Source: an uncultured Alphaproteobacteria bacterium (lineage in GTDB: Bacteria > Pseudomonadota > Alphaproteobacteria > Rs-D84). From it: a stretch of DNA of 64,000 nt. The notes below the pieces were generated by a model, which was not told the DNA's origin, made no database searches, and saw only the letters and a program-made list of their open reading frames with translations. The stretch covers positions 362 to 64,361 of the forward strand of contig CALXMR010000005.1 of the NCBI GenBank assembly GCA_944389525.1, read 5' to 3'. Shown here piece after piece: positions 1-64,000 of the stretch; position 1 is the first letter of the stretch, and the number at the start of each line of letters is the position of its first letter. The translations under genes were made by a program, and so were the position numbers.

Positions 1-204
1 AGGATTTGGGAAATTGGTTGTCTCTGCGAACGCAACATCTTCTAGAATCTGTTTGCCATTAATTTTTTCTACGACCAGTGGGGTAGAATCACATAAAGAA
101 AATAAGCTTAAATCCGTAGTCACGGAAAATGTTACACCATATGTTTTTTTATTTTTCTTTGTCTGTTTAACAGTTGGCTGCTGTACTTCTGTTTTTTTTG
201 GCAT
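1..204 (-). CDS. Hypothetical protein, 5' part only (continues past window start); N-term MPKKTEVQQPTVKQTKKNKKTYGVTFSV...
   Basis: Minus-strand frame is open from an ATG at 204-202 down to base 1. AAGGA RBS lies 9 nt upstream (revcomp of 213-209). No stop was listed because the ORF leaves the window. The overlapping plus ORF 14..268 is judged spurious. Confidence 0.35.
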   Translation of the reverse strand, partial: MPKKTEVQQPTVKQTKKNKKTYGVTFSVTTDLSLFSLCDSTPLVVEKINGKQILEDVAFAETTNFPNP

Positions 205-301
205 AATTATAATCCTTTTATATAGTCCCTACTTTATAGCACAAAATATTTTGTTGTCAAGTTTTTAATTTTGGGATACTGTCCCTATGATATTATGCTG
301 T

Positions 302-2281
302 TTATACAAACAAATCTTTGACAAATTGGGCGTGTTCCGTAATAAAGCGAAAACGGAATTCCGGTTTTTTGCCCATCAGTTCAGATACGATTGTGCGCGT
401 TTTCTCGGTATCTTCGGCCCCTTCGTCTGTGCGGGGGGGTAATTCAACCCGAATCAGGCGCCGTGTCTTGGGCGACATGGTTGTTTCGCGTAACTGATTT
501 GGCATCATTTCACCCAGACCCTTGAACCGGGAAATTTCAACGCGTTTGTTCTTGTATTTAGTGTTTTTTAATTCTTCTAGTTCTGCATCCGTATCAACAT
601 AAATCGATTCGGTTCCGCATGTTAGTTTATACAGTGGTGGACACGACAGGTACAGGTGACCACCATATATTAACTGGGGCATTACCTGGTAAAAGAATGC
701 CATTAATAGTGACGCAATATGGCTGCCGTCAACATCGGCATCGGTCATGACAATTATTTTTTCATAGCGTAATTTTGATTCGTCCCAATCGCGTGCAGTG
801 CCTGCGCCGATAATATCAATCAGTTCATTTAATTCTTTGTTCGCGCTGAAACGTTCGTCTGAATTAGAGATAACATTTAAAACCTTGCCCCGCAGTGGCA
901 TAATAGCCTGGGTCATGCGGTCGCGCGCCTGTTTCGCGGTGCCGCCGGCGGATTCCCCTTCGACAATAAATAATTCCGTTCCGTCAATGCCGTGTTTCGA
1001 ACAGTCTGCCAGTTTTGCCGGCATGCGTATGCGTTTTGTTGGGGTTTTGCGGGCGATTTCTTTGACCTGTTTGGTCTTGATTCGCGCCGCCGCCAAATTT
1101 GCAACAAAATCCAAGATTGCATTGGCCGTTTTGGGATCAGATGCCAAGAATATATCCCATGGATCACGCAACGCGTTTTCGGTAAAACGCGCAATTTCAG
1201 GGTTAGATAATTTTTCCTTGGTCTGGCCCAGGAATTGCGGCGTTTTATAGAACACCGATACAATTGCCGCAACCGAATCAAATACATCGTCACTGATTAT
1301 CGTGGCGGCCGATTTATTGTTTGTTTTTTCACCATACGCCTTTATTCCGCGGGTAATTGCCGATTTAAATCCTGTTTCGTGGGTGCCACCATCAATTGTC
1401 GCAATCGTGTTACAGTATGATGAAAAGAACCCATCGTCTGATGCCGCACCATTTTCATCAGTTAAAAATGTTAATGCCCATTCCACGCGACCAGAACCAT
1501 CAGGGAAATCGACCGTGCCACTGAATAATTTTGGCATAATGCGTGGTTTGTCGCGGGTCTTTTCTTCCAAGAAATCGGCCACCCCATTGGGATAGTAAAA
1601 TTCCGTCTGGGCCGGGATGTTCATATCTTCGGTAATTAATTCAGGATTACATACCCAATCAACCCGCACGCCACGCGACAAGAATGACTTTGCCCGTGCC
1701 ATGCGATAAATCTTGACCGGCTTGAATACTGCGTTTGCACCAAAGATTTCATCATCAATTGTGAACCTGATTTTTGTGCCGTGGTTTTTGGTCGGGTTGC
1801 CACGGGTCATCGCACTGGTCGGTTTGCCGCGTGAAAATGTCTGGCGCCATTCATAACCATCACGCGATATAGTCACAATCATTTCAGACGACAGGGCGTT
1901 TACAACCGAACTGCCAACGCCGTGCAGACCACCACTGGTCTTATAAACATTATTATTAAATTTTCCCCCAGAATGCAGGGTGGTTAAAATAACTTCTAGG
2001 GCGGATTTGCCCGGGAATTTCGGATGTTCGTCAACCGGTATGCCACGACCGTCATCGGTGATTTCAATCGTTTTGGCATCAATCAAATCTACAGTGATTT
2101 TTTTTGCGAATCCGGCGACCGCTTCGTCAATGGAATTATCCAATATTTCTATGGGCAGATGGTGCCAGGCCTTTTCATCGGTGCCGCCAATATACATACC
2201 TGGGCGTAAACGAACCGGTTCCAGCCCTTCTAGGACCTGGATATCTGATGCATCATATGTGTGTGTATTCTGTTCAACCAT
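302..2281 (-). CDS. parE: Type IIA topoisomerase ATPase subunit, topoisomerase IV subunit B (short GyrB-family without the proteobacterial GyrB insert)
   Basis: N-term LEGLEPVRLRPGMYIGGT, GHKL ATPase, TOPRIM (EGDSAGG) and C-terminal PLxGKxLN motifs. At 659 aa it is too short for an alphaproteobacterial GyrB (~800 aa). Confidence 0.8.
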   Translation of the reverse strand: MVEQNTHTYDASDIQVLEGLEPVRLRPGMYIGGTDEKAWHHLPIEILDNSIDEAVAGFAKKITVDLIDAKTIEITDDGRGIPVDEHPKFPGKSALEVILTTLHSGGKFNNNVYKTSGGLHGVGSSVVNALSSEMIVTISRDGYEWRQTFSRGKPTSAMTRGNPTKNHGTKIRFTIDDEIFGANAVFKPVKIYRMARAKSFLSRGVRVDWVCNPELITEDMNIPAQTEFYYPNGVADFLEEKTRDKPRIMPKLFSGTVDFPDGSGRVEWALTFLTDENGAASDDGFFSSYCNTIATIDGGTHETGFKSAITRGIKAYGEKTNNKSAATIISDDVFDSVAAIVSVFYKTPQFLGQTKEKLSNPEIARFTENALRDPWDIFLASDPKTANAILDFVANLAAARIKTKQVKEIARKTPTKRIRMPAKLADCSKHGIDGTELFIVEGESAGGTAKQARDRMTQAIMPLRGKVLNVISNSDERFSANKELNELIDIIGAGTARDWDESKLRYEKIIVMTDADVDGSHIASLLMAFFYQVMPQLIYGGHLYLSCPPLYKLTCGTESIYVDTDAELEELKNTKYKNKRVEISRFKGLGEMMPNQLRETTMSPKTRRLIRVELPPRTDEGAEDTEKTRTIVSELMGKKPEFRFRFITEHAQFVKDLFV

Positions 2282-2447
2282 AACACACAATTATTAGTAC
2301 ATTTCCGCGACCCTTGCAAGTGAAAGAATTTGTACACGATGTTCACCGCGCCCTGGGGTAATTCAGGGTAATCAAGAAAAGTTTTTTTATAATCTTGATT
2401 TTTATATTAATATACCTATATATTCTGGGACATAACAAAAGTAGGCA

Positions 2448-3587
2448 TTGAAAATGAATAAAAATCCATATGAAGTTCTGGGGGTGGCGCGCGATGCGTC
2501 TGATGCAGATATTAAAAAGGCATACCATAAACTGGTTATGAAATATCACCCAGACAGAAATCCGGGGGATAAAAATGCCGAAGAAAAATTCAAAGAAGTT
2601 AATAACGCGTTTGATATCCTGAAAGATCCGCAAAAACGCGCGGCATATGATAGATTCGGCGATGCGGCGTTTGCCGGGGGGAATGCGTCTGGGGCGAATC
2701 CGTTTGGTGCAGGCGGCAACCCGTTTGGTAATGGGGCGTTTCACTTTAATATGGGTGGTGGCGCCGGAATGGAAGATATCCTGCGCGAAGCAATGCGGGG
2801 ATTTGGATTTGATGGGTTTGGTGGTGCAACGCGTGGCGCGTCTGGGCGGCGCACAGGGCGCGATTTACTGGATGAGGTTGTAATTGACCTGCGTGATGCA
2901 TATTTTGGCACAACACATACGGTAAAGTTTTCCAGCAATGTTCAATGTGAAAAATGTCATGGATATGGCACGGCCGATGGACGGCCGGCGCCTGAATGTT
3001 CGCGCTGTCACGGTACAGGATATGTCCAAACGAATCGCGGATTTTTTGCAATGGAAACGCCGTGTCCAGATTGCAATGGGCTGGGGCACAAGATTGATAA
3101 AAAATGTTCTGAATGCGATGGTGCGGGAACGGTACGCAAATCTAGAACATTGGATGTTAAAATACCGGCCGGGGTCGAAGATGGAACGCGGCTGCGTCTG
3201 GCTGGCCAGGGCGAGGCCGGACAAAACGGTGCACCGGCGGGGGATTTTTATCTGGATGTGCGCGTGCGGCCAGATAAACGGTTCGAACGCGATGGGGCAG
3301 ATTTGATAACGCGTGCGGATGTTCCGTTTACAACATTGGCGCTGGGCGGTGAAATAGAAATTGAAACAATTGATGATAAAAAACTGTCTGTCAAGGTGCC
3401 GGCCGGTACCCAGGTTGGTGAAAAATTACGCGTGCGTGGCCACGGCATGCCAACACGCCGCGCGGGCAACTTTGGTGATTTATATATCGACATAAATATG
3501 CCTGTGCCAACAAAACTGACCGAAAAGCAAAAGAAATTATTAAACGAATTCGCCGGCACAAAAAGTGCCAAAAAAGGATGGTTCTAA
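2448..3587 (+). CDS. dnaJ: Chaperone DnaJ
   Basis: J-domain with HPD (KYHPDRNPGD), G/F-rich linker, four CxxCxGxG zinc-finger repeats, C-terminal domain. Confidence 0.92.
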   Translation: MKMNKNPYEVLGVARDASDADIKKAYHKLVMKYHPDRNPGDKNAEEKFKEVNNAFDILKDPQKRAAYDRFGDAAFAGGNASGANPFGAGGNPFGNGAFHFNMGGGAGMEDILREAMRGFGFDGFGGATRGASGRRTGRDLLDEVVIDLRDAYFGTTHTVKFSSNVQCEKCHGYGTADGRPAPECSRCHGTGYVQTNRGFFAMETPCPDCNGLGHKIDKKCSECDGAGTVRKSRTLDVKIPAGVEDGTRLRLAGQGEAGQNGAPAGDFYLDVRVRPDKRFERDGADLITRADVPFTTLALGGEIEIETIDDKKLSVKVPAGTQVGEKLRVRGHGMPTRRAGNFGDLYIDINMPVPTKLTEKQKKLLNEFAGTKSAKKGWF

Positions 3588-3632
3588 AAAACGCGCTATG
3601 TGCATAAATTACTGCACATAGCGCGTTTTTTA
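3586..3632 (+). terminator. Rho-independent terminator after dnaJ
   Basis: Stem acgcgctatgtgca/tgcacatagcgcgt followed by a T-run. Confidence 0.6.
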
Positions 3633-3639
3633 TACACAT

Positions 3640-3672
3640 AAAAAAATCCCATCAATTTGATGGGATTTTTAT
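3640..3672. terminator. Bidirectional hairpin terminator (A-run, atcccatcaatttgatgggat, T-run) serving pgsA and dnaJ
   Basis: Perfect hairpin flanked by an A-run on one side and a T-run on the other, located between convergent genes. Confidence 0.55.
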
Positions 3673-4274
3673 TACTTTTTTATCTGTTTTATTTTTTGTG
3701 AAAATGTAATTGTGTACTGGGTTGCAGACCATACAGATGCCAGCAATGACAACCATGTTCCCCAAATACCAATATGTGGCAAGATGTTGATTAACCACAT
3801 TATTGTGCGGCTGTCCATTTCGGGGGTCAGCATTGCACCAATTGCAAACAATAACAAGAATGCCGCGATGGTAATCATTTGCAATGTTGTTTTAATCTTT
3901 GCCATTGAAAAACGACCCTTTTGTACGGGCATTTCAATTTTCTGGGTGCCCAAGAATTCGCGCAGACCACTGATATACAATTCGCGGGCAATCATGATTA
4001 TAATAGGAACAACAATAAACCAGACTGGCATCATTACAACCAACATGATGAATGTATTCACGACCAATAATTTGTCGCCAATGTGATCCATTACACCGCC
4101 CAGTTTGCTGCACACATTATACTTGCGCGCCAAGAAACCATCAAACCAATCAGACAGCGCCGCCAGCACATATAATATAAATGTTGTCCAATACAGGCCA
4201 AACATCAGTGTTGGTATTATCGCAAATGCCGCCGCAATACGGAATGCAGATAAAAAGTTTACAAAAAATTTCAT
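3672..4274 (-). CDS. pgsA: CDP-diacylglycerol--glycerol-3-phosphate 3-phosphatidyltransferase
   Basis: CDP-alcohol phosphatidyltransferase motif DWFDGFLAR...GGVMDHIGDKLL. Multi-TM protein. Conserved uvrC-pgsA linkage. Confidence 0.8.
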   Translation of the reverse strand: MKFFVNFLSAFRIAAAFAIIPTLMFGLYWTTFILYVLAALSDWFDGFLARKYNVCSKLGGVMDHIGDKLLVVNTFIMLVVMMPVWFIVVPIIIMIARELYISGLREFLGTQKIEMPVQKGRFSMAKIKTTLQMITIAAFLLLFAIGAMLTPEMDSRTIMWLINILPHIGIWGTWLSLLASVWSATQYTITFSQKIKQIKK

Positions 4275-4308
4275 ATTTTACTCCTTTATATATCACATAT
4301 GTTCTTGA

Positions 4309-5733
4309 TTATACCACTTCTGTATGAAAATGGGCATAAATTTTTTTTGCTGCCGTGTCCCCCAGCCCCGGCACATGGCACAGGGCGTCCAGCGATGCAT
4401 CGGCAACCGCCCGCACAGAGCCAAAATGATTTAACAGTGCGCGTTTCCGTGTGGGGCCAATGCCGTCAATTTCGTCCAATACAGATGATGTCATCTGCTT
4501 TGCACGAACCGTGCGATGAAATGTGATTACGAAACGATGCGCTTCGTCACGAACAGCACGCAGTAATAAAAACAGTCGTGAATCTTTGGGAATGTCGCGA
4601 TTGACCGAACCGTCTGGTAAAATAAAATGTTCATCGCCGTCACGAACAACGCCCTTGGTCACGCCCAGAATTGGGATGCTGGGCGCGGTTTTATGTGCGA
4701 TGTTCCATTGGGCTGGACCGCCATCTACGATTATTAAATCCAGTTTTGGACCGCGTTCGGTTGCGCGTTGGACAAATTCTGCCATCATTGCAATGTCATT
4801 GCCGGCGCGCGCGCCATCGCGTAATTTAAAATGTCTGTACCCAGATTTTATAAACCCATCGTGACCAAATGTTATCATTGCACCAACAGGACTGCGCCCG
4901 AACAGGTGCGAATTATCAAACACGCCGACACAGTTAATTTTTTGACCGATTAATTTTTCCAGATCACTTACCGCACCAGACCAATCGAAATTCGCGCTAT
5001 GTGCACGATTGCGCCGTATACCGCGTGTTGATGTTTGTGTCAGTGCCGCAATTTTATCGCGCATTGCCGCCGCTGATTCAAAATCCATTGTCGCCGCAAA
5101 TTTTTTCATTTCGGCGGTTAAATCGGCGATAATTGGTTCGCTGTCGCCGGTTAAGATACGACGTGCCAATGCGACATTTTCCATGTAATGCGTTTGCGGG
5201 ATTGTGCACGGCGCGCTGCATCGGCCAATTTGGTATAACAGGCATGGTCGCGTGCGATTACGCATAAATGTGTCCGTACATGTACGCAGACGACATACTT
5301 TTTGAATCGTTTTTATTGTGTCGTTCAATGCCGTGACCGATGGATATGGACCATATACATCGCGCCGTTGTGATATCTTGCCACGAAATTTTAACAGGCG
5401 CGGATATTCAGATTGGGTCAGTGCAATCATCGGGTACATTTTCCCATCGGTCAGCATGATGTTGTATTTGGGTTTCAGTGACTTTATCAGATTTTGTTCC
5501 AATATCAGGGCGTCTGATTCTGTTGGTGTTATGTCCCATTCAACACGCGTAACCAGTGTACGCATAACCTGTTTGTGCGGTTCCAGTTTAGAAATGTCCA
5601 CATACTGTTTTAGTCGGTTGGACAGATTTTTTGCCTTGCCCACATACAGCAGTGTGCCATCTGCGCCATACATTTTGTATATGCCAGGTGCGTTGGGACT
5701 ATTTTCAATCAAATCAGAAAATTGAATATTCAT
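4309..5733 (-). CDS. uvrC: Excinuclease ABC subunit C (compact, 474 aa)
   Basis: N-terminal GIY-YIG (GIYKMYGADGTLLYVGKAKNLSNRLKQY), Cys-rich region, UVR-like segment, RNaseH-like endonuclease region, C-terminal (HhH)2 (LDEIDGIGPTRKRALLNHFGS). Confidence 0.82.
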   Translation of the reverse strand: MNIQFSDLIENSPNAPGIYKMYGADGTLLYVGKAKNLSNRLKQYVDISKLEPHKQVMRTLVTRVEWDITPTESDALILEQNLIKSLKPKYNIMLTDGKMYPMIALTQSEYPRLLKFRGKISQRRDVYGPYPSVTALNDTIKTIQKVCRLRTCTDTFMRNRTRPCLLYQIGRCSAPCTIPQTHYMENVALARRILTGDSEPIIADLTAEMKKFAATMDFESAAAMRDKIAALTQTSTRGIRRNRAHSANFDWSGAVSDLEKLIGQKINCVGVFDNSHLFGRSPVGAMITFGHDGFIKSGYRHFKLRDGARAGNDIAMMAEFVQRATERGPKLDLIIVDGGPAQWNIAHKTAPSIPILGVTKGVVRDGDEHFILPDGSVNRDIPKDSRLFLLLRAVRDEAHRFVITFHRTVRAKQMTSSVLDEIDGIGPTRKRALLNHFGSVRAVADASLDALCHVPGLGDTAAKKIYAHFHTEVV

Positions 5734-5783
5734 GATACTTATGATAGAATATTATAAACTAAATAGCAAATGGGGGATATAAA

Positions 5784-6248
5784 ATGAGGCAAGAATCAGG
5801 TCGTTCAATGATCGAGATGATGGGCGTGTTGGCCATTATGGGTGTTATAACTGTTGGGGCAATTGCCGCGATTTCCAGTGCAATGAATATGCAAAAACGG
5901 AACGAGGTTAATGATGAAGTTTTACAGATGGTAACCCAAGTACGCCAGATTTTCAGCGAATTTGATGATTATTCAAACATAAATAATGCAACGATTTTCA
6001 GTGCGATTAATATGTCTAACAAGAATCCATATGGTGGATCGTACGAGATAACGGTAAATCCGTCTAATCCGCGCCAGTTTATTGTGTCTGTTACAGGACT
6101 GACACAGTCAGAATGTGAATCGCTGGTGGTCAAGGGATGGGATGGTTCTGTCGGATACGAGGCGTCAGGGCGCACAGAAAGTGGTGCCGTGGGTGATTGT
6201 GACAGTGCCGGCGATCAGAATATAGTCAGAATAACATACGGTGAATAA
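5784..6248 (+). CDS. Prepilin-type N-terminal cleavage/methylation domain protein (type IV pilin or pseudopilin-like)
   Basis: Short leader MRQESG, then RSMIEMMGVLAIMGVITVGAIAAI with Glu at +5 and a hydrophobic helix. C-terminal Cys residues. GGGGGA RBS. Confidence 0.55.
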   Translation: MRQESGRSMIEMMGVLAIMGVITVGAIAAISSAMNMQKRNEVNDEVLQMVTQVRQIFSEFDDYSNINNATIFSAINMSNKNPYGGSYEITVNPSNPRQFIVSVTGLTQSECESLVVKGWDGSVGYEASGRTESGAVGDCDSAGDQNIVRITYGE

Positions 6249-6266
6249 ATCGCCAGGGGCGTAAAC

Positions 6267-7238
6267 ATGGCGGAATTAGTGGAAATTTCAAAAACCGAAG
6301 AAGGAACGCGATTGTTGCGTTGGTTCTTGCGGCGTTTTCCTGCCATGCCACAACGGGAGTTTTATAAACTGTGTCGGGGTGGACAGATTCGGGTTAATTC
6401 ATCTCGCGCCCGGGGTCAAGAGATATTATGTGCGGGTGATGTTGTGCGTGTTCCGCCGACTGTGGCCGGGTATGCAAAACCGGCGGTAAAAAAGACCGAG
6501 TCTGGTAACCGTTTTTCGCTATCTGATTTAGAATCATTGCGCCGGTGCATAATTCACAATGATGCTGATATTGTCGTTTTTGACAAGCCGGCTGGTCTGG
6601 CGGTCCAGGGGGGGACCGGTATTCGCAAGTCTGTGGATAAAATGGCGGCGGCGTTGTTTCCGTACGATAAAATTTCGTTGGTGCATCGATTGGATCGGGA
6701 AACTAGCGGGGTTTTAGTGGTCGCAAAAAATCAGCGCGCGGCGCAAATTTTGGCCAATGAATTCCAGACGAAATTTGCACACAAAGAATATTTGGCATTG
6801 TTGAATGGTGATGTTAAACCTGCACATGGTGTTATCGATAACTATATGGTCAAAGGCCAGGTTTTTGACGAACCCACCCGAATAAATGGCGGTACAGGGC
6901 AACGACCCCAGCGTGCGATTACAGAATATGATGTTTTGTCGCGGGCCGGTGGACATTTGTCGTGGGTGCGATTCGCGCCGAAAACTGGGCGAACACATCA
7001 ACTGAGGGTGCATAGCGCGATGTGTTTACATGCACCAATTGTTGGTGATATGTTATACGGCGCAGATAAACAGTTGGATGGTGCGTTGCGGTCTGTGTTG
7101 GCAACGAATAATTTGTTTTTGTTGGCGTATAAATTAACTTTCCAGCATCCATCAACAGGTAAAATGATGACGTTGCGTGCGGGCGTGCCAGAATTTATGC
7201 AGCCAATAATAAAATTTTTAGAATTTAAGTTGCCTTGA
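6267..7238 (+). CDS. RluA-family 23S rRNA pseudouridine synthase with N-terminal S4-like domain (RluC/RluD type)
   Basis: HRLDRETSGVLVVAKN catalytic motif. Full-length S4 plus PseudoU_synth_2 architecture. Confidence 0.85.
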   Translation: MAELVEISKTEEGTRLLRWFLRRFPAMPQREFYKLCRGGQIRVNSSRARGQEILCAGDVVRVPPTVAGYAKPAVKKTESGNRFSLSDLESLRRCIIHNDADIVVFDKPAGLAVQGGTGIRKSVDKMAAALFPYDKISLVHRLDRETSGVLVVAKNQRAAQILANEFQTKFAHKEYLALLNGDVKPAHGVIDNYMVKGQVFDEPTRINGGTGQRPQRAITEYDVLSRAGGHLSWVRFAPKTGRTHQLRVHSAMCLHAPIVGDMLYGADKQLDGALRSVLATNNLFLLAYKLTFQHPSTGKMMTLRAGVPEFMQPIIKFLEFKLP

Positions 7239-7266
7239 TTGGCAAGAGGTATAAAATAAATCCGCA

Positions 7267-9342
7267 ATGGTAAAGAAAAAAAGAAATTTGTTTTTTGTAA
7301 TAGTGCGTGTGATGGTTCTGTTTATAATGGGGCTGGTGGTGGCGGGTGTGGTTGCGCTGTCGCAGATAAATTTAGAGGCATTGCGTGGTAATGTGTTGGC
7401 TGTGTTGCGGGATGCAACCGGATTGCCGGTCGAAATAGATGGGGCCGTGTCGTGGAAACTGTCGCTGCGGCCGCAAATAGAGTTAAACCAGGTGCATGTC
7501 CCAAACGCCGCGTGGGCAAATCATGATGACGCATTCCGCGCAGAAAAAATTGATGTGACGCTGGATTTAATATCGCTGTTCCAGGATCGGCCAACAATTC
7601 AAGATATTAAAATATATGATGCTAATATTTGCATAGAACAAAATGACCAGGGACAATATTCTATATTGCCAGATATGGGTAAACAATCGTCAGCACCTGA
7701 TGCATCGCCCGCCGAATATCCGTTCTTGGACCCAGGACTGGGTGGGGTAGAGGTTCAGAATCTGGAACTGGATGTTTTGGGAAATGAATATTCTATATCT
7801 GGGTTTCAAATTCGGTATATTCCACGTGAAGACAGTCGTGAATACAGTGGGTGGATAAAATCTGATTCAGATGTATTCCCGTTCATTATATCTTTTTCGC
7901 CGTATAATGCCGAACGCAAGGTATATCCAATGAAAATTGCGTTCGCCACAGGGGGCGATGCGTTGATTGCGAATGTCGCACTAGAAGGAACCAGCAAGGC
8001 ACCAATTGATTTTATTATCAAGGGTGATATCCCAGATATTACCGCAGTGGGCGATGTTTTTAATATTCATCTGGCCCAGATGCCGAAATTATCAGTCAAT
8101 ATAACTGGGGGATTTGATTGGCATAAATTAACATTTAGAAATTCGTCCATTACCGTGCGCGGAACACAAATCGGATTTTCTGGCGGGGTTGATTGGTCTG
8201 GACCACGGCCAGTGATAAATGCCAATCTGGAATCAAAGTCTGTTAATCTGATGGAATTGTTTCCCGAGTTATATGGACGGCGTTGGACACGGCCAAATCG
8301 TGATCTGAATGTATTTCATGATATCCCATTGTTTGGTTCGGAATTTTTAAAATTTGATTTAAACCTGCATGCGATAGTCGACAGTTTGTTGGTTTATCGC
8401 GACATGGACATTCGTGATATCGATTTAAAGGTTGATTTGAAAAATGCACATGCACGCGTTGATGCGATGGTAAATTTTGCCGGTGGCGATGTTATGGCGG
8501 GGGCAGATGTTGATATTGCATCAGATGGTCATATGTATGTCAGAATGGGTGGCATGGGGCGCGGTATCGTTATCGGTACATTGATGAATCAAATTCAAAT
8601 AAATGATTTTATTTCTGAATTGCCGGTAAATTTTGATTTGTATGTGGTGGCCAATGGATCCAATTTATCACAGTGGATGCAGACAATTTCTGGCCCGGTC
8701 CAGGTGTATTCTGCGGCCCCAGGCTATGCACATTCGGCGTTGGTTGCAAATATGTACGGAACAGATTTCTTGACCACATTGCGGCACAGTATTCGTGATT
8801 TGTTCAGTTCGGAAAAAAAGTATAACCAAATGAAAATATCGTGCGCGGTTGTGAACACTAAATTGCGTTCAGGGCTGATTGAAACACAGAATGGGGTTGC
8901 CATTGAAACAAACGCGATAAATGTCCGTCTGGGGGGCAGTTTGAATCTGGGGGATGAAGAAATTCAATTATCGTTGACCACAGTGCCAGTGCGTGGGTTG
9001 AAATTATCATTAACAGGTAATGTGGTGAATTCGATTGAAATTACGGGTAATCTGGCCGAACCAACCGTGCGTATCAGTGGCGCGGCCGTTGCGGGCAAGG
9101 TTGCGTCTGCAACCGGGATAGGGTTGCTGTTGGCGCCATTTACAGGTGGTATCGGTTTGGTTGCCGGTGCCGGTGTTGGATTGCTGGCGGGGGATTTGCT
9201 GGAAAATTGGTTGGCGGATGATAATCCGTGTGAAACGGCGATGAACCGTGGTGCGCCCGCGCGCCGTGATGATCCGGAATGGATGAATCGACCAGTTACA
9301 GAATTGGCTGCAGAAATGTTGAATTTAAATATTGAACAGTAA
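7267..9342 (+). CDS. AsmA-family outer-membrane biogenesis protein
   Basis: N-terminal TM anchor followed by a long beta-rich periplasmic region. Resemblance to the AsmA/DUF3971 architecture. Moderate confidence. Confidence 0.55.
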   Translation: MVKKKRNLFFVIVRVMVLFIMGLVVAGVVALSQINLEALRGNVLAVLRDATGLPVEIDGAVSWKLSLRPQIELNQVHVPNAAWANHDDAFRAEKIDVTLDLISLFQDRPTIQDIKIYDANICIEQNDQGQYSILPDMGKQSSAPDASPAEYPFLDPGLGGVEVQNLELDVLGNEYSISGFQIRYIPREDSREYSGWIKSDSDVFPFIISFSPYNAERKVYPMKIAFATGGDALIANVALEGTSKAPIDFIIKGDIPDITAVGDVFNIHLAQMPKLSVNITGGFDWHKLTFRNSSITVRGTQIGFSGGVDWSGPRPVINANLESKSVNLMELFPELYGRRWTRPNRDLNVFHDIPLFGSEFLKFDLNLHAIVDSLLVYRDMDIRDIDLKVDLKNAHARVDAMVNFAGGDVMAGADVDIASDGHMYVRMGGMGRGIVIGTLMNQIQINDFISELPVNFDLYVVANGSNLSQWMQTISGPVQVYSAAPGYAHSALVANMYGTDFLTTLRHSIRDLFSSEKKYNQMKISCAVVNTKLRSGLIETQNGVAIETNAINVRLGGSLNLGDEEIQLSLTTVPVRGLKLSLTGNVVNSIEITGNLAEPTVRISGAAVAGKVASATGIGLLLAPFTGGIGLVAGAGVGLLAGDLLENWLADDNPCETAMNRGAPARRDDPEWMNRPVTELAAEMLNLNIEQ

Positions 9343-9356
9343 AAGGAGAAAAATAC

Positions 9357-10124
9357 ATGTCTGGCATGTTTAGTTGGGTTGCGTTGGTGCAAATTTTAAT
9401 AATTATGCTGATGTTGGCGCTGTTTTATCGCAGTTTTATTCGTAATACTTCATCAGAACGCTTGGTGCGCGGTTTGTTGGGGTTGGCGTTATTGTGGGCG
9501 GTCAGTTTTATTTTAACATGGTTGCATCTGGATTTGTTGGGGACTTTTTTGCATTGGACTGCATTGTTCTTGTCTATCAGTTTGATTGTTGTGTTTCAGC
9601 CCGAATTGCGCAAGTTTATGGCGCTGATGGGAAATATTGATGAATGGCGGCGATTGTTTAAACGCGGCGGGGTGACAACCCGGGATACGCGGGCACTGGA
9701 TGCGATTGTGTCGGCGGTTGAATATATGTCGGCCAAGCATACTGGCGCGCTGATTGTATTCCCCAGCACATTGGATGAAAGCGTAATTGAAAAACCAGGG
9801 GTTAGAATAGATGCCGTGATTTCTAGTGAATTATTACTAACCATATTCTTTAACAAAACGCCGTTGCATGATGGAGCTGTTATAATTGAAAAAAATCGTA
9901 TCGCATATGCTGGGGGCATTTTGCCATTATCACAGAATAATCTGAATTGGAAATATGGCACGCGTCATCGTGCGGCACTGGGGCTGTCAGAGGTGTCTGG
10001 TGCAACCGTGCTGGTCGTGTCCGAAGAAAGTGGTGATATATCAATCGCGGAAAAAGGAAAGTTTACAAAATATGATGATATGAAAAAATTACGCGCAAAA
10101 TTGGAAAAAGTTATGGCAAAATAA
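9357..10124 (+). CDS. cdaA: Diadenylate cyclase CdaA (membrane-anchored DAC domain, c-di-AMP synthase)
   Basis: Three N-terminal TM helices. DAC domain with DGA (TPLHDGAVIIE) and RHR (GTRHRAALGLSE) motifs. Confidence 0.82.
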   Translation: MSGMFSWVALVQILIIMLMLALFYRSFIRNTSSERLVRGLLGLALLWAVSFILTWLHLDLLGTFLHWTALFLSISLIVVFQPELRKFMALMGNIDEWRRLFKRGGVTTRDTRALDAIVSAVEYMSAKHTGALIVFPSTLDESVIEKPGVRIDAVISSELLLTIFFNKTPLHDGAVIIEKNRIAYAGGILPLSQNNLNWKYGTRHRAALGLSEVSGATVLVVSEESGDISIAEKGKFTKYDDMKKLRAKLEKVMAK

Positions 10125-10294
10125 TCTGGCCTGTATGCCAGGTGTCGCCCAAATGGGCAGCTTTTTATTATATACAGATTTTCTTTTTGTCAGAAAAATA
10201 TGGTGTGGATTTGTCCTTGCGCCGAATCGAGATTTTTTGATAGACTGAATCGAAAAGGATGTAGGGACGAAAATATATAGTACAGGAGCATATA

Positions 10295-11413
10295 ATGGAA
10301 TTTTCAGTATTTCGTCAGGTTTTAATTCGTGCGCTGGGGCATATGCAGTCAATCGTTGAGAAGCGGGCGACACTGCCAATATTGATGAATGTAAAACTGG
10401 AACTGGGGGATGATCTGGTTCTGTCGGCGACAAATGTGGATTTGGAATTGGTTGAACATGTGGCCGCAGATATAACACTGGGTGGGAAAACGACTGTCCC
10501 GGTCCAGATGCTGTATGATATTGTTCGTAAACTGCCTGATGATGCAGAAATCAGTTTCAAGCAATCGGGTGACCAGTTGGTCGTGTCCAGTGGTCGTGCG
10601 GTGTTCCGTTTGCCAACACTGCCGGCGGAAAATTTCCCGGCGATGGCGGGCAGTAATTTGACCACAAAATTCCAGATGACCACTGGCGATTTGGCGCATT
10701 TGATTAATCAGACAAAGTTCGCAATTCCAACAGATGATGTTCGTTATCATTTGGGCGGGATTTATTTCCATATCTCGGACGAAGGTAAAGAAAAGATGCT
10801 GACTGCGGTTGCCACTGATGCACAGCGGATGGCCCTGTGTGCGATGCCGGCCCCGGCGGGCAGTGTGGAAATGCCGGCGGTGATTTTGCCACGGCGCGTG
10901 ATTGGCGAACTGTCTAAATTACTAGAAGATGCGACTGTTGATGATGTGACGGTTGAACTGTCGGATACCAAGGCGCGTTTCACCGTTGGACCAGCAACAT
11001 TAACCAGCAAGTTGGTGGATGCACAATATCCAAACTATCGCGTGGTGATTCCAAAGGGCAATGATAAAATCGCAATTTTAGACAGAAAACAGTTCTTGAA
11101 CGCGGTGGATTTGGTGTCTGTGGCCAGTGTTGATAAAACAAAGTCTGTTCAATTGACTTTTTCTATGAACAAGTTGGTGGTAAATGCGTCCAGTCCAGAT
11201 GCTGGTACCGCAACCCAGGAATTAGATGTTGAATACAATGGCGACAGTGCGTTTACCGTTGTGTTTAATGTAAAATTCTTGATGGATGTCGCCGGCCAGG
11301 TCGAAGGCGAAAAATTCCAGATGGAAATGCAAGATCCGTTATCGCCAACGATTATCAAATCAACAGATAAAAAAACAGACGCCTTGTTCGTGTTGATGCC
11401 GATGCGTATGTGA
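10295..11413 (+). CDS. dnaN: DNA polymerase III beta sliding clamp
   Basis: 372 aa. Three-domain clamp signature. N-term MEFSVFRQVLIRALGHMQSIVEKRATLPILMNVKLEL. Confidence 0.9.
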   Translation: MEFSVFRQVLIRALGHMQSIVEKRATLPILMNVKLELGDDLVLSATNVDLELVEHVAADITLGGKTTVPVQMLYDIVRKLPDDAEISFKQSGDQLVVSSGRAVFRLPTLPAENFPAMAGSNLTTKFQMTTGDLAHLINQTKFAIPTDDVRYHLGGIYFHISDEGKEKMLTAVATDAQRMALCAMPAPAGSVEMPAVILPRRVIGELSKLLEDATVDDVTVELSDTKARFTVGPATLTSKLVDAQYPNYRVVIPKGNDKIAILDRKQFLNAVDLVSVASVDKTKSVQLTFSMNKLVVNASSPDAGTATQELDVEYNGDSAFTVVFNVKFLMDVAGQVEGEKFQMEMQDPLSPTIIKSTDKKTDALFVLMPMRM

Positions 11414-11533
11414 TGAAAAATGGGCGAAAAAATGTATAACAGTTCTGCGCCGGCAGGACTGTTTTTGTTTACAGACGATTCGAATTGCAAATCTGATTTT
11501 TTATGATAACATTGCGCCAGTAAAAAAGGATAT

Positions 11534-12085
11534 ATGATTATGGCAGCAATTGAAGAAATCGCACCAGGTAAAGAACCACCAAAGAAGATGAATGCGATTA
11601 TAGAAGTACCGGAAAACGGACATGTAAAGTATGAAATAGACAAGGCAACTGGCTTGCCACGGGTTGACAGAATACTGCATACGCCCATGGCGTACCCGGC
11701 GAACTATGGTTATTTCCCTGGAACATTGGGGGACGATGGTGACCCGTTGGATTGCGTTGTTGTGTGTAATTCGCCGCTGCGTCCGGGGGTTATTATAGAA
11801 GTGCGACCCATCGGTGCATTGTTGATGGAAGACCAGGCCGGTGGTGATGAAAAAATTATCTGTGTGCCGCGTGATAACATTGATCCGTATTATACAAATA
11901 CAGAATATATTGAACAATTGCCGGCAATTTTGCGGTCAAAGATTGAATATTTTTTCCAGCATTATAAAGATTTGCAGCCAAATTCTTGGTCGCGTGTAAC
12001 CGGGTGGGCTGATCGTGCGGCGGCAGATAAACTGATTATGGACAGTATTGACCGCTATTGGGCGCATAAACGCGCAGGGAAATAA
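11534..12085 (+). CDS. ppa: Inorganic pyrophosphatase
   Basis: Family I PPase motifs (YPANYGYFPGTLGDDGDPLDCVV). Confidence 0.9.
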   Translation: MIMAAIEEIAPGKEPPKKMNAIIEVPENGHVKYEIDKATGLPRVDRILHTPMAYPANYGYFPGTLGDDGDPLDCVVVCNSPLRPGVIIEVRPIGALLMEDQAGGDEKIICVPRDNIDPYYTNTEYIEQLPAILRSKIEYFFQHYKDLQPNSWSRVTGWADRAAADKLIMDSIDRYWAHKRAGK

Positions 12086-12148
12086 AGTTCTTGCGCGGGC
12101 GATGTGGCGGATTTTATAATCTAGAAGTAAAAACAAAGGGGTATGTAA

Positions 12149-12718
12149 ATGGCATCTTATATTGCAAATGATATGCGCGTGGGTTGGGTTATTTCCTATA
12201 ATGGCAAACGTTATTCTGTTATGTCTATTACCAAGGTAAAACCAGGCAAGGGTGGTGCGTTTGTCCAGGCGGATTTGCGCGATATTGATTCTGGTAATAA
12301 AGATAACAATCGTTGGCGCGCCGAAGACAAGGTTGAAAAACTGATGGTCGAAGATATCGAATGTCAATACCTGTATTCTGATGGCACAGATGCATATTTT
12401 ATGAATCTGACAACATATGAACAATTTACGGTATCGGTTGAATCGTTGGGTGAACAGATGAAATTCTTGGCCCCAGAAATGACAGTAAAAGTGAATTTTG
12501 TTGAAGGTCAACCAGTATCGGTATCGTTGCCAAAAACAGTCGTTGCCACAGTCGAAGAAACAGAACCTGCATTAAAGGGGCAAACTGTTTCCAACAGTGG
12601 TGGTAAACCGGCTATCTTGGATAATGGTGTTCGTGTTCAAGTGCCGTTGTTCATCGAACAGGGCGAAAAGATAGTGGTAAATACTGAAACCCTGGAATAT
12701 GTCGAACGCGCAAAATAA
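12149..12718 (+). CDS. efp: Elongation factor P
   Basis: KPGKGGAFVQADLRDIDSGNK loop. 189 aa with three OB/KOW-like domains. Confidence 0.9.
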   Translation: MASYIANDMRVGWVISYNGKRYSVMSITKVKPGKGGAFVQADLRDIDSGNKDNNRWRAEDKVEKLMVEDIECQYLYSDGTDAYFMNLTTYEQFTVSVESLGEQMKFLAPEMTVKVNFVEGQPVSVSLPKTVVATVEETEPALKGQTVSNSGGKPAILDNGVRVQVPLFIEQGEKIVVNTETLEYVERAK

Positions 12719-12733
12719 ATTATAATGGCACAT

Positions 12734-12794
12734 CTGCAAAGGTTGATGGGCGTTCATGTAGCATTTGTACACTTCACACCCATCAACCTTTGCA
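12734..12794. terminator. Long perfect hairpin between convergent efp and fba (17-bp stem tgcaaaggttgatgggcg / cacccatcaacctttgca)
   Basis: Inverted repeat read directly from the sequence. Likely a shared terminator or REP-like element. Confidence 0.4.
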
Positions 12795-12875
12795 TCTATA
12801 CCATTCTAATTTATTTTTTATACACTACGCAAATTTTTTGCCGGCATCTATATCATTCTAATTTATTTTTTATGT
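12791..12875. repeat. Two copies of a 29-bp direct repeat catctata(c/t)cattctaatttattttttat
   Basis: Copies at 12791-12819 and 12846-12874. Confidence 0.6.
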
Positions 12876-12887
12876 CTGTATCGAAAA

Positions 12888-13832
12888 TTAAATTTGGTTG
12901 GTTGAGCCCATGATATTTTTTATTTCATCAATGCAATTTGTGTAAATATTTTTCTGGCCAATGCCCAGGTAATCGCGTGGGTTAAATCCAGATGGCGTGG
13001 CAAACAATGACTGGCGCACGCCCGCGGTAAAGGCCAGGCGAGAGTCACTGTCTACATTTATTTTGCATATGTTCATCTGTACCGCGCGGCGCAATTGTTC
13101 GGCGGGGATTCCGCGGGCGTTGGATATTTGCCCCCCATTTTCGTTTATTGTTTTTACAAATTCTTTGGGAATACTGGATGCGCCATGCAATACCAGTGGA
13201 AACCCAGGTAATTGGTCGGCGATTTTTTGCAAGATATCAAATCGTAATTCTTCGTTATCTGATTTGCGTTTGTATGCGCCATGACTGGTGCCGATTGCAA
13301 TTGCCAGTGAATCAATGTTTGTCGCATTTACAAAATTTACAACACCGTCTGGATTGGTATAACTGGATTCTGTGCCGTGGGTGTTTTCGTCTTCGATTCC
13401 TGACAGGGTGCCCAGTTCCGCTTCGACAGAAACATTATATTTGTGTGCATATTCTGCAACAGTGCGCGCCAGGTCAACATTTGCGTCAAATGGTAATTTT
13501 GATCCGTCTATCATCACGCTGGAAAAACCCAGTTTTATCGCGTTTACGCATGCGTCAAATGATGCGCCATGATCCAGGTGCAGTGCAACGCCGTATTCAG
13601 GTTTTAAGTTTAATCCCCAAATCATTCCCATCAGCAAGTCTGGCCCCATATACTTTAATGCGGATTCCGATACTGCCAATATCACGGGGCTGTGCATGTC
13701 GCGCGCGGCGGAAATAATTGCCGATAATGTTTCCATGTTATAAAAATTAAATGCAGGCACCGCATAGTGGTTCGCGGATGCGTGCGCAAACATTTGATTT
13801 GTGTTAACCAGACCAAAATCTTTGTAATCCAT
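12888..13832 (-). CDS. fba: Fructose-bisphosphate aldolase class II (FbaA/KbaY/GatY family)
   Basis: AVPAFNFYNMETLSAIISAARDMHSPVILAVS N-terminus. Zn-binding His residues. Confidence 0.85.
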   Translation of the reverse strand: MDYKDFGLVNTNQMFAHASANHYAVPAFNFYNMETLSAIISAARDMHSPVILAVSESALKYMGPDLLMGMIWGLNLKPEYGVALHLDHGASFDACVNAIKLGFSSVMIDGSKLPFDANVDLARTVAEYAHKYNVSVEAELGTLSGIEDENTHGTESSYTNPDGVVNFVNATNIDSLAIAIGTSHGAYKRKSDNEELRFDILQKIADQLPGFPLVLHGASSIPKEFVKTINENGGQISNARGIPAEQLRRAVQMNICKINVDSDSRLAFTAGVRQSLFATPSGFNPRDYLGIGQKNIYTNCIDEIKNIMGSTNQI

Positions 13833-14034
13833 GTTCGTGTTCCCTTTGTTGTTGTAAAATTATATCACAATCATTGCAGTGACGCCCGAATAAATTATGG
13901 GAATCTTTGTTGTATTTATTTCTGTAAGAGGTTTTTTATTAAAAACTTGACAATGATAAATTTTGTGCGACAATTTAAGTACGAATCGGGGAGCAGGTCA
14001 GAGAACGGGCAGAGTTTGATAAAGGATAGATAGC

Positions 14035-14406
14035 ATGAAAAAAGTTCTGGTTTTTGCGATTGTGCTGGTCGGATTGGCTGGTTGTGGTGCATATTATGAC
14101 TATTACAAGGGCGGTGTTAGATACACCCAGGATGGTCAGGATTGTATTTATTACGCCGGTGAATATGGCAGCAATTTTTCTAAATATGTTGACGGCATGA
14201 ATACAAACAAGAAAATCGTGTATCGTAATACTCGTTGTGAAGACCTGTATGCGCGTGACACATTTGGTTTGCCGGCGCGTAATGAACGCCAGGTTTTGGC
14301 CCCAGCGGCACAAGAAGTGTCATGTCAGTCTTGTAACGCATGCAACACATGCAGCAATGTACAACCGGTTTTGAAACGCAGATATGTTATCGTTCCTGCT
14401 ATGTAA
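14035..14406 (+). CDS. Cys-rich lipoprotein, function unknown
   Basis: Lipoprotein signal with lipobox VGLAGC. Multiple Cys residues. Confidence 0.5.
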   Translation: MKKVLVFAIVLVGLAGCGAYYDYYKGGVRYTQDGQDCIYYAGEYGSNFSKYVDGMNTNKKIVYRNTRCEDLYARDTFGLPARNERQVLAPAAQEVSCQSCNACNTCSNVQPVLKRRYVIVPAM

Positions 14407-14424
14407 TTTATGCATAGTGGATTT

Positions 14425-14457
14425 ATGGCGGCATCAATTGATGCCGCCATTTTTTAT
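14425..14457 (+). terminator. Rho-independent terminator (atggcggcatcaattgatgccgccat plus T-run)
   Basis: Perfect hairpin followed by TTTTTT. Confidence 0.55.
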
Positions 14458-14526
14458 GTTTGATATGCTTGAACCGTGGGATTTTTTATGATAAAATTAG
14501 TCTAACAGGATAAAAGGGGATTTATT

Positions 14527-14910
14527 ATGAGCAAATTATTAAAACAATTGGGTTTCGCAGGGCTGGCCATTGTGGCGGGTGCATCGATGCCGGCATTTGC
14601 GGCAGCGCCAGGTGGGGTGGCCACTGTGGGAAACAGCGGTCTGTGCGAACTGATTGGCCAGATGCAGGGTGTGTTTAAAATTCTGCGTACATTGGCGTTC
14701 GTTGGTGCGGCGTTTTTGATTGCGCAATGGGCGTGGGGGTACATCAAGGCTGGCGATGTCAAAATGGACGAGTTAAAGGACAAAGGTACTGCGTTGTTGG
14801 TTGGGTTCGTGCTGTTGTTCGGAATTGGATTTTTGTTACAGTTCTTGAGTTCTTCGGCCGGGTTAAGTACCATGGGGTGCGACAATTTAATAACAGGTTG
14901 GAATCAATAA
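14527..14910 (+). CDS. TrbC/VirB2-family type IV secretion pilin-like protein
   Basis: Long signal peptide. Mature part GLCELIGQMQGVFKILRTLAFVGAAFLIAQWAWGYI...FGIGFLLQFL parallels the VirB2 pattern (NICTFILGPFG...GIVAIGISWMFGRA...FGASFLGK) with two hydrophobic helices. Confidence 0.45.
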   Translation: MSKLLKQLGFAGLAIVAGASMPAFAAAPGGVATVGNSGLCELIGQMQGVFKILRTLAFVGAAFLIAQWAWGYIKAGDVKMDELKDKGTALLVGFVLLFGIGFLLQFLSSSAGLSTMGCDNLITGWNQ

Positions 14911-14939
14911 AAAAGGCGGCCGGGTTGGCCGCTTTTTTT
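14909..14939. terminator. Bidirectional terminator (A-run ggcggccgggttggccgc T-run)
   Basis: Hairpin flanked by A-run and T-run between convergent genes. Confidence 0.6.
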
Positions 14940-14973
14940 ATGGGTATAGTGCCCTGGGTGCGACCGGGGATTT

Positions 14974-15198
14974 TTATTTTTGTTCTTCGATATTGGCCAA
15001 TGAAAACAGTACCGATGAAATCAACAGTTGGTATGGGACATGCTGTTTGTCCGCCAGTTCTTTGATTCTTTCCAGAATTTGATGCGGAATGCGCATATTT
15101 ATAACACGATCTGATTTGTTAAATGCGCGATAGGCCGCATATTCTTTTAACAAAGTTTCCATATTCATTACGAATAATTGTTGCATTACATTTGGCAT
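14974..15198 (-). CDS. BrnA/CopG-like ribbon-helix-helix antitoxin-family protein (orphan, no cognate toxin found)
   Basis: KSDRVINMRIPHQILERIKELADKQHVPYQLLISSVLFSLA matches the COG3514/BrnA pattern (RVn-R-lp...YQtlIkxiLhxy). The ATG at 15198 is preferred over the TTG at 15204. Confidence 0.5.
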   Translation of the reverse strand: MPNVMQQLFVMNMETLLKEYAAYRAFNKSDRVINMRIPHQILERIKELADKQHVPYQLLISSVLFSLANIEEQK

Positions 15199-15235
15199 AC
15201 ACAAACCCCTATACTGTTGGCAATACCACCGTCTT

Positions 15236-15277
15236 TACAATGAACTATATCATTGTATTGATGTTTGTCAATACAAA
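15236..15277. promoter_or_regulatory. Two overlapping palindromes upstream of the antitoxin-like gene (tacaatgaactatatcattgta and ttgtattgatgtttgtcaatacaa), candidate operator
   Basis: Perfect inverted repeats 35-75 bp upstream of the minus-strand start. Confidence 0.3.
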
Positions 15278-15460
15278 TGTAATTATGCTTGTAGATACTG
15301 TTGTAATTACTGGTGTGGGGACGGGTGTATATTGGTATGTGTTGGGGTAATTGTTTTTACTTTTTTTATTTTGATGGCCGGGAAAACAGATGCCGGGTCT
15401 TGCATTTTTAATTTTATCCATATAGAATTGTGGATGTAGTTTTGGAAAGGATTTATTACG

Positions 15461-16780
15461 ATGTTTAAACGAATTCTGTATATTATGGTTGCGTGCGTGT
15501 TGTTTGCATTACCTGCGCGGGCGGAATTAAAGGTTGATATTATTGCCGGTGCGGTGGAACCAATATCGGTGGCGATTCAGAAAATAGAACCCGTTGGAAA
15601 TGTTTCCACTGATGATACCAATATGATACGCGATGTGGTAGAGGCGGATTTAAAACGAACAGGTTTGTTCCGTATTGTTTCACGCGATGCATTACCAGAA
15701 TTTGTTGAAATGGGCAAAATGCCGGACTTTCAATTGTGGTCGGCAATAAAGGCCCAAGTTCTGGTCCAGGCGAAACTGGTCGCACAGCCAGGTGGGCGAT
15801 ATAGTTTGGAATTCTATGTTTGGGATGTTGCTGGCAAAGAACAGATAGAAGCACAAAGTCTGGTTGCGTCAAAAAAGTCTGTGCGCCGTTTGGCACATAT
15901 TATGGCCGATGGAATTTATGAACGGCTGACCGGGGAAGTGGGATATTTTGATACCCAGATTGTCTTTATTGCCGAAACAGGGCCGGTAAGCGAACGGGTG
16001 AAACGAATGGCAATTATGGACCAGGATGGTTATGGGTTTAGATATCTGTCAGATAAAGATACTTTTGTTATGTCGCCACATTTTTCGCCAAATATGCAGA
16101 CGATTGTATTCTTGTCATATCGTGATGATGATCCGATGGTTTGGACATTGGATCTGGATACCGGTGAACAGCGGCGTCTGGGCCAGTTTGGCGGGATGAA
16201 TTTCGCGCCGCGTTTTTCACCAGATGGGACAAAAATTGCGTTGTCGTTGGTCAAAAACGGTATTACGCACATATATGAATATGATTTGGGAACAAAAAAA
16301 CTGCGCCAGTTAACGTTTGGGTATTCACTGAATACCAGTCCGTCTTATTCACCAGATGGCAAAAAGATGGCATTTAATTCGGACCGCAGCGGGAACCAGC
16401 AAATTTATGTTCTGGATCTGGAAACGGGCGAAGTTGAACGCATCACATACGGGGCAGGGCGTTATGCCACGCCGGCGTGGTCGCCAGATGGGCAGTTTAT
16501 AGCATTCACCAAAATTGCCGATGATACATTCTATATCGGGATTATGGACCCGCGCGGTAAAAATGAAAAAATCTTGGCCGGTGGCTGGTATATGGAGGCC
16601 CCATCCTGGGCCCCGGGGTCGCGCCGCGTTGTGTACTATGAAACAGAAAAGGCATTGGATGGTTTGGAACGCATCAGTCATATTCGCAGTGTTGATATCA
16701 CCGGCCAGCATATTTATGAAATTGATTTACCCGATGATATTAATGGGGTTGAACCAACATGGTCGCCAAGATTGCCGTAA
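15461..16780 (+). CDS. tolB: Tol-Pal system beta-propeller protein TolB
   Basis: Signal peptide, N-terminal TolB domain, repeated FSPDG/YSPDG/WSPDG beta-propeller blades. Confidence 0.9.
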   Translation: MFKRILYIMVACVLFALPARAELKVDIIAGAVEPISVAIQKIEPVGNVSTDDTNMIRDVVEADLKRTGLFRIVSRDALPEFVEMGKMPDFQLWSAIKAQVLVQAKLVAQPGGRYSLEFYVWDVAGKEQIEAQSLVASKKSVRRLAHIMADGIYERLTGEVGYFDTQIVFIAETGPVSERVKRMAIMDQDGYGFRYLSDKDTFVMSPHFSPNMQTIVFLSYRDDDPMVWTLDLDTGEQRRLGQFGGMNFAPRFSPDGTKIALSLVKNGITHIYEYDLGTKKLRQLTFGYSLNTSPSYSPDGKKMAFNSDRSGNQQIYVLDLETGEVERITYGAGRYATPAWSPDGQFIAFTKIADDTFYIGIMDPRGKNEKILAGGWYMEAPSWAPGSRRVVYYETEKALDGLERISHIRSVDITGQHIYEIDLPDDINGVEPTWSPRLP

Positions 16781-17184
16781 AACTGTGTCTGGTGTTTGGA
16801 CTGGCCCTGGGGATTGGGGCGGCCCACGCGGTGCCAGCAACGGTTGATTATATCATCGATGGTGATACTTTTGCGGCGCGTGTGATGTTGGCGGACGATG
16901 TACAGATAACGGTGCGGGTGCGTATATCTAATGTTGATACGCCAGAATTACATGGTATGTGTGATACAGAAATCGAAATGGCCAATCGTGCGCGGTCGCG
17001 TCTGGGGCAGTTATTGCCAATCGGCAGCGCTGTGGAATTAACAGGTATTCGTGATGATAAATATTTGGGACGGATAGATGCGCGGGTTTTTGATAATATG
17101 GGACGTGATATCGGGGCGATGTTGATAGCAGAAGATTTAGGGCGCCCATATGATGGTGGACGGCGTGCGTCATGGTGCGAATAA
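16759..17184 (+). CDS. Secreted thermonuclease (SNase-like)
   Basis: Signal peptide then DGDTFAARV...VRISNVDTPE...GRIDARV motifs. 22-nt overlap with tolB. Confidence 0.75.
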   Translation: MVAKIAVKLCLVFGLALGIGAAHAVPATVDYIIDGDTFAARVMLADDVQITVRVRISNVDTPELHGMCDTEIEMANRARSRLGQLLPIGSAVELTGIRDDKYLGRIDARVFDNMGRDIGAMLIAEDLGRPYDGGRRASWCE

Positions 17185-17218
17185 AAAAATGGGCCAGTTT
17201 GCCCATTTTTTTATTTTC
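17185..17218. terminator. Bidirectional terminator (atgggccagtttgcccat flanked by A and T runs)
   Basis: Hairpin plus T-run between convergent genes. Confidence 0.55.
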
Positions 17219-17924
17219 ATGCGCTGTGGCGATTTATTGCCGCGCTGATTTCATCCAGTGACGCATTGCACGGCAACAGTGGTTCAAACCATACATTTGC
17301 GGTACCACTGTGCATTCTGCCGTGTTTGGGCCAGTACAGGCCGGCATCTGTGCCAACTGGCAAGATGGGTAATTTTAACTGGTGTGCTAAAAATAACAAT
17401 CCACGCCGCAGTGGAATGTGTTGACCTGGCTTTGCGCGCGTACCTTCGGGGAAAATTATTAATGTTTTGCCATCGCGAATTTTCTTTTCAACGGCATGGG
17501 TTAATTTCTGCATATTTGTTGCGCCGCGTGCACGGTTCACCGGTTGCAGTCCCATGCGCCAAAATGCCCACCCATAAATAGGAATCCATAACAGTTCGCG
17601 TTTTATAATAAAAAATGAATCTGGGATATGGGTTGACAACACGGCGATTTCCAGTATGGACATATGCTTTGCCGCAATAATTGATTTGCCGTCAACGCGC
17701 ATGTTTTCGTTAGGCACGCTGGGGATGCCATTTTCTTCGGCCGGTGGAAAGTGGATAACATATTTTATTCCGGCAACCAATCGCGCCAGTAATAACACCC
17801 CAGACGCACATGTTAATACGAAAAATCTGTTTACGCGATTGGATATCAAACCAACCAATAATATTGGTGACCATAATATGAAATATAATGCCAACAGTAT
17901 TTTAAAGATAATTGTTCTGAACAT
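17217..17924 (-). CDS. plsC: 1-acyl-sn-glycerol-3-phosphate acyltransferase
   Basis: HxxxxD-class acyltransferase with FPEGTR motif (IIFPEGTRAKPG). Confidence 0.8.
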   Translation of the reverse strand: MFRTIIFKILLALYFILWSPILLVGLISNRVNRFFVLTCASGVLLLARLVAGIKYVIHFPPAEENGIPSVPNENMRVDGKSIIAAKHMSILEIAVLSTHIPDSFFIIKRELLWIPIYGWAFWRMGLQPVNRARGATNMQKLTHAVEKKIRDGKTLIIFPEGTRAKPGQHIPLRRGLLFLAHQLKLPILPVGTDAGLYWPKHGRMHSGTANVWFEPLLPCNASLDEISAAINRHSA

Positions 17925-17954
17925 TCGTTTTACTTCCTTTGTTTGTTTAAAATT

Positions 17955-18464
17955 CTAGCCCTCTTTGATTCCAAAAAGTGTCACGATATATTTTATATAC
18001 TCAACCAGCCATCGTTCAAGTCTTTTTGCCGGCGGCATACCAACCAGCGGCACAGCACATGTTATGATTTCTGTATCAGGTAATTCGTGCGAAATCAGGT
18101 ATTTTGCGCGGTTCATGTGTTCTTCGGTTGTGATTATAACGATTCTGTCCAGGCCGGCACGTGATACAATATCACGAATTGCACATGCATTTTGATATGT
18201 CGATTTCGAATCGGATTCGATTGTTACACGGCGCGCCATTTCATAGTTGTTTGCAACGCCGGCGCCAATAATGTATAAATCGGTGTCAGAATGTTGACGC
18301 ATTTGACGCATGGCAAATGGAATACGGCGAATGTCGCCCGTCAGAACAAATATGCTGTCATCGTGACGAATGCCGTCACATCCGCGTGGGGCGGCAAGTT
18401 TAAAAGCAATTCCGCCAACAACAAAGGCACAGATTATCAGCAAAGACGGGGTTAGTATTTTCAT
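17955..18464 (-). CDS. DUF218/YdcF (ElyC/SanA-like) family protein
   Basis: N-terminal TM. Start at MKILTPS (ATG 18464-18462), overlapping the ftsX stop by 1 nt (TAATG). Confidence 0.55.
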   Translation of the reverse strand: MKILTPSLLIICAFVVGGIAFKLAAPRGCDGIRHDDSIFVLTGDIRRIPFAMRQMRQHSDTDLYIIGAGVANNYEMARRVTIESDSKSTYQNACAIRDIVSRAGLDRIVIITTEEHMNRAKYLISHELPDTEIITCAVPLVGMPPAKRLERWLVEYIKYIVTLFGIKEG

Positions 18465-19303
18465 TAACTGTTTTTTAATATGTTTATTGTTGTGCGGCGG
18501 GTTATCCATATCGCAAATATCGTGATTGCAATCGGTAACAGTACCAGTGCAATCCATCCCCACCCAGAAATATCTAGCATCGCCATCAGGCCAACGCGTG
18601 CACTGTGCGCCGCCCCAAGTATCAGCAACAATACCGGCGCGGCAATAATAAAACCAATCGCCCCCGCCACGGTACATATTTTTGCAATAATAACCTGCAT
18701 CTGGTGGGCGACATAAGAATCACGCGCGCCAATTTGATTTAATATTTCCAGTTCGCGCCGATGCAACAGTGCCGTGTTGCGCGCAATGTACGAAATGCAT
18801 ACGCCAATCGTTCCCAATACTAACAACAGCACAAATGACGATATGAAAATCATTTTCCACCCGGCCGATGTCGAATGTGATAATGCCTGGGCATGGGTTA
18901 AAAACCGTGCGTGTGGTGATATCTCTTTGCCGATTTTGTCCAGGTCGTCTGGTGATACAAATTCTATTTCATACATCTGGGGCAGATAATTTTCCAATGC
19001 ACTGCCACCCGAAATCCACGGGCGCATTAAATCGTGCATCTGGTCAGTGGTGATTTCGTTTACACTGGTAATTTTATCGCGATTATCATCAATAATTTTC
19101 TTTATCGTATCTGTGTTTTTTGTGTCCATTATCTGGACTGTGGCGTATAAATCCCATTGCGCGTTCCAGCGTACAACACCTGTTCCAATCGCCAGCGCAA
19201 TCCCCAATGCCAAGACAGATAAAAATGTCAGCAGTGACATAATTGCCGTCATAAAGATGGATTGTTCGCGTACCAGTGAAAATACAATAGGCTTTTTAAT
19301 CAT
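18464..19303 (-). CDS. ftsX: Cell division ABC transporter permease FtsX-like
   Basis: Four-TM permease with large periplasmic loop, immediately downstream of ftsE. Confidence 0.8.
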   Translation of the reverse strand: MIKKPIVFSLVREQSIFMTAIMSLLTFLSVLALGIALAIGTGVVRWNAQWDLYATVQIMDTKNTDTIKKIIDDNRDKITSVNEITTDQMHDLMRPWISGGSALENYLPQMYEIEFVSPDDLDKIGKEISPHARFLTHAQALSHSTSAGWKMIFISSFVLLLVLGTIGVCISYIARNTALLHRRELEILNQIGARDSYVAHQMQVIIAKICTVAGAIGFIIAAPVLLLILGAAHSARVGLMAMLDISGWGWIALVLLPIAITIFAIWITRRTTINILKNS

Positions 19304-20095
19304 TTATGCATTTCCAATATCATCAAATTGTTTTGACAGTTCGGTAAAATAATTCTGGGGCTTTGGCCCGCGCCACAGTTTTTTTGTTGTGTTATCCGGG
19401 GCAGGTGTGGTGGCGCCACCAATAAAGTTCACACGATGATTTTCAACGCGTATTACCGGAAATTTATATGTTTCCATTAACTTTGAACTGTGTGTGGCCA
19501 GGATAATTGTTGTGCCAAATGTTTTATTCATCTGGACAAATAATTCCATTAACCGTGACGCATTTTCATCGTCCAGATTGCCGGTTGGTTCGTCCGCCAG
19601 TAATATTGCCGGCTGGATAATAATTGCACGCGCCACAGATACGCGTTGCTGTTGCCCGCCAGACAATGTTTTTGGATTTGCGTCCGCATATTTGGCCAGA
19701 CCAACCCATTCCAAAACCTTGATAACCAGTTTTTTTATTTTTTGTTCGGATATGCCACGCACGCGTAACGGCAATGCAACATTGTCAAACACGGTCATGT
19801 GCGACAACAGTGAATATTCTTGGAATACGATTGCCATTTTATGGCGCAACGCCGCGATTTCATCGCGTGTCATGTCATTTGTTACACGACCAAACAACTT
19901 TATCTGGCCACAGCATGGTTTGTGCAATTGGTATATCAGTCGCAATAATGTCGTTTTTCCCGCGCCAGATGCGCCCGACAGGAAATAAAAGCCGCCTGCA
20001 CTGATATTAAATGACACATCAGATAACACTTCACGGGCATTATCATCGTATCGTGCGCCAACATTTGCAAAAGATATTGCGGTATTATCGTCCAT
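19304..20095 (-). CDS. ftsE: Cell division ATP-binding protein FtsE
   Basis: Walker A GASGAGKTTLL, ABC signature LSGGQQQRV, Walker B ILLADEPTGNLD. Start at MDDNTAISF (ATG 20095). Confidence 0.85.
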   Translation of the reverse strand: MDDNTAISFANVGARYDDNAREVLSDVSFNISAGGFYFLSGASGAGKTTLLRLIYQLHKPCCGQIKLFGRVTNDMTRDEIAALRHKMAIVFQEYSLLSHMTVFDNVALPLRVRGISEQKIKKLVIKVLEWVGLAKYADANPKTLSGGQQQRVSVARAIIIQPAILLADEPTGNLDDENASRLMELFVQMNKTFGTTIILATHSSKLMETYKFPVIRVENHRVNFIGGATTPAPDNTTKKLWRGPKPQNYFTELSKQFDDIGNA

Positions 20096-20147
20096 GTGAA
20101 AAATAGTATAAAAAAAACTGATAATGGTCAAGAGTCCATAAAAAATA

Positions 20148-20176
20148 AAAAATGCGCCGATGGCGCATTTTTTATT
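20148..20176. terminator. Hairpin terminator downstream of pal (atgcgccgatggcgcat flanked by A and T runs)
   Basis: Perfect hairpin with flanking homopolymer runs. Confidence 0.5.
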
Positions 20177-20573
20177 CAACATCAACAACCTTGGTTGTGG
20201 CATTACGATTTAACGCCCACACTTCTTCGCCAGTGCCAGGATATTGTGGCCGTTCTTTACCATAAGAAATTGTTTTGATTCTTTCGGGTTCGATTCCATC
20301 AGCAATTATCACATGTGCCGCATTCCCCGCGCGCAGTGCCCCCAGTGCCAAATTATATTCGGTTGAACCGCGTTCGTCACAGTGCCCTTCGAGAATAATG
20401 TTAACACCAGGATTTTTTTTCATGTATAACGCCTGGCTTTCCAGTTCTTCGCGTGCCGCGTCAGAAATTGTTGCAGAATCAAATGCAAAAAAAACCTTGT
20501 CGTCATTGATCGGGGTGGAACTGGCACATGCAGTGATTCCCAGTGCGACCGCTGCTAACAGAAATTTGTTCAT
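20172..20573 (-). CDS. pal: Peptidoglycan-associated lipoprotein (OmpA-like domain)
   Basis: Lipobox ITAC. OmpA C-like domain (NIILEGHCDERGSTEYNLALGALRA). Start at MNKFLL (ATG 20573). Confidence 0.85.
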   Translation of the reverse strand: MNKFLLAAVALGITACASSTPINDDKVFFAFDSATISDAAREELESQALYMKKNPGVNIILEGHCDERGSTEYNLALGALRAGNAAHVIIADGIEPERIKTISYGKERPQYPGTGEEVWALNRNATTKVVDVE

Positions 20574-20712
20574 TTTTTTCTTCCTTTTTAATTTCTTATA
20601 TATATGTACTAAATTTAGCAAAATTCATAAAAAGTTGTCAATATATGATTTTTATACTTTGGTCTGGGGCGTACTTTGTGATATACTAACGACAAAGTAA
20701 AGGAAGGAACAC

Positions 20713-21453
20713 ATGAAAAGATTAGTATCTATGTTTGTTTTGTTGGGGTTAACCGCGCCGGCGGTTGCGGCGCCCAGTTATTTAACGCGTACGGGTAATG
20801 GTGGCTATCGCGTCACATATGATTACACGGACAAGGCGAAAACCGGATGGTATGTCGGTGGACGCGCAGAACTGGGGTTCTGGAACTGGGAAAACAAGTA
20901 CAGCGTTGATGATAACTTAACAGGGCTGAGAGACGCCTTTAAGAATGACGACTATTCGTTTGAGCCGGTATTTGGTGGCAGTTTGTCTGCCGGTCGCCGG
21001 TTTGCATATTTCTGGCGCGCAGAATTGGAACTGGGATATCTGGGGCATTTTGATGATTCTGATGCCGATTCAAGTATGTCTTTACAGATTCCATATGTCA
21101 TGTTGAATGGATATTATGATTTTGTAAATGGTCTATATCTGGGGGCAGGTGTTGGCGCGGCAATGCCAATAACAGAGATGGAGCTAAGAAGTACAATCCC
21201 TGTGCTTAAGACTTTTGATAGTTCTGATCGTACAGAATACAGTTTTGCGCCAATGGCTGGGTTAATGCTGGGGTATTCGTATGAATTGGATAATAATCTG
21301 GTACTGGATTTACGGTATCGTTTTGCGATAATGACCGGGTTTGACCATCGTGTTGGCTTTGATGATTGGAATGATACTGCGCATTGGATCCAGAACGATG
21401 TTGATTTCTTGATGGATAATTCCATATCGATTGGTATCAGATATGAATTTTAA
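20713..21453 (+). CDS. Outer membrane beta-barrel protein (OmpA-like barrel / OMP_b-brl family)
   Basis: Signal peptide, alternating amphipathic beta strands, C-terminal aromatic residue (IRYEF). Confidence 0.6.
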   Translation: MKRLVSMFVLLGLTAPAVAAPSYLTRTGNGGYRVTYDYTDKAKTGWYVGGRAELGFWNWENKYSVDDNLTGLRDAFKNDDYSFEPVFGGSLSAGRRFAYFWRAELELGYLGHFDDSDADSSMSLQIPYVMLNGYYDFVNGLYLGAGVGAAMPITEMELRSTIPVLKTFDSSDRTEYSFAPMAGLMLGYSYELDNNLVLDLRYRFAIMTGFDHRVGFDDWNDTAHWIQNDVDFLMDNSISIGIRYEF

Positions 21454-21465
21454 CACAAAATGGTG

Positions 21466-21495
21466 TTGACCCGATTCGCACAAATATGATATCAT
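21466..21495 (+). promoter_or_regulatory. Candidate sigma70 promoter (TTGACC, 18 nt spacer, TATCAT) for the tail-fibre-like gene cluster
   Basis: Near-consensus hexamers. This places the TSS downstream of the first ATG at 21486. Confidence 0.35.
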
Positions 21496-21518
21496 TTAGA
21501 CAAGTAGAGAGAATTAGC

Positions 21519-24110
21519 GTGAGAAAAAATCTGAAGATTTCAAGGTTGGCAATAGTTTGTGTCTTGTGCGCTGTTACGGCCTCGGGTGCATATGCGGCAT
21601 CGTCTGTGCGCAGCCTGGGGGGCAGCGGTACATATACTAGTGCGTCTAGTGCGGCATCCGCTGGTTCGGCTGGGGCGACAACGGCGGTACGCGGTGGTTC
21701 GTTGCGTGTGACGCCGTCTTCGGGTCAGTCTGGGTCCAGTACGACAATCAGTGCTGGCACAACAACCTCTGGGCGTGTGGCGACATCGCCGCGTTTGTCG
21801 ATTGGACAGTACTTGGGTGGCGCGACATCTATCAGTGGTGGGGGCAGTTCGTTGCGTCCGGGGACTGGTTCGGGTTCGTCTGGCGGTGGTTCTTCGTCTG
21901 GTGGCGGAATGGATCCGGATGTTGCCGGTGAAGTGTTGACGGCCATAGACGATATCCGGCGTGATGTTGACGCTTTGTTCAATGCGGATACGAACTTGCA
22001 GGATCAGGTTAGTGCAAAGCAAGATATGTTATATCCCGCCGCAGATGGGTTTATCATAATTGATGACAGTACGAACGAAATCTTTGTTGATGTTGATGCG
22101 TTGCAGGGTGCGTTGGAAACTGTTGCCGGCGAAGATGGACGCGAAGTTGAATTGGGTTCTAATGAAACGGATTTGTTGTGGCGCTATGTTGGTGATCCAG
22201 GATGGGAGACCTTGATTTCCAAGGCGGAAATTACCGGACCCCAGGGTGAAAAGGGTGAGCCGGGCGAGGCGGCTAATCTGGACGCATATTCCACGACCGA
22301 GCAGATGAATCAGGCGATTGGAAATGCAATCGCGGCATTGGCGGATGTTTATGCGACCAAGGCAGATGTTGATGCGTTAGAGCGCGAGGTCGCAGCCAAG
22401 GCAAACACACAATATGTAAATGATGAATTGGCAAAAAAAGCAAATGCAGCCGATGTTTATACCAAGACAGAAGTTGATGAAAAAGTTGCCGATATTGTTG
22501 CAGGCGATATGGACGAAGCGCTGGCGAACAAGGCAGATAAAACATATGTTGATGAACAATTGGCGACCAAGGCTGACAAGACAGAATTGGCGAACAAGGC
22601 AGACGCCAGTGCTGTTTCAGCATTAGAGACCGAAGTTGGTGAAATTAACGATTTGGCAAGTGATGCTGCATTGGCGGCGGCAAATGCAATCAGTGGTCTG
22701 GGTGCCAAAGAAAATATTTCAAATAAAACGCAAACTGTAACAAACAGTGCAACGGAATATCCGTCTGGTGCGGCGGTGACAGCCGCATTGGCGGATAAAG
22801 CGGATAAATCCGAATTGGCGAATTATGCCACGAATGATTCTGTTGATACAAAATTAGAAAATTACTATACGATTTCAGAAGTTGATGACAAGGTGGCAGA
22901 TGTTGTTGCCGGTGATATGGGCGAAGCGCTGATTGGTAAAGAAGATAAATCAAATAAAACACAGACAATAGATGCATCGTCTACGGCGGATCAGTATCCG
23001 TCGGCGGCGGCGGTTTATGGTGTTTTGGAACAAAAGGCAGATGCAACAACTGTTGAGCAGATTGAACAAGAAATTACAAATGTTTCAAATCAATATGAAA
23101 CAATAAATGAAACTGTAACAAATTTAGGCGACACAATTAATAACGAAGACACCGGTCTGAAAAAGCAAGTCGAAGATGCTGTAAATACTGCAAATGCTGC
23201 GCAACAGGCGGTCGCTGGCAAGCAAGATGCATTGGGATTCACCCCGGAAAATGTTGCGAACAAGAGTCAGACGGTTGTTGATGACGAAACAAAATATCCA
23301 TCGTCTGCGGCGGTTTATGGTGAATTAGAAACCAAGGCAAATGTATCTGATTTGGCGAATTATGCGACGACGGAAACGGTAAATCAGATTGAACAAAATG
23401 TTACCAATGTAACGGAACAGGTTACAAATTTAGGCGACACAATTAATAACGAAGACACCGGTCTGAAAAAGCAGGTTGAAGATGCTGTAAATACTGCAAA
23501 TGCCGCGCAACAGGCGGTCGCCGGCAAGCAAGATGCTTTGACCGCTGAACAAATGAATGCTGTGAATTCGGGCATTACCGCGGAAAAGGTTTCTGTATAT
23601 GACGGCTATGCCGATACTATCGCGGGCAAGCAAGACGCGTTGGGATATACCGCCGAAGATGTGGCAAACAAAACCGATGATATGGCGGTGGATGCTGGGT
23701 CCACGACCAAATATCCAACAGTTCACGCAGTCGAGGCATATGTCACCAACACTGTGGCCGAAGGGGTTGAAATTAATACAGATCAAATTGCGGCCGGTGC
23801 GGTTAAAACGGATCAGATTGGTGATGGTGCCGTGACGGAAGAAAAATTGTCTGATGAATTAAATGCCGAAATTGATGGCAAGGCAAACACTGCGGATTTG
23901 GGCGATTTGGCGAAAAAGGATCAAATTCGTGACGCCGATGTTGCGGACGATGCGGCAATTTCGAAATCTAAATTGGCGACTGATGTGCAAAACGCGTTGG
24001 ATAACGCGGCAAACGCAGTGGCTGCGCCGGCGGGCGAAAAACCAACAAACAGCGTACTGGGCACGGATGGCGAGGGCAATCCAGTGTGGTATGAAATCGT
24101 AACGGATTAA
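21519..24110 (+). CDS. Secreted phage-tail-fibre-like repeat protein 1 (tail-fibre-type repeats plus a short collagen-like GxY run)
   Basis: ORF 21486..24110. Probable GTG start at 21519 with GAGAGA RBS, giving signal peptide MRKNLKISRLAIVCVLCAVTASGAYA. S/G/T-rich low-complexity region. Repeats KADKTYVDEQLATKADKTELANKAD and YPSxAAV. GPQGEKGEPGE collagen-like run. C-term DGEGNPVWYEIVTD. Confidence 0.7.
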   Translation: MRKNLKISRLAIVCVLCAVTASGAYAASSVRSLGGSGTYTSASSAASAGSAGATTAVRGGSLRVTPSSGQSGSSTTISAGTTTSGRVATSPRLSIGQYLGGATSISGGGSSLRPGTGSGSSGGGSSSGGGMDPDVAGEVLTAIDDIRRDVDALFNADTNLQDQVSAKQDMLYPAADGFIIIDDSTNEIFVDVDALQGALETVAGEDGREVELGSNETDLLWRYVGDPGWETLISKAEITGPQGEKGEPGEAANLDAYSTTEQMNQAIGNAIAALADVYATKADVDALEREVAAKANTQYVNDELAKKANAADVYTKTEVDEKVADIVAGDMDEALANKADKTYVDEQLATKADKTELANKADASAVSALETEVGEINDLASDAALAAANAISGLGAKENISNKTQTVTNSATEYPSGAAVTAALADKADKSELANYATNDSVDTKLENYYTISEVDDKVADVVAGDMGEALIGKEDKSNKTQTIDASSTADQYPSAAAVYGVLEQKADATTVEQIEQEITNVSNQYETINETVTNLGDTINNEDTGLKKQVEDAVNTANAAQQAVAGKQDALGFTPENVANKSQTVVDDETKYPSSAAVYGELETKANVSDLANYATTETVNQIEQNVTNVTEQVTNLGDTINNEDTGLKKQVEDAVNTANAAQQAVAGKQDALTAEQMNAVNSGITAEKVSVYDGYADTIAGKQDALGYTAEDVANKTDDMAVDAGSTTKYPTVHAVEAYVTNTVAEGVEINTDQIAAGAVKTDQIGDGAVTEEKLSDELNAEIDGKANTADLGDLAKKDQIRDADVADDAAISKSKLATDVQNALDNAANAVAAPAGEKPTNSVLGTDGEGNPVWYEIVTD

Positions 24111-24122
24111 AGGAAAGAAAGA

Positions 24123-25937
24123 ATGAAAAAATCAAATATAGCATTTTCTGGGGTTATGGCGGCGATATTGTTCAGTGCCGGCGCGGCTAATGCGACCACA
24201 ACGCAAATTGCCAGCAAACAGTACGTTGACACCCGTGAAACGGCCATTTTGGAAAATGTCAGCAATACATATGAAACCAAAGAAAATGTCCAAAATCTGA
24301 CTGAACAGGTTACAAATTTGGGTGATACGATTAATAATGCCGAAACAGGATTGACAACAACGGTAAAAAAAATAACCCAGGTTGTTGGTGATGATACATC
24401 TGGATTGGTCAAGGATGTTACGGATTTGGGAACAACGGTTGATGGCTTGACAGAAACAGTTGGTAATTTAGATACGGAACTGGATTCTAAATTGGACAGC
24501 GCGACCGCAGATGGCAAGTATGAGGTTTTAACCAACAAGGCGACTGCAATTAATGCAGAAAATCAAACTTCTGGAACATCATATCCATCGGTCGGGGCAA
24601 TCGTTCAATGGACAAATAAAAAGATCGCCGATTTGTCGAATACTGGATTACCAGTTAACCCGGGTAATATCGAAGATGGAACAATTTCTGGCAGTAAATT
24701 GGAAAATGGTGCAATTACCACGGATAAAATCGCAAATGATGCCGTAACATCGGATAAAATTGCGGACGATGCGGTTGGGTCTGAACATATCAAGACCGGC
24801 GCGGTTGGATCCGATGAAATTGCCGATGGCGCGGTTGGTAATGCAGATTTGGCGGCAGATTCCGTAACAACAGATAAAATCAAAGATGGCACGATTTCAT
24901 CGGCTGATTTGGATACGGCATTAAATGCCGAAATAGATGGCAAAGAAGATAAATCAAACAAGGCCACCACCATTGATTCAACCAACCAGGCATCCACAGA
25001 CGCATATCCGTCTGTCAAGGCGGTGTACGATTGGACCACGACCCAGATTGCAAATGTTGAATTTGATCCGTCTGAATTGGCACCGGGGTCAATTGATGGT
25101 GATGCAATCCAAGATGGCAGTATTTCTGGTGATAAAATCACCGATGGCACAATTACATCAGACCAGATTGCCGATGGTACGGTTGGTACCGGTGATATCG
25201 CCGATGGTGCAATCACGGGCGATAAATTGGATGAAACATTGGCGGGGCAAATTGCCGATATCGATGGGAAACAAGACATTGCAATGGGTGTCGGTCACGA
25301 AAATCATATCGTGACAACTGATGCGTCTGGTAATATTACATCCGCTGCGACAATTGGTCAGGACAAGGTTACAGGTTTGACCACAGCGTTGGCGGACAAG
25401 GCGTCAATTGACGATATTCCAACAACTGTTGCGGAATTAACCGATGCATCAAATTATGCAACAACGGGTGCGTTGACGTCTGGATTGGCGGGCAAAGAAG
25501 ATACATCTAATAAGACCAAATTAATCAATGATGGCAATAAATCGTCTGAAACACTGTTCCCGACAATTGGCGCAATCACCACGTGGACAGATCAACAGAT
25601 TCAACAGTTATCGACCGAGGGTATTCCCGTTAATCCAGATAATATCGGTCCAAATGCGATTACAACTGATAAAATTGCAAATGGTGCGGTGACAACGCCG
25701 AAAATTGCAGATAAAGCCGTGACCGAAGACAAGTTGAGTGATGAACTGAACGCGGAAATCGATGGCAAGGCAAATGCCGCAGATGTTTATACCAAATTGG
25801 AAACAGATGGCAAAATTGTTGAATTGGCGGTACCGCAGCCAGACGCAGATTGTCAGGCGGAATCAGGGCTGTGCGTATTATCGGTTACAACCGATGGTGA
25901 TTTGGCATGGGTAAATGTAACCGCACCGGCAGAATAA
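24123..25937 (+). CDS. Secreted phage-tail-fibre-like repeat protein 2
   Basis: Signal peptide then IASKQYVD motif. Tandem 8-11 residue repeats (IADGTVGTGDIADGAITGDKL...). YPSVKAVYDW and YPSVGAIVQW motifs. C-term TTDGDLAWVNVT. Confidence 0.7.
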   Translation: MKKSNIAFSGVMAAILFSAGAANATTTQIASKQYVDTRETAILENVSNTYETKENVQNLTEQVTNLGDTINNAETGLTTTVKKITQVVGDDTSGLVKDVTDLGTTVDGLTETVGNLDTELDSKLDSATADGKYEVLTNKATAINAENQTSGTSYPSVGAIVQWTNKKIADLSNTGLPVNPGNIEDGTISGSKLENGAITTDKIANDAVTSDKIADDAVGSEHIKTGAVGSDEIADGAVGNADLAADSVTTDKIKDGTISSADLDTALNAEIDGKEDKSNKATTIDSTNQASTDAYPSVKAVYDWTTTQIANVEFDPSELAPGSIDGDAIQDGSISGDKITDGTITSDQIADGTVGTGDIADGAITGDKLDETLAGQIADIDGKQDIAMGVGHENHIVTTDASGNITSAATIGQDKVTGLTTALADKASIDDIPTTVAELTDASNYATTGALTSGLAGKEDTSNKTKLINDGNKSSETLFPTIGAITTWTDQQIQQLSTEGIPVNPDNIGPNAITTDKIANGAVTTPKIADKAVTEDKLSDELNAEIDGKANAADVYTKLETDGKIVELAVPQPDADCQAESGLCVLSVTTDGDLAWVNVTAPAE

Positions 25938-26001
25938 ATAAAATTAAATAAAAAACAGATTTGAAAAACAAAAAAACAAAATAGAAAGAAAGGAAAGAAA
26001 A

Positions 26002-27405
26002 ATGAAAAAATTAACAGCAGGTATATTTGCAACATTATTGGCAGTCGTATCAACCGGCGCCGCAAATGCAAGAATTGCGTCACAGGCATATGTTGATGAA
26101 AAAGATGCAGAACGTGTTGCGATTCAACAAGAAACAAATAATGGGGTCTTAACAACGAGTGCAACCGGTGCAGTTCAGGTTTCTGCCACCATCCCACAAT
26201 CGAGTGTTGCTGGATTGGATACGACATTAGCGGGCAAGGTTGATGATGCTGATTTGGCAAATTATGCAACCAAAACGGCACTGACAGATGGTTTGGCAAC
26301 AAAGGCATCGCAATCAGATGTAACAGCGTTGACGGGTCGTGTTACAACAGCAGAAGATGAGATCGATGCATTACAGGCACCAACAGCGCAGGTTGCTGAG
26401 GGGGTAACTGGACCAGTTTCTGGTGGTACAGTATATGACGCGATTGAGGGGGTTACAGGTAATGTAGGTAGTGTAACAGGTCGTGTAGATACATTAGAAG
26501 GTGAAATGGATACGGCGCAATCTGACATCTCAGAATTACAGGCAGGTAAGCAAGATAAAAATATGGGGGCAGGGGCAGCAAACCATATCGTAACAACGGA
26601 TGGCAGTGGTAATATTACATCCAGTGCGACAATTACCCAGGGGCAGGTTGCAGGTTTAAATACAGCATTAGATGCCAAGGCAGATAAATCTGCATTAGAT
26701 GGTAAAGTAGACGCAAATAAAGCAATTAGTGCGGGAACAGGTACAAAAATTACATATGATGCAAAAGGGTTGGTAACGGGCAGCGCCAGTTTAACTGCGT
26801 CGGATATCCCGGCATTGACAACAGATAAGATTACTGGTTTAGATACAGAATTGGATTCAAAGGCATCACAAACGGATTTAACCGCATTAACAGGGCGTGT
26901 TACAACCGCAGAAGGGGATATTGACGCATTACAGGCACCAACAGCGCAGGTTGCTGAGGGGGTAACTGGACCGGTTTCTGGTCAAACAGTGTTTAATGCA
27001 ATCCAGGGCGTTACAGGTGATGTTACCGGTGTAACAGGCCGTGTAGATACATTAGAAGATGAAATGGATACGGCGCAATCTGACATCTCAGGATTAAAGA
27101 CAGGTAAGCAGGATAAATTAACAGGTCCAGTTGGTAGTGCAACCCAGCCAGTGTATGTGAATGCAGAAGGTAATGTAGTTGCAGGAACCGCATATGGTTC
27201 ATTGGCGACCAAAAATCAGGTTGCAAATGCGGATGTTGCAGATAATGCCGCAATCGCGCAAAGCAAGATTGCAAACTTGGTAACTGATTTGGCAGCAAAA
27301 ATTACGGCGCCAGCAACATCTGAAACCGGTGAAACTGGTACATGGGTTTTGACATATGACGGAACCAGTTTCCAATGGGAAGATATTACCCGTGCTGGTG
27401 AATAA
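26002..27405 (+). CDS. Secreted phage-tail-fibre-like repeat protein 3
   Basis: Signal peptide then IASQAYVD. Internal duplication of a ~75 aa block. C-term LTYDGTSFQWEDIT. Confidence 0.7.
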   Translation: MKKLTAGIFATLLAVVSTGAANARIASQAYVDEKDAERVAIQQETNNGVLTTSATGAVQVSATIPQSSVAGLDTTLAGKVDDADLANYATKTALTDGLATKASQSDVTALTGRVTTAEDEIDALQAPTAQVAEGVTGPVSGGTVYDAIEGVTGNVGSVTGRVDTLEGEMDTAQSDISELQAGKQDKNMGAGAANHIVTTDGSGNITSSATITQGQVAGLNTALDAKADKSALDGKVDANKAISAGTGTKITYDAKGLVTGSASLTASDIPALTTDKITGLDTELDSKASQTDLTALTGRVTTAEGDIDALQAPTAQVAEGVTGPVSGQTVFNAIQGVTGDVTGVTGRVDTLEDEMDTAQSDISGLKTGKQDKLTGPVGSATQPVYVNAEGNVVAGTAYGSLATKNQVANADVADNAAIAQSKIANLVTDLAAKITAPATSETGETGTWVLTYDGTSFQWEDITRAGE

Positions 27406-27516
27406 TATGTAATGAATAATGTGTGCGGTGTGATGTCGCGCCGCACACAGGTAAAAAAAACAGATTGCGATAAACGAACAGTGGAACGAAACAGTTTTTT
27501 TAGGTAGAATACGGAT

Positions 27517-29043
27517 ATGATAAAGTCAAAGGGCATTTTCGCAGTTTCTTTTATAGCTATGATGGTGGTGGGGGGCGCATATGCAAATATTGCATCCCAG
27601 GGATACGTTGATCAACAGGTTGACGCAAAGCAAAATGCCAGCACCGCCGTAAAGGTTGCCACCGCCGGGACCGCGGTGGGGGATACGACGCATCCGGTCT
27701 ATGTTAATGCCAGTGGCGTTGCAACAAAAATAGACAAGGTTGCCGCCGCAGCAAGCGCGGATACTGCAACCAGTGCAACCAAGGCAACGCAAGATGGCAA
27801 TGGGGCAAATATTGCCAATACATATGCCAAAAAGACCGAATTGCCAACGGTGAATAATGCCACGCTGACCATTCAGAAAAATGGCGCAACTGTTGATACA
27901 TTTACTGCGAATGCGTCTGCGAACAAGACAATTAATATCACTGTGCCGACACAAACCAGTCAATTACAAAACAATAGTGGTTATATTACATCGGCGGATC
28001 TGCCAGATGAATATCAGTTAAAGGCGGCAACGGCGTCTGAATTGGGCGGTGTGAAATCCGGTGGTGATATTACTGTGGCGACCAGTGGCGCCGTGACCGT
28101 GAACAGTGCCACCAAGGCGACCCAGGACGCGTCCGGCAATGTGATTACAACCACATATGCGACAAAATCTGAATTAACATCTGGGTTGGCTGGGAAACAG
28201 GCGACTTTGTCGGGTGCGCAATTGAATGCGGTGAATTCTGGGATTACGTCGACCAAGGTATCAACCTATGACGGATACAATGCAAAAATAACCGCCGCGC
28301 AGACCGCCGCGCAGACCGCCGCCGATGCCGCCGATGCCGCACAAACAGCGGCAGAAACAGCACAAAGTACCGCGACAGCTGCACAGAATGCTGCGAATGC
28401 CAAGGTTGCCACCGCACAGGGTTCTGGTAATGCAAACAAGGCGGTGATTACGAATTCGTCTGGGAATATTACAACCGGTACGATTTCGTCGGGTATGATT
28501 GCAGATGATGCGGTAACCGCGGCGAAAATAGCAACCGGTGCAGTTGGAACCGATGGGTTGGCGTCTGGTGCCGTGACATCCGCGAAAATTGCCGATAGCA
28601 CAATTGTAAATGCAGATATTTCCGCCAGTGCCGCGATTGCTGCGTCAAAGATTTCGGGATTGGCGACGGTTGCGACATCGGGGTCTTATGATGATTTAAC
28701 GGACAAGCCGACAATTCCAGCGGCGATAACTGTTGATTCTGCGTTAAGTTCAACTAGTACAAATCCAGTTCAGAACAAGGTTATAAACACCGCATTGGCA
28801 GGTAAGTTAAGCACAACAGGGACAGCAGCCAAGGCAACAGCAGATGCAAGTGGTAATAATATTGCAAACACTTATGCGACCAAGGCGCAATTAACGGCAT
28901 TGGACAGTACATCATCTGGTTCAGGTGCGGTGGTTACAAATGTTTCCCAGACAGACGGCAAGGTGTCTGTAACCAAGGGGAATGTTCAAATCCCAGTGGG
29001 CAGTGCAACTGCAACATCTTATGCCACAATTTGGGTTCAATAA
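27517..29043 (+). CDS. Secreted phage-tail-fibre-like repeat protein 4
   Basis: Signal peptide then IASQGYVD. SGSYDDLTDKPTIP motif typical of tail fibres. LSGAQLNAVNSGITSTKVSTYDGY block shared with protein 1. Confidence 0.7.
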   Translation: MIKSKGIFAVSFIAMMVVGGAYANIASQGYVDQQVDAKQNASTAVKVATAGTAVGDTTHPVYVNASGVATKIDKVAAAASADTATSATKATQDGNGANIANTYAKKTELPTVNNATLTIQKNGATVDTFTANASANKTINITVPTQTSQLQNNSGYITSADLPDEYQLKAATASELGGVKSGGDITVATSGAVTVNSATKATQDASGNVITTTYATKSELTSGLAGKQATLSGAQLNAVNSGITSTKVSTYDGYNAKITAAQTAAQTAADAADAAQTAAETAQSTATAAQNAANAKVATAQGSGNANKAVITNSSGNITTGTISSGMIADDAVTAAKIATGAVGTDGLASGAVTSAKIADSTIVNADISASAAIAASKISGLATVATSGSYDDLTDKPTIPAAITVDSALSSTSTNPVQNKVINTALAGKLSTTGTAAKATADASGNNIANTYATKAQLTALDSTSSGSGAVVTNVSQTDGKVSVTKGNVQIPVGSATATSYATIWVQ

Positions 29044-29086
29044 AGGGTGCAGATGTTGTTACAGGGCAGGAGAGAGAACGAATTTC

Positions 29087-29109
29087 GCGGGCCTTTGCCC
29101 GCGTTTTTG
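29087..29109 (+). terminator. Rho-independent terminator after the fibre cluster (gcgggcctttgcccgc plus T-run)
   Basis: GC hairpin followed by TTTTTG. Confidence 0.5.
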
Positions 29110-29410
29110 TTTCTTGTCATTCTGGTGTGTGGGGGCAGGGCGACCGTGGCGATCCAGTGAATGCGATATGTGTCGCGTTGCGACTACATTATTTACTGGA
29201 TTGCTTCGCTATGCTCGCAATGACAAGGGGAGGGCTCGCAATGACAAGAGAGTGTGGTCGTTATTCGTTTCTTGTCATCGCGAGGGAACGCAGTGACCGT
29301 GGCGATCCAGTGAATGCGATATGTGTCGCGTTGCGACTACATTATTTACTGGATTGCTTCGCTGCGCTCGCAATGACAAGGGGGGGCACGCAATGACAAG
29401 GGGGCAGAGG
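29110..29410. repeat. Palindromic repeat element cluster
   Basis: Two ~88-bp direct repeats (29142-29229 and 29295-29383, ~97% identical) with internal palindromes. Additional ctcgcaatgacaag/cttgtcat motifs. Spurious ORFs read VIASAAKQSSK or LAMTRGG. Confidence 0.7.
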
Positions 29411-29416
29411 GGCAAG

Positions 29417-29992
29417 TTAAAACAGGGTGATTAATCCAACCCCCAGACCGGCGGCGATAATTGCGCCAATCGTTAATGGCCAAAAATATTTCTTTACAAT
29501 TGCGTTCGCGCGTTCTTGGAAAAAATACAGCAATGTTGCAATTATTGCAAAGCGACCTGTGCGGAATATTGCAGATACGGCAACAAATATCCACAGTGGG
29601 TACCCAATAAAGCCCAGCCATATTGCCAGTAATTTATATGGTATTGGTGTTACAGCAGTCAGAACAATTATCAGTATCCCATATTTACTGAACATCGGTT
29701 TTATCGCAGTTTCAATTAATTCAGGGTTTGTAAATGTGTTTACTATCCATTGACCCAGTGAATCCCACAGCCATGCACCAATCATATATGCCAATATTCC
29801 GCCGACAATCGACCCCAATGATGCGGCAATCGTTATTGGAACCGCGCGCCGTTTGTTTGCAATGATTGGTGGGGTCATGAATACTTCGGGTGGAATAAAT
29901 AAAAATATCGATTCGCAGATTGTTAATATAAATACTATCCATGAATATGCACGACTTTCTGATTTGCTGAGTATATATTCTGCGAATTTCAT
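29417..29992 (-). CDS. DedA/YqaA-family inner membrane protein
   Basis: Multi-TM protein with a SNARE-associated/DedA-like core. Confidence 0.55.
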   Translation of the reverse strand: MKFAEYILSKSESRAYSWIVFILTICESIFLFIPPEVFMTPPIIANKRRAVPITIAASLGSIVGGILAYMIGAWLWDSLGQWIVNTFTNPELIETAIKPMFSKYGILIIVLTAVTPIPYKLLAIWLGFIGYPLWIFVAVSAIFRTGRFAIIATLLYFFQERANAIVKKYFWPLTIGAIIAAGLGVGLITLF

Positions 29993-30063
29993 GTGTTTTT
30001 CCTTTCCTTGGTCAAAAAAATTTACTTGATTCTAAATTAATATCTTATAATTTACAATATATA

Positions 30064-30420
30064 ATGATGAAACGACAAAATAATTCTAATCGGGGTGCGC
30101 GTGTCGCCAGTAAAGTGCAAACACTGGTGGCGGAAATTTTGCGCGATAATTATGGCGAAGATAAGTTAATTTCTGGGGTGTCGTTGGTTGGGGCGGTGGC
30201 ACATGGGGGATTGCAATTCGTGCGGTTGTTCTATTATTCCCGTAATGATGATATTGATGCAGTACAGCGCCGGTTAAATGATATTACAAAAACGGTGCGG
30301 TATGAACTGGGGGCGCGAATGAATCAAAAATATGTTCCAGATATCCGATTCGAATATGATGACACTTTGGACAGGGCAGAGAGAATAGATGAACTGTTAA
30401 ACAAAATGGATGAAAAATGA
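30064..30420 (+). CDS. rbfA: Ribosome-binding factor A
   Basis: 118 aa. RVASKVQTLVAEIL KH-like N-terminus typical of RbfA. Confidence 0.7.
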   Translation: MMKRQNNSNRGARVASKVQTLVAEILRDNYGEDKLISGVSLVGAVAHGGLQFVRLFYYSRNDDIDAVQRRLNDITKTVRYELGARMNQKYVPDIRFEYDDTLDRAERIDELLNKMDEK

Positions 30421-30872
30421 AAGCAGGATTAAAACAAATTTCAATCGTTTCAACAGATGTGTTAAAAGATTGCTTTGCAATCGTTGATCAGGTGCATCCG
30501 TATGATGCAATCGCGCTGTTCCATAAAATGCGCGACGATGTTGAACGCCGGGGACATGTGCTGTTCGTGTTTAATGGTGCACATAACACCATGGGATTTA
30601 TCAAAGGACAAATAAATAAACCAAACTTTAAATCAATTACACCGTATGGGTACCAGGCGCAGATTGACAGTCTGTACGTAGATAAAAAATATCAGAATTC
30701 TGGAATTGGGCGGATGCTGGTCCAGGCGTATGAAAATTACTGTAAAAGCCAGAATGTTGCAGAAATTATATTACGGGCACTGCCGACAGAACAGGCAAAG
30801 AAGTTCTGTGAGAAGAATGGGTATAAACTTGTCAATAATACTGCAGTGATGCGTAAGTATTTGGTGCGATAG
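30417..30872 (+). CDS. GNAT-family N-acetyltransferase
   Basis: Acetyl-CoA binding motif [10 protein letters not shown]. Overlaps the rbfA stop. Confidence 0.7.
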
Positions 30873-30951
30873 TTCTGTCGCACCCTTTTTAAAAATTGGT
30901 TGCAAATCTAAATATACTGGTGTATCATTGCCGCAGACTATTGGGGTTTTT

Positions 30952-32751
30952 ATGAACCAAAAGAATATTAGAAACTTTGCAATTGTTGCCCATATTGATC
31001 ATGGTAAATCAACACTGTCAGACAGGTTGATTGAATATACTGGCGGACTGCAATCGCGCGAAATGAAGGCCCAGGTTCTGGATTCTATGGATATCGAACG
31101 CGAACGCGGAATTACGATAAAGGCCCAGACAGTGCGATTGAACTATACCGCGCGCGATGGGCAAGTATATCAGCTGAATTTAATGGATACGCCGGGACAT
31201 GTTGATTTCTCGTACGAGGTGTCGCGATCGCTGGCCGCGTGCGAGGGGGCGTTAATTCTGGTCGATGCAACCCAAGGGGTCCAGGCGCAAACACTGGCGA
31301 ATGCATATCTGGCGTTGGATAATGATTTAGAAATGCTGCCTGTGCTGAATAAAATTGATTTGCCGTCCAGTGATGTGGACGCCGCACGGGAACAGATCGC
31401 AGATGTTATTGGACTGGATGCGTCAAATGCAATATGCGTGTCGGGAAAAACAGGGGCGGGGGTGCCAGAACTGCTGGAAGAAATTGTGCATCGGTTGCCC
31501 GCACCAGATGGTGATGAAAATGCGCCGGCGCGCGCGCTGTTGGTGGATTCGTGGTATGATTCATACCTGGGGGTTGTGATATTGGTGCGCGTGGTAGATG
31601 GACAATTGACCCGTGGTCAGAAAATAAAATTTATGGCAACAGGGGCCGAATATACGGTTGAAAAAATCGGCTATTTTACGCCAAAGATGGTGGATGTGGA
31701 TGTTCTGGGTACTGGTGAAATTGGGTTTATTATAACTGGTATGAAAACAATTCATGATTGCAAGGTTGGTGATACAATTGTGGACAGTCGCACTGGGGGT
31801 GGGTGTGAACCGTTGCCGGGATTCAAGCCATCTGTGCCAGTGGTGTTTTCATCATTCTTTCCGATGGCCGCTGATGATTATCCAGCGTTGCGGGACGGGG
31901 CGGAAAAATTGGCACTGAATGATGCATCGTTCGTTTTTACAACAGAGAAGTCGTCTGCGCTGGGGTTTGGTTTGCGGTGTGGATTCTTGGGGCTGTTGCA
32001 CATGGAAATCATCAGTGAACGGTTGCGCCGTGAATTTAATCTGAGTTTGATAAGCACTGTGCCCAGCGTGCTGTACAAGGTGTATTTGCGCGATGGCACG
32101 GAATTGGATTTGGAAAATCCGGCCGATATGCCAGATGTTACGAAAATCGCGTCAATCGAAGAACCGTGGGTGCGCGCAACAATCATGATGCCTGATAAAT
32201 ATATGGGTGGTATTATGTCGCTGTGTTCGGCGCGGCGCGGAATACAAGAAAATATTTCTTATGTTGGTAATCGGGCGGTCTTGGTGTATCAGTTACCACT
32301 GGCGGAAATTGTGTTCGATTTTTACGACAGAATAAAGTCACTGTCATCGGGGTATGCATCGTTTGACTATGTGGTCCAAGGGTATCGGCCGTCTGATTTG
32401 GTCAAAGTGTCGATATTGGTTAATGATGAAAATGTTGAACCGCTGTCGTTCATATGTCATCGCAGCAATGCGGAAAAACGCGGACGGCAAATTGTCGAAA
32501 AATTAAAGGATCTGATTCCGCGACATCAATTTAAAATACCATTACAGGCGGCAATCGGCGGTAAAATTATCGCGCGTGAAACAATTGCCGCATATCGCAA
32601 GGATGTAACCGCAAAATGCTATGGCGGGGACATCACACGCAAAAGAAAGTTGTTGGAGAAGCAGAAGGAGGGAAAAAAACGAATGCGGACATTTGGAAAT
32701 GTTGAAATTCCGCAATCCGCATTTATAAATGCACTGAAGGTGTCGGATTAG
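30952..32751 (+). CDS. lepA: Translation elongation factor 4 (LepA)
   Basis: [23 protein letters not shown]-domain and the LepA-specific C-terminal domain. Confidence 0.92.
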
Positions 32752-33287
32752 AAATAAACACAATAAAAACAGGAGTTGCCAATGTTTGAAGTTATACAAT
32801 ATTTATTAAATAACAATATCAATTCAATTCGCAGTGATTGCGCAGAATATAAAATACTGCAACAAAAGTATAAATCTTTAAAGGCGCAAAAGAAAGCCGC
32901 GTATGCAAAATTGAAAGAATTTGGTGCATGTGTGTCGAATTACAAAACGTGTCAAGAATATGATTATGTTATAGATAATGGTTGTCCACCCGTCATAGAA
33001 AATGTAGTTGTTGAAGCTTACACGGAAACATTACATGCATGCGATAATTGGTCTGAAACGCCATGTCTTAACGAGAGTTGCCCGCATTTTGCTGAAAACA
33101 AAAATTATATCCGCATATTACAGGATTATAAAACAGTGTGTGATATGAAAAAGCGCTTTTGGTGTGAAAAGTTTAACCGTACTAAATAAAAAACAGATGG
33201 CGTGTTTTCTTGTTCGTTATGTTTTGAAAACGCCATATTTGTCAATTTTGGCGGAGTTTATAAATGCACTGAAAGTATCTGATTAAA
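32718..33287. repeat. Imperfect ~35-bp direct repeat of the lepA 3' terminus flanking small-protein gene A
   Basis: Copies at 32718-32752 and 33252-33287. tttataaatgcactgaa is an exact 17-mer. The second copy still encodes FINALKVSD-stop and differs only at synonymous sites. Confidence 0.6.
32782..33189 (+). CDS. Small basic Cys-motif protein, paralog A of novel family
   Basis: ATG 32782 with AGGAG RBS. Motifs KY(L/F), EYKxL, C-x-C-x3-5-C(P)x(F/Y) ... FW. Confidence 0.55.
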   Translation: MFEVIQYLLNNNINSIRSDCAEYKILQQKYKSLKAQKKAAYAKLKEFGACVSNYKTCQEYDYVIDNGCPPVIENVVVEAYTETLHACDNWSETPCLNESCPHFAENKNYIRILQDYKTVCDMKKRFWCEKFNRTK

Positions 33288-33297
33288 GGAAAATAGC

Positions 33298-33729
33298 ATG
33301 CTGAAAGAAATAATAAATTATGTGTTTTCAAAATCGCCATTGCGAATTTGGGTTGATTATGAAGACTATTTAATTATAAAAACAAAGTGCACAGAACTTG
33401 AGGAACGTATGCGTGATGCACGGCGTTTGCTGGTGCGGCCATATGTCACAAAATCAGAAATTAAAGAACCTATTGGTTGTATAAAACGACGGGTTGTTTT
33501 TCCCGTGCAGTCAGCAGAAAATATTGTTTGTGAAAGAAAATCATCTGTGATGAAGGAATATTATTGTGTGAATTTCAATGAAAGTGCACAGAGATTTTCT
33601 GATTCGTGCAATATTAAAAGCTGCCCATTGTATCAAAATTATAAAACGTATGCTGATTTAAAACGAAAGTACGAGTTCTTGTTGAATGAAAAAAAATCAT
33701 TTTGGCAAAACAAAATTTGCTTGAAATAA
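33298..33729 (+). CDS. Small basic Cys-motif protein, paralog B
   Basis: Same size and motif pattern (INYVF, SCNIKSCPLY, KSFW). Own RBS. Confidence 0.55.
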   Translation: MLKEIINYVFSKSPLRIWVDYEDYLIIKTKCTELEERMRDARRLLVRPYVTKSEIKEPIGCIKRRVVFPVQSAENIVCERKSSVMKEYYCVNFNESAQRFSDSCNIKSCPLYQNYKTYADLKRKYEFLLNEKKSFWQNKICLK

Positions 33730-33750
33730 AAATAGAAAAGAGGATTTTTT

Positions 33751-34167
33751 ATGGGTTTGTTTAAATATTTGTATACAACATCGTGGAATAAAATTCATCA
33801 AGATATCCAGGAATATAAAAGGTTGCGTCAGACAGAAAAAACGGCAGACAAGCTGATGTGGGAAAAATATTCACAAATAAAAATTGATTTGGGGCCACAA
33901 GAATATGATATCACCCAAACAACCAATGGCTGTATCGTGCTGTGCGAGCAATTGTTGCCGGACTTTGGTCGTGATACAGTGCCAATGCTTTTACTGCGCA
34001 GATCGGTGTGTCCATATTTTAAATATAAAGAGTTTTGTAATCGGTCAGATTGTGAATTCAGAACACAGCAAAAACAGTATGTTGAAGCGGTTGTTCGGTA
34101 TGACTTGATAAAAAGTGAATGCAGAAATTTTTGGCGCAAGAAATTTATCGCGTCAAATACAAAGTAA
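33751..34167 (+). CDS. Small basic Cys-motif protein, paralog C
   Basis: Motifs FKYLY, QEYKRL, SVCPYF...CNRSDCEF, RNFW. RBS AGAGGA. Confidence 0.55.
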   Translation: MGLFKYLYTTSWNKIHQDIQEYKRLRQTEKTADKLMWEKYSQIKIDLGPQEYDITQTTNGCIVLCEQLLPDFGRDTVPMLLLRRSVCPYFKYKEFCNRSDCEFRTQQKQYVEAVVRYDLIKSECRNFWRKKFIASNTK

Positions 34168-34186
34168 GATAGTACAGGAAAATAAA

Positions 34187-34582
34187 ATGTTTCTAGGAAA
34201 ATTAAAATATGCTATTCGTGCCCCAATTGTGTGTATAAAGAAAAATTGGCATGAATACAAATTTTTAAGCAAAGCAATTGATCGGGCTCAAAAGGCGTGT
34301 GACCAGGCTAGAGCAAATATAACAACGGTCAGTTTTGATGATGATGGATTGTCTTGTATTGTAAAACATAGCACATTTGTACGCTTTTCTGAAAGACAGA
34401 AAAAGCCATTTTATTGTGATTATGAAACGCATTGTCTGATGTGGCGTGAAGGCTGTACCGTAAAAACATGTCAATATTTTAATAGACATATTACGTACAA
34501 TAAAGCTAAATCTAGATTAGATATGCTGATGACACGAAAAAATAATTTTTGGTCACGAAAATTATCTGGAAAAATTAGATAA
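34187..34582 (+). CDS. Small basic Cys-motif protein, paralog D
   Basis: Start at MFLGKLKY (ATG 34187, AGGAAA RBS), not the ORF-track start at 34115. Motifs HEYKFL, CQYF, NNFW. Confidence 0.5.
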   Translation: MFLGKLKYAIRAPIVCIKKNWHEYKFLSKAIDRAQKACDQARANITTVSFDDDGLSCIVKHSTFVRFSERQKKPFYCDYETHCLMWREGCTVKTCQYFNRHITYNKAKSRLDMLMTRKNNFWSRKLSGKIR

Positions 34583-34595
34583 ATGGAGGTGCATA

Positions 34596-35015
34596 ATGTT
34601 TATTGATTGGGTTAAATATTTTTTAAAAACAACCAGGGCAGAAAGAATTTCAGATAGAAAAAAATACGATAATTTGAACACGGTATATAAAATAAAGGCT
34701 CAACAGTGCATCTTGGCATATAATGATTTGTTGTCATTTAATGGCGAAATGTCTTGTCGTTGTACAAAGATGAGTTTAAAGACAACTATTGACAATAATC
34801 CTGGGGGTAATAATACCGCAACAGGTCTTGTAAAAAGTATCTTTGTGGAATGCCCCAAGTTTTTTTATTATACGGAATGCGATAATGAAGACTGTTCGTT
34901 TTATGAAAAAAACAAAAATTTTGTTCGTTTAAATAATGAATTGGTGGAAGTGCGCTTGAAGCGGGATGCATTTTGGCAAATCACAGTTGATAAAAGGTTG
35001 GAAAAAATATACTAG
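34596..35015 (+). CDS. Small basic Cys-motif protein, paralog E
   Basis: GGAGG RBS. Motifs VKYFL, ECPKFFYYTECDNEDCSFY, DAFW. Confidence 0.55.
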   Translation: MFIDWVKYFLKTTRAERISDRKKYDNLNTVYKIKAQQCILAYNDLLSFNGEMSCRCTKMSLKTTIDNNPGGNNTATGLVKSIFVECPKFFYYTECDNEDCSFYEKNKNFVRLNNELVEVRLKRDAFWQITVDKRLEKIY

Positions 35016-35033
35016 ATATAGGTGAAAAAGACC

Positions 35034-36032
35034 ATGGCACATCAATTTTTTTTCAATCCGTTTATATTGGATAATTTGCCGGCCCCAGCAACAGGGTTTG
35101 ATGTTGTCCAGGATATTTCTGAACCACGGTTGCGTATGTATGTGACCAGCCGGGGTGTAAAAACATTCTTTGTGCGTAAACGCGTGCATGGGCGTGACCG
35201 GCGCATATTGATTGGTAATTATCCTGATGTGGATATCGAAACAGCGCGCGGGGCAGTGTCAGAGATTTTGACCCGTGCCATGGAAAAACCAGTTCAGCAT
35301 CGCCGTAAAATCACATTTCGCAAATTCTTGGATTTATATATGGCGAATCGTGTTCGGCGCAGTGGGTATTCGTACGATAAACTGGTTCGGGCCGTGAACC
35401 GTCATTTGGGGGGGCTGTTTGATAAAAATTTATCTGATATAACACCGGCAGATATATCAACAACAATTTCAAATATAGATGGTCGGGCAATTGCCGCGCG
35501 TATGCAAGAATTTCTGCAAAGTGTTTTTAAATATGCGGTGGAAAACGGGTATGTGGTGGAAAATCCAGTCTCGACATTGCCCAAAATATCACAAAATCGC
35601 CGCGTGCGCCCATTGAATAAATCTGGGTTCTTGCGATTGATGCGCGTATTACAGCGCCAGCCATCGCCTGTACTGCGGTCGGCGTTTTTGATGTTGGTGT
35701 ACGGTTTTGCACCAAAGTCCCAGGTTTTTGCAATGCAATGGCGTGACTTAGATTTTAATCATTACACATGGTGTGATCGGCCATTGTCAGATGCGGCGGT
35801 GGTATTGCTGCAAGATTTGCCCCAGGACAGTCGTTGGGTTTTTCCGGGACGGGGCCGGGGACATTTGACCGACCCGCGTGTCGCGTGGCGGCGTGTGGCG
35901 GTGGCGGCTGGGATACCAAATTTGACAATGGATGATGTTTATAAATTCTTGATGCGCCAGGTTGTCTGGGCGTCAGACAAGGAAGAGTTTCGTGCAAATA
36001 TGAATGCGCTGTTATCAGAACTGATGGCGTAA
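35034..36032 (+). CDS. Tyrosine recombinase/P4-type integrase homolog with degenerate catalytic residues
   Basis: N-terminal DUF4102-like arm-binding region (RLRMYVTSRGVKTFFVRKRVHGRDRRILIGNYPDVDIETAR). SAM-like core-binding region. In the C-terminal region the R, HxxR and Y catalytic positions appear substituted (GFAPKSQ, TMDDVYKF, EEFRANM). Confidence 0.6.
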   Translation: MAHQFFFNPFILDNLPAPATGFDVVQDISEPRLRMYVTSRGVKTFFVRKRVHGRDRRILIGNYPDVDIETARGAVSEILTRAMEKPVQHRRKITFRKFLDLYMANRVRRSGYSYDKLVRAVNRHLGGLFDKNLSDITPADISTTISNIDGRAIAARMQEFLQSVFKYAVENGYVVENPVSTLPKISQNRRVRPLNKSGFLRLMRVLQRQPSPVLRSAFLMLVYGFAPKSQVFAMQWRDLDFNHYTWCDRPLSDAAVVLLQDLPQDSRWVFPGRGRGHLTDPRVAWRRVAVAAGIPNLTMDDVYKFLMRQVVWASDKEEFRANMNALLSELMA

Positions 36033-36166
36033 ACATAAATTTCTGTAATTGTCAAGCGTTTGTTATCGTTTGTTATAATTCCTTGACACTGGTGGCGGAA
36101 AATGATAGTTTAGAATAATGACGCCCATGTGTGGGCCACAAATTTAACCTAAACAAAGGATAAAAA

Positions 36167-36400
36167 ATGACAACTTTTGAAAAAGTAAGAAAAATAGTCG
36201 CCGACAAATTGGGTGTACAGGAATCGAAAATCGAAGAAACATCTGCATTTGTTAACGATCTGGGCGCAGATTCTTTGGATGTTGTTGAATTCGTTATGGA
36301 AGTGGAAAAAGAATTCGATATCACTATCCCAGATGAAGAAGCAGCCAAACTGACAACAGTTGGTGATGCGGTAAAGTATATCGAAGCGCATAAAAAATAA
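36167..36400 (+). CDS. acpP: Acyl carrier protein
   Basis: 77 aa. DSLD phosphopantetheine attachment motif ([13 protein letters not shown]). Confidence 0.92.
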
Positions 36401-36427
36401 TTCTACAAGGGTTTATAGACTCTGGGG

Positions 36428-36468
36428 GTTCCGTTGTGATATCTTGTTATTGCAACGGAACTTTTTTT
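36428..36468 (+). terminator. Rho-independent terminator after acpP
   Basis: gttccgttg ... caacggaac hairpin followed by TTTTTTT. Confidence 0.5.
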
Positions 36469-36534
36469 CTGTACGCGGGGCAAAAAACAGTCTATGATTG
36501 TCACAGGTATTTAGTTTTTTAGAAAGGATAATGA

Positions 36535-37788
36535 ATGAAAAGAGTTGTTATCACTGGTATGGGTATTGTGTCACCGGTTGGAACGGGGATTGAATACGCG
36601 TGGAAAAATATTGTCAATGGTGTTTCTGGGGTTCGTAAAATCGATACATTTGATGCGTCTGATTTATCGTCACAGATTGCGGGGTTGCCGATTATTGGAA
36701 CAGATGCCGGACAATACAATCCTGATGCGGTGGTTGACGCGCGCGAACAGCGTAAAATGGACAAGTGCATTGTATACGGCATGGTCGCCGCGGACGAGGC
36801 TATTCGTGATGCTGGATTAATTGACTATGATGGTGACAAAAGTCGCATGGGGGTATCAATTGGTGCCGGTATTGGTGGATTGAATACAATATATGACAAC
36901 TGTGTTGAACTGTATGCGAATGGTCCGCGTCATATCAGTCCATTCTTTATACCAAAGGTTATTATTAATATGACCGCCGGTCATGTTTCCATCAAGTATG
37001 GATTAAAGGGGCCGAACTTGTCGGTGGTGACGGCGTGCGCGTCGGCGGCGCATTCAATTGGTGAAGCGGTTCGTTTAATTCAACATGGTGATGCTGATGT
37101 CATGGTTGCCGGTGGTGCCGAAGGTGCGGTTGGTAAAATCGGTGTTGCTGGGTTCTGTGCGATGAAGGCGTTAAGTACGCGCAATGATGCGCCGACCAAA
37201 GCATCGCGCCCCTGGGACAAGGAACGCGATGGTTTTGTCATGGCCGAAGGTGCGGGTATTCTGGTTCTGGAAGAATACGAACATGCGGTTGCCCGTGGCG
37301 CAAAGATTTATGCCGAAGTGGCGGGATACGGTCTGTCGGGTGATGCGTATCATATTACTGCGCCGGCCCCTGGGGGCGAAGGCGGTCTGCGCGCGATGCA
37401 GGCGGCGTTAAAAGATGCCGGTATGCAGCCGGGTGATGTTGACTATATCAATGCACACGGTACATCAACAGGTTTGGGCGACCTGGGCGAATTAAGCGCG
37501 GTGCAAACATTATTTGCTGGCACAAATGTTTCGATGTCGTCAACAAAATCTATGACAGGGCATCTGTTGGGTGCCGCCGGCGGGGTAGAGGCGATATTCT
37601 GTGTCATGGCGATTCGTGATGGTATCGTTCCGCCGACAATTAATTTGGAAAATCCAGAAGATGCAGTTGGTGATTTCGACCTGGTGCCGAATGTTGCAAA
37701 ACAGCGGCCGGTTAATGTCGCGTTAAGCAATTCTTTTGGATTTGGTGGTACAAATGCCAGTTTGATTATCAAACGATTTGAAAAATAA
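36535..37788 (+). CDS. fabF: 3-oxoacyl-ACP synthase II
   Basis: KAS II: Cys-His-His catalytic residues. Conserved acpP-fabF linkage. 417 aa. Confidence 0.9.
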   Translation: MKRVVITGMGIVSPVGTGIEYAWKNIVNGVSGVRKIDTFDASDLSSQIAGLPIIGTDAGQYNPDAVVDAREQRKMDKCIVYGMVAADEAIRDAGLIDYDGDKSRMGVSIGAGIGGLNTIYDNCVELYANGPRHISPFFIPKVIINMTAGHVSIKYGLKGPNLSVVTACASAAHSIGEAVRLIQHGDADVMVAGGAEGAVGKIGVAGFCAMKALSTRNDAPTKASRPWDKERDGFVMAEGAGILVLEEYEHAVARGAKIYAEVAGYGLSGDAYHITAPAPGGEGGLRAMQAALKDAGMQPGDVDYINAHGTSTGLGDLGELSAVQTLFAGTNVSMSSTKSMTGHLLGAAGGVEAIFCVMAIRDGIVPPTINLENPEDAVGDFDLVPNVAKQRPVNVALSNSFGFGGTNASLIIKRFEK

Positions 37789-37814
37789 AAAACGGGGCAT
37801 CGCCCCGTTTTTTC
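37787..37814 (+). terminator. Rho-independent terminator after fabF (aacggggcatcgccccgtt plus T-run)
   Basis: Perfect GC hairpin followed by TTTTTT. Confidence 0.65.
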
Positions 37815-37857
37815 AAAGGCAAAGCGCAGAGTGCAATTGTTATCCGCGGTTTTCTCT

Positions 37858-37958
37858 CTCTTGTCACCCCGTGGTCAAGCCCACCGGGTGACAAGATGAA
37901 AAGTGTCATCCTGGGGTCAAGCCCCAGGATGACAAGAAAGACAGTCACGGGGTGACAG
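37858..37958. repeat. Three adjacent palindromes sharing tgacaag arms and tcaagc loops
   Basis: cttgtcaccccgtggtcaagcccaccgggtgacaag, gtcatcctggggtcaagccccaggatgacaag, gtcacggggtgac. Motifs related to the 29.1-29.4 kb repeat family. Confidence 0.6.
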
Positions 37959-38059
37959 ATTTATGAGTTGGGTGTAACTGGTGCTGTTGTTACAATAATA
38001 TTTTTGTTGATTTTTTGTCCCGGGGGTTGCATAATCGGCCTGCTTTGGTTGTGAATGTC

Positions 38060-38135
<76 letters not shown>

Positions 38136-38271
38136 CTGTTTGATATCTTTTTGGTAAATCAAGGGACATCATGTCCCGTTTATTTTTTCGCGGAAATTTT
38201 TATTCATATTTTTATTTTACATGTCATAAATATATTGCAATAATCTGTTGTAACGCAAAAAGGGTTGTTTT

Positions 38272-39954
38272 ATGTTCGCACGTAAATTCTTAAAAAAGAC
38301 AGAGTTTGATAACTATGATGACTATATTCAAAATGGTGCGCCAATTGTCCCCGCGAATTTTAATTTTGCATATGATGTGATTGATGTCTTGGGGCAACAG
38401 GAACCGAACAAGTTGGCGTTGCTGTGGACGGACGATTCAGGCGTTAAAATGGAATTTACTTTTCGCGATTTGTCGCGTATGTCAAATGCCGTGGCAAATT
38501 TCTTGGCATCGCGGGGGCTGCATCGTGGGGATACGGTGTTGCTGTTTATGCGGCGGCGGTGGGAATATTGGATTTTGATGTTGGCCATGCATAAACTGGG
38601 GGTGATTCCAATTCCATCCACCAATCAATTAAAGGCCGAAGATATTGAATATCGCATAGACCAGGCCGCATGTCGTGCCATTGTCGCATTTGACGATGGG
38701 CACATCGTTGATGAAATAAAAAAAGCAATTGGTGAACGCGATGTGCAATTGATTTCTAATATCGAAGTTGCCGAATCGATTGATACTATGCCGGATACAT
38801 TGACGCGTGTGCCAAATGAAAATACTGATACTATGGTGATTTATTTTACCAGTGGCACCACAGATATGCCGAAGATGGTGGCGCATAATTTTGTTTATCC
38901 GTTGGGGCATATAAATACCGCGCTGTTCTGGCAGCGGTTGCATGACGGCGACATTCATTTCACATTGTCTGAATCGGGTTGGGCAAAATGTTCATGGGGC
39001 AAGATGTATGGCCAGTGGCTGGCCGGGGCGGTCGTGTTTGTGTTTGATTTTGCGGGCATTGCAACGGCACATGATTTATTACAGGCAATGGCAGATAATC
39101 ATATTACATCTTTCTGTGCACCACCGACTGTGTATAAAATGCTGATACATGCAGATTTCAGTAAGTATGATTTGTCTGCATTGAAAAAGGCCGATGTCGC
39201 AGGCGAAGCATTGAATCCAGAGGTTTATGAACGCTTTTATAACGCCACAGGGGTAAAATTACACGAAGGATTCGGTCAAACAGAAACATGTATATTGCTG
39301 TTTACGAATCAGTGGATTGAACCAAAACCAGGCAGTATGGGTATGCCGGCCGCGGGTTGGGATATAATGTTGCTGGACGAAGGGGGGCGGCCTGTGCCCA
39401 CTGGCACGGTTGGTGAAATTTGTGTGTCATTAAAAAATGGGCGCCCCGTTGGTCTGTTCCAGGGATATCACAAAAATGAAAAACTGACCGCCAAGGCGTT
39501 TCGTGACGATATCTATCATACGGGTGATGTTGCCTATCGTGATAATGATGGATATTTTTGGTTCGTGGGTCGTAATGATGATCTGATTAAAACATCTGGG
39601 TATCGCGTCAGCCCGTTCGAGGTGGAAAGTGTGCTGTTGGAACATCCGGCCGTACGCGAAGTGGCAGTCACTGGTGTGCCAGATCCAACCCGTGGTATGG
39701 CGGTCAAGGCGACAATTGTTCTGAACAAATATTTCCAGGGTACTGATGTTCTGGTGCGTCAATTACAGGACCATGTGCGTGCGCGGACTGCATCGTATAA
39801 ATATCCGCGTATAATCGAATTCGTGGACAGTTTGCCGATGACTATTTCTGGGAAAATTCGCCGCGCGCTGATACGAACACTGGACAGTGCCAAGGGTACC
39901 ATTATTGAACCGGTCAAGAATGTCATCGGTCTGGGCAAGGACGAAGAAAAATAA
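38272..39954 (+). CDS. AMP-dependent synthetase/ligase (acyl-CoA synthetase family)
   Basis: AMP-binding motif YTSGTTDMPKMV. Adenylate-forming domain architecture. 560 aa. Confidence 0.8.
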   Translation: MFARKFLKKTEFDNYDDYIQNGAPIVPANFNFAYDVIDVLGQQEPNKLALLWTDDSGVKMEFTFRDLSRMSNAVANFLASRGLHRGDTVLLFMRRRWEYWILMLAMHKLGVIPIPSTNQLKAEDIEYRIDQAACRAIVAFDDGHIVDEIKKAIGERDVQLISNIEVAESIDTMPDTLTRVPNENTDTMVIYFTSGTTDMPKMVAHNFVYPLGHINTALFWQRLHDGDIHFTLSESGWAKCSWGKMYGQWLAGAVVFVFDFAGIATAHDLLQAMADNHITSFCAPPTVYKMLIHADFSKYDLSALKKADVAGEALNPEVYERFYNATGVKLHEGFGQTETCILLFTNQWIEPKPGSMGMPAAGWDIMLLDEGGRPVPTGTVGEICVSLKNGRPVGLFQGYHKNEKLTAKAFRDDIYHTGDVAYRDNDGYFWFVGRNDDLIKTSGYRVSPFEVESVLLEHPAVREVAVTGVPDPTRGMAVKATIVLNKYFQGTDVLVRQLQDHVRARTASYKYPRIIEFVDSLPMTISGKIRRALIRTLDSAKGTIIEPVKNVIGLGKDEEK

Positions 39955-39966
39955 AAGTTATATATA

Positions 39967-40013
39967 AACTCGTTACCTGTTTTTATATTGGTGACGAGTT
40001 GCTTTTATTTTTT
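39967..40013 (+). terminator. Rho-independent terminator after the acyl-CoA ligase gene
   Basis: aactcgttacc ... ggtgacgagtt hairpin then gcttttatttttt. Confidence 0.5.
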
Positions 40014-40048
40014 GCAATTATTTTTTTATCTGTAATAATTATCTGGTC

Positions 40049-41065
40049 ATGAGAAAGAGAAAACTGATTCCCAAAAACAAGTATGTGAATGTTGTATGTG
40101 TCGTACTGATTGCGGTGGTGATTGCGCTGGGCTATGTATTCGGGTGGCGGTCTGTGGTGAAGACAGATGTTGTGTTTAATATCGACCGCGGAACCAGTGT
40201 GTCGGCGGTTGCCACAGAATTGGTGGCGCATGATTTAATCGATTCGCCAGATTTGTTTAAATTGGCCGTGCGTGGAAATGGGGGTGCGGTACAATCTGGG
40301 ATGTATGATATCGCGCGCGGAACCAGTCTGTGGCGCATGGCGCGCATGTTTGCACGCGGTGATGTTGCCGCAACAACCGTTGTTATTCCCGAAGGACTGA
40401 CCGTGCAACAGATAAAGCAGTTGTTAATGGAAACGCCAACATTAACCGGCGGGGTTGAATGTGGCGATGATACAGATTTACCGGTTTGTGATTTACATGA
40501 TGGCGAATTATTTCCTGATACATATCGTGTTGCGCGCGGAACATCGCGGCTGGCGTTCTTGGATTTGATGCGGAAAAAAATGATGGATGTGAAAGAAAAT
40601 TGGCAGCGGGCAGGGCGCATCGCACCAAAACCATTACGGGACTGGAACGATGTTGTAACATTGGCATCAATTGTGCAAAAAGAAACCCCGCGCACAGACG
40701 AAATGCCAATTGTCGCCAGTGTGTATTTAAATCGTCTGCGCGATGGAATGCGCTTACAGGCCGATCCGACTGTGGTGTATGCGTTAACTAATGGGTTGGG
40801 CGATATGCAGGGACGGCCGCTGTTGCGTGGACATTTACAAATCGACAGTTCGTATAATACTTATAAAAACTATGGGTTGCCGCCGGGGCCGATTGCAAAT
40901 GTGGGACTGGATGCAATATATGCGGTTTTGCAACCCGCGGATACAAATTATCTGTATTTTGTGGCAGACGGCCAGGGTGGACATCGATTTGCGCGAACAT
41001 ATGACCAGCATATGAAAAATCACGCTGACTGGCGCGCGATAAAAAAACTTAAAGCGCAAGAGTAA
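40049..41065 (+). CDS. mltG: Endolytic murein transglycosylase MltG (YceG family)
   Basis: N-terminal TM. YceG-like domain with conserved YYFVADGQGGHRFARTYDQH. Confidence 0.85.
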   Translation: MRKRKLIPKNKYVNVVCVVLIAVVIALGYVFGWRSVVKTDVVFNIDRGTSVSAVATELVAHDLIDSPDLFKLAVRGNGGAVQSGMYDIARGTSLWRMARMFARGDVAATTVVIPEGLTVQQIKQLLMETPTLTGGVECGDDTDLPVCDLHDGELFPDTYRVARGTSRLAFLDLMRKKMMDVKENWQRAGRIAPKPLRDWNDVVTLASIVQKETPRTDEMPIVASVYLNRLRDGMRLQADPTVVYALTNGLGDMQGRPLLRGHLQIDSSYNTYKNYGLPPGPIANVGLDAIYAVLQPADTNYLYFVADGQGGHRFARTYDQHMKNHADWRAIKKLKAQE

Positions 41066-41130
41066 AAAACCGTAATTTGTTAAATTGTTTAATAATTCTA
41101 TAATTTAATCAATTTTTGTATCGGCATAAT

Positions 41131-41158
41131 AAAACGCCCGATTTCTGGGCGTTTTGTT
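41131..41158 (+). terminator. Rho-independent terminator after mltG (acgcccgatttctgggcgt plus T-run)
   Basis: Hairpin followed by TTTTGTT. Confidence 0.5.
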
Positions 41159-41210
41159 AAACTGTTGTGAAAATATTCCGAATCGCGAACAGGCGCAGCA
41201 TAGCATATTT

Positions 41211-41239
41211 TTGACCAAAATGCAAAAATCTTTTATCTT
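41211..41239 (+). promoter_or_regulatory. Candidate sigma70 promoter (TTGACC, 17 nt spacer, TATCTT) upstream of the OMP gene
   Basis: Hexamer match and spacing. Confidence 0.3.
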
Positions 41240-41323
41240 GCCAGGTGGTTAAAAAGCGCGGTAAAATGTTCCTAGGCTAGGTAGTAAAGAATCTAGTTTT
41301 TAACAAAACCATAAGGATATATT

Positions 41324-41953
41324 ATGAAAAAGATAGTCTTGACATCATTGTTAGCAGTTTTTGCAGCAGCCAGCGCAAGCGCGGCGGATTATTTCGTCGG
41401 TGGCGCGGTCAGCCTGAATTTAAATGATGAACATGCGAATGTTATGGGTATCGCACCAGAAGTTGGCTGGAAATACAACGATAACTGGGATTTTGGTATC
41501 GGTGCCGGCTTTATGTACAATGGTGATTTGACACCGGCAGATATGTCGATGGTTTCGGATAATGTTACGTCGGCTGATTTGGTCGGTACAGACAGATACG
41601 AATATGGCGTTGATCTGTTTGCGCGTTACAAAGTCGCACAGTGGGGCAATTTTAAATTGCTGTTAAAGGGTACTGTTGGCGCAGATTTCGCAACATATTC
41701 ATCTGATATGGATGCGATTGATGGCGAAACGTCAATTGCGCTGGGGGCATCGATTGCACCAATGGTCACATACGATGTATCCGAAGCGTTTACACTGTAT
41801 GCGAATTTGAACTTTATGGGCATCAGCGCGGGTTATACATTTGAAAATGAAGACCTGAAGATTGATGATGGCTGGAATATCGGACTGTTCGGTGATTCTG
41901 CAAATGTGTTGAATACCGGTTCGTTCCAGATTGGTTTCTTGTATAATTTCTAG
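41324..41953 (+). CDS. Outer membrane beta-barrel protein (small porin/OmpW-OmpA-like barrel)
   Basis: Signal peptide ending ASASA. Amphipathic beta strands. C-terminal FLYNF. Confidence 0.6.
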   Translation: MKKIVLTSLLAVFAAASASAADYFVGGAVSLNLNDEHANVMGIAPEVGWKYNDNWDFGIGAGFMYNGDLTPADMSMVSDNVTSADLVGTDRYEYGVDLFARYKVAQWGNFKLLLKGTVGADFATYSSDMDAIDGETSIALGASIAPMVTYDVSEAFTLYANLNFMGISAGYTFENEDLKIDDGWNIGLFGDSANVLNTGSFQIGFLYNF

Positions 41954-41959
41954 TCATGA

Positions 41960-41992
41960 AAAAAATCCCGCCGTGCGGCGGGATTTTTTATA
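41960..41992 (+). terminator. Rho-independent terminator (aatcccgccgtgcggcgggatt plus T-run)
   Basis: Perfect hairpin followed by TTTTTAT. Confidence 0.65.
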
Positions 41993-42129
41993 TGCGCATA
42001 TCAATGTTGTGGTGGCACCAGATAATATTGTTGTACCAATAAAATAATTGTCATTGTGGTAAATTGCTATCTGTCCCGGTTTTTTGGGATTTTCCACCTG
42101 TTTTTTTGATAAAAATTCCCAGTTTTCTC

Positions 42130-42158
42130 TTGACAATGTTGGGGTTCGTGGTTATAGT
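42130..42158 (+). promoter_or_regulatory. Near-consensus sigma70 promoter (TTGACA, 17 nt spacer, TATAGT) for the str operon, with ~150-nt leader before rpsL
   Basis: Both hexamers near consensus with a 17-nt spacer. Confidence 0.5.
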
Positions 42159-42306
42159 ATGTTCGCTTTCCGTGTAAATAAGGAAAGAAAAAACACAGAA
42201 ATCTGCGTATCTTGACAGATTTATAATCGCGACATGGTCGTTGAAATAAGTCTGATAGGCGGGTTTTGTGCGGACAAAATATACAGGAAAAACAAAGAGA
42301 TTTTGA

Positions 42307-42678
42307 ATGCCAACAGTAAACCAACTGATTCGGAAACCACGTAAAAAGGTTGTTGTAAAGTCTACGGCACCGGATATGATGGAGTCTCCGCAAAAGCGCG
42401 GTGTGTGTACGCGTGTGTACACAACTACGCCGAAAAAACCTAACTCTGCCCAGCGTAAGGTGGCGCGTGTTAAACTGGCCAATGGTCGTGAAGTTACGGC
42501 ATATATCCCAGGCGAAGGGCACAATCTGCAAGAACACAGCGTTGTTATGATTCGTGGCGGCCGTGTAAAGGACTTGCCTGGTGTGAAATATCATATCATT
42601 CGTGGCGTTCTGGATACCAAGGGTGTCGACAGCAGAAAACAAGGCCGTTCCCTGTACGGGGCCAAGGCGGCAAAATAA
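42307..42678 (+). CDS. rpsL: 30S ribosomal protein S12
   Basis: [14 protein letters not shown]... Highly conserved. Confidence 0.95.
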
Positions 42679-42748
42679 TAATTACACGCGGGTGTGTCCG
42701 TGTGAGTAATTCGGCAATGCTGGATGAAGTAACAAAAGGAAATATAAA

Positions 42749-43222
42749 ATGTCAAGACGCAAAAGTGCAGCTAAACGCGAAATTCTGCCAGATTCAAAGT
42801 ATAATAATCTGGTCGTTGCAAAATGTATTAATGTTGTTATGTGGGACGGCAAGAAAGAAGTTGCCGAAGGTATTGTTTATGGTGCGTTGGATGCGCTGAA
42901 AAAAATTGCCAAAGACGGTGATGAATTGGCGGCTTTCCTGGAAGCGGTCGATGCGTTAAAACCATCGGTCGAGGTCAAGGGTCGCCGTGTTGGTGGTGCA
43001 ACATACCAGGTCCCGGTCGAAGTTAGACCAGCGCGCCAGCAGACATTGGCGTTGCGTTGGTTGGTTGGCTATGCGCGTAAACGCGGTGAACGGTCAATGA
43101 AAGACAGACTGTTTGGTGAACTGCGCGATGCACTGAATGGCCAGGGCGGCGCATTTAAAAAGAAAATTGATACCCACAAGATGGCAGAAGCCAACAAGGC
43201 ATTTGCGCATTTCCGTTGGTAA
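42749..43222 (+). CDS. rpsG: 30S ribosomal protein S7
   Basis: Conserved S7 sequence, 157 aa. Confidence 0.95.
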
Positions 43223-43276
43223 TATAAAAATTGGGCAAGTAAACGAGATAAATAACACAACAGGGAAAGGAATAAC

Positions 43277-45358
43277 ATGTCAGTTGGAAAAACCGCACCT
43301 TTGCATATGTACCGCAATATTGGTATTATGGCCCATATTGACGCGGGTAAGACAACCACATCAGAACGCATTTTGTTCTATACCGGTAAAACATATAAAA
43401 TCGGTGAAGTGCATGATGGTGGCGCGACCATGGACTGGATGGAACAGGAACAAGAACGTGGAATTACGATTACATCCGCGGCGACAACATGTTTCTGGCG
43501 CGATCATCGTATTAACCTGATTGATACACCGGGACACGTGGACTTTACAATGGAAGTGGAACGTTCGTTGCGCGTGTTGGACGGCGCGGTTGCCGTGTTC
43601 GAATCGGTGTCCGGGGTGCAGCCACAGACAGAAACAGTGTGGCGCCAGGCTGATCGTTATAATGTGCCGCGTATCTGTTTTGTGAACAAGATGGATCGTA
43701 TTGGTGGAAACTTTTTCCGCTGTGTTGATATGATACGCGAACGGTTGGGTGCAAATCCGTTGGTGGTGAATTTTCCAATTGGTTCTGAATCTGATTTCCG
43801 CGGGGTTGTTGATGTTGTCGAAATGCGCGGTATTGTTTGGGAAGATGACTTGGGCAAGGATCCGCAAATTGTTGACATCCCAGACGATTTAAAAGAAAAA
43901 GCAGAAGAACTGCATAACAAATTAATCGAAGAAGTTGTAACGCTGGATGATGATATTATGGAAGCCTATATGGAAGGCAAAGTACCAGATGTTGCAACAA
44001 TTAAAAAATTAATTCGCAAGGGCACAATTGCACAGAACTTTAACCCAGTGTTGTGCGGTACAGCGTTCAAGAACAAGGGTGTTCAACCGCTGTTGGATGC
44101 GATTGTTGATTATCTGCCAAGCCCACTGGATATTCCGGCGATCAAGGGGACGGCAATGGATAAAACAACTGTTATTGAACGGCATGCCGATCCAAAAGAA
44201 CCGTTCAGTGCGCTGGCGTTCAAGGTTGCAAACGATCCATTTGTTGGTAACTTGATGTTTATTCGTATCTATTCAGGTAAATTGACGGCGGGTTCATATA
44301 TTTATAACTCTAACCGTGATAAACGCGAACGCGTGGGACGCATGCTGCTGATGCATTCTAATCAACGCGAAGAAATCAAAGAAGCATCGGCCGGTGATAT
44401 TATCACATTGGTTGGTATGAAAGAAACAATTACTGGTGATACACTGTGTGATGAATCTAATCCGATTATTTTGGAAAACATCCATGTTCCAGAACCGGTT
44501 ATGAGCATCGCGGTCGAACCAAAAACCAAGGCGGATATCGAAAAGATGTCACTGGGGTTACAGGCGTTGGCCAAGGAAGATCCGTCATTCCGCGTGTCTG
44601 TGGACGAAGAATCTGGCCAGACTATTTTGGCGGGTGTTGGTGAATTGCATTTGGAAATCTTGGTGGATCGCTTGCTGCGTGAATTCAAGGTTGATGTTAA
44701 TGTTGGTGAACCGCGCATCGCGTATCGTGAAACATTCCGCAAGGCTGTGACCGAAGAATATACGCATAAGAAACAGTCTGGTGGTTCGGGTCAATACGCC
44801 CAGGTAAAGATTGTGTTTGAACCGCTGGAACCAGGTGCGGGTTACGAATTCGAAAACAAGATTGTCGGTGGGGCAATTCCAAAAGAATACATCCCCGGCG
44901 TTGAAAAGGGTTTGAAGATAGCGCAACAGACAGGTGTTCTGATTGGCTATCCTACGGTGGATTTCAAAGCGACATTGATTGACGGTAAGTATCACGAAGT
45001 TGACTCTAATGTTTTGTGCTTTGAAATTGCGGCGCGTGCCTGCTTCCGCGAGGCAATGAAAAAGGCATCGCCGAAATTGTTGGAACCGATTATGAAACTG
45101 TCGGTAACTACGCCAGAAGAATATGTCGGTGACATCATTGGGGACCTGAACAGCCGCCGTGGACAAATCAATGGTATCGAAACACAATTCGGTAACCAGA
45201 TGATTTCGGCATTCGTTCCATTGGCAAATCTGTTCGGATATGTCAAAACACTGCGTTCTTTGTCCCAGGGTCGTGCCAATCCGTATATGGAATTGTCACA
45301 CTATGACGAAGTGCCGCAGAATGTCGCAGATGAAGTTATAAAGAAGCTGACAAAATAA
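43277..45358 (+). CDS. fusA: Elongation factor G
   Basis: [16 protein letters not shown]-domain. 693 aa. Confidence 0.95.
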
Positions 45359-45479
45359 AAAAAAGATAAAAAAAGATTGTGATTTTTGATTTCTGGTTTA
45401 TGATTTGGTAGAAATCCAATGAATCGGATGTCAGATTTCAGAATCAGTTTAACAACAAGCCAAGCCTAAGGAGAAAACT

Positions 45480-46667
45480 ATGGCAAAAGAAAAGTATGTA
45501 AGAACCAAGCCGCATGTTAATATCGGTACAATTGGTCACGTTGACCACGGTAAAACAACATTGACGGCCGCGATCGTTCACTACTATGGTGTTGGTGCAG
45601 ACCAGTCCAAGGGTGTCGATCAAATCGATAATGCACCAGAAGAACGTGCACGTGGTATTACAATTAATACTGCACACGTTGAATACGAAACGGAAAATCG
45701 TCATTATGCACACGTTGACTGCCCAGGGCACGCGGACTATGTTAAAAACATGATTACCGGTGCGGCACAGATGGACGGTGCTATCTTGGTTGTGGCCGCC
45801 ACAGACGGTCCGATGCCACAGACACGTGAACACATTCTGTTGGCACGCCAGGTGGGTATTCCAAAAATCGTTGTTTATCTGAACAAGTGCGATTTGGCAA
45901 ATGATCCAGAATTGTTGGAATTGGTCGAAATGGAAATTCGCGAACTGTTGTCGGCGAATGATTTCGATGGTGAAAATGTGCCAATTATTCGTGGTTCTGC
46001 GGTTTCTGCACTGGAAGGCAAAAATGATGGTTTGGGCAAAGAATCAATTGATGCGTTGTTAAAGGCATGCGATGAATATATCCCATTGCCAGAACGTCCA
46101 GTTGACAAACCGTTCTTGATGCCAATCGAAGACGTGTTCTCTATCACTGGTCGTGGTACAGTGGTTACCGGCCGTATCGAAGCAGGTACTGTAAAGGTTG
46201 GTGACGAATGCGAAATCGTTGGTCTGCGTCCGACACAGAAAACAACAGTTACCGGTGTTGAAATGTTCCGCAAACTGCTGGATCAGGGTGAAGCCGGTGA
46301 TAACGTAGGTTTGCTGTTGCGTGGTACAAAGAAAGAAGATGTAGAACGTGGTCAGATTATCTGCAAACCGGGTTCTATTACACCACACACAGAATTCGAA
46401 GCTGAAGTATATATCTTGACGAAAGAAGAAGGCGGACGCCATACAGCGTTCTTTAGCAACTATCGTCCACAGTTCTATTTCAGCACAACAGACGTAACAG
46501 GTACAATTACACTGCCGGCTGATAAAGAAATGGTTCTGCCGGGTGATAATGTCCGTATCACAGTGCAACTGATTGCACCAATTGCTATGGACGAAGGCCG
46601 CCGCTTTGCTATCCGTGAAGGTGGACGCACAGTTGGCGCAGGCGTTGTATCAAAAATCATTAAATAA
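45480..46667 (+). CDS. tuf: Elongation factor Tu
   Basis: [14 protein letters not shown], alphaproteobacterial AHVEYET signature. 395 aa. Confidence 0.95.
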
Positions 46668-46752
46668 GTAAAAACAGTCGCGGGTCGGTGTATCTGGATA
46701 AAAAACGCCAGAGATTACCGACCCGGAATAACGAGATAAGGAAAACGAACAA

Positions 46753-47064
46753 ATGGTACCAGCATCTAAAATTCGCATTAAATTGACGGCATTTGACCAC
46801 AGGGTGTTAATGGAATCTGTGGATGAGATTGTCAAAACTGCAAAGCGCACAGGCGCAGATGTAGTTGGACCCGTTCGCTTGCCGACATTGATTAAAAAAT
46901 TTACAGTCAACCGTTCACCACACGTTGATAAAAAATCACGCGAACAATTCGAAATCCGCAATCACAAGGCGGTCGTCGATATTGTTAATCCAACCCCTCA
47001 GACCGTTGATGCGTTGATGAAGTTGGATTTGGCATCTGGGGTTGATGTAAAGATTAAGTTGTAA
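46753..47064 (+). CDS. rpsJ: 30S ribosomal protein S10
   Basis: [17 protein letters not shown]... Confidence 0.9.
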
Positions 47065-47145
47065 AGGTAAATAAATGTTTGTGTTGGATGTCAAACAATG
47101 GTGTGTACAGCATCCAACCTACTGACAGAAGAAAAGGCAAATAAA

Positions 47146-47868
47146 ATGAAACGTAGCGGATTAATAACAACAAAAATAGGTATGACACGTTTATATGACG
47201 ATGGCGGTGTGGCGCATCCTGTGACGGTGCTGTCGGTTGGTGATTGCACAGTTATCGGCAATCGCACAATGGATAAAAATGGATATGTCGCAAATATTTT
47301 AGGTATGCGCGAAGCCAAGGCAAAGCATGTCGCAAAACCACAGGCGGTGGCCGCAGAAAAAGCAGGGGTCAAACCATATCGCAAGGTTGTTGAATTCCGC
47401 GTGTCTGATGATTGTATTATCCCAGCAGGTACACAATTGTCGGCCGCGCATTTTATTGCCGGTCAATTTGTCGATGTCCAGGCAACCAGCAAGGGTAAAG
47501 GTTTCCAGGGTGCGATGAAACGCCATAACTTTGGCGGTAAGGAAGCATCGCACGGTGTTTTAAAGGCGCATCGTTCCATTGGTGGTACAGGTATGCGTGA
47601 ATGGCCAGGTCGCGTTCTGAAAGGTAAAAAAATGGCCGGCCAGATGGGTAATGAAACTGTTACTGTCCAGAACTTGAAAGTGTTCGGTGTGGACGAAGCA
47701 GAAAACTTGATTTTTGTAGAAGGCGCCGTTCCTGGTGCAAATGGCACATTCGTTCTGGTTGCAGATGCAATTAAAAAAGAACATGCTGATTTGCCAGTAC
47801 CAACAAAAATGGCAACCCCAGCAGAAGATGCCCCGGCGCAACCCGAAACAGAAACTGTTGCGGAATAA
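47146..47868 (+). CDS. rplC: 50S ribosomal protein L3
   Basis: Start MKRSGLITTKIGMTRLY (ATG 47146). C-terminal extension. Confidence 0.9.
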   Translation: MKRSGLITTKIGMTRLYDDGGVAHPVTVLSVGDCTVIGNRTMDKNGYVANILGMREAKAKHVAKPQAVAAEKAGVKPYRKVVEFRVSDDCIIPAGTQLSAAHFIAGQFVDVQATSKGKGFQGAMKRHNFGGKEASHGVLKAHRSIGGTGMREWPGRVLKGKKMAGQMGNETVTVQNLKVFGVDEAENLIFVEGAVPGANGTFVLVADAIKKEHADLPVPTKMATPAEDAPAQPETETVAE

Positions 47869-47889
47869 TGATGGCAACAGAACAGCAAG

Positions 47890-48519
47890 GTGGATAAAAT
47901 GCAAGTAGATGTTATAAATTTTGATGGAAAATCGGTCGGTAAAATTGAATTGGCAGACCAGATATTCGGGATCGATGCGCGCGCAGATATTCTGCATCGT
48001 GTCGTCACATGGCAACGGGCAAAATCACGTGCCGGTACACATGCCGTAAAAACTGTTTCTGATGTCGCAGGCAGCGGTAAAAAGGCATTTAAGCAAAAGA
48101 AAACAGGTAATGCGCGTCAGGGTGAACGCTATAATGTTCATATGCGTGGCGGTGGTGTTGTGCATGGGCCAGTCGTTCGTGACCACAGCATTGATTTGCC
48201 AAAGAAAATCCGCAGTTTGGGCCTGAAAATGGCACTGTCGTCCAAGGTCAAAGATGGCAATCTGGTCGTGATTGATTCTGAAAAATTGGCCAGTGTTAAA
48301 ACAGCGGCGTTGGCGAAACAGTTGAAAAAACTGGATATCAAGTCTGCATTGTTTGTTGGCGCGGATGCGTTGGATGAAAATTTCCGGAAATCTGCGGCCA
48401 ATATTGCAAATATTGATGCATTGCCAACGGTTGGTCTGAATGTTTTGGATATTCTGAAACATGACAAGTTGGTTCTGACGGCAGACGCAGTCAAGGCGGT
48501 AGAGGCGCGTTTGGCATAA
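47890..48519 (+). CDS. rplD: 50S ribosomal protein L4
   Basis: Conserved L4 core (KKAFKQKKTGNARQG). Confidence 0.9.
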   Translation: MDKMQVDVINFDGKSVGKIELADQIFGIDARADILHRVVTWQRAKSRAGTHAVKTVSDVAGSGKKAFKQKKTGNARQGERYNVHMRGGGVVHGPVVRDHSIDLPKKIRSLGLKMALSSKVKDGNLVVIDSEKLASVKTAALAKQLKKLDIKSALFVGADALDENFRKSAANIANIDALPTVGLNVLDILKHDKLVLTADAVKAVEARLA

Positions 48520-48557
48520 TTATTAATGCACGCGTATGACGAAAAAGGTGGAATAAA

Positions 48558-48890
48558 ATGGCAGAAAAGAAAGTGACATCAGAGAAAAAAATCGTGCGAA
48601 CCGCTGGGGTTTATGATATACTGCGGCGCCCGATAATCTCGGAAAAGGCGGCAAAACTGTCTGAAAGCAACGGTGTTGCATTCGAAGTTGCGGCAAACGC
48701 AACCAAAGAGGATGTTGCACGCGCAATCCAGGCAATTTACAATGTAAAGCCAACCAAGGTAAACATTGTTGTCGTCAAAGGAAAAGTAAAAACTTTCCGT
48801 GGACGCGGCACAGGTACACAACGCACCGTGAAAAAGGCATATATCTCTTTGCCGGCGGATGCCAAGTTGGACCTGGCGGCGAATGTATAG
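48558..48890 (+). CDS. rplW: 50S ribosomal protein L23
   Basis: ILRRPIISEKA motif. Confidence 0.9.
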   Translation: MAEKKVTSEKKIVRTAGVYDILRRPIISEKAAKLSESNGVAFEVAANATKEDVARAIQAIYNVKPTKVNIVVVKGKVKTFRGRGTGTQRTVKKAYISLPADAKLDLAANV

Positions 48891-48967
48891 TTAAACATAG
48901 CCCATGGCAGAGAACCCAGAATAAATGGATGCTAGTGTCGTGGGATAAATAAAAAAGGTAAGAAAAA

Positions 48968-49801
48968 ATGGCATTAAAGCATTACAAGCCGACAACAGCG
49001 GGAACGCGCGGTCTGACATTGGTCGATCGCAGCGAATTGCACCGCGGCGCACCAGAAAAGTCGCTGACAGTCGGTTTAAAGTCCAAGGGTGGACGCAATA
49101 ATTTTGGTCATGTCACCGTGATGCACCAGGGTGGTGGTCATAAACGCAAATATCGTCTGATTGATTTTGCGCGCAAGAAAAAAGGTGTGCCGGCAACGGT
49201 TGTTCGTTTGGAATATGACCCAAATCGTACGGCATTTATCGCACTGATCGAATATACAGATGGTGCGCGTTCGTACATATTGGCACCACGTGATTTAAAG
49301 GTTGGTGATGTCGTTATTTCTGGCGAACGTGAAGATATCAAGCCAGGTAATGCGATGCCATTGAAAAATATGCCAATCGGTACAATTGTGCACAATGTTG
49401 AATTAAAACCAGGTGCCGGTGGTCAGTTGGCGCGCAGTGCAGGGTGCTATGCCCAGTTGATGGGTAAAGACGGTGTATATGCCCAGATAAAAATGAACAG
49501 TGGCGAACTGCGCAAGGTTCATTCTGACTGTATCGCAACAGTTGGCAGTGTTTCTAATCCGGATCAACGCAATGTTAGCCTGGGCAAGGCGGGACGTGCG
49601 CGTTGGTTGGGTATTCGTCCATCTGTCCGTGGTATGGCAATGAATCCGGTCGATCATCCGATGGGTGGTGGTAATGGTCATTCCAAAGGACATGAACCAG
49701 TATCGCGTACAGGTATCCCGGCCAAGGGCTATCGCACACGCAGCAATAAACGCACTGCAAAGATGATTATCCGCAGCAGACATTTGGCAAAGAAAAAATA
49801 A
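48968..49801 (+). CDS. rplB: 50S ribosomal protein L2
   Basis: 277 aa. Conserved L2 motifs. Confidence 0.95.
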
Positions 49802-49816
49802 AAAACGGAGTGATTG

Positions 49817-50092
49817 ATGTCTCGTTCAGTATGGAAAGGTCCTTATGTTCATCCGTCTATCTTGAAAAAGATTGCGGTGGCGAACGAAAAAAATGACCAC
49901 AAGCCGATTAAAACCTGGTCGCGCGGCAGCACCATTGTTCCGCCGATGGTTGGATTGACTTTTGAAGTTCACAATGGTAACAAATTTATCCCAGTTTTGA
50001 TTGTCGAAGATATGATTGGGCATAAGTTGGGTGAATTTGCGCCGACACGCACCTTTAAGGGACATGCGGCGAATAAAAAAGCAGCGAAATAA
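49817..50092 (+). CDS. rpsS: 30S ribosomal protein S19
   Basis: [11 protein letters not shown] start (ATG 49817). Confidence 0.9.
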
Positions 50093-50113
50093 TAAAAGAT
50101 AAGGTAAACAGTT

Positions 50114-50530
50114 ATGGCAACGACAAGATATGGAATCAAAGACAATCAGGTTCGCGCGTTCAATAAAATGATACGCGTCAGCCACCAGAAATTGAATCTG
50201 GTTTGCGATATGGTACGCGGTTTGCCGGTCGCGCGGGCGATTGATGTCTTGAAATTTTCAAAAAAGCGTGTCGCAGGCGAAGTTTTAAAAACTTTGATGT
50301 CTGCGGTGGCAAATGCGGAACATAACAAAAACTTGCCCGCGGACAGTTTGTTCGTCAAAGAAATTTGGTGTGGCAAGGCATTGACAATGAAACGCATTAT
50401 GCCGGGACCACGTGGCAGCGCGCGTCCGATTTTGAAACCGTTTTCTAATTTGACAATCGTTTTGGAATCGGGTGTGGCACCAACAAAAAAAGTGGCAAAA
50501 AAAACCACAACAAAGGAAAAAACAAAATAA
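50114..50530 (+). CDS. rplV: 50S ribosomal protein L22
   Basis: Conserved L22 core with K-rich C-terminal tail. Confidence 0.9.
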   Translation: MATTRYGIKDNQVRAFNKMIRVSHQKLNLVCDMVRGLPVARAIDVLKFSKKRVAGEVLKTLMSAVANAEHNKNLPADSLFVKEIWCGKALTMKRIMPGPRGSARPILKPFSNLTIVLESGVAPTKKVAKKTTTKEKTK

Positions 50531-50618
50531 TAAAACCGGCAAGTGGTATGGATTAAGTTCCTGAATAAAGCGAAATGCTTCAAGAACACTTGCCGCAGAA
50601 ACACTAAGGAAAAATAAA

Positions 50619-51320
50619 ATGGGACAGAAAGTATCGCCGATTTCTTTGCGCGAATTTATTAACAAGATTACCGATTCGCGTTGGATTGCGGGTAAAAAAG
50701 ACTATGCGAATTTGTTGGCCGAAGATATCAAAATTCGCAAATTTATTGAAAAGAAATTGAAAAAAGCAGGTTTGGCAAAAATCGTAATTGAACGCTTTGC
50801 CAAGAAAGTCGTGGTGACCATCCACACATCGCGCCCAGGTATGATTATTGGTAAAAATGGCGCAGATATCGAAGCGTTGCGTAACGATATCAAAAAATTG
50901 GTCAAAAATGACCAGGTTGTTGTCAATATCTATGAAGTGCGCCGGCCAGACTTAAATGCGCAATTGGTTGCACAAAGCATTGCACAACAAATCGAAGGTC
51001 GTGTTTCTTTTAAACGTGCAATGAAAAAGGCTGTGCAAAACGCAGTCAAGGCGGGTGCCCAGGGTATCAAGGTTATGTGTTCGGGGCGTCTGAATGGTGC
51101 AGAAATCGCGCGCAGTGAACAAATCCGCGAAGGTCGCATCCCATTGCATACTTTGCGTGCCGATATTGACTATGCGTCAATCCAGGCAAAAACAACATAC
51201 GGTGTTATTGGTGTGAAAGTTTGGATTTACACTGGTGATGTCGTGAACAAGGAAAAGTTGGCATCTGAAATGGCACGTCCAGCCGAATATGCCGGCACCA
51301 GCGAAAGAAAAAGCAAGTAA
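50619..51320 (+). CDS. rpsC: 30S ribosomal protein S3
   Basis: [11 protein letters not shown] start. KH domain. Confidence 0.95.
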
Positions 51321-51387
51321 TTTTTGTCGGCATCTATATGGTGTCGGGACGACAAAAATTAAACACAGAAATTAAAAGGTTGTTATT

Positions 51388-51801
51388 ATGTTAATGCCAA
51401 ATAAAACAAAATTTCGCAAGCAGCACAAGGGACGCATTCATGGCGTTGCCAAAGGTGGCAGCGAATTGGCATTCGGATCTTTTGGTCTGAAAGCTATGAC
51501 CCCAGAACGCGTCACAGCACGCCAGATAGAAGCGGCACGCCGTGCAATCACGCGGCATATGCGCCGTATGGGTAAATTATGGATTCGTGTGTTTCCTGAT
51601 GTGCCTGTTACCAAGAAACCAGCCGAAGTCCGTATGGGTAAAGGTAAGGGGGCTGTTGAATACTGGATTTGCCGTGTAAAACCAGGTCGTATCTTGTTCG
51701 AACTGGACGGTGTAAAACCAGAAGTTGCGTACGAAGCATTTGCCTTGGCGGCCGCAAAGTTGCCGGTCAAGACCAAGGTTGTTGAACGCAAGATTAACTA
51801 A
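51388..51801 (+). CDS. rplP: 50S ribosomal protein L16
   Basis: [16 protein letters not shown]. Confidence 0.95.
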
Positions 51802-51839
51802 TATTACTATGTCTGGATTATGGCAAAAAGGTAGAAAAA

Positions 51840-52034
51840 ATGGCTCAAAAGAAAGTTGAAAAAGAAACTTTGACAGCAGATGCACTGCAGAGCAAGTTGG
51901 AAAATCTGAAAAAAGATCAGTTCAACCAGCGTTTGCAGCATGCCGCCGGTCAGATGACAAAAACACATGTTATTCGTCAGACACGGCGCGAAATTGCACG
52001 GGTTAAAACACAAATGCGTGCAGGGAAAAAATAA
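51840..52034 (+). CDS. rpmC: 50S ribosomal protein L29
   Basis: 64 aa, position and conserved helices. Confidence 0.85.
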   Translation: MAQKKVEKETLTADALQSKLENLKKDQFNQRLQHAAGQMTKTHVIRQTRREIARVKTQMRAGKK

Positions 52035-52165
52035 AAAATTGCCGATTTTTGTTGAGATTTCTAAATTTTTAGTTATCATATGCCGAAGTCGGGTAAAACA
52101 AGTGGGTCAATTTGTGCGTCAAATGCGGACATTTTGACCATAAACAATGTAAGGGAATAATAGTT

Positions 52166-52435
52166 ATGCCAAGACGTATACTGCAAGGAACAGTTAAAAG
52201 TACAGCAAACGATAAAACGGTTGTTGTCGAAGTGGAACGCCGCTTTCGTCATCCGCTGTATGGTAAATTCGTAAAGCAGAATAAAAAATACAAGGCACAC
52301 GATGAAAACAACGAATACAAGGTTGGGGACATCGTTGCAATCGAAGAACATCGTCCGATTTCCAAGACAAAGACTTGGGTGGTCAAGGGCCGCGTTGGTG
52401 TGTCCAAGGACGAAAATGTCGAAGTCGCAGACTGA
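52166..52435 (+). CDS. rpsQ: 30S ribosomal protein S17
   Basis: Start [10 protein letters not shown] (ATG 52166). Confidence 0.9.
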
Positions 52436-52553
52436 GACAAGTCACAACAGGTTCTTTGAGGTTTGGGTGTTGACAAGTTCAATGCAAAACAGTCGGAACC
52501 TATAACAAAGCGGCGGGGGATTGCCCCGGACGCAGGATAAAAGGTGAATTGTT

Positions 52554-52928
52554 ATGATACAAAATGAAACAGTTATGACAGTCGCAGATAATTCTGGTGC
52601 GCGCAAGGCAATGTGCATCAAGGTTCTGGGCGGTTCTCATCGCCGTTATGCGACAGTTGGTGACAAAATCGTTGTTGCCATCAAAGAAGCTATACCACGT
52701 GGCAAAGTTCAAAAGGGTACTGTACAGCGTGCAATCATCGTTCGTACAAAATTCCCAGTAAAACGGCCTGATGGTTCAATCATTCGCTTTGATGACAATG
52801 CGGTTGTGTTAATTAACAAAAACAATTTCGAACCGATTGGTACGCGTATCTTTGGGCCGATTGCACGTGAAGTTCGCCGCAAATATGACGTTCAGAAAAT
52901 TGTTTCTTTGGCACCCGAAGTCATATAA
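52554..52928 (+). CDS. rplN: 50S ribosomal protein L14
   Basis: [18 protein letters not shown]. Confidence 0.95.
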
Positions 52929-52963
52929 CACAGCGGGCATTGCAATAGACAAAGGATTATGAA

Positions 52964-53266
52964 ATGAAAATCAAAAAAGGCGATGAAGTTATTGTTATTT
53001 CGGGAAAGTACAAGGGCGTTAAAGGCAAAGTGCTGGAAGCACGTCCGTCTGAATCCCGCGTTGTTGTCGAAGGTGTTAACCGTCACAAGTGGCATGTGAA
53101 ACCGACCCAAGAACAGGCCGGACACATCGTTGATCGCGAAGCGCCAGTGCATGTTTCAAATGTTGCGTTGGTCGATCCGAAAACAAAAAAAGCCACACGC
53201 GTAGGTTATAAAATCCAAGGCGACAAGAAAGTTCGCATTGCAAAAAAATCTGGTGCGGAAATATAA
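52964..53266 (+). CDS. rplX: 50S ribosomal protein L24
   Basis: KOW motif [16 protein letters not shown]. Confidence 0.9.
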
Positions 53267-53278
53267 TGTACAATCCGT

Positions 53279-53294
53279 TCCCGCTGTTACGGGG
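53279..53294 (+). promoter_or_regulatory. Small hairpin tcccg-ctgtta-cggga just upstream of rplE (copy 1 of a 19-nt motif ttcccgctgttacgggga)
   Basis: Identical 19-mer recurs upstream of rplR. Confidence 0.35.
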
Positions 53295-53316
53295 ACATAA
53301 AGTTAAGGAATTAAAA

Positions 53317-53862
53317 ATGCAAAGCAGATTGCGTGAAATTTACGAAAAGCAGATTGTTCCGGAATTGGTTAAAGAATTCGGATACACTAATCCGATGGCG
53401 GTTCCGAAACTGTCGAAAATTGTTTTGAATATGGGTGTTGGCGAAGCCGTTGCAGATAAAAAGAAACTGGACGCCGCCGCCGCAGATTTAACGGCGATTG
53501 CCGCGCAAAAGTCGGTTATTACACGCGCAAAAAAATCAATCGCAACATATCGTCTGCGCGAAGGTCAGCCCATCGGGACCAAGGTCACATTGCGTGGTAA
53601 AAGAATGTATGATTTCTTGGATAAATTAATCACGGTTGCGTTGCCACGCGTCAAGGATTTTCGTGGGTTGTCCAAATCAAAATTTGACGGTCGTGGAAAT
53701 TATGCGTTCGGTATCAAAGAACATCTGATTTTCCCGGAAATTTCTGTGGATAAAATTGATGCAATTCGTGGTATGGATATTGTTATTGCGACAACTGCAA
53801 AAACAGATGACGAAGCGCGGGCACTGCTGACAAAAATCGGTTTGCCGCTGGTTCTGAAATAA
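53317..53862 (+). CDS. rplE: 50S ribosomal protein L5
   Basis: Start [17 protein letters not shown] (ATG 53317). Confidence 0.9.
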
Positions 53863-53884
53863 TCGTTAGAAAAGGTAAATAAAA

Positions 53885-54187
53885 ATGGCAAAGTTAGCAT
53901 TGATTAATAAACAGAAAAAACGCGAAAAAATGGTTGCACAATACGCGAAAAAGCGTGAAGCAATCAAGGCGAAAATGTCTGTGAATGCATCGCCCGAAGA
54001 ACGTATGGACGCGATGAAAGAATTGGCCAAATTGCCGCGTAATGCCAACCCAACGCGTTTGCATAATCGTTGTTCCGTGACAGGACGCGCGCGCGGGTAT
54101 TTCCGTCTGTTCGGTCTGTGCCGCCAACAGGTGCGCACAATGGCGTCCGAAGGTAAACTGCCAGGTGTACGCAAGTCCAGTTGGTAA
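53885..54187 (+). CDS. rpsN: 30S ribosomal protein S14
   Basis: 100 aa long-form S14. Confidence 0.9.
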
Positions 54188-54264
54188 AATTTTAATCACC
54201 AGTTGTGGACAATGCAGCTGGGGCATGACGCAGCAGAACTGTGTCAAGTACAAGGAGTAAATAG

Positions 54265-54663
54265 ATGTCATTATCACACCCAATCGGAGATATGCTGACC
54301 CGTATTCGTAATGGTCAGAATGCCGGTAAAGAATTTGTAACTGTTCCAAACAGCAAACTGCGTGCGGCGGTTTTGGCTGTGTTAAAGGACGAAGGTTTTA
54401 TTACTGATTTCCGCAAAGAACAAATTGACGAACATCGTGCAAATTTGGTCGTTGAATTAAAGTATGTTGGCGGAAATGGTGCAATCCAGGATATTTCAGT
54501 CGTTTCAAAACCAGGGCGCCGTGTCTATTCGGGCAGTGCAAAAATGCCAAAGGTTTTGAATGGTTTGGGTATCGCAATTGTTTCTACGCCAAATGGGGTT
54601 ATGACTGATCACAAGGCGCGTCTGATGAATGTCGGCGGTGAAGTATTGTGCAAGGTTATATAA
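54265..54663 (+). CDS. rpsH: 30S ribosomal protein S8
   Basis: MSLSHPIGDMLTRIRNG. Confidence 0.95.
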   Translation: MSLSHPIGDMLTRIRNGQNAGKEFVTVPNSKLRAAVLAVLKDEGFITDFRKEQIDEHRANLVVELKYVGGNGAIQDISVVSKPGRRVYSGSAKMPKVLNGLGIAIVSTPNGVMTDHKARLMNVGGEVLCKVI

Positions 54664-54684
54664 TTATATAGTGAGGATTTAGAT

Positions 54685-55236
54685 ATGTCACGTGCAGGAA
54701 AACATCCAGTTAAATTAATAGATGGCGTATCGGCGGCAATTGCGGACGATGTGCTGACTGTCAAGGGACCAAAGGGCGAAATTAAATTGCCGTTGGATAC
54801 AAAGAATGCCGGCTTGGTCGATGTTGTTGTTGAATCTGACCAGGTTGTTATTACACCAAAAGATGCCGAAGATAAAAAATCACGCGCGATGTGGGGTACA
54901 ATGGCGCGCAATGTTCGCAGCGCAGTCGAAGGTGTATCAAATGGGTTCAGCAAGGCCATGTACATGAAGGGCGTTGGGTACAAGGCGTCTGTCAGTGGAA
55001 ACAAGTTGGTCTTGGTTGCGGGGTATTCGCATGATGTTATTATGGAAATCCCAGCGGGGCTGACGGTGCAAATGGGCGAAACACCAACGGAATTTACCAT
55101 CAGTGGTATTGATAAATGCCTGGTTGGACAATTCGCTGACAAGGTGCACAAGGTTCGCAAGGTCGATCCGTACAAGGGCAAGGGTATCTTTTACAAGGGC
55201 GAAAGAATCCGCCGCAAAGAAGGTAAAAAGAAATAA
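54685..55236 (+). CDS. rplF: 50S ribosomal protein L6
   Basis: MSRAGKHPVKL. Confidence 0.9.
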   Translation: MSRAGKHPVKLIDGVSAAIADDVLTVKGPKGEIKLPLDTKNAGLVDVVVESDQVVITPKDAEDKKSRAMWGTMARNVRSAVEGVSNGFSKAMYMKGVGYKASVSGNKLVLVAGYSHDVIMEIPAGLTVQMGETPTEFTISGIDKCLVGQFADKVHKVRKVDPYKGKGIFYKGERIRRKEGKKK

Positions 55237-55247
55237 TAAATGTTGAT

Positions 55248-55264
55248 TCCCGCTGTTACGGGGA
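55248..55264 (+). promoter_or_regulatory. Copy 2 of the ttcccgctgttacgggga hairpin motif, upstream of rplR
   Basis: Exact repeat of the 53279-53294 motif. Confidence 0.35.
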
Positions 55265-55284
55265 TAAGAAAAAAGGAAAATAAA

Positions 55285-55641
55285 ATGTTAAAACATTTGT
55301 CTGCAGAAGAAAGACGCAAGCTGGCCAATCGCGGCGCGTTGAAAAGAAAAAATCCGGGCAAGATTCGTTTGTCTGTGTTCCGTTCGGGTCGTCATATTGA
55401 AATTCAGGCGATTGACGATGTGCGTGGTCACACAATTTGTGCCGCATCGTCCAAGGAAAAAGAATTCAAAGGTAATGGTTGGAATGTCGCCGGCGCCGAA
55501 CAGGTTGGTAAAAATTTTGCCGCGCGTGCAGTCAAGGCAGGTATCGCCGACAATTGTTATTTTGATCGCGGTGGATATCGCTATCATGGTCGTATCAAGG
55601 CACTGTGCGAAGCAATCCGCGCAGGTGGTGTTAGAATCTAA
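55285..55641 (+). CDS. rplR: 50S ribosomal protein L18
   Basis: Start [16 protein letters not shown] (ATG 55285). Confidence 0.9.
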
Positions 55642-55664
55642 TCGGTAATATACGGAGTTTTATA

Positions 55665-56228
55665 ATGGCACGTTTTGATGATAAAAAATTGCAAACGGAT
55701 AATTTGGTAGATAAGTTAGTTTCTATCAACCGCGTTTCTAAAACTGTAAAGGGCGGCCGTAATATGTCTTTTGCGGCGTTGGTTGTTGTCGGGGACAAGG
55801 TCGGTCGTGTGGGATTTGGTAAAGGCAAAGCACTGGAAGTTCAAAGCGCAGTTCAAAAGGCGACCAAGGCAGCCAAAGCGAAAATGATTCGGGTTCCATT
55901 GAAAGAAGGTCGTACACTGCATCATGACAGCGCGGCAAAATATGGCGCCAGCAAGTTGGTTGTTCGCAGCGCGGTTCCAGGTACTGGTATCATTGCCGGG
56001 GGTGCATTGCGCGCGGTCTTTGAATGTTTGGGGGTCCAAGATGTGGTTGTTAAATCCCAGGGATCTAATAATCCGAATAACATGATTCGTGCGGCGTTCT
56101 TGGCGTTTTCGAAAATGAATTCACCAAAGACTGTTGCTGCGCGCCGTGGTAAGTCGGTCGCAGAGATCATTGCGGGTCGTGACGGAAAAAAATTGGAAAC
56201 AGCCAGTGAAGCGACAGAAGAAAAATAA
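55665..56228 (+). CDS. rpsE: 30S ribosomal protein S5
   Basis: dsRBD-like N-domain plus S5 C-domain with [15 protein letters not shown]. Confidence 0.95.
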
Positions 56229-56263
56229 TTCGCACACCCACAGATAAAAAACGGAGATTGGTT

Positions 56264-56443
56264 ATGGCAAAAATAGTTGTAAAGCAGGTTAAGAGTACGA
56301 TTGGTCGTCCGACTGCACAGCGCAAGGTTATTGCGGCACTGGGGCTGGGGCGGATTGGTAAAACCCGTGAAATCGAAGATACACCCGCCGTTCGTGGAAT
56401 GGTGGCCAAGGTTTCACATCTGGTCGAAATCGTTGGAAAATAA
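56264..56443 (+). CDS. rpmD: 50S ribosomal protein L30
   Basis: Start [14 protein letters not shown] (ATG 56264). Confidence 0.85.
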
Positions 56444-56530
56444 ATATAGAAAACCGAGTGCATCATTCATATATGATGTGCGATACAGAATTACAAAATT
56501 GTAATTCGCAGGATAAAAAAGGAAAATAAA

Positions 56531-56989
56531 ATGAAACTGAATGCATTGATGGATAATTATGGTGCGCGCGCGGATGCAAAACGCGTTGGTCGTGGTATTG
56601 GGTCTGGGATGGGTAAAACATCTGGCCGTGGTAACAAAGGTCAGAAATCACGCAGCGGTTCACGCAAGCAGGCCACATTCCAAGGGGGCCAGATGCCAAT
56701 CTTGCGCCGTTTCCCAAAGTTTGGGTTTAACAATCCGTTTGCCAAGGAATACGCGACAATTAATCTGGGTGATATTGAAAAATTTATTGCATCTGGTAAA
56801 ATTGATGCAAAATCACCGATTACAATTGATTCGCTGATGTCGGCAAGAATTATCAATCGTACAAAAGACGGATTGAAAATTTTGGCCAAGGGTGAAATTA
56901 AAACAGCAGTTAATATTGTTGCAGATAAGTGGTCCAAGGCTGCTGAGGCGGCAATAGTAAAAGCCGGCGGTTCAATTAAAAACAAATAA
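56531..56989 (+). CDS. rplO: 50S ribosomal protein L15
   Basis: G-rich N-terminus GRGIGSGMGKTSGRGNKGQKSRSG. Confidence 0.9.
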   Translation: MKLNALMDNYGARADAKRVGRGIGSGMGKTSGRGNKGQKSRSGSRKQATFQGGQMPILRRFPKFGFNNPFAKEYATINLGDIEKFIASGKIDAKSPITIDSLMSARIINRTKDGLKILAKGEIKTAVNIVADKWSKAAEAAIVKAGGSIKNK

Positions 56990-57050
56990 TTAACCTATAT
57001 TGCATCTGGGTGAAATACCCCAGGTGCAAAGCAATTAGAAGCGTGTTCGC

Positions 57051-58367
57051 ATGAAATTTTTGAGAGAGTTTTTTAGCAGTATGTCCGATTTGCAAAAGCG
57101 CATCTTGTTTACTATTGGTGCGTTGATTGTTTATCGTATTGGATCGTTTATTCCATTGCCGGGGGTTAATGCGTCTGCGGTTTTACACTTGTTCACTGGC
57201 GAAGGCAGCGGCATGATGGGCATGTTCGATATGTTTTCGGGTGGTTCGTTGTCGCGTATGTCTGTGTTGGCGTTGAACATCTTTCCATACATTTCGGCAT
57301 CGATCGTATTGCAGTTGTTAACCGCCACCAGCAAATCTTTGAACGAATTGCGTAAAGAGGGCGAATCTGGTCGTATCAAGATAAATCAATATACGCGTTA
57401 TTTGGCGGTGTTTTTGGCTGTGGTCCAGGGTTGGGCTGTTGTGCGCGGATTGGAATCTATGGCGCCAGTTAATGGTGTGGCCGCGGTGGTGAACCCAGGG
57501 CTGGCATTTGAATTGTCGGCGATAATTGCGTTGGTCGGTGGAACGGTGTTTGTTATGTGGCTGGCTGAGCAGATTACTGCGCGTGGTATCGGCCAGGGTG
57601 CATCATTGTTAATCTTTGCTGGTATTATCGCAGAAGTTCCCGGCGGAATTGCCCAGGTATTTTCACTGGGGTCGGTGGGACAGATTTCACCAGCGATGAT
57701 TGCGTTGATTGTTGCGTTCATTGTCGGCATTATTGCGTTGATTGCATTCTTTGAACAGGCCCAGCGGCGTATTCAGATTTTGTATCCGCGCCAGGTTATG
57801 GCCAATGGTGTTATGAATACGAACGCGTCTTATTTGCCGATAAAGGTTAATATGTCTGGTGTTATGGGGCCGGTTTTTGCCGCCAGTATCATGATGTTGC
57901 CGGCATTTGTTCAGCGTTTCGTGCAAAGTGAAAATCCGATTGTGCAATCAGTTATGGGATTCTTTACATACGGAACATGGTCTTATATCATCACATACAC
58001 AATCTTGATTGCCTTCTTTGCGTATTTCCAGACGGCGGTTGTGTTTAATTCCGAAGAGACTGCTAATAATCTGAAAAATGCAGGTGGCTATATCCCGGGG
58101 GTGCGTCCGGGTGAACAGACCATGCACTATCTGGATTCGGTTGTGTCGCGTACAACAGCGATTGGTGTATTGTACCTGGTCGTTGTGTGTGTGGTGCCAA
58201 TTATTCTGAATTCTCATGCAGGGATGCCGTTGGCAATCGGCGGAACCAGCGTGTTAATCGTTGCGGGGGTGGTGTTAGACACCATGAACCAGGTGCAATC
58301 ATACTTGGTTGCCAAGCAATATAAAAGTGTTATTAAAAAAGCACAGAAAAAGGGACGCTTTCGTTAA
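57051..58367 (+). CDS. secY: Preprotein translocase subunit SecY
   Basis: 10-TM SecY. 438 aa. Confidence 0.95.
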   Translation: MKFLREFFSSMSDLQKRILFTIGALIVYRIGSFIPLPGVNASAVLHLFTGEGSGMMGMFDMFSGGSLSRMSVLALNIFPYISASIVLQLLTATSKSLNELRKEGESGRIKINQYTRYLAVFLAVVQGWAVVRGLESMAPVNGVAAVVNPGLAFELSAIIALVGGTVFVMWLAEQITARGIGQGASLLIFAGIIAEVPGGIAQVFSLGSVGQISPAMIALIVAFIVGIIALIAFFEQAQRRIQILYPRQVMANGVMNTNASYLPIKVNMSGVMGPVFAASIMMLPAFVQRFVQSENPIVQSVMGFFTYGTWSYIITYTILIAFFAYFQTAVVFNSEETANNLKNAGGYIPGVRPGEQTMHYLDSVVSRTTAIGVLYLVVVCVVPIILNSHAGMPLAIGGTSVLIVAGVVLDTMNQVQSYLVAKQYKSVIKKAQKKGRFR

Positions 58368-58396
58368 TAGTATATTGGCGGGCGGTAAACAAAGAT

Positions 58397-58424
58397 TTGA
58401 CTTTTGCGGCAATTCTTATAGAAT
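58397..58424 (+). promoter_or_regulatory. Candidate promoter (TTGACT, 16 nt spacer, TAGAAT) in the secY-rpsM spacer
   Basis: Hexamers and spacing. Confidence 0.35.
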
Positions 58425-58530
58425 AATGCGGCAGAATAAAATGCGTCACAAAGTTCAAAAATGGGGTTTTGTGATGTTTGTACCGGGCGTAATTATTACG
58501 ACCACAGTTAAATAAAAAGGAAAATGAAAA

Positions 58531-58908
58531 ATGGCACGTATAGCAGGTGTTAACATTCCGACAGAAAAGCGTATCGAAATCGCGCTGCAATACATTCATG
58601 GCATTGGTCCGGCAAAGTCGGCCCAAATTTGCAAAGCCTTGAAATTAAAAGATGGATTGCGCGCCAAGGACTTGACTGACGAAGATGTTATAAAAATTTC
58701 AAAGTATATTGAACAAAATTTCAAGGTCGAAGGTGATGTTCGCCGCGAAGTCGCGATGAATATCAAGCGGCTGCAAGATTTAAAAACCTATCGCGGGATT
58801 CGCCATCGTAACCGTTTGCCGGTTCGTGGCCAGCGCACACAGACAAATGCACGTACTCGCAAGGGTAAACGCGTTGTGGTTGCGGGATCTGCGGTCAAGG
58901 GTAAATAA
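58531..58908 (+). CDS. rpsM: 30S ribosomal protein S13
   Basis: [14 protein letters not shown]. Confidence 0.95.
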
Positions 58909-58971
58909 TTAAACAAGGTAGAGATTAACACGATAGTTAATTGAAGACATCTAATAATAAAGGTATAAATA

Positions 58972-59355
58972 ATGGCTGTTACAAAAGCGAAAAAGAAAGT
59001 CGTAAAGAAAGTATCACACGGTATTGCCCATGTGGTCGCGACAAATAACAATACACGTATTACTATCACAGACCAATCGGGTGCCGTATTGACATGGGCA
59101 ACCGCCGGTGCAAATAATTTCAAGGGTGCAAAAAAATCAACACCATATGCCGCAACCGTTGTTGCCGATGCTGTTGGTAAAAAAGTTGCAGAAATGGGTA
59201 TGAAGACAGTTGATGTTCTGATGCGTGGTATTGGCCAGGGTCGCGAATCTGCTGTCCGTGGGTTGGCAAATGCCGGACTGATTGTACAGTCTATTACAGA
59301 TACCACACGCATCCCGCATAACGGATGCCGCCCGAAGAAAGTTCGCCGCGTGTAA
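58972..59355 (+). CDS. rpsK: 30S ribosomal protein S11
   Basis: GIAHVVATNNNTRITITD. Confidence 0.95.
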   Translation: MAVTKAKKKVVKKVSHGIAHVVATNNNTRITITDQSGAVLTWATAGANNFKGAKKSTPYAATVVADAVGKKVAEMGMKTVDVLMRGIGQGRESAVRGLANAGLIVQSITDTTRIPHNGCRPKKVRRV

Positions 59356-59363
59356 TAACAACA

Positions 59364-59388
59364 AATCCCGCAAAAGCGGGATTTTTAT
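59364..59388 (+). terminator. Rho-independent terminator immediately after rpsK (aatcccgcaaaagcgggatt plus T-run)
   Basis: Perfect hairpin followed by TTTTAT. Unusual position inside the alpha operon. Confidence 0.6.
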
Positions 59389-59423
59389 GTTCTGTGACAA
59401 ATCAAAAAAGGGAATTTTATAAA

Positions 59424-59879
59424 ATGGATGTTGCCAATAGTTTTAAGTTTCTGTCAAATATGGGTGATGTGCGGGATAATCACAAAGATATCTATAATGT
59501 TGGGTATGAATCTGGGATATATACCGTGTTTGCAAAGAATGTTTTGTTGAATGATATGCGTGGGGTTGTGAATCTGGTGAATTTAATGGCGTGTCGTGAT
59601 GTGTTTATAAAAAATGCGCGTGTATTATATGCGCCGTGTTTGGAATATGTGGAAAACATCGTTTTACCCCAGGCACGATATGTTGATTTATTTTGTTTGG
59701 GAATGGGGAATATTTATGTGCCAGATGCGAACGTGGTTCGTATATCTAATCCAAAGTTTAGCGGCACGATATTTTGTGGCAACCAGACAAATATAAAATC
59801 CATTTCGCCCGTGGCGGTTCGACGGTTTAAAGATTTTGCCACAATAAAGAATGTGATTCCGTGTTCATATTCCAGGTAA
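59424..59879 (+). CDS. Hypothetical protein (152 aa, AT-rich, Cys-containing) inserted between rpsK and rpoA
   Basis: ATG 59424 with AAAGGGA RBS. No recognisable motifs. Flanked by terminators. Confidence 0.45.
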   Translation: MDVANSFKFLSNMGDVRDNHKDIYNVGYESGIYTVFAKNVLLNDMRGVVNLVNLMACRDVFIKNARVLYAPCLEYVENIVLPQARYVDLFCLGMGNIYVPDANVVRISNPKFSGTIFCGNQTNIKSISPVAVRRFKDFATIKNVIPCSYSR

Positions 59880-59880
59880 T

Positions 59881-59910
59881 AAAAAATGCCCCATCGGGGC
59901 ATATTTTATT
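59881..59910. terminator. Bidirectional terminator (atgccccatcggggcat flanked by A and T runs)
   Basis: Perfect hairpin between convergent inserted genes. Confidence 0.6.
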
Positions 59911-60310
59911 ATCGTGCGCATGTGCCACAATGTGGATTTGGGGCATCAATATAACGGCGGGTTGAATATGTGCCGGCCGGTTTATATGTCACGACTGGTT
60001 CATATATTTGATAGTGGTCAATAACCTCGCTGTATGTTTTTACGCGCACAGGTGCCAGTTTACGGGCCATTGGTTTTTTGCAACCACGGTTAGTACGGGC
60101 AACATCAATTGACGATGCCACGCGACATGGTGATACATGGCGCGTCACACGTCCGGGTGCTACATAGTTGGTGTCAATATATTTTACTGTATCAATGGTG
60201 ATTGTTTCATATGTGTTGATGGTTTCTGTTTCTGTGTACATGCCATCAGACGCATATGCGCCAGCGCAAATAACAGATGCAAAAATTCCAGATAAAATAA
60301 TTTTTTTCAT
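59909..60310 (-). CDS. Hypothetical lipoprotein or secreted Cys-containing protein (133 aa) on the strand opposite the ribosomal operon
   Basis: Signal peptide MKKIILSGIFASVICAGAYAS (possible lipobox ICAG). AT-rich. Confidence 0.45.
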   Translation of the reverse strand: MKKIILSGIFASVICAGAYASDGMYTETETINTYETITIDTVKYIDTNYVAPGRVTRHVSPCRVASSIDVARTNRGCKKPMARKLAPVRVKTYSEVIDHYQIYEPVVTYKPAGTYSTRRYIDAPNPHCGTCAR

Positions 60311-60512
60311 CGTGTTTCCTTTGTGTTTTCTCTCCTAAGACTAGGACAATTTTTTCTGGTTGTCAACTTTTTTGTACAATGATTTTGTGCACGGCGTGTC
60401 CAGAATAATAATTTGACTTTTGGGCATTTGTGGTATAAAATTGCCGGGCGTGTTGGATAACCCACATGCAGCCGATTGGCGAAAATGATAAACTAAGCCG
60501 AAGGGGTTTTTT

Positions 60513-61541
60513 ATGATCGAAAAAAACTGGGTTACTTTGATTAAACCCAAAAAATTGAATATCAAAATTGATGAACATAATCCGAACCAGGCAACATTGG
60601 TCGCAGAACCATTGGAAAAGGGTTTTGGTTTGACATTGGGGACCGCGTTGCGCCGTGTATTGCTGTCTTCGTTGCAGGGATGTGCGCCGATTTATATCAA
60701 AATAGACGGGGTGCAACATGAATTTTCTGATATCCCAGGTGTTCGCGAGGATGTAACAGATATTATCTTGAATTTAAAAGGCGTCTATTTCAAGGCGTTG
60801 ACCGAAGGACAGCACAAGGCCGTATTAAAGGTCAAAGGGCCAGCCGTTGTGACCGCAGGGATGATTGAAACATCTGGTGGTGTCGAAGTTATGAACAAAG
60901 ATGCAGAAATCTGCACATTGGACAAGGATGCTGAATTAGATATGGAAATAACTTTGGCCACGGGTCGTGGATATGTGCCGGCGTCTGCGCATGCAGATGG
61001 ATTGCCACTGGGGGTTATTCCGGTTGATTCAATCTTTTCACCGATTTTGAATGTTGCGACATCTGTTTCGGAAACCCGCGTGGGGCAAAGCACTGATTAC
61101 GACAAGCTGGAAATGATTGTCAAGACAAACGGTTCTGTATCGCCCGAAGATGCAATTGCACTGGCGGCGCGTATCTTGACAGACCAGTTGGTTGTATTCA
61201 TTAACTTTGAAGATCCGGCGCAAATTAATGCACCAACCGAAGAAGAAAAAGCCAAAGATGCATTGCCGTTTGATCCGAAACTGTTAAAGCATGTTGATGA
61301 ATTGGAATTGTCTGTTCGTGCAAACAATTGCTTAAAGAACGACAAGATTAACTGGTTGGGCGAACTGGTTCAAAAGACCGAAGCGGATATGTTGAAAACA
61401 CCAAACTTTGGCCGCAAGTCTTTGAATGAAATCAAAGTTCAACTGGAAGCAATGGGCTTAAGTCTGGGGATGGAAGTTCCAGGTTGGCCACCGGAAAATA
61501 TTGCGGAGTTGGCAAAAAAATACGAAGACCCCTACAAATAA
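60513..61541 (+). CDS. rpoA: DNA-directed RNA polymerase alpha subunit
   Basis: 342 aa. NTD and CTD motifs ([13 protein letters not shown]). Confidence 0.95.
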
Positions 61542-61555
61542 AATTATTATAGCGT

Positions 61556-61820
61556 GTCATCTGGCGCGTTTTCCGATTGCTCATGTAGGTTAACTACACT
61601 ACGCCATCGGAAAACATCGCCATCTGGCGCACTCTAATAATTTTACAATTAAATTTTATGGACGCTTGTCGCGATTGTCGGTTCTTATGTAGGTTTACTA
61701 CACTGCGAACCGTCAATCGTTTCCAATCGTCTCATAAAATTTAATTTCTTGTCCAGGTGCGAATTTTACAATTAAATTTTATGGGCGCTTGTCGCGATTT
61801 CATAAACTTTAATTTCTTGC
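61556..61820. repeat. Repeat-rich expanded rpoA-rplQ spacer
   Basis: Direct repeats aattttacaattaaattttatgg(a/g)cgcttgtcgcgatt (61640-61677 and 61762-61799). t(c/t)atgtaggtt(a/t)actacact (61581 and 61685). ataaa(a/c)tttaatttcttg (61733 and 61802, inverted relative to the first family). catctggcgc twice. Confidence 0.55.
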
Positions 61821-61983
61821 ACTTGCGTGGTTGATGCGTATTTTATTGCTTTACAAATGCGCTGGATGTGTTAGAATGCACGGCGCAAAGCAAAGCAGGT
61901 TGCGTTACTGAAATTTATTTTGGGGCGCAATGTTATGAAAAATCCCCCGTGTCGGGGCAGAAGATTATAAAAAAGGAGTAGTC

Positions 61984-62529
61984 ATGAGACACATGAGAGC
62001 AGGTCGCACATTTAATCGCGATACTAATGCACGCAAGGCCTTGTTTATTGGGCTGGCGAAAAACTTGATTGAAAAAGAACAAATTAAAACAACCCTGCCA
62101 AAGGCAAAAGATCTGCGCAGTGTGGTCGAAAAATTGATTACCCGCGCCAAGGTTGATACCGTGGCGAATCGCCGCCTGGTGGCTAGCGAATTGGGCAATA
62201 ATTCCAGCGCAGCGGTTAAAAAATTGTTCACAGTTTTGGGCCCGCGTTATGCCAAGCGTCCAGGTGGATATACCCGTGTGTTAAAGGCTGGGTTCCGCTA
62301 TGGCGATGCCGCGCCAATGGCAATTATTGAATTGGTCGATCGTGATGAAAATGCGAAAAAGACTGTAAAGGCGGCGGCGGAAAAGCAAGAAAAAGCAACA
62401 GAAAAAGTTGCGGACGCGGCCGAGAAAACAGAAAAAGCACCGCGCGCAAAAAAGACAGCGACGGCAGATGCAGATAGTGCGGCGGCTGAAAAAAAGCCGG
62501 CAAAACGCCGTACGACATCAAAAAAATAA
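61984..62529 (+). CDS. rplQ: 50S ribosomal protein L17 with ~45-aa K/A/E-rich C-terminal extension
   Basis: [21 protein letters not shown] core. Tail ...[51 protein letters not shown]. Confidence 0.9.
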
Positions 62530-62557
62530 TTGGTGTATCAGTGTGGTGCAAGAAAAT

Positions 62558-62584
62558 CGGGGACAACTCCCCCGGTTTTTTTTG
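62558..62584 (+). terminator. Rho-independent terminator after rplQ (cgggggacaactcccccg plus T8)
   Basis: GC hairpin followed by TTTTTTTT. Confidence 0.65.
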
Positions 62585-62665
62585 TAAGATTTGTTAGAGA
62601 CAAAAAAATCCTTTTATTAATATGATCATTTGTGATAGAATTAAATGAATGTTGAAGGGATGTTT

Positions 62666-64000
62666 ATGAAAGGATTAGCATTTTTTTGCATGATGTTGAT
62701 TGGTTTTGCATTAAACGCTGATGCTGCGGTGCCACAGCAGCGGCGTGGTGGCGGTACCACATCCCCAGTGGCATCAACAACATCAACGCGTACGGGGACA
62801 GTATCTGCACGCAGTGCAACTACCGCGCGTGGTGCAACATCTGCACGCAGTGCGGCGACCCCGGCGGTGTCTGCACGTGCGGCAACAACGGGGCGTGCAA
62901 CTGTTGATCGTGGAACTGCGTCGACAACATCTTCTGGAACATCGTCAACCACAGCGCGCAGCGCGGTTGTCGCGCGCGCGGGCGCAACACAAAAGGTTAT
63001 CGGTACTGGAACCAAGGTTGCCGCCGCCGCAGAAAATGTTATTGTCAGTGCGGAATGTCGCCAGAAATATATGGGGTGTATGGATTCTTTTTGTATGTTG
63101 GATAACGCCAGTGGTGGTAGATGTATTTGCAGTGATAAAAATGCCGAACTGAATGATGTTCTGGCACAGATTGAAGAATTGGATCAGCGCAGTTACCAGA
63201 TGGCGACATATGGTGTTGAAAGAATTGAAATGGGTGATTCTGCGGACGCAGTTATTGCCAGCGCAAACGCGGTTGCACAATCTATTATTGATGCAGATAA
63301 AGAGGAAGAAGAGGTTGAAGAGAAGAGGGGGTTAGATCTTTCGTTGTGGAGTAATCCTGATTACTTGTACGATACCGCAGATATCGATATATTTAATACT
63401 GCATTTGAAGAGCCGGTGGAAGAAGTGGAAGGTGATGACTTATATGCCGCAGCTGACGAGATTTGTGTGGCGCAGATACCAGAATGCGCGAACGAAATGT
63501 CAATGTTGAAATTGATGTATCAACAACAAATTCGTTCGGATTGTACGGCCTATGAGAATAGTTTAAAGCAACAAAAAAATGCCAGTGCACAAAAATTAGC
63601 GGCGGCGGAAACGGCATTGCGTGATGCGGCACTGGAACAATATCAAAGCGCGAATAAGTACGATTTGGGCCAATGCGTGGTTGAATTTAAGAACTGTATG
63701 ATTGACACTGGTGGCTGTGGCGACGATTTTGCCGGATGTGCATCTGTGGTGGCGTTTGATGCAACAAATACACGTGGTCGTGGCGAAGAAGCCAAAATAT
63801 ATAGAGTCAAGGGTGCAGTCACAGATATAGAAATTTCTGCATCGACGTATGATATATTAATGTCTAAAAAACCCTTGTGTGAGAGTGTGACGAAGCAATG
63901 TGTTGCCGTTGCGGACCAGGTGTGGGATACCTTTTTACGAGAAGTAGCCCCACAGGTTAAGTCGGCTGAACTGATCGCAGAAGATAATTCCAGACAAAAC
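62666..64000 (+). CDS. Secreted protein, partial (runs off window end), with ST/A-rich low-complexity N-region and Cys-rich C-region
   Basis: Hand-translated frame is open from ATG 62666 (GAAGGGA RBS) to base 64000 (445 codons). Signal peptide MKGLAFFCMMLIGFALNADA. It was not in the ORF track because no stop falls inside the window. The listed minus ORFs 62641..63015 and 62945..63280 are antisense to it. Confidence 0.55.
   Translation, partial: MKGLAFFCMMLIGFALNADAAVPQQRRGGGTTSPVASTTSTRTGTVSARSATTARGATSARSAATPAVSARAATTGRATVDRGTASTTSSGTSSTTARSAVVARAGATQKVIGTGTKVAAAAENVIVSAECRQKYMGCMDSFCMLDNASGGRCICSDKNAELNDVLAQIEELDQRSYQMATYGVERIEMGDSADAVIASANAVAQSIIDADKEEEEVEEKRGLDLSLWSNPDYLYDTADIDIFNTAFEEPVEEVEGDDLYAAADEICVAQIPECANEMSMLKLMYQQQIRSDCTAYENSLKQQKNASAQKLAAAETALRDAALEQYQSANKYDLGQCVVEFKNCMIDTGGCGDDFAGCASVVAFDATNTRGRGEEAKIYRVKGAVTDIEISASTYDILMSKKPLCESVTKQCVAVADQVWDTFLREVAPQVKSAELIAEDNSRQN

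Follow-up and report, generated by a model that had tools for sequence, protein, structure and literature searches.

The rpsK-rpoA junction in Candidatus Enterousia-like Alphaproteobacteria: a probable division of the alpha operon and a slot of variable gene content

In E. coli, the alpha operon has the order rpsM-rpsK-rpsD-rpoA-rplQ, and alphaproteobacteria lack rpsD at that place; the neighbourhood is a textbook case of coupling between the synthesis of ribosomes and that of RNA polymerase. The alpha-operon cassette is among the most frequent conserved bacterial neighbourhoods and was found in 656 of >1800 genomes (PMC9514032). In the 64,000-nt stretch of DNA analysed here (the window), two genes, one of them antisense, lie between rpsK and rpoA. 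How did they come to stand inside this operon, and how might rpoA be expressed behind them?

The RpoA protein of the window is 84-98% identical to those of 80 species-level MAG loci named Candidatus Enterousia or uncultured Alphaproteobacteria, and the source is a Candidatus Enterousia-like gut alphaproteobacterium of the order Rs-D84, a lineage with genome sizes mostly <1 Mb (PMC12306168). One close relative, L001, has an RpoA 98% identical to that of the window, and the amino-acid identity of RpsK (S11) is 100% to both L001 and L081. The comparison set of relatives consists of MAGs throughout; their long contigs and the concordant arrangements in sister species argue against misassembly, if not for every single locus.

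The junction in the window and across relatives

We confirmed the order of rpsK, terminator, ORF1, two-way terminator, ORF2, spacer and rpoA (Table 1). The rpsK-rpoA spacer of 1157 nt contains two terminators, an antisense gene and a promoter, and differs in this from the short same-strand spacer, free of terminators and promoters, by which a co-transcribed alpha operon is recognized.

Table 1. Features from the rpsM leader to rplQ, in positions of the window
Feature	Position	Strand	Description
Alpha_RBS (S4 operator type) leader	58457-58563	+	Overlaps rpsM start; Rfam RF00140
rpsM (S13)	58531-58908	+	Pfam Ribosomal_S13, 3.1e-30
rpsK (S11)	58972-59355	+	Pfam Ribosomal_S11, 3.9e-38; last ribosomal gene of upstream transcription unit
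Intrinsic terminator-like hairpin and T-run after rpsK	59363-59388	+	
ORF1	59424-59879	+	151-aa predicted cytoplasmic protein, clade-restricted orphan family
Bidirectional terminator-like hairpin	59886-59902	.	Common to convergent ORF1 and ORF2
ORF2	59909-60310	-	133-aa predicted exported protein, convergent to ORF1
Predicted rpoA promoter	60413-60441	+	TTGACT, 17 nt, TAAAAT
GC-rich segment, 5'-proximal hairpin of predicted rpoA transcript	60448-60469	+	
rpoA leader stem-loop	60472-60505	+	Invariant 16-nt loop GAAAATGATAAACTAA at 60481-60496
rpoA (RNA polymerase alpha)	60513-61541	+	Pfam RNA_pol_A_bac, RNA_pol_L, RNA_pol_A_CTD
Two tandem hairpin elements, ~100 nt each	61542-61745	+	Directly after rpoA stop
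Promoter-like TTTACA-16-TAGAAT before rplQ leader	61850-61877		
Structured rplQ leader	61901-61986	+	Two helices, GUCUC-A-rich linker, AAUCCC, Shine-Dalgarno
rplQ (L17)	61984-62529	+	Pfam Ribosomal_L17, 4.3e-35, residues 24-118 of 181

Among the relatives, rpsK lies upstream of rpoA and on the same strand in 49 loci, at a distance of 109-4279 nt (median 1446). Another 13 loci lack rpsK within at least 3 kb upstream of rpoA, 4 have the entire secY-rpsM-rpsK block inverted and placed downstream of rplQ, and the two halves of the operon are >6 kb apart in some relatives. The neighbouring junctions are tight, measuring 41-188 nt for secY-rpsM and 1-172 nt for rpsM-rpsK. In other species the slot is occupied by mutually unrelated genes. 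These include genes for large Cys-rich proteins that are secreted, an ankyrin-repeat protein, an alpha/beta hydrolase and ClpX; L036 has a large serine recombinase there, L050 a phage-type DNA methylase, L041 a VirB11/T2SSE ATPase and L032 a PcfJ-like protein.

Short gaps come in two forms. The two most basal species, L080 and L047, have gaps of 128-199 nt with neither terminator nor promoter and retain the 16-nt motif described below; they are the only relatives in which the junction has the form of a co-transcribed operon. Three others (L055, L029 and L011) carry a terminator and a promoter within 109-204 nt of gene-free sequence, the terminator, -35, -10, leader and Shine-Dalgarno sequence of L055 all falling within 109 nt. 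Such short-gap species could represent secondary deletions. Neighbour-joining of RpoA placed the promoter-bearing taxa in a monophyletic group in 82 of 100 bootstraps, and the deep branching of this single-protein tree was weak, with the crown group recovered in 14 of 100. We infer that the split came first and the insertions later, although neither this order nor the number of gains and losses is proven because the deep branching lacks resolution. The split of the alpha operon itself is a clade-wide and older feature.

Signals around rpsK, rpoA and rplQ

At the start of rpsM, the Alpha_RBS leader reached 41.2 bits (E 3.5e-07), above the gathering score of 38, and the same Rfam model exceeded that score in L001, L004, L011 and L017. 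The other end of this unit is marked by a hairpin of 9 bp (5 GC; 59363-59384) that runs into TTTTT and has a minimum free energy of -14.8 kcal/mol (z -5.1 vs shuffles); an equivalent hairpin and T-run follows rpsK within 60 nt in 42 of 49 related species. The second hairpin, between the two ORFs, is 7 bp long (5 GC) and has an A-run at one flank and a T-run at the opposite one. As a terminator it reaches -15.4 kcal/mol (z -3.8) on one strand and -15.3 kcal/mol (z -3.3) on the other, and it is spanned by a 94% complementary inverted repeat, I2 (59877-59911). Both sites combine the GC-rich hairpin and U-tract of intrinsic terminators. An initial annotation of this DNA had proposed a terminator directly after rpsK and a bidirectional one between the ORFs, and both proposals were borne out, the latter by the terminator score on each strand. 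Because ORF1 sits downstream of the first terminator and has no promoter of its own, we predict that this terminator is probably leaky. Terminator-like sites numbered 14 in the 4.4-kb region, compared with 4.8 ± 2.2 expected; they were not in excess in the upstream S10/spc cluster (25 vs 19.1 ± 3.8).

The same annotation had argued that rpoA would need a promoter of its own, and this gained support. The spacer from ORF2 to rpoA measures 202 nt, and the best promoter-like site just upstream of rpoA matches the consensus at 10 of 12 positions. The pattern TTGAC(T/A)-17-TAnAAT is found 77-109 nt before the rpoA ATG in 78 of 80 species, although the DNA farther upstream is unrelated across species; it stands at a fixed distance from the leader motif, and its hexamers and spacing agree with those of sigma-70 promoters (spacer 16-18 nt).

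Near its 5' end, the predicted transcript carries a GC-rich segment that is variable in sequence and appears to retain its hairpin potential in most species; this 5'-proximal hairpin is missing in the short-leader loci L050, L051, L055 and L056. Behind it lies the motif GAAAATRATAAACTAA, which occurs exactly once per locus in 80 of 80 loci and always just upstream of the rpoA ATG. As RNA, the loop reads GAAAAURAUAAACUAA and matches no Rfam family. The loop is closed by a covarying stem of 3-8 bp whose 3' arm enters the Shine-Dalgarno sequence (AAGGGG, 60501-60506). RNAalifold recovered only 3 pairs from a MAFFT alignment of the leader, and motif-anchored analyses were therefore used. Three core pairs are paired in 100% of the sequences, with 9 double changes. 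For a seven-pair stem, 79.9% of the cells were paired vs 76.0 ± 1.1 in shuffled data (0/500), with a covariation score of 0.309 vs 0.244 and a z of -4.4 in a flank-swap control; outside the three core pairs, the stem shows modest covariation, among sequences that are related by descent. The free energy of the 73-nt leader was unremarkable (z -0.7).

A scan of the rpsK-rplQ region against Rfam (E <= 1) returned Alpha_RBS plus noise and left the rpoA leader unmatched. When metagenomes were scanned for the 16-nt motif, 120 loci were returned, 116 of them chance matches without rpoA; only 3 had the motif directly before rpoA, these being Enterousia-like, and none was shown outside the clade. We rejected a mini-ORF within the motif (ATG-ATA-AAC-TAA), about half of the species having ATA in place of ATG.

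The rpoA-rplQ spacer contains further structured elements. The two tandem hairpins after rpoA have minimum free energies of -44 and -42.4 kcal/mol (z ~-9), and a partial third copy lies at ~61775-61815. Their core, ATGTAGGTNNACTACAC, is confined to the rpoA-rplQ spacer within the 64-kb window; of 83 loci, 30 have it, each time downstream of rpoA on the plus strand. Like REP, MITE and Rickettsia-palindromic-element repeats, these elements are ~100 nt in length, form long imperfect hairpins, stand in tandem and vary in copy number between species; unlike those repeats, they are not dispersed across the 64 kb and occur in the rpoA-rplQ spacer only, in one orientation.

The leader of rplQ, whose product has a Lys/Ala-rich C-terminal extension, is likewise conserved. 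Its covariance model, R1, gave one match per locus in 80 of 80 sources (30.7-84.1 bits), 96.7% of the cells were paired vs 87.7 ± 0.7 in shuffled data, and the covariation score was 0.349 vs 0.183 (0/500 shuffles). At E <= 10, Rfam gave noise only for this leader and the rpoA-rplQ spacer. An L17 r-leader has been published for Actinobacteria and Proteobacteria, its defining feature being the conserved hairpin loop GGUACCUGAUACGGCC (Eckert & Weinberg 2020, PMC7247131). The rplQ leader here resembles it in its place and in that a second GC hairpin comes after a 5' hairpin; it differs in lacking GGUACCUGAUACGGCC in the 3' hairpin, and we rejected their identity as this loop is absent from 61542-61983 even when 3 mismatches are allowed. 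Like ribosomal-protein leaders, the rpoA and rplQ leaders are structured, have covarying stems and stand immediately 5' of a Shine-Dalgarno sequence. Published S4 leaders precede rpsD or rpsM, and no leader of any kind is known before rpoA itself in the absence of rpsD.

ORF1, ORF2 and where they came from

The initial annotation placed ORF1 correctly and gave it 152 aa; the protein has 151 aa, followed by the stop codon. A 184-aa version starting from 59325 is an artefact, the homologues beginning at an aligned Met or Val. ORF1 directly follows rpsK in L001, L081/L082 and L085, and probably does so in L084, whose upstream gene is present only as a 35-aa fragment; the intervening spacer is 54-68 nt where measured, in homologues down to ~33% identity. 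We found ORF1 in 3 of the 81 sequences searched (the window, L001 and L033) and in a few metagenome contigs, and the family has 13 representatives among 1.84 billion proteins. It had no match in Pfam, NCBIfam, PHROG or PADLOC. The AlphaFold2 model (pLDDT 88, pTM 0.83) predicts a small beta-solenoid. None of the known beta-solenoid families (LRR, pentapeptide, hexapeptide, CARP) had a profile match to ORF1 in Pfam/NCBIfam, a profile search of PDB gave chance-level matches only (best E 0.093), and comparison of the model with PDB structures reached a non-significant TM-score of 0.45 (E 0.49).

ORF2 was described as a convergent, lipoprotein-like ORF of 133 aa; its orientation and length stand, its lipid anchor does not. 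The S-V-I before Cys15 is not a lipobox ([LVI][ASTVI][GAS]C), and the Cys varies among homologues. The protein has a Sec signal with a cleavage site between AYA and SD, homologues conserve A-x-A before SDG as a signal peptidase I site, and we predict an exported protein, not a lipoprotein. Its 85 homologous clusters, none with a Pfam domain or an informative name, share the core PVRVKT(H/Y)TEVIDHYQ(V/I)YxPVxxYxPxG and a C-terminal CxxC, with 13 invariant columns in the alignment. We obtained nothing usable for ORF2 from Pfam, NCBIfam, PHROGs or PADLOC, chance-level matches only from a PDB sequence-profile search, and no confident fold from AlphaFold2 (pLDDT 61, pTM 0.17); a hit to VPA0252_fam (NCBIfam, 19.5 bits vs a cutoff of 100) covers the signal peptide only and was discarded. 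An HMM of ORF2 matched 35 of the 80 species loci, every time upstream of rpoA and in either orientation, and in 28 of 28 loci with both ends visible the homologue lies between rpsK and rpoA. A gene convergent to ORF1 follows it in L001, L081/L082, L084 and L085; the homology of this gene to ORF2 was confirmed for L001 and L081 alone.

The dN/dS ratios, 0.27-0.29 for ORF1 and 0.12-0.21 for ORF2, indicate purifying selection on both. The two families appear clade-restricted, and we regard ORF1 and ORF2 as ordinary lineage-specific orphans that were inherited.

Among the other accounts, one takes the junction for an att-like target of site-specific integration or recombination and the two ORFs for remnants of an element. 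The recombinase, methylase, ATPase and PcfJ-like genes in the slots of other species fit it, as does the use of the junction as an inversion breakpoint in four species, but no such genes occur in the window or the closest relatives, the insert has no flanking repeats, and most of the slot contents are secreted proteins of ordinary kinds or housekeeping genes, ClpX among them. Moreover, ORF2 varies in orientation and can stand at one end of the slot or the other, so that repeated local rearrangement fits better than a single att site, and we consider this account improbable.

No likelier, in our view, is that one or both ORFs are functional members of the operon and not passengers: for instance, ORF1 could act as a factor associated with the ribosome or with RNA polymerase and made through rpsK read-through, and ORF2 could be co-regulated with rpoA through a common divergent control region. 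Beta-solenoid proteins do include nucleic-acid mimics, such as pentapeptide-repeat proteins. The narrow range of distances between rpsK and ORF1, the retention of ORF2 beside rpoA or rpsK in 35 species, inversions notwithstanding, and the purifying selection on both also speak for such roles. Against them stand the predicted export of ORF2, the non-significant structural match of ORF1, and non-synonymous change 10-30 times faster in both ORFs than in neighbouring genes; the rarity of ORF1 and the lack of ORF2 from 45 of 80 loci imply that neither is needed for rpoA or ribosome function.

The initial annotation saw two foreign genes that were inserted together with their own terminators, and both as AT-rich. 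The latter holds for ORF1, whose GC of 0.386 lies ~4 SD below that of the 23 large ORFs of the window (0.464 ± 0.018), but not for ORF2, which at 0.435 is within their range. A recent horizontal insertion would also accord with the lack of a known family for either ORF and with the dS of ORF1 against L001, which at 1.57 is fourfold that of the flanking genes (~0.36) and could reflect allele replacement by recombination. We nevertheless consider it very improbable. The annotation had named the presence of the same genes in close relatives as the mark of an ancestral feature, and comparison of their rpsK-rpoA junctions largely revealed this: the same genes stand in the same place in several related species, with ORF1 so arranged in L001, L081/L082, L084 and L085 and ORF2 upstream of rpoA in 35 of 80 species, and every named source of a homologue is an uncultured alphaproteobacterium or 'bacterium'. 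The interval shows no meaningful direct or inverted flanking repeats (short chance repeats only), no integrase, recombinase or transposase, and no adjacent tRNA, the single tRNA of the 64-kb window being at 38059. Finally, the reading of the ORFs as spurious and of the interval as a long non-coding spacer, suggested by the absence of annotated families and the low-confidence ORF2 model, is refuted by the conservation pattern, with dN/dS far below 1 at saturating dS, the many clusters and invariant residues of ORF2, the confident ORF1 model, and conserved starts, Shine-Dalgarno sequences and signal peptide.

A divided operon and its meaning

Both ORFs are genuine coding genes, and the terminator, promoter and leader are conserved across the clade against a hypervariable content. 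The explanation that we consider highly probable is that the ancestral rpsM-rpsK-rpoA-rplQ operon was cut into separate units in Enterousia (Rs-D84), and that the junction then became a fast-turnover slot, occupied here by two clade-specific genes that were passed on vertically. The first unit would be rpsM-rpsK, which kept its S4-type Alpha_RBS leader and would end at the intrinsic terminator right after rpsK. The second would be transcribed from a strong sigma-70 promoter located ~100 nt upstream of rpoA, into an RNA led by a stem-loop with the invariant loop and a 3' arm abutting the ribosome-binding site; rplQ would come next, preceded by a structured leader and, in many species, a putative promoter of its own. 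With rpoA freed from rpsK read-through, insertion, inversion and exchange at the junction would be harmless to its expression, and the junction could so become a fast-turnover slot. Transcripts reading through the rpsK terminator would probably give ORF1 a low level of expression, and ORF2 would be transcribed divergently from rpoA. The activities of promoter and terminators assumed here, like the read-through, are predictions from sequence.

More tentatively, the 16-nt loop and the stem reaching the Shine-Dalgarno sequence may form an undescribed translational operator of RNA polymerase alpha, replacing S4-coupled control together with the rplQ leader, and the resulting autonomy may have let the junction turn hypervariable. 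We put this forward as a possibility that we would not yet favour; such an operator might bind alpha itself, L17 or some other RNA-binding protein that is abundant.

The locus retains the rpsM-rpsK-...-rpoA-rplQ order and the S4-type Alpha_RBS at rpsM of the bacterial alpha operon. Unlike that operon, it is split between rpsK and rpoA physically and, as predicted, transcriptionally, by a terminator, 1.16 kb with two unrelated genes (one antisense), and a dedicated rpoA promoter and leader. A published study of this gene cluster describes occasional insertion, deletion and rearrangement, and notes that a junction once opened may fully disconnect in descendants, as is likewise seen here. However, the events detailed there lie between operons (such as rpoBC-str and str-S10) in Gammaproteobacteria and Bacilli, whereas the break here is inside the alpha operon and forms a recurrent hypervariable slot in a clade of genus to order level.

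The junction is of practical use as a marker locus for variation among strains and species of Enterousia, and the leaders before rpoA and rplQ add two candidate cis-regulatory RNAs without an Rfam match. If true, the rpoA operator and the non-canonical rplQ leader would replace the S4-coupled control of the alpha operon in Rs-D84, and the autonomy of rpoA would have opened a conserved junction to genes for surface and secreted proteins in a gut symbiont. An uncultured, genome-reduced gut clade appears to have uncoupled rpoA from the ribosomal genes at a highly conserved neighbourhood, and the junction thereby freed would be a natural experiment on the forces that keep operons intact.

Anatomy of the rpsK–rpoA interval

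Between rpsK and rpoA of the window, the initial annotation described a terminator, ORF1, a bidirectional terminator and the convergent ORF2, and this layout is present (see table). With its flanking A- and T-runs, the second hairpin is terminator-like in either direction. Both hairpins are far more stable than shuffled sequence, the first at −14.8 kcal/mol (z −5.1) and the second at −15.4/−15.3 kcal/mol (z −3.8/−3.3). Terminator-like sites are over-represented in the 4.4-kb stretch (14 observed vs. 4.8 ± 2.2), with no such enrichment in the S10/spc cluster upstream (25 vs. 19.1 ± 3.8).

Features around rpoA in the window, and genes in the slot (the rpsK–rpoA gap) of related species' rpoA-bearing loci (L numbers)
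Feature	Position	Description
secY–rpsM spacer	58368–58530	163 nt, leader only
Alpha_RBS	58457–58563	at rpsM start
rpsK	58972–59355	3′ end 8 nt before first hairpin
First terminator	59363–59384	9-bp hairpin, then TTTTT (to 59388)
ORF1	59424–59879	151 aa
Second terminator	59886–59902	7-bp GC hairpin, A-run on one side, T-run on the other
ORF2	59909–60310	minus strand, 133 aa
Predicted rpoA promoter	60413–60441	TTGAC(T/A)-17-TAnAAT
rpoA	start at 60513	
Hairpin element, full copy	61542–61648	
Hairpin element, full copy	61649–61745	
Hairpin element, partial copy	~61775–61815	
Promoter-like TTTACA-16-TAGAAT	61850–61877	rpoA–rplQ spacer
rplQ leader	61901–61986	two helices, conserved, directly 5′ of rplQ
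L17	61984–62529	181 residues
Cys-rich protein gene	62645–64000	runs past window end
Serine recombinase, large	L036:2781–4418	slot upstream of rpoA
N6/N4 DNA methylase	L050:1177–2643	slot upstream of rpoA
VirB11/T2SSE ATPase	L041:2856–3815	slot upstream of rpoA
PcfJ-like protein	L032:3215–4780	slot upstream of rpoA

Both ORFs are genuine genes. The ORF1 family has 13 representatives in a search of 1.84 billion proteins; its alignment begins at a common start codon, and dN/dS is 0.27–0.29 against L001 and L081. The length is 151 aa rather than the 152 previously assigned, and a longer, 184-aa frame finds no support among the homologues. The confident AlphaFold2 model of ORF1 (pLDDT 88, pTM 0.83) has beta-strands in a stack and no significant structural match in Foldseek, the best rows, none significant, all being solenoids (LRR, CAP C-terminal beta-helix with TM 0.45, hexapeptide proteins and FNIP). 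The ORF2 homologues form 85 clusters, none of them named, with dN/dS of 0.12–0.21, and 13 positions of their core, PVRVKTxTEVIDHYQxYxPVxxYxPxG, are invariant; the predicted model is disordered past the signal helix. ORF2 had been called lipoprotein-like, but it lacks a lipobox and carries a signal peptidase I site, AYA↓SD, conserved in the family as AxA↓SDG. The AT-richness ascribed to both genes holds for ORF1 (GC 0.386 vs. 0.464 ± 0.018) but not for ORF2 (0.435). Neither matches Pfam, NCBIfam, PHROGs, PADLOC or PDB sequences, and the two are ordinary orphans specific to the clade.

A variable slot and the history of its genes

The RpoA of the window shares 84–98% identity with 80 loci, one per representative species. 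Almost all of these carry the label Candidatus Enterousia or uncultured Alphaproteobacteria and come from the guts of animals and humans. Enterousia belongs to the order Rs-D84, whose genomes are mostly below 1 Mb (PMC12306168). We determined the positions of rpsK, rpoA, rplQ, ORF1 and ORF2 in every locus. The neighbouring junctions are uniform (secY–rpsM 41–188 nt, rpsM–rpsK 1–172 nt), and the rpsK–rpoA gap is variable, spanning 109–4279 nt with a median of 1446 (n = 49 loci with rpsK upstream). In 13 loci no rpsK lies within at least 3 kb upstream of rpoA, and in 4 the whole secY-rpsM-rpsK block is inverted and lies 3′ of rplQ. The cargo varies by lineage and includes large secreted Cys-rich proteins (one with ephrin-receptor-like repeats), an ankyrin-repeat protein, an alpha/beta hydrolase and ClpX (L018). 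Mobile-element-type genes in the slots of L036, L050, L041 and L032 suggest that, in these lineages, the junction is used by integrative elements. At its far end, the window holds the N-terminal part (>450 aa) of a large Cys-rich, Thr/Ala/Arg-rich signal-peptide protein with local GC up to 0.60. Its homologues (45–63% identity) lie directly 5′ of rpoA in L023, L035, L069 and L072–L074, so this Cys-rich family borders the rpoA-rplQ unit on one side in some species and on the other side in others.

Signals on the slot's borders are retained. A terminator (hairpin and T-run) lies within 60 nt 3′ of rpsK in 42 of 49 loci, and the separate rpoA promoter, which the initial annotation had argued would be needed, is predicted in the window and kept as TTGAC(T/A)-17-TAnAAT in 78 of 80 loci, 77–109 nt 5′ of the ATG; DNA 5′ of it shows no relation between species. 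The two most basal species, L080 and L047, have gaps of 128 and 199 nt without terminator or promoter. L055, L029 and L011 fit both within 109–204 nt without an intervening gene. A neighbour-joining tree of RpoA recovers the promoter-bearing taxa as monophyletic in 82 of 100 bootstraps and does not settle the deeper order.

The proposed insertion of foreign genes, read as a recent event, is largely contradicted by the suggested comparison of junctions in related genomes. Where context is available, ORF1, rarer than ORF2, lies directly 3′ of rpsK and is followed by a convergent ~135-aa gene (L001, L081/L082, L084 and L085), whose homology to ORF2 is established for L001 and L081; the arrangement extends to ORF1 relatives at only 33–39% identity. 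In L033, an ORF1-like gene adjoins ORF2 divergently. ORF2 homologues precede rpoA in 35 of 80 species, divergent from and adjoining rpoA in the window and its clade (L001–L007, bootstrap 87), and co-oriented, adjoining rpsK or rpoA, in others. As the relatives share the pair and no repeats, recombinase or tRNA flank it in the window, it was inherited and did not arrive recently; compared with the basal species, it is probably an old insertion at a site that was permissive by then. ORF1 and its L001 counterpart (L001:4898–5353) share only 48% identity, against 98% for RpoA and 100% for RpsK, and the dS of ORF1, 1.57, is about fourfold that of the flanking genes. This points to an old allele, or to replacement by recombination, within the clade.

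Leaders and the proposed working of the split operon

All 80 loci, those of the basal species included, have exactly one copy of the 16-mer GAAAATRATAAACTAA, always just 5′ of the rpoA ATG. Around this loop is a stem in which three core pairs are present in every sequence and show covariation, one varying among GC/GU/AU/UA and another among CG/UG/UA. In most species the stem reaches 5–8 pairs, and its 3′ arm extends to the Shine–Dalgarno; in L080, for example, CUCCAUA-AGU pairs with ACUAUGGAG. In a motif-anchored alignment, 79.9% of cells were paired in comparison with 76.0 ± 1.1 in shuffled data (0/500), the covariation score was 0.309 vs. 0.244, and slid registers reached at most 51%; swapping 3′ flanks between species weakened the stems (z −4.4). 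The leader has no match in Rfam, and a metagenome scan found the motif 5′ of rpoA in Enterousia-like contigs only. In architecture, the invariant loop and the stem beside the Shine–Dalgarno resemble a translational operator.

The rpoA–rplQ spacer is 442 nt in the window and 91–633 nt in relatives. Right after the rpoA stop, a ~100-nt hairpin element stands in tandem (full copies −44 and −42.4 kcal/mol, z ~ −9), confined to this spacer within the 64-kb window. Relatives have 0–3 copies, always in one orientation, and copy number explains much of the spacer's length range; the elements could be REP/MITE-like repeats or a 3′-UTR stabiliser. The rplQ leader gave one covariance-model match in each of 80 sources searched, with 96.7% of cells paired vs. 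87.7 ± 0.7 and a covariation score of 0.349 vs. 0.183, both in an alignment fitted to the model. The published L17 r-leader, known in Actinobacteria and Proteobacteria (PMC7247131), is defined by a GGUACCUGAUACGGCC loop. As this loop is absent here and Rfam gave no match, the rplQ leader may represent a divergent L17 leader or a new one. L17 itself carries a Lys/Ala/Glu-rich C-terminal extension of ~60 residues past its Pfam domain (residues 24–118).

Many alphaproteobacteria carry adk between secY and rpsM; in the window it is absent there. The Alpha_RBS scores 41.2 bits vs. a gathering score of 38 (Rfam) and is matched in 4 of 12 relatives scanned. The alpha operon of the window lacks rpsD, and S4 would thus have to act on it in trans. 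The rpsM-rpsK pair would form one unit, from this S4-type leader to the rpsK terminator. ORF1 starts 36 nt after the terminator T-run with the Shine–Dalgarno AAGGGA, and no credible promoter lies 5′ of it, since the only −35/−10 candidates would start transcription within the ORF. ORF1 would probably be made by read-through of the rpsK terminator, with transcription then ending at the bidirectional hairpin, toward which ORF2 would be transcribed from the divergent spacer. Transcription of rpoA would start from its own predicted promoter; downstream of the −10, a GC-rich stretch is able to fold into a 5′ hairpin, speculatively a discriminator or RNA stabiliser.

Few conserved gene neighbourhoods are as common in bacteria as the rpoA-rplQ-rpsD-rpsK-rpsM cassette (PMC9514032). 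The secE-...-alpha cluster has breaks on record, and junctions once opened are known to drift apart (PMC8046335). What is new is that the break falls within the alpha operon, that it is fixed throughout the clade along with a dedicated predicted promoter and leader, and that the junction became hypervariable thereafter. The rpoA leader is the most promising lead.
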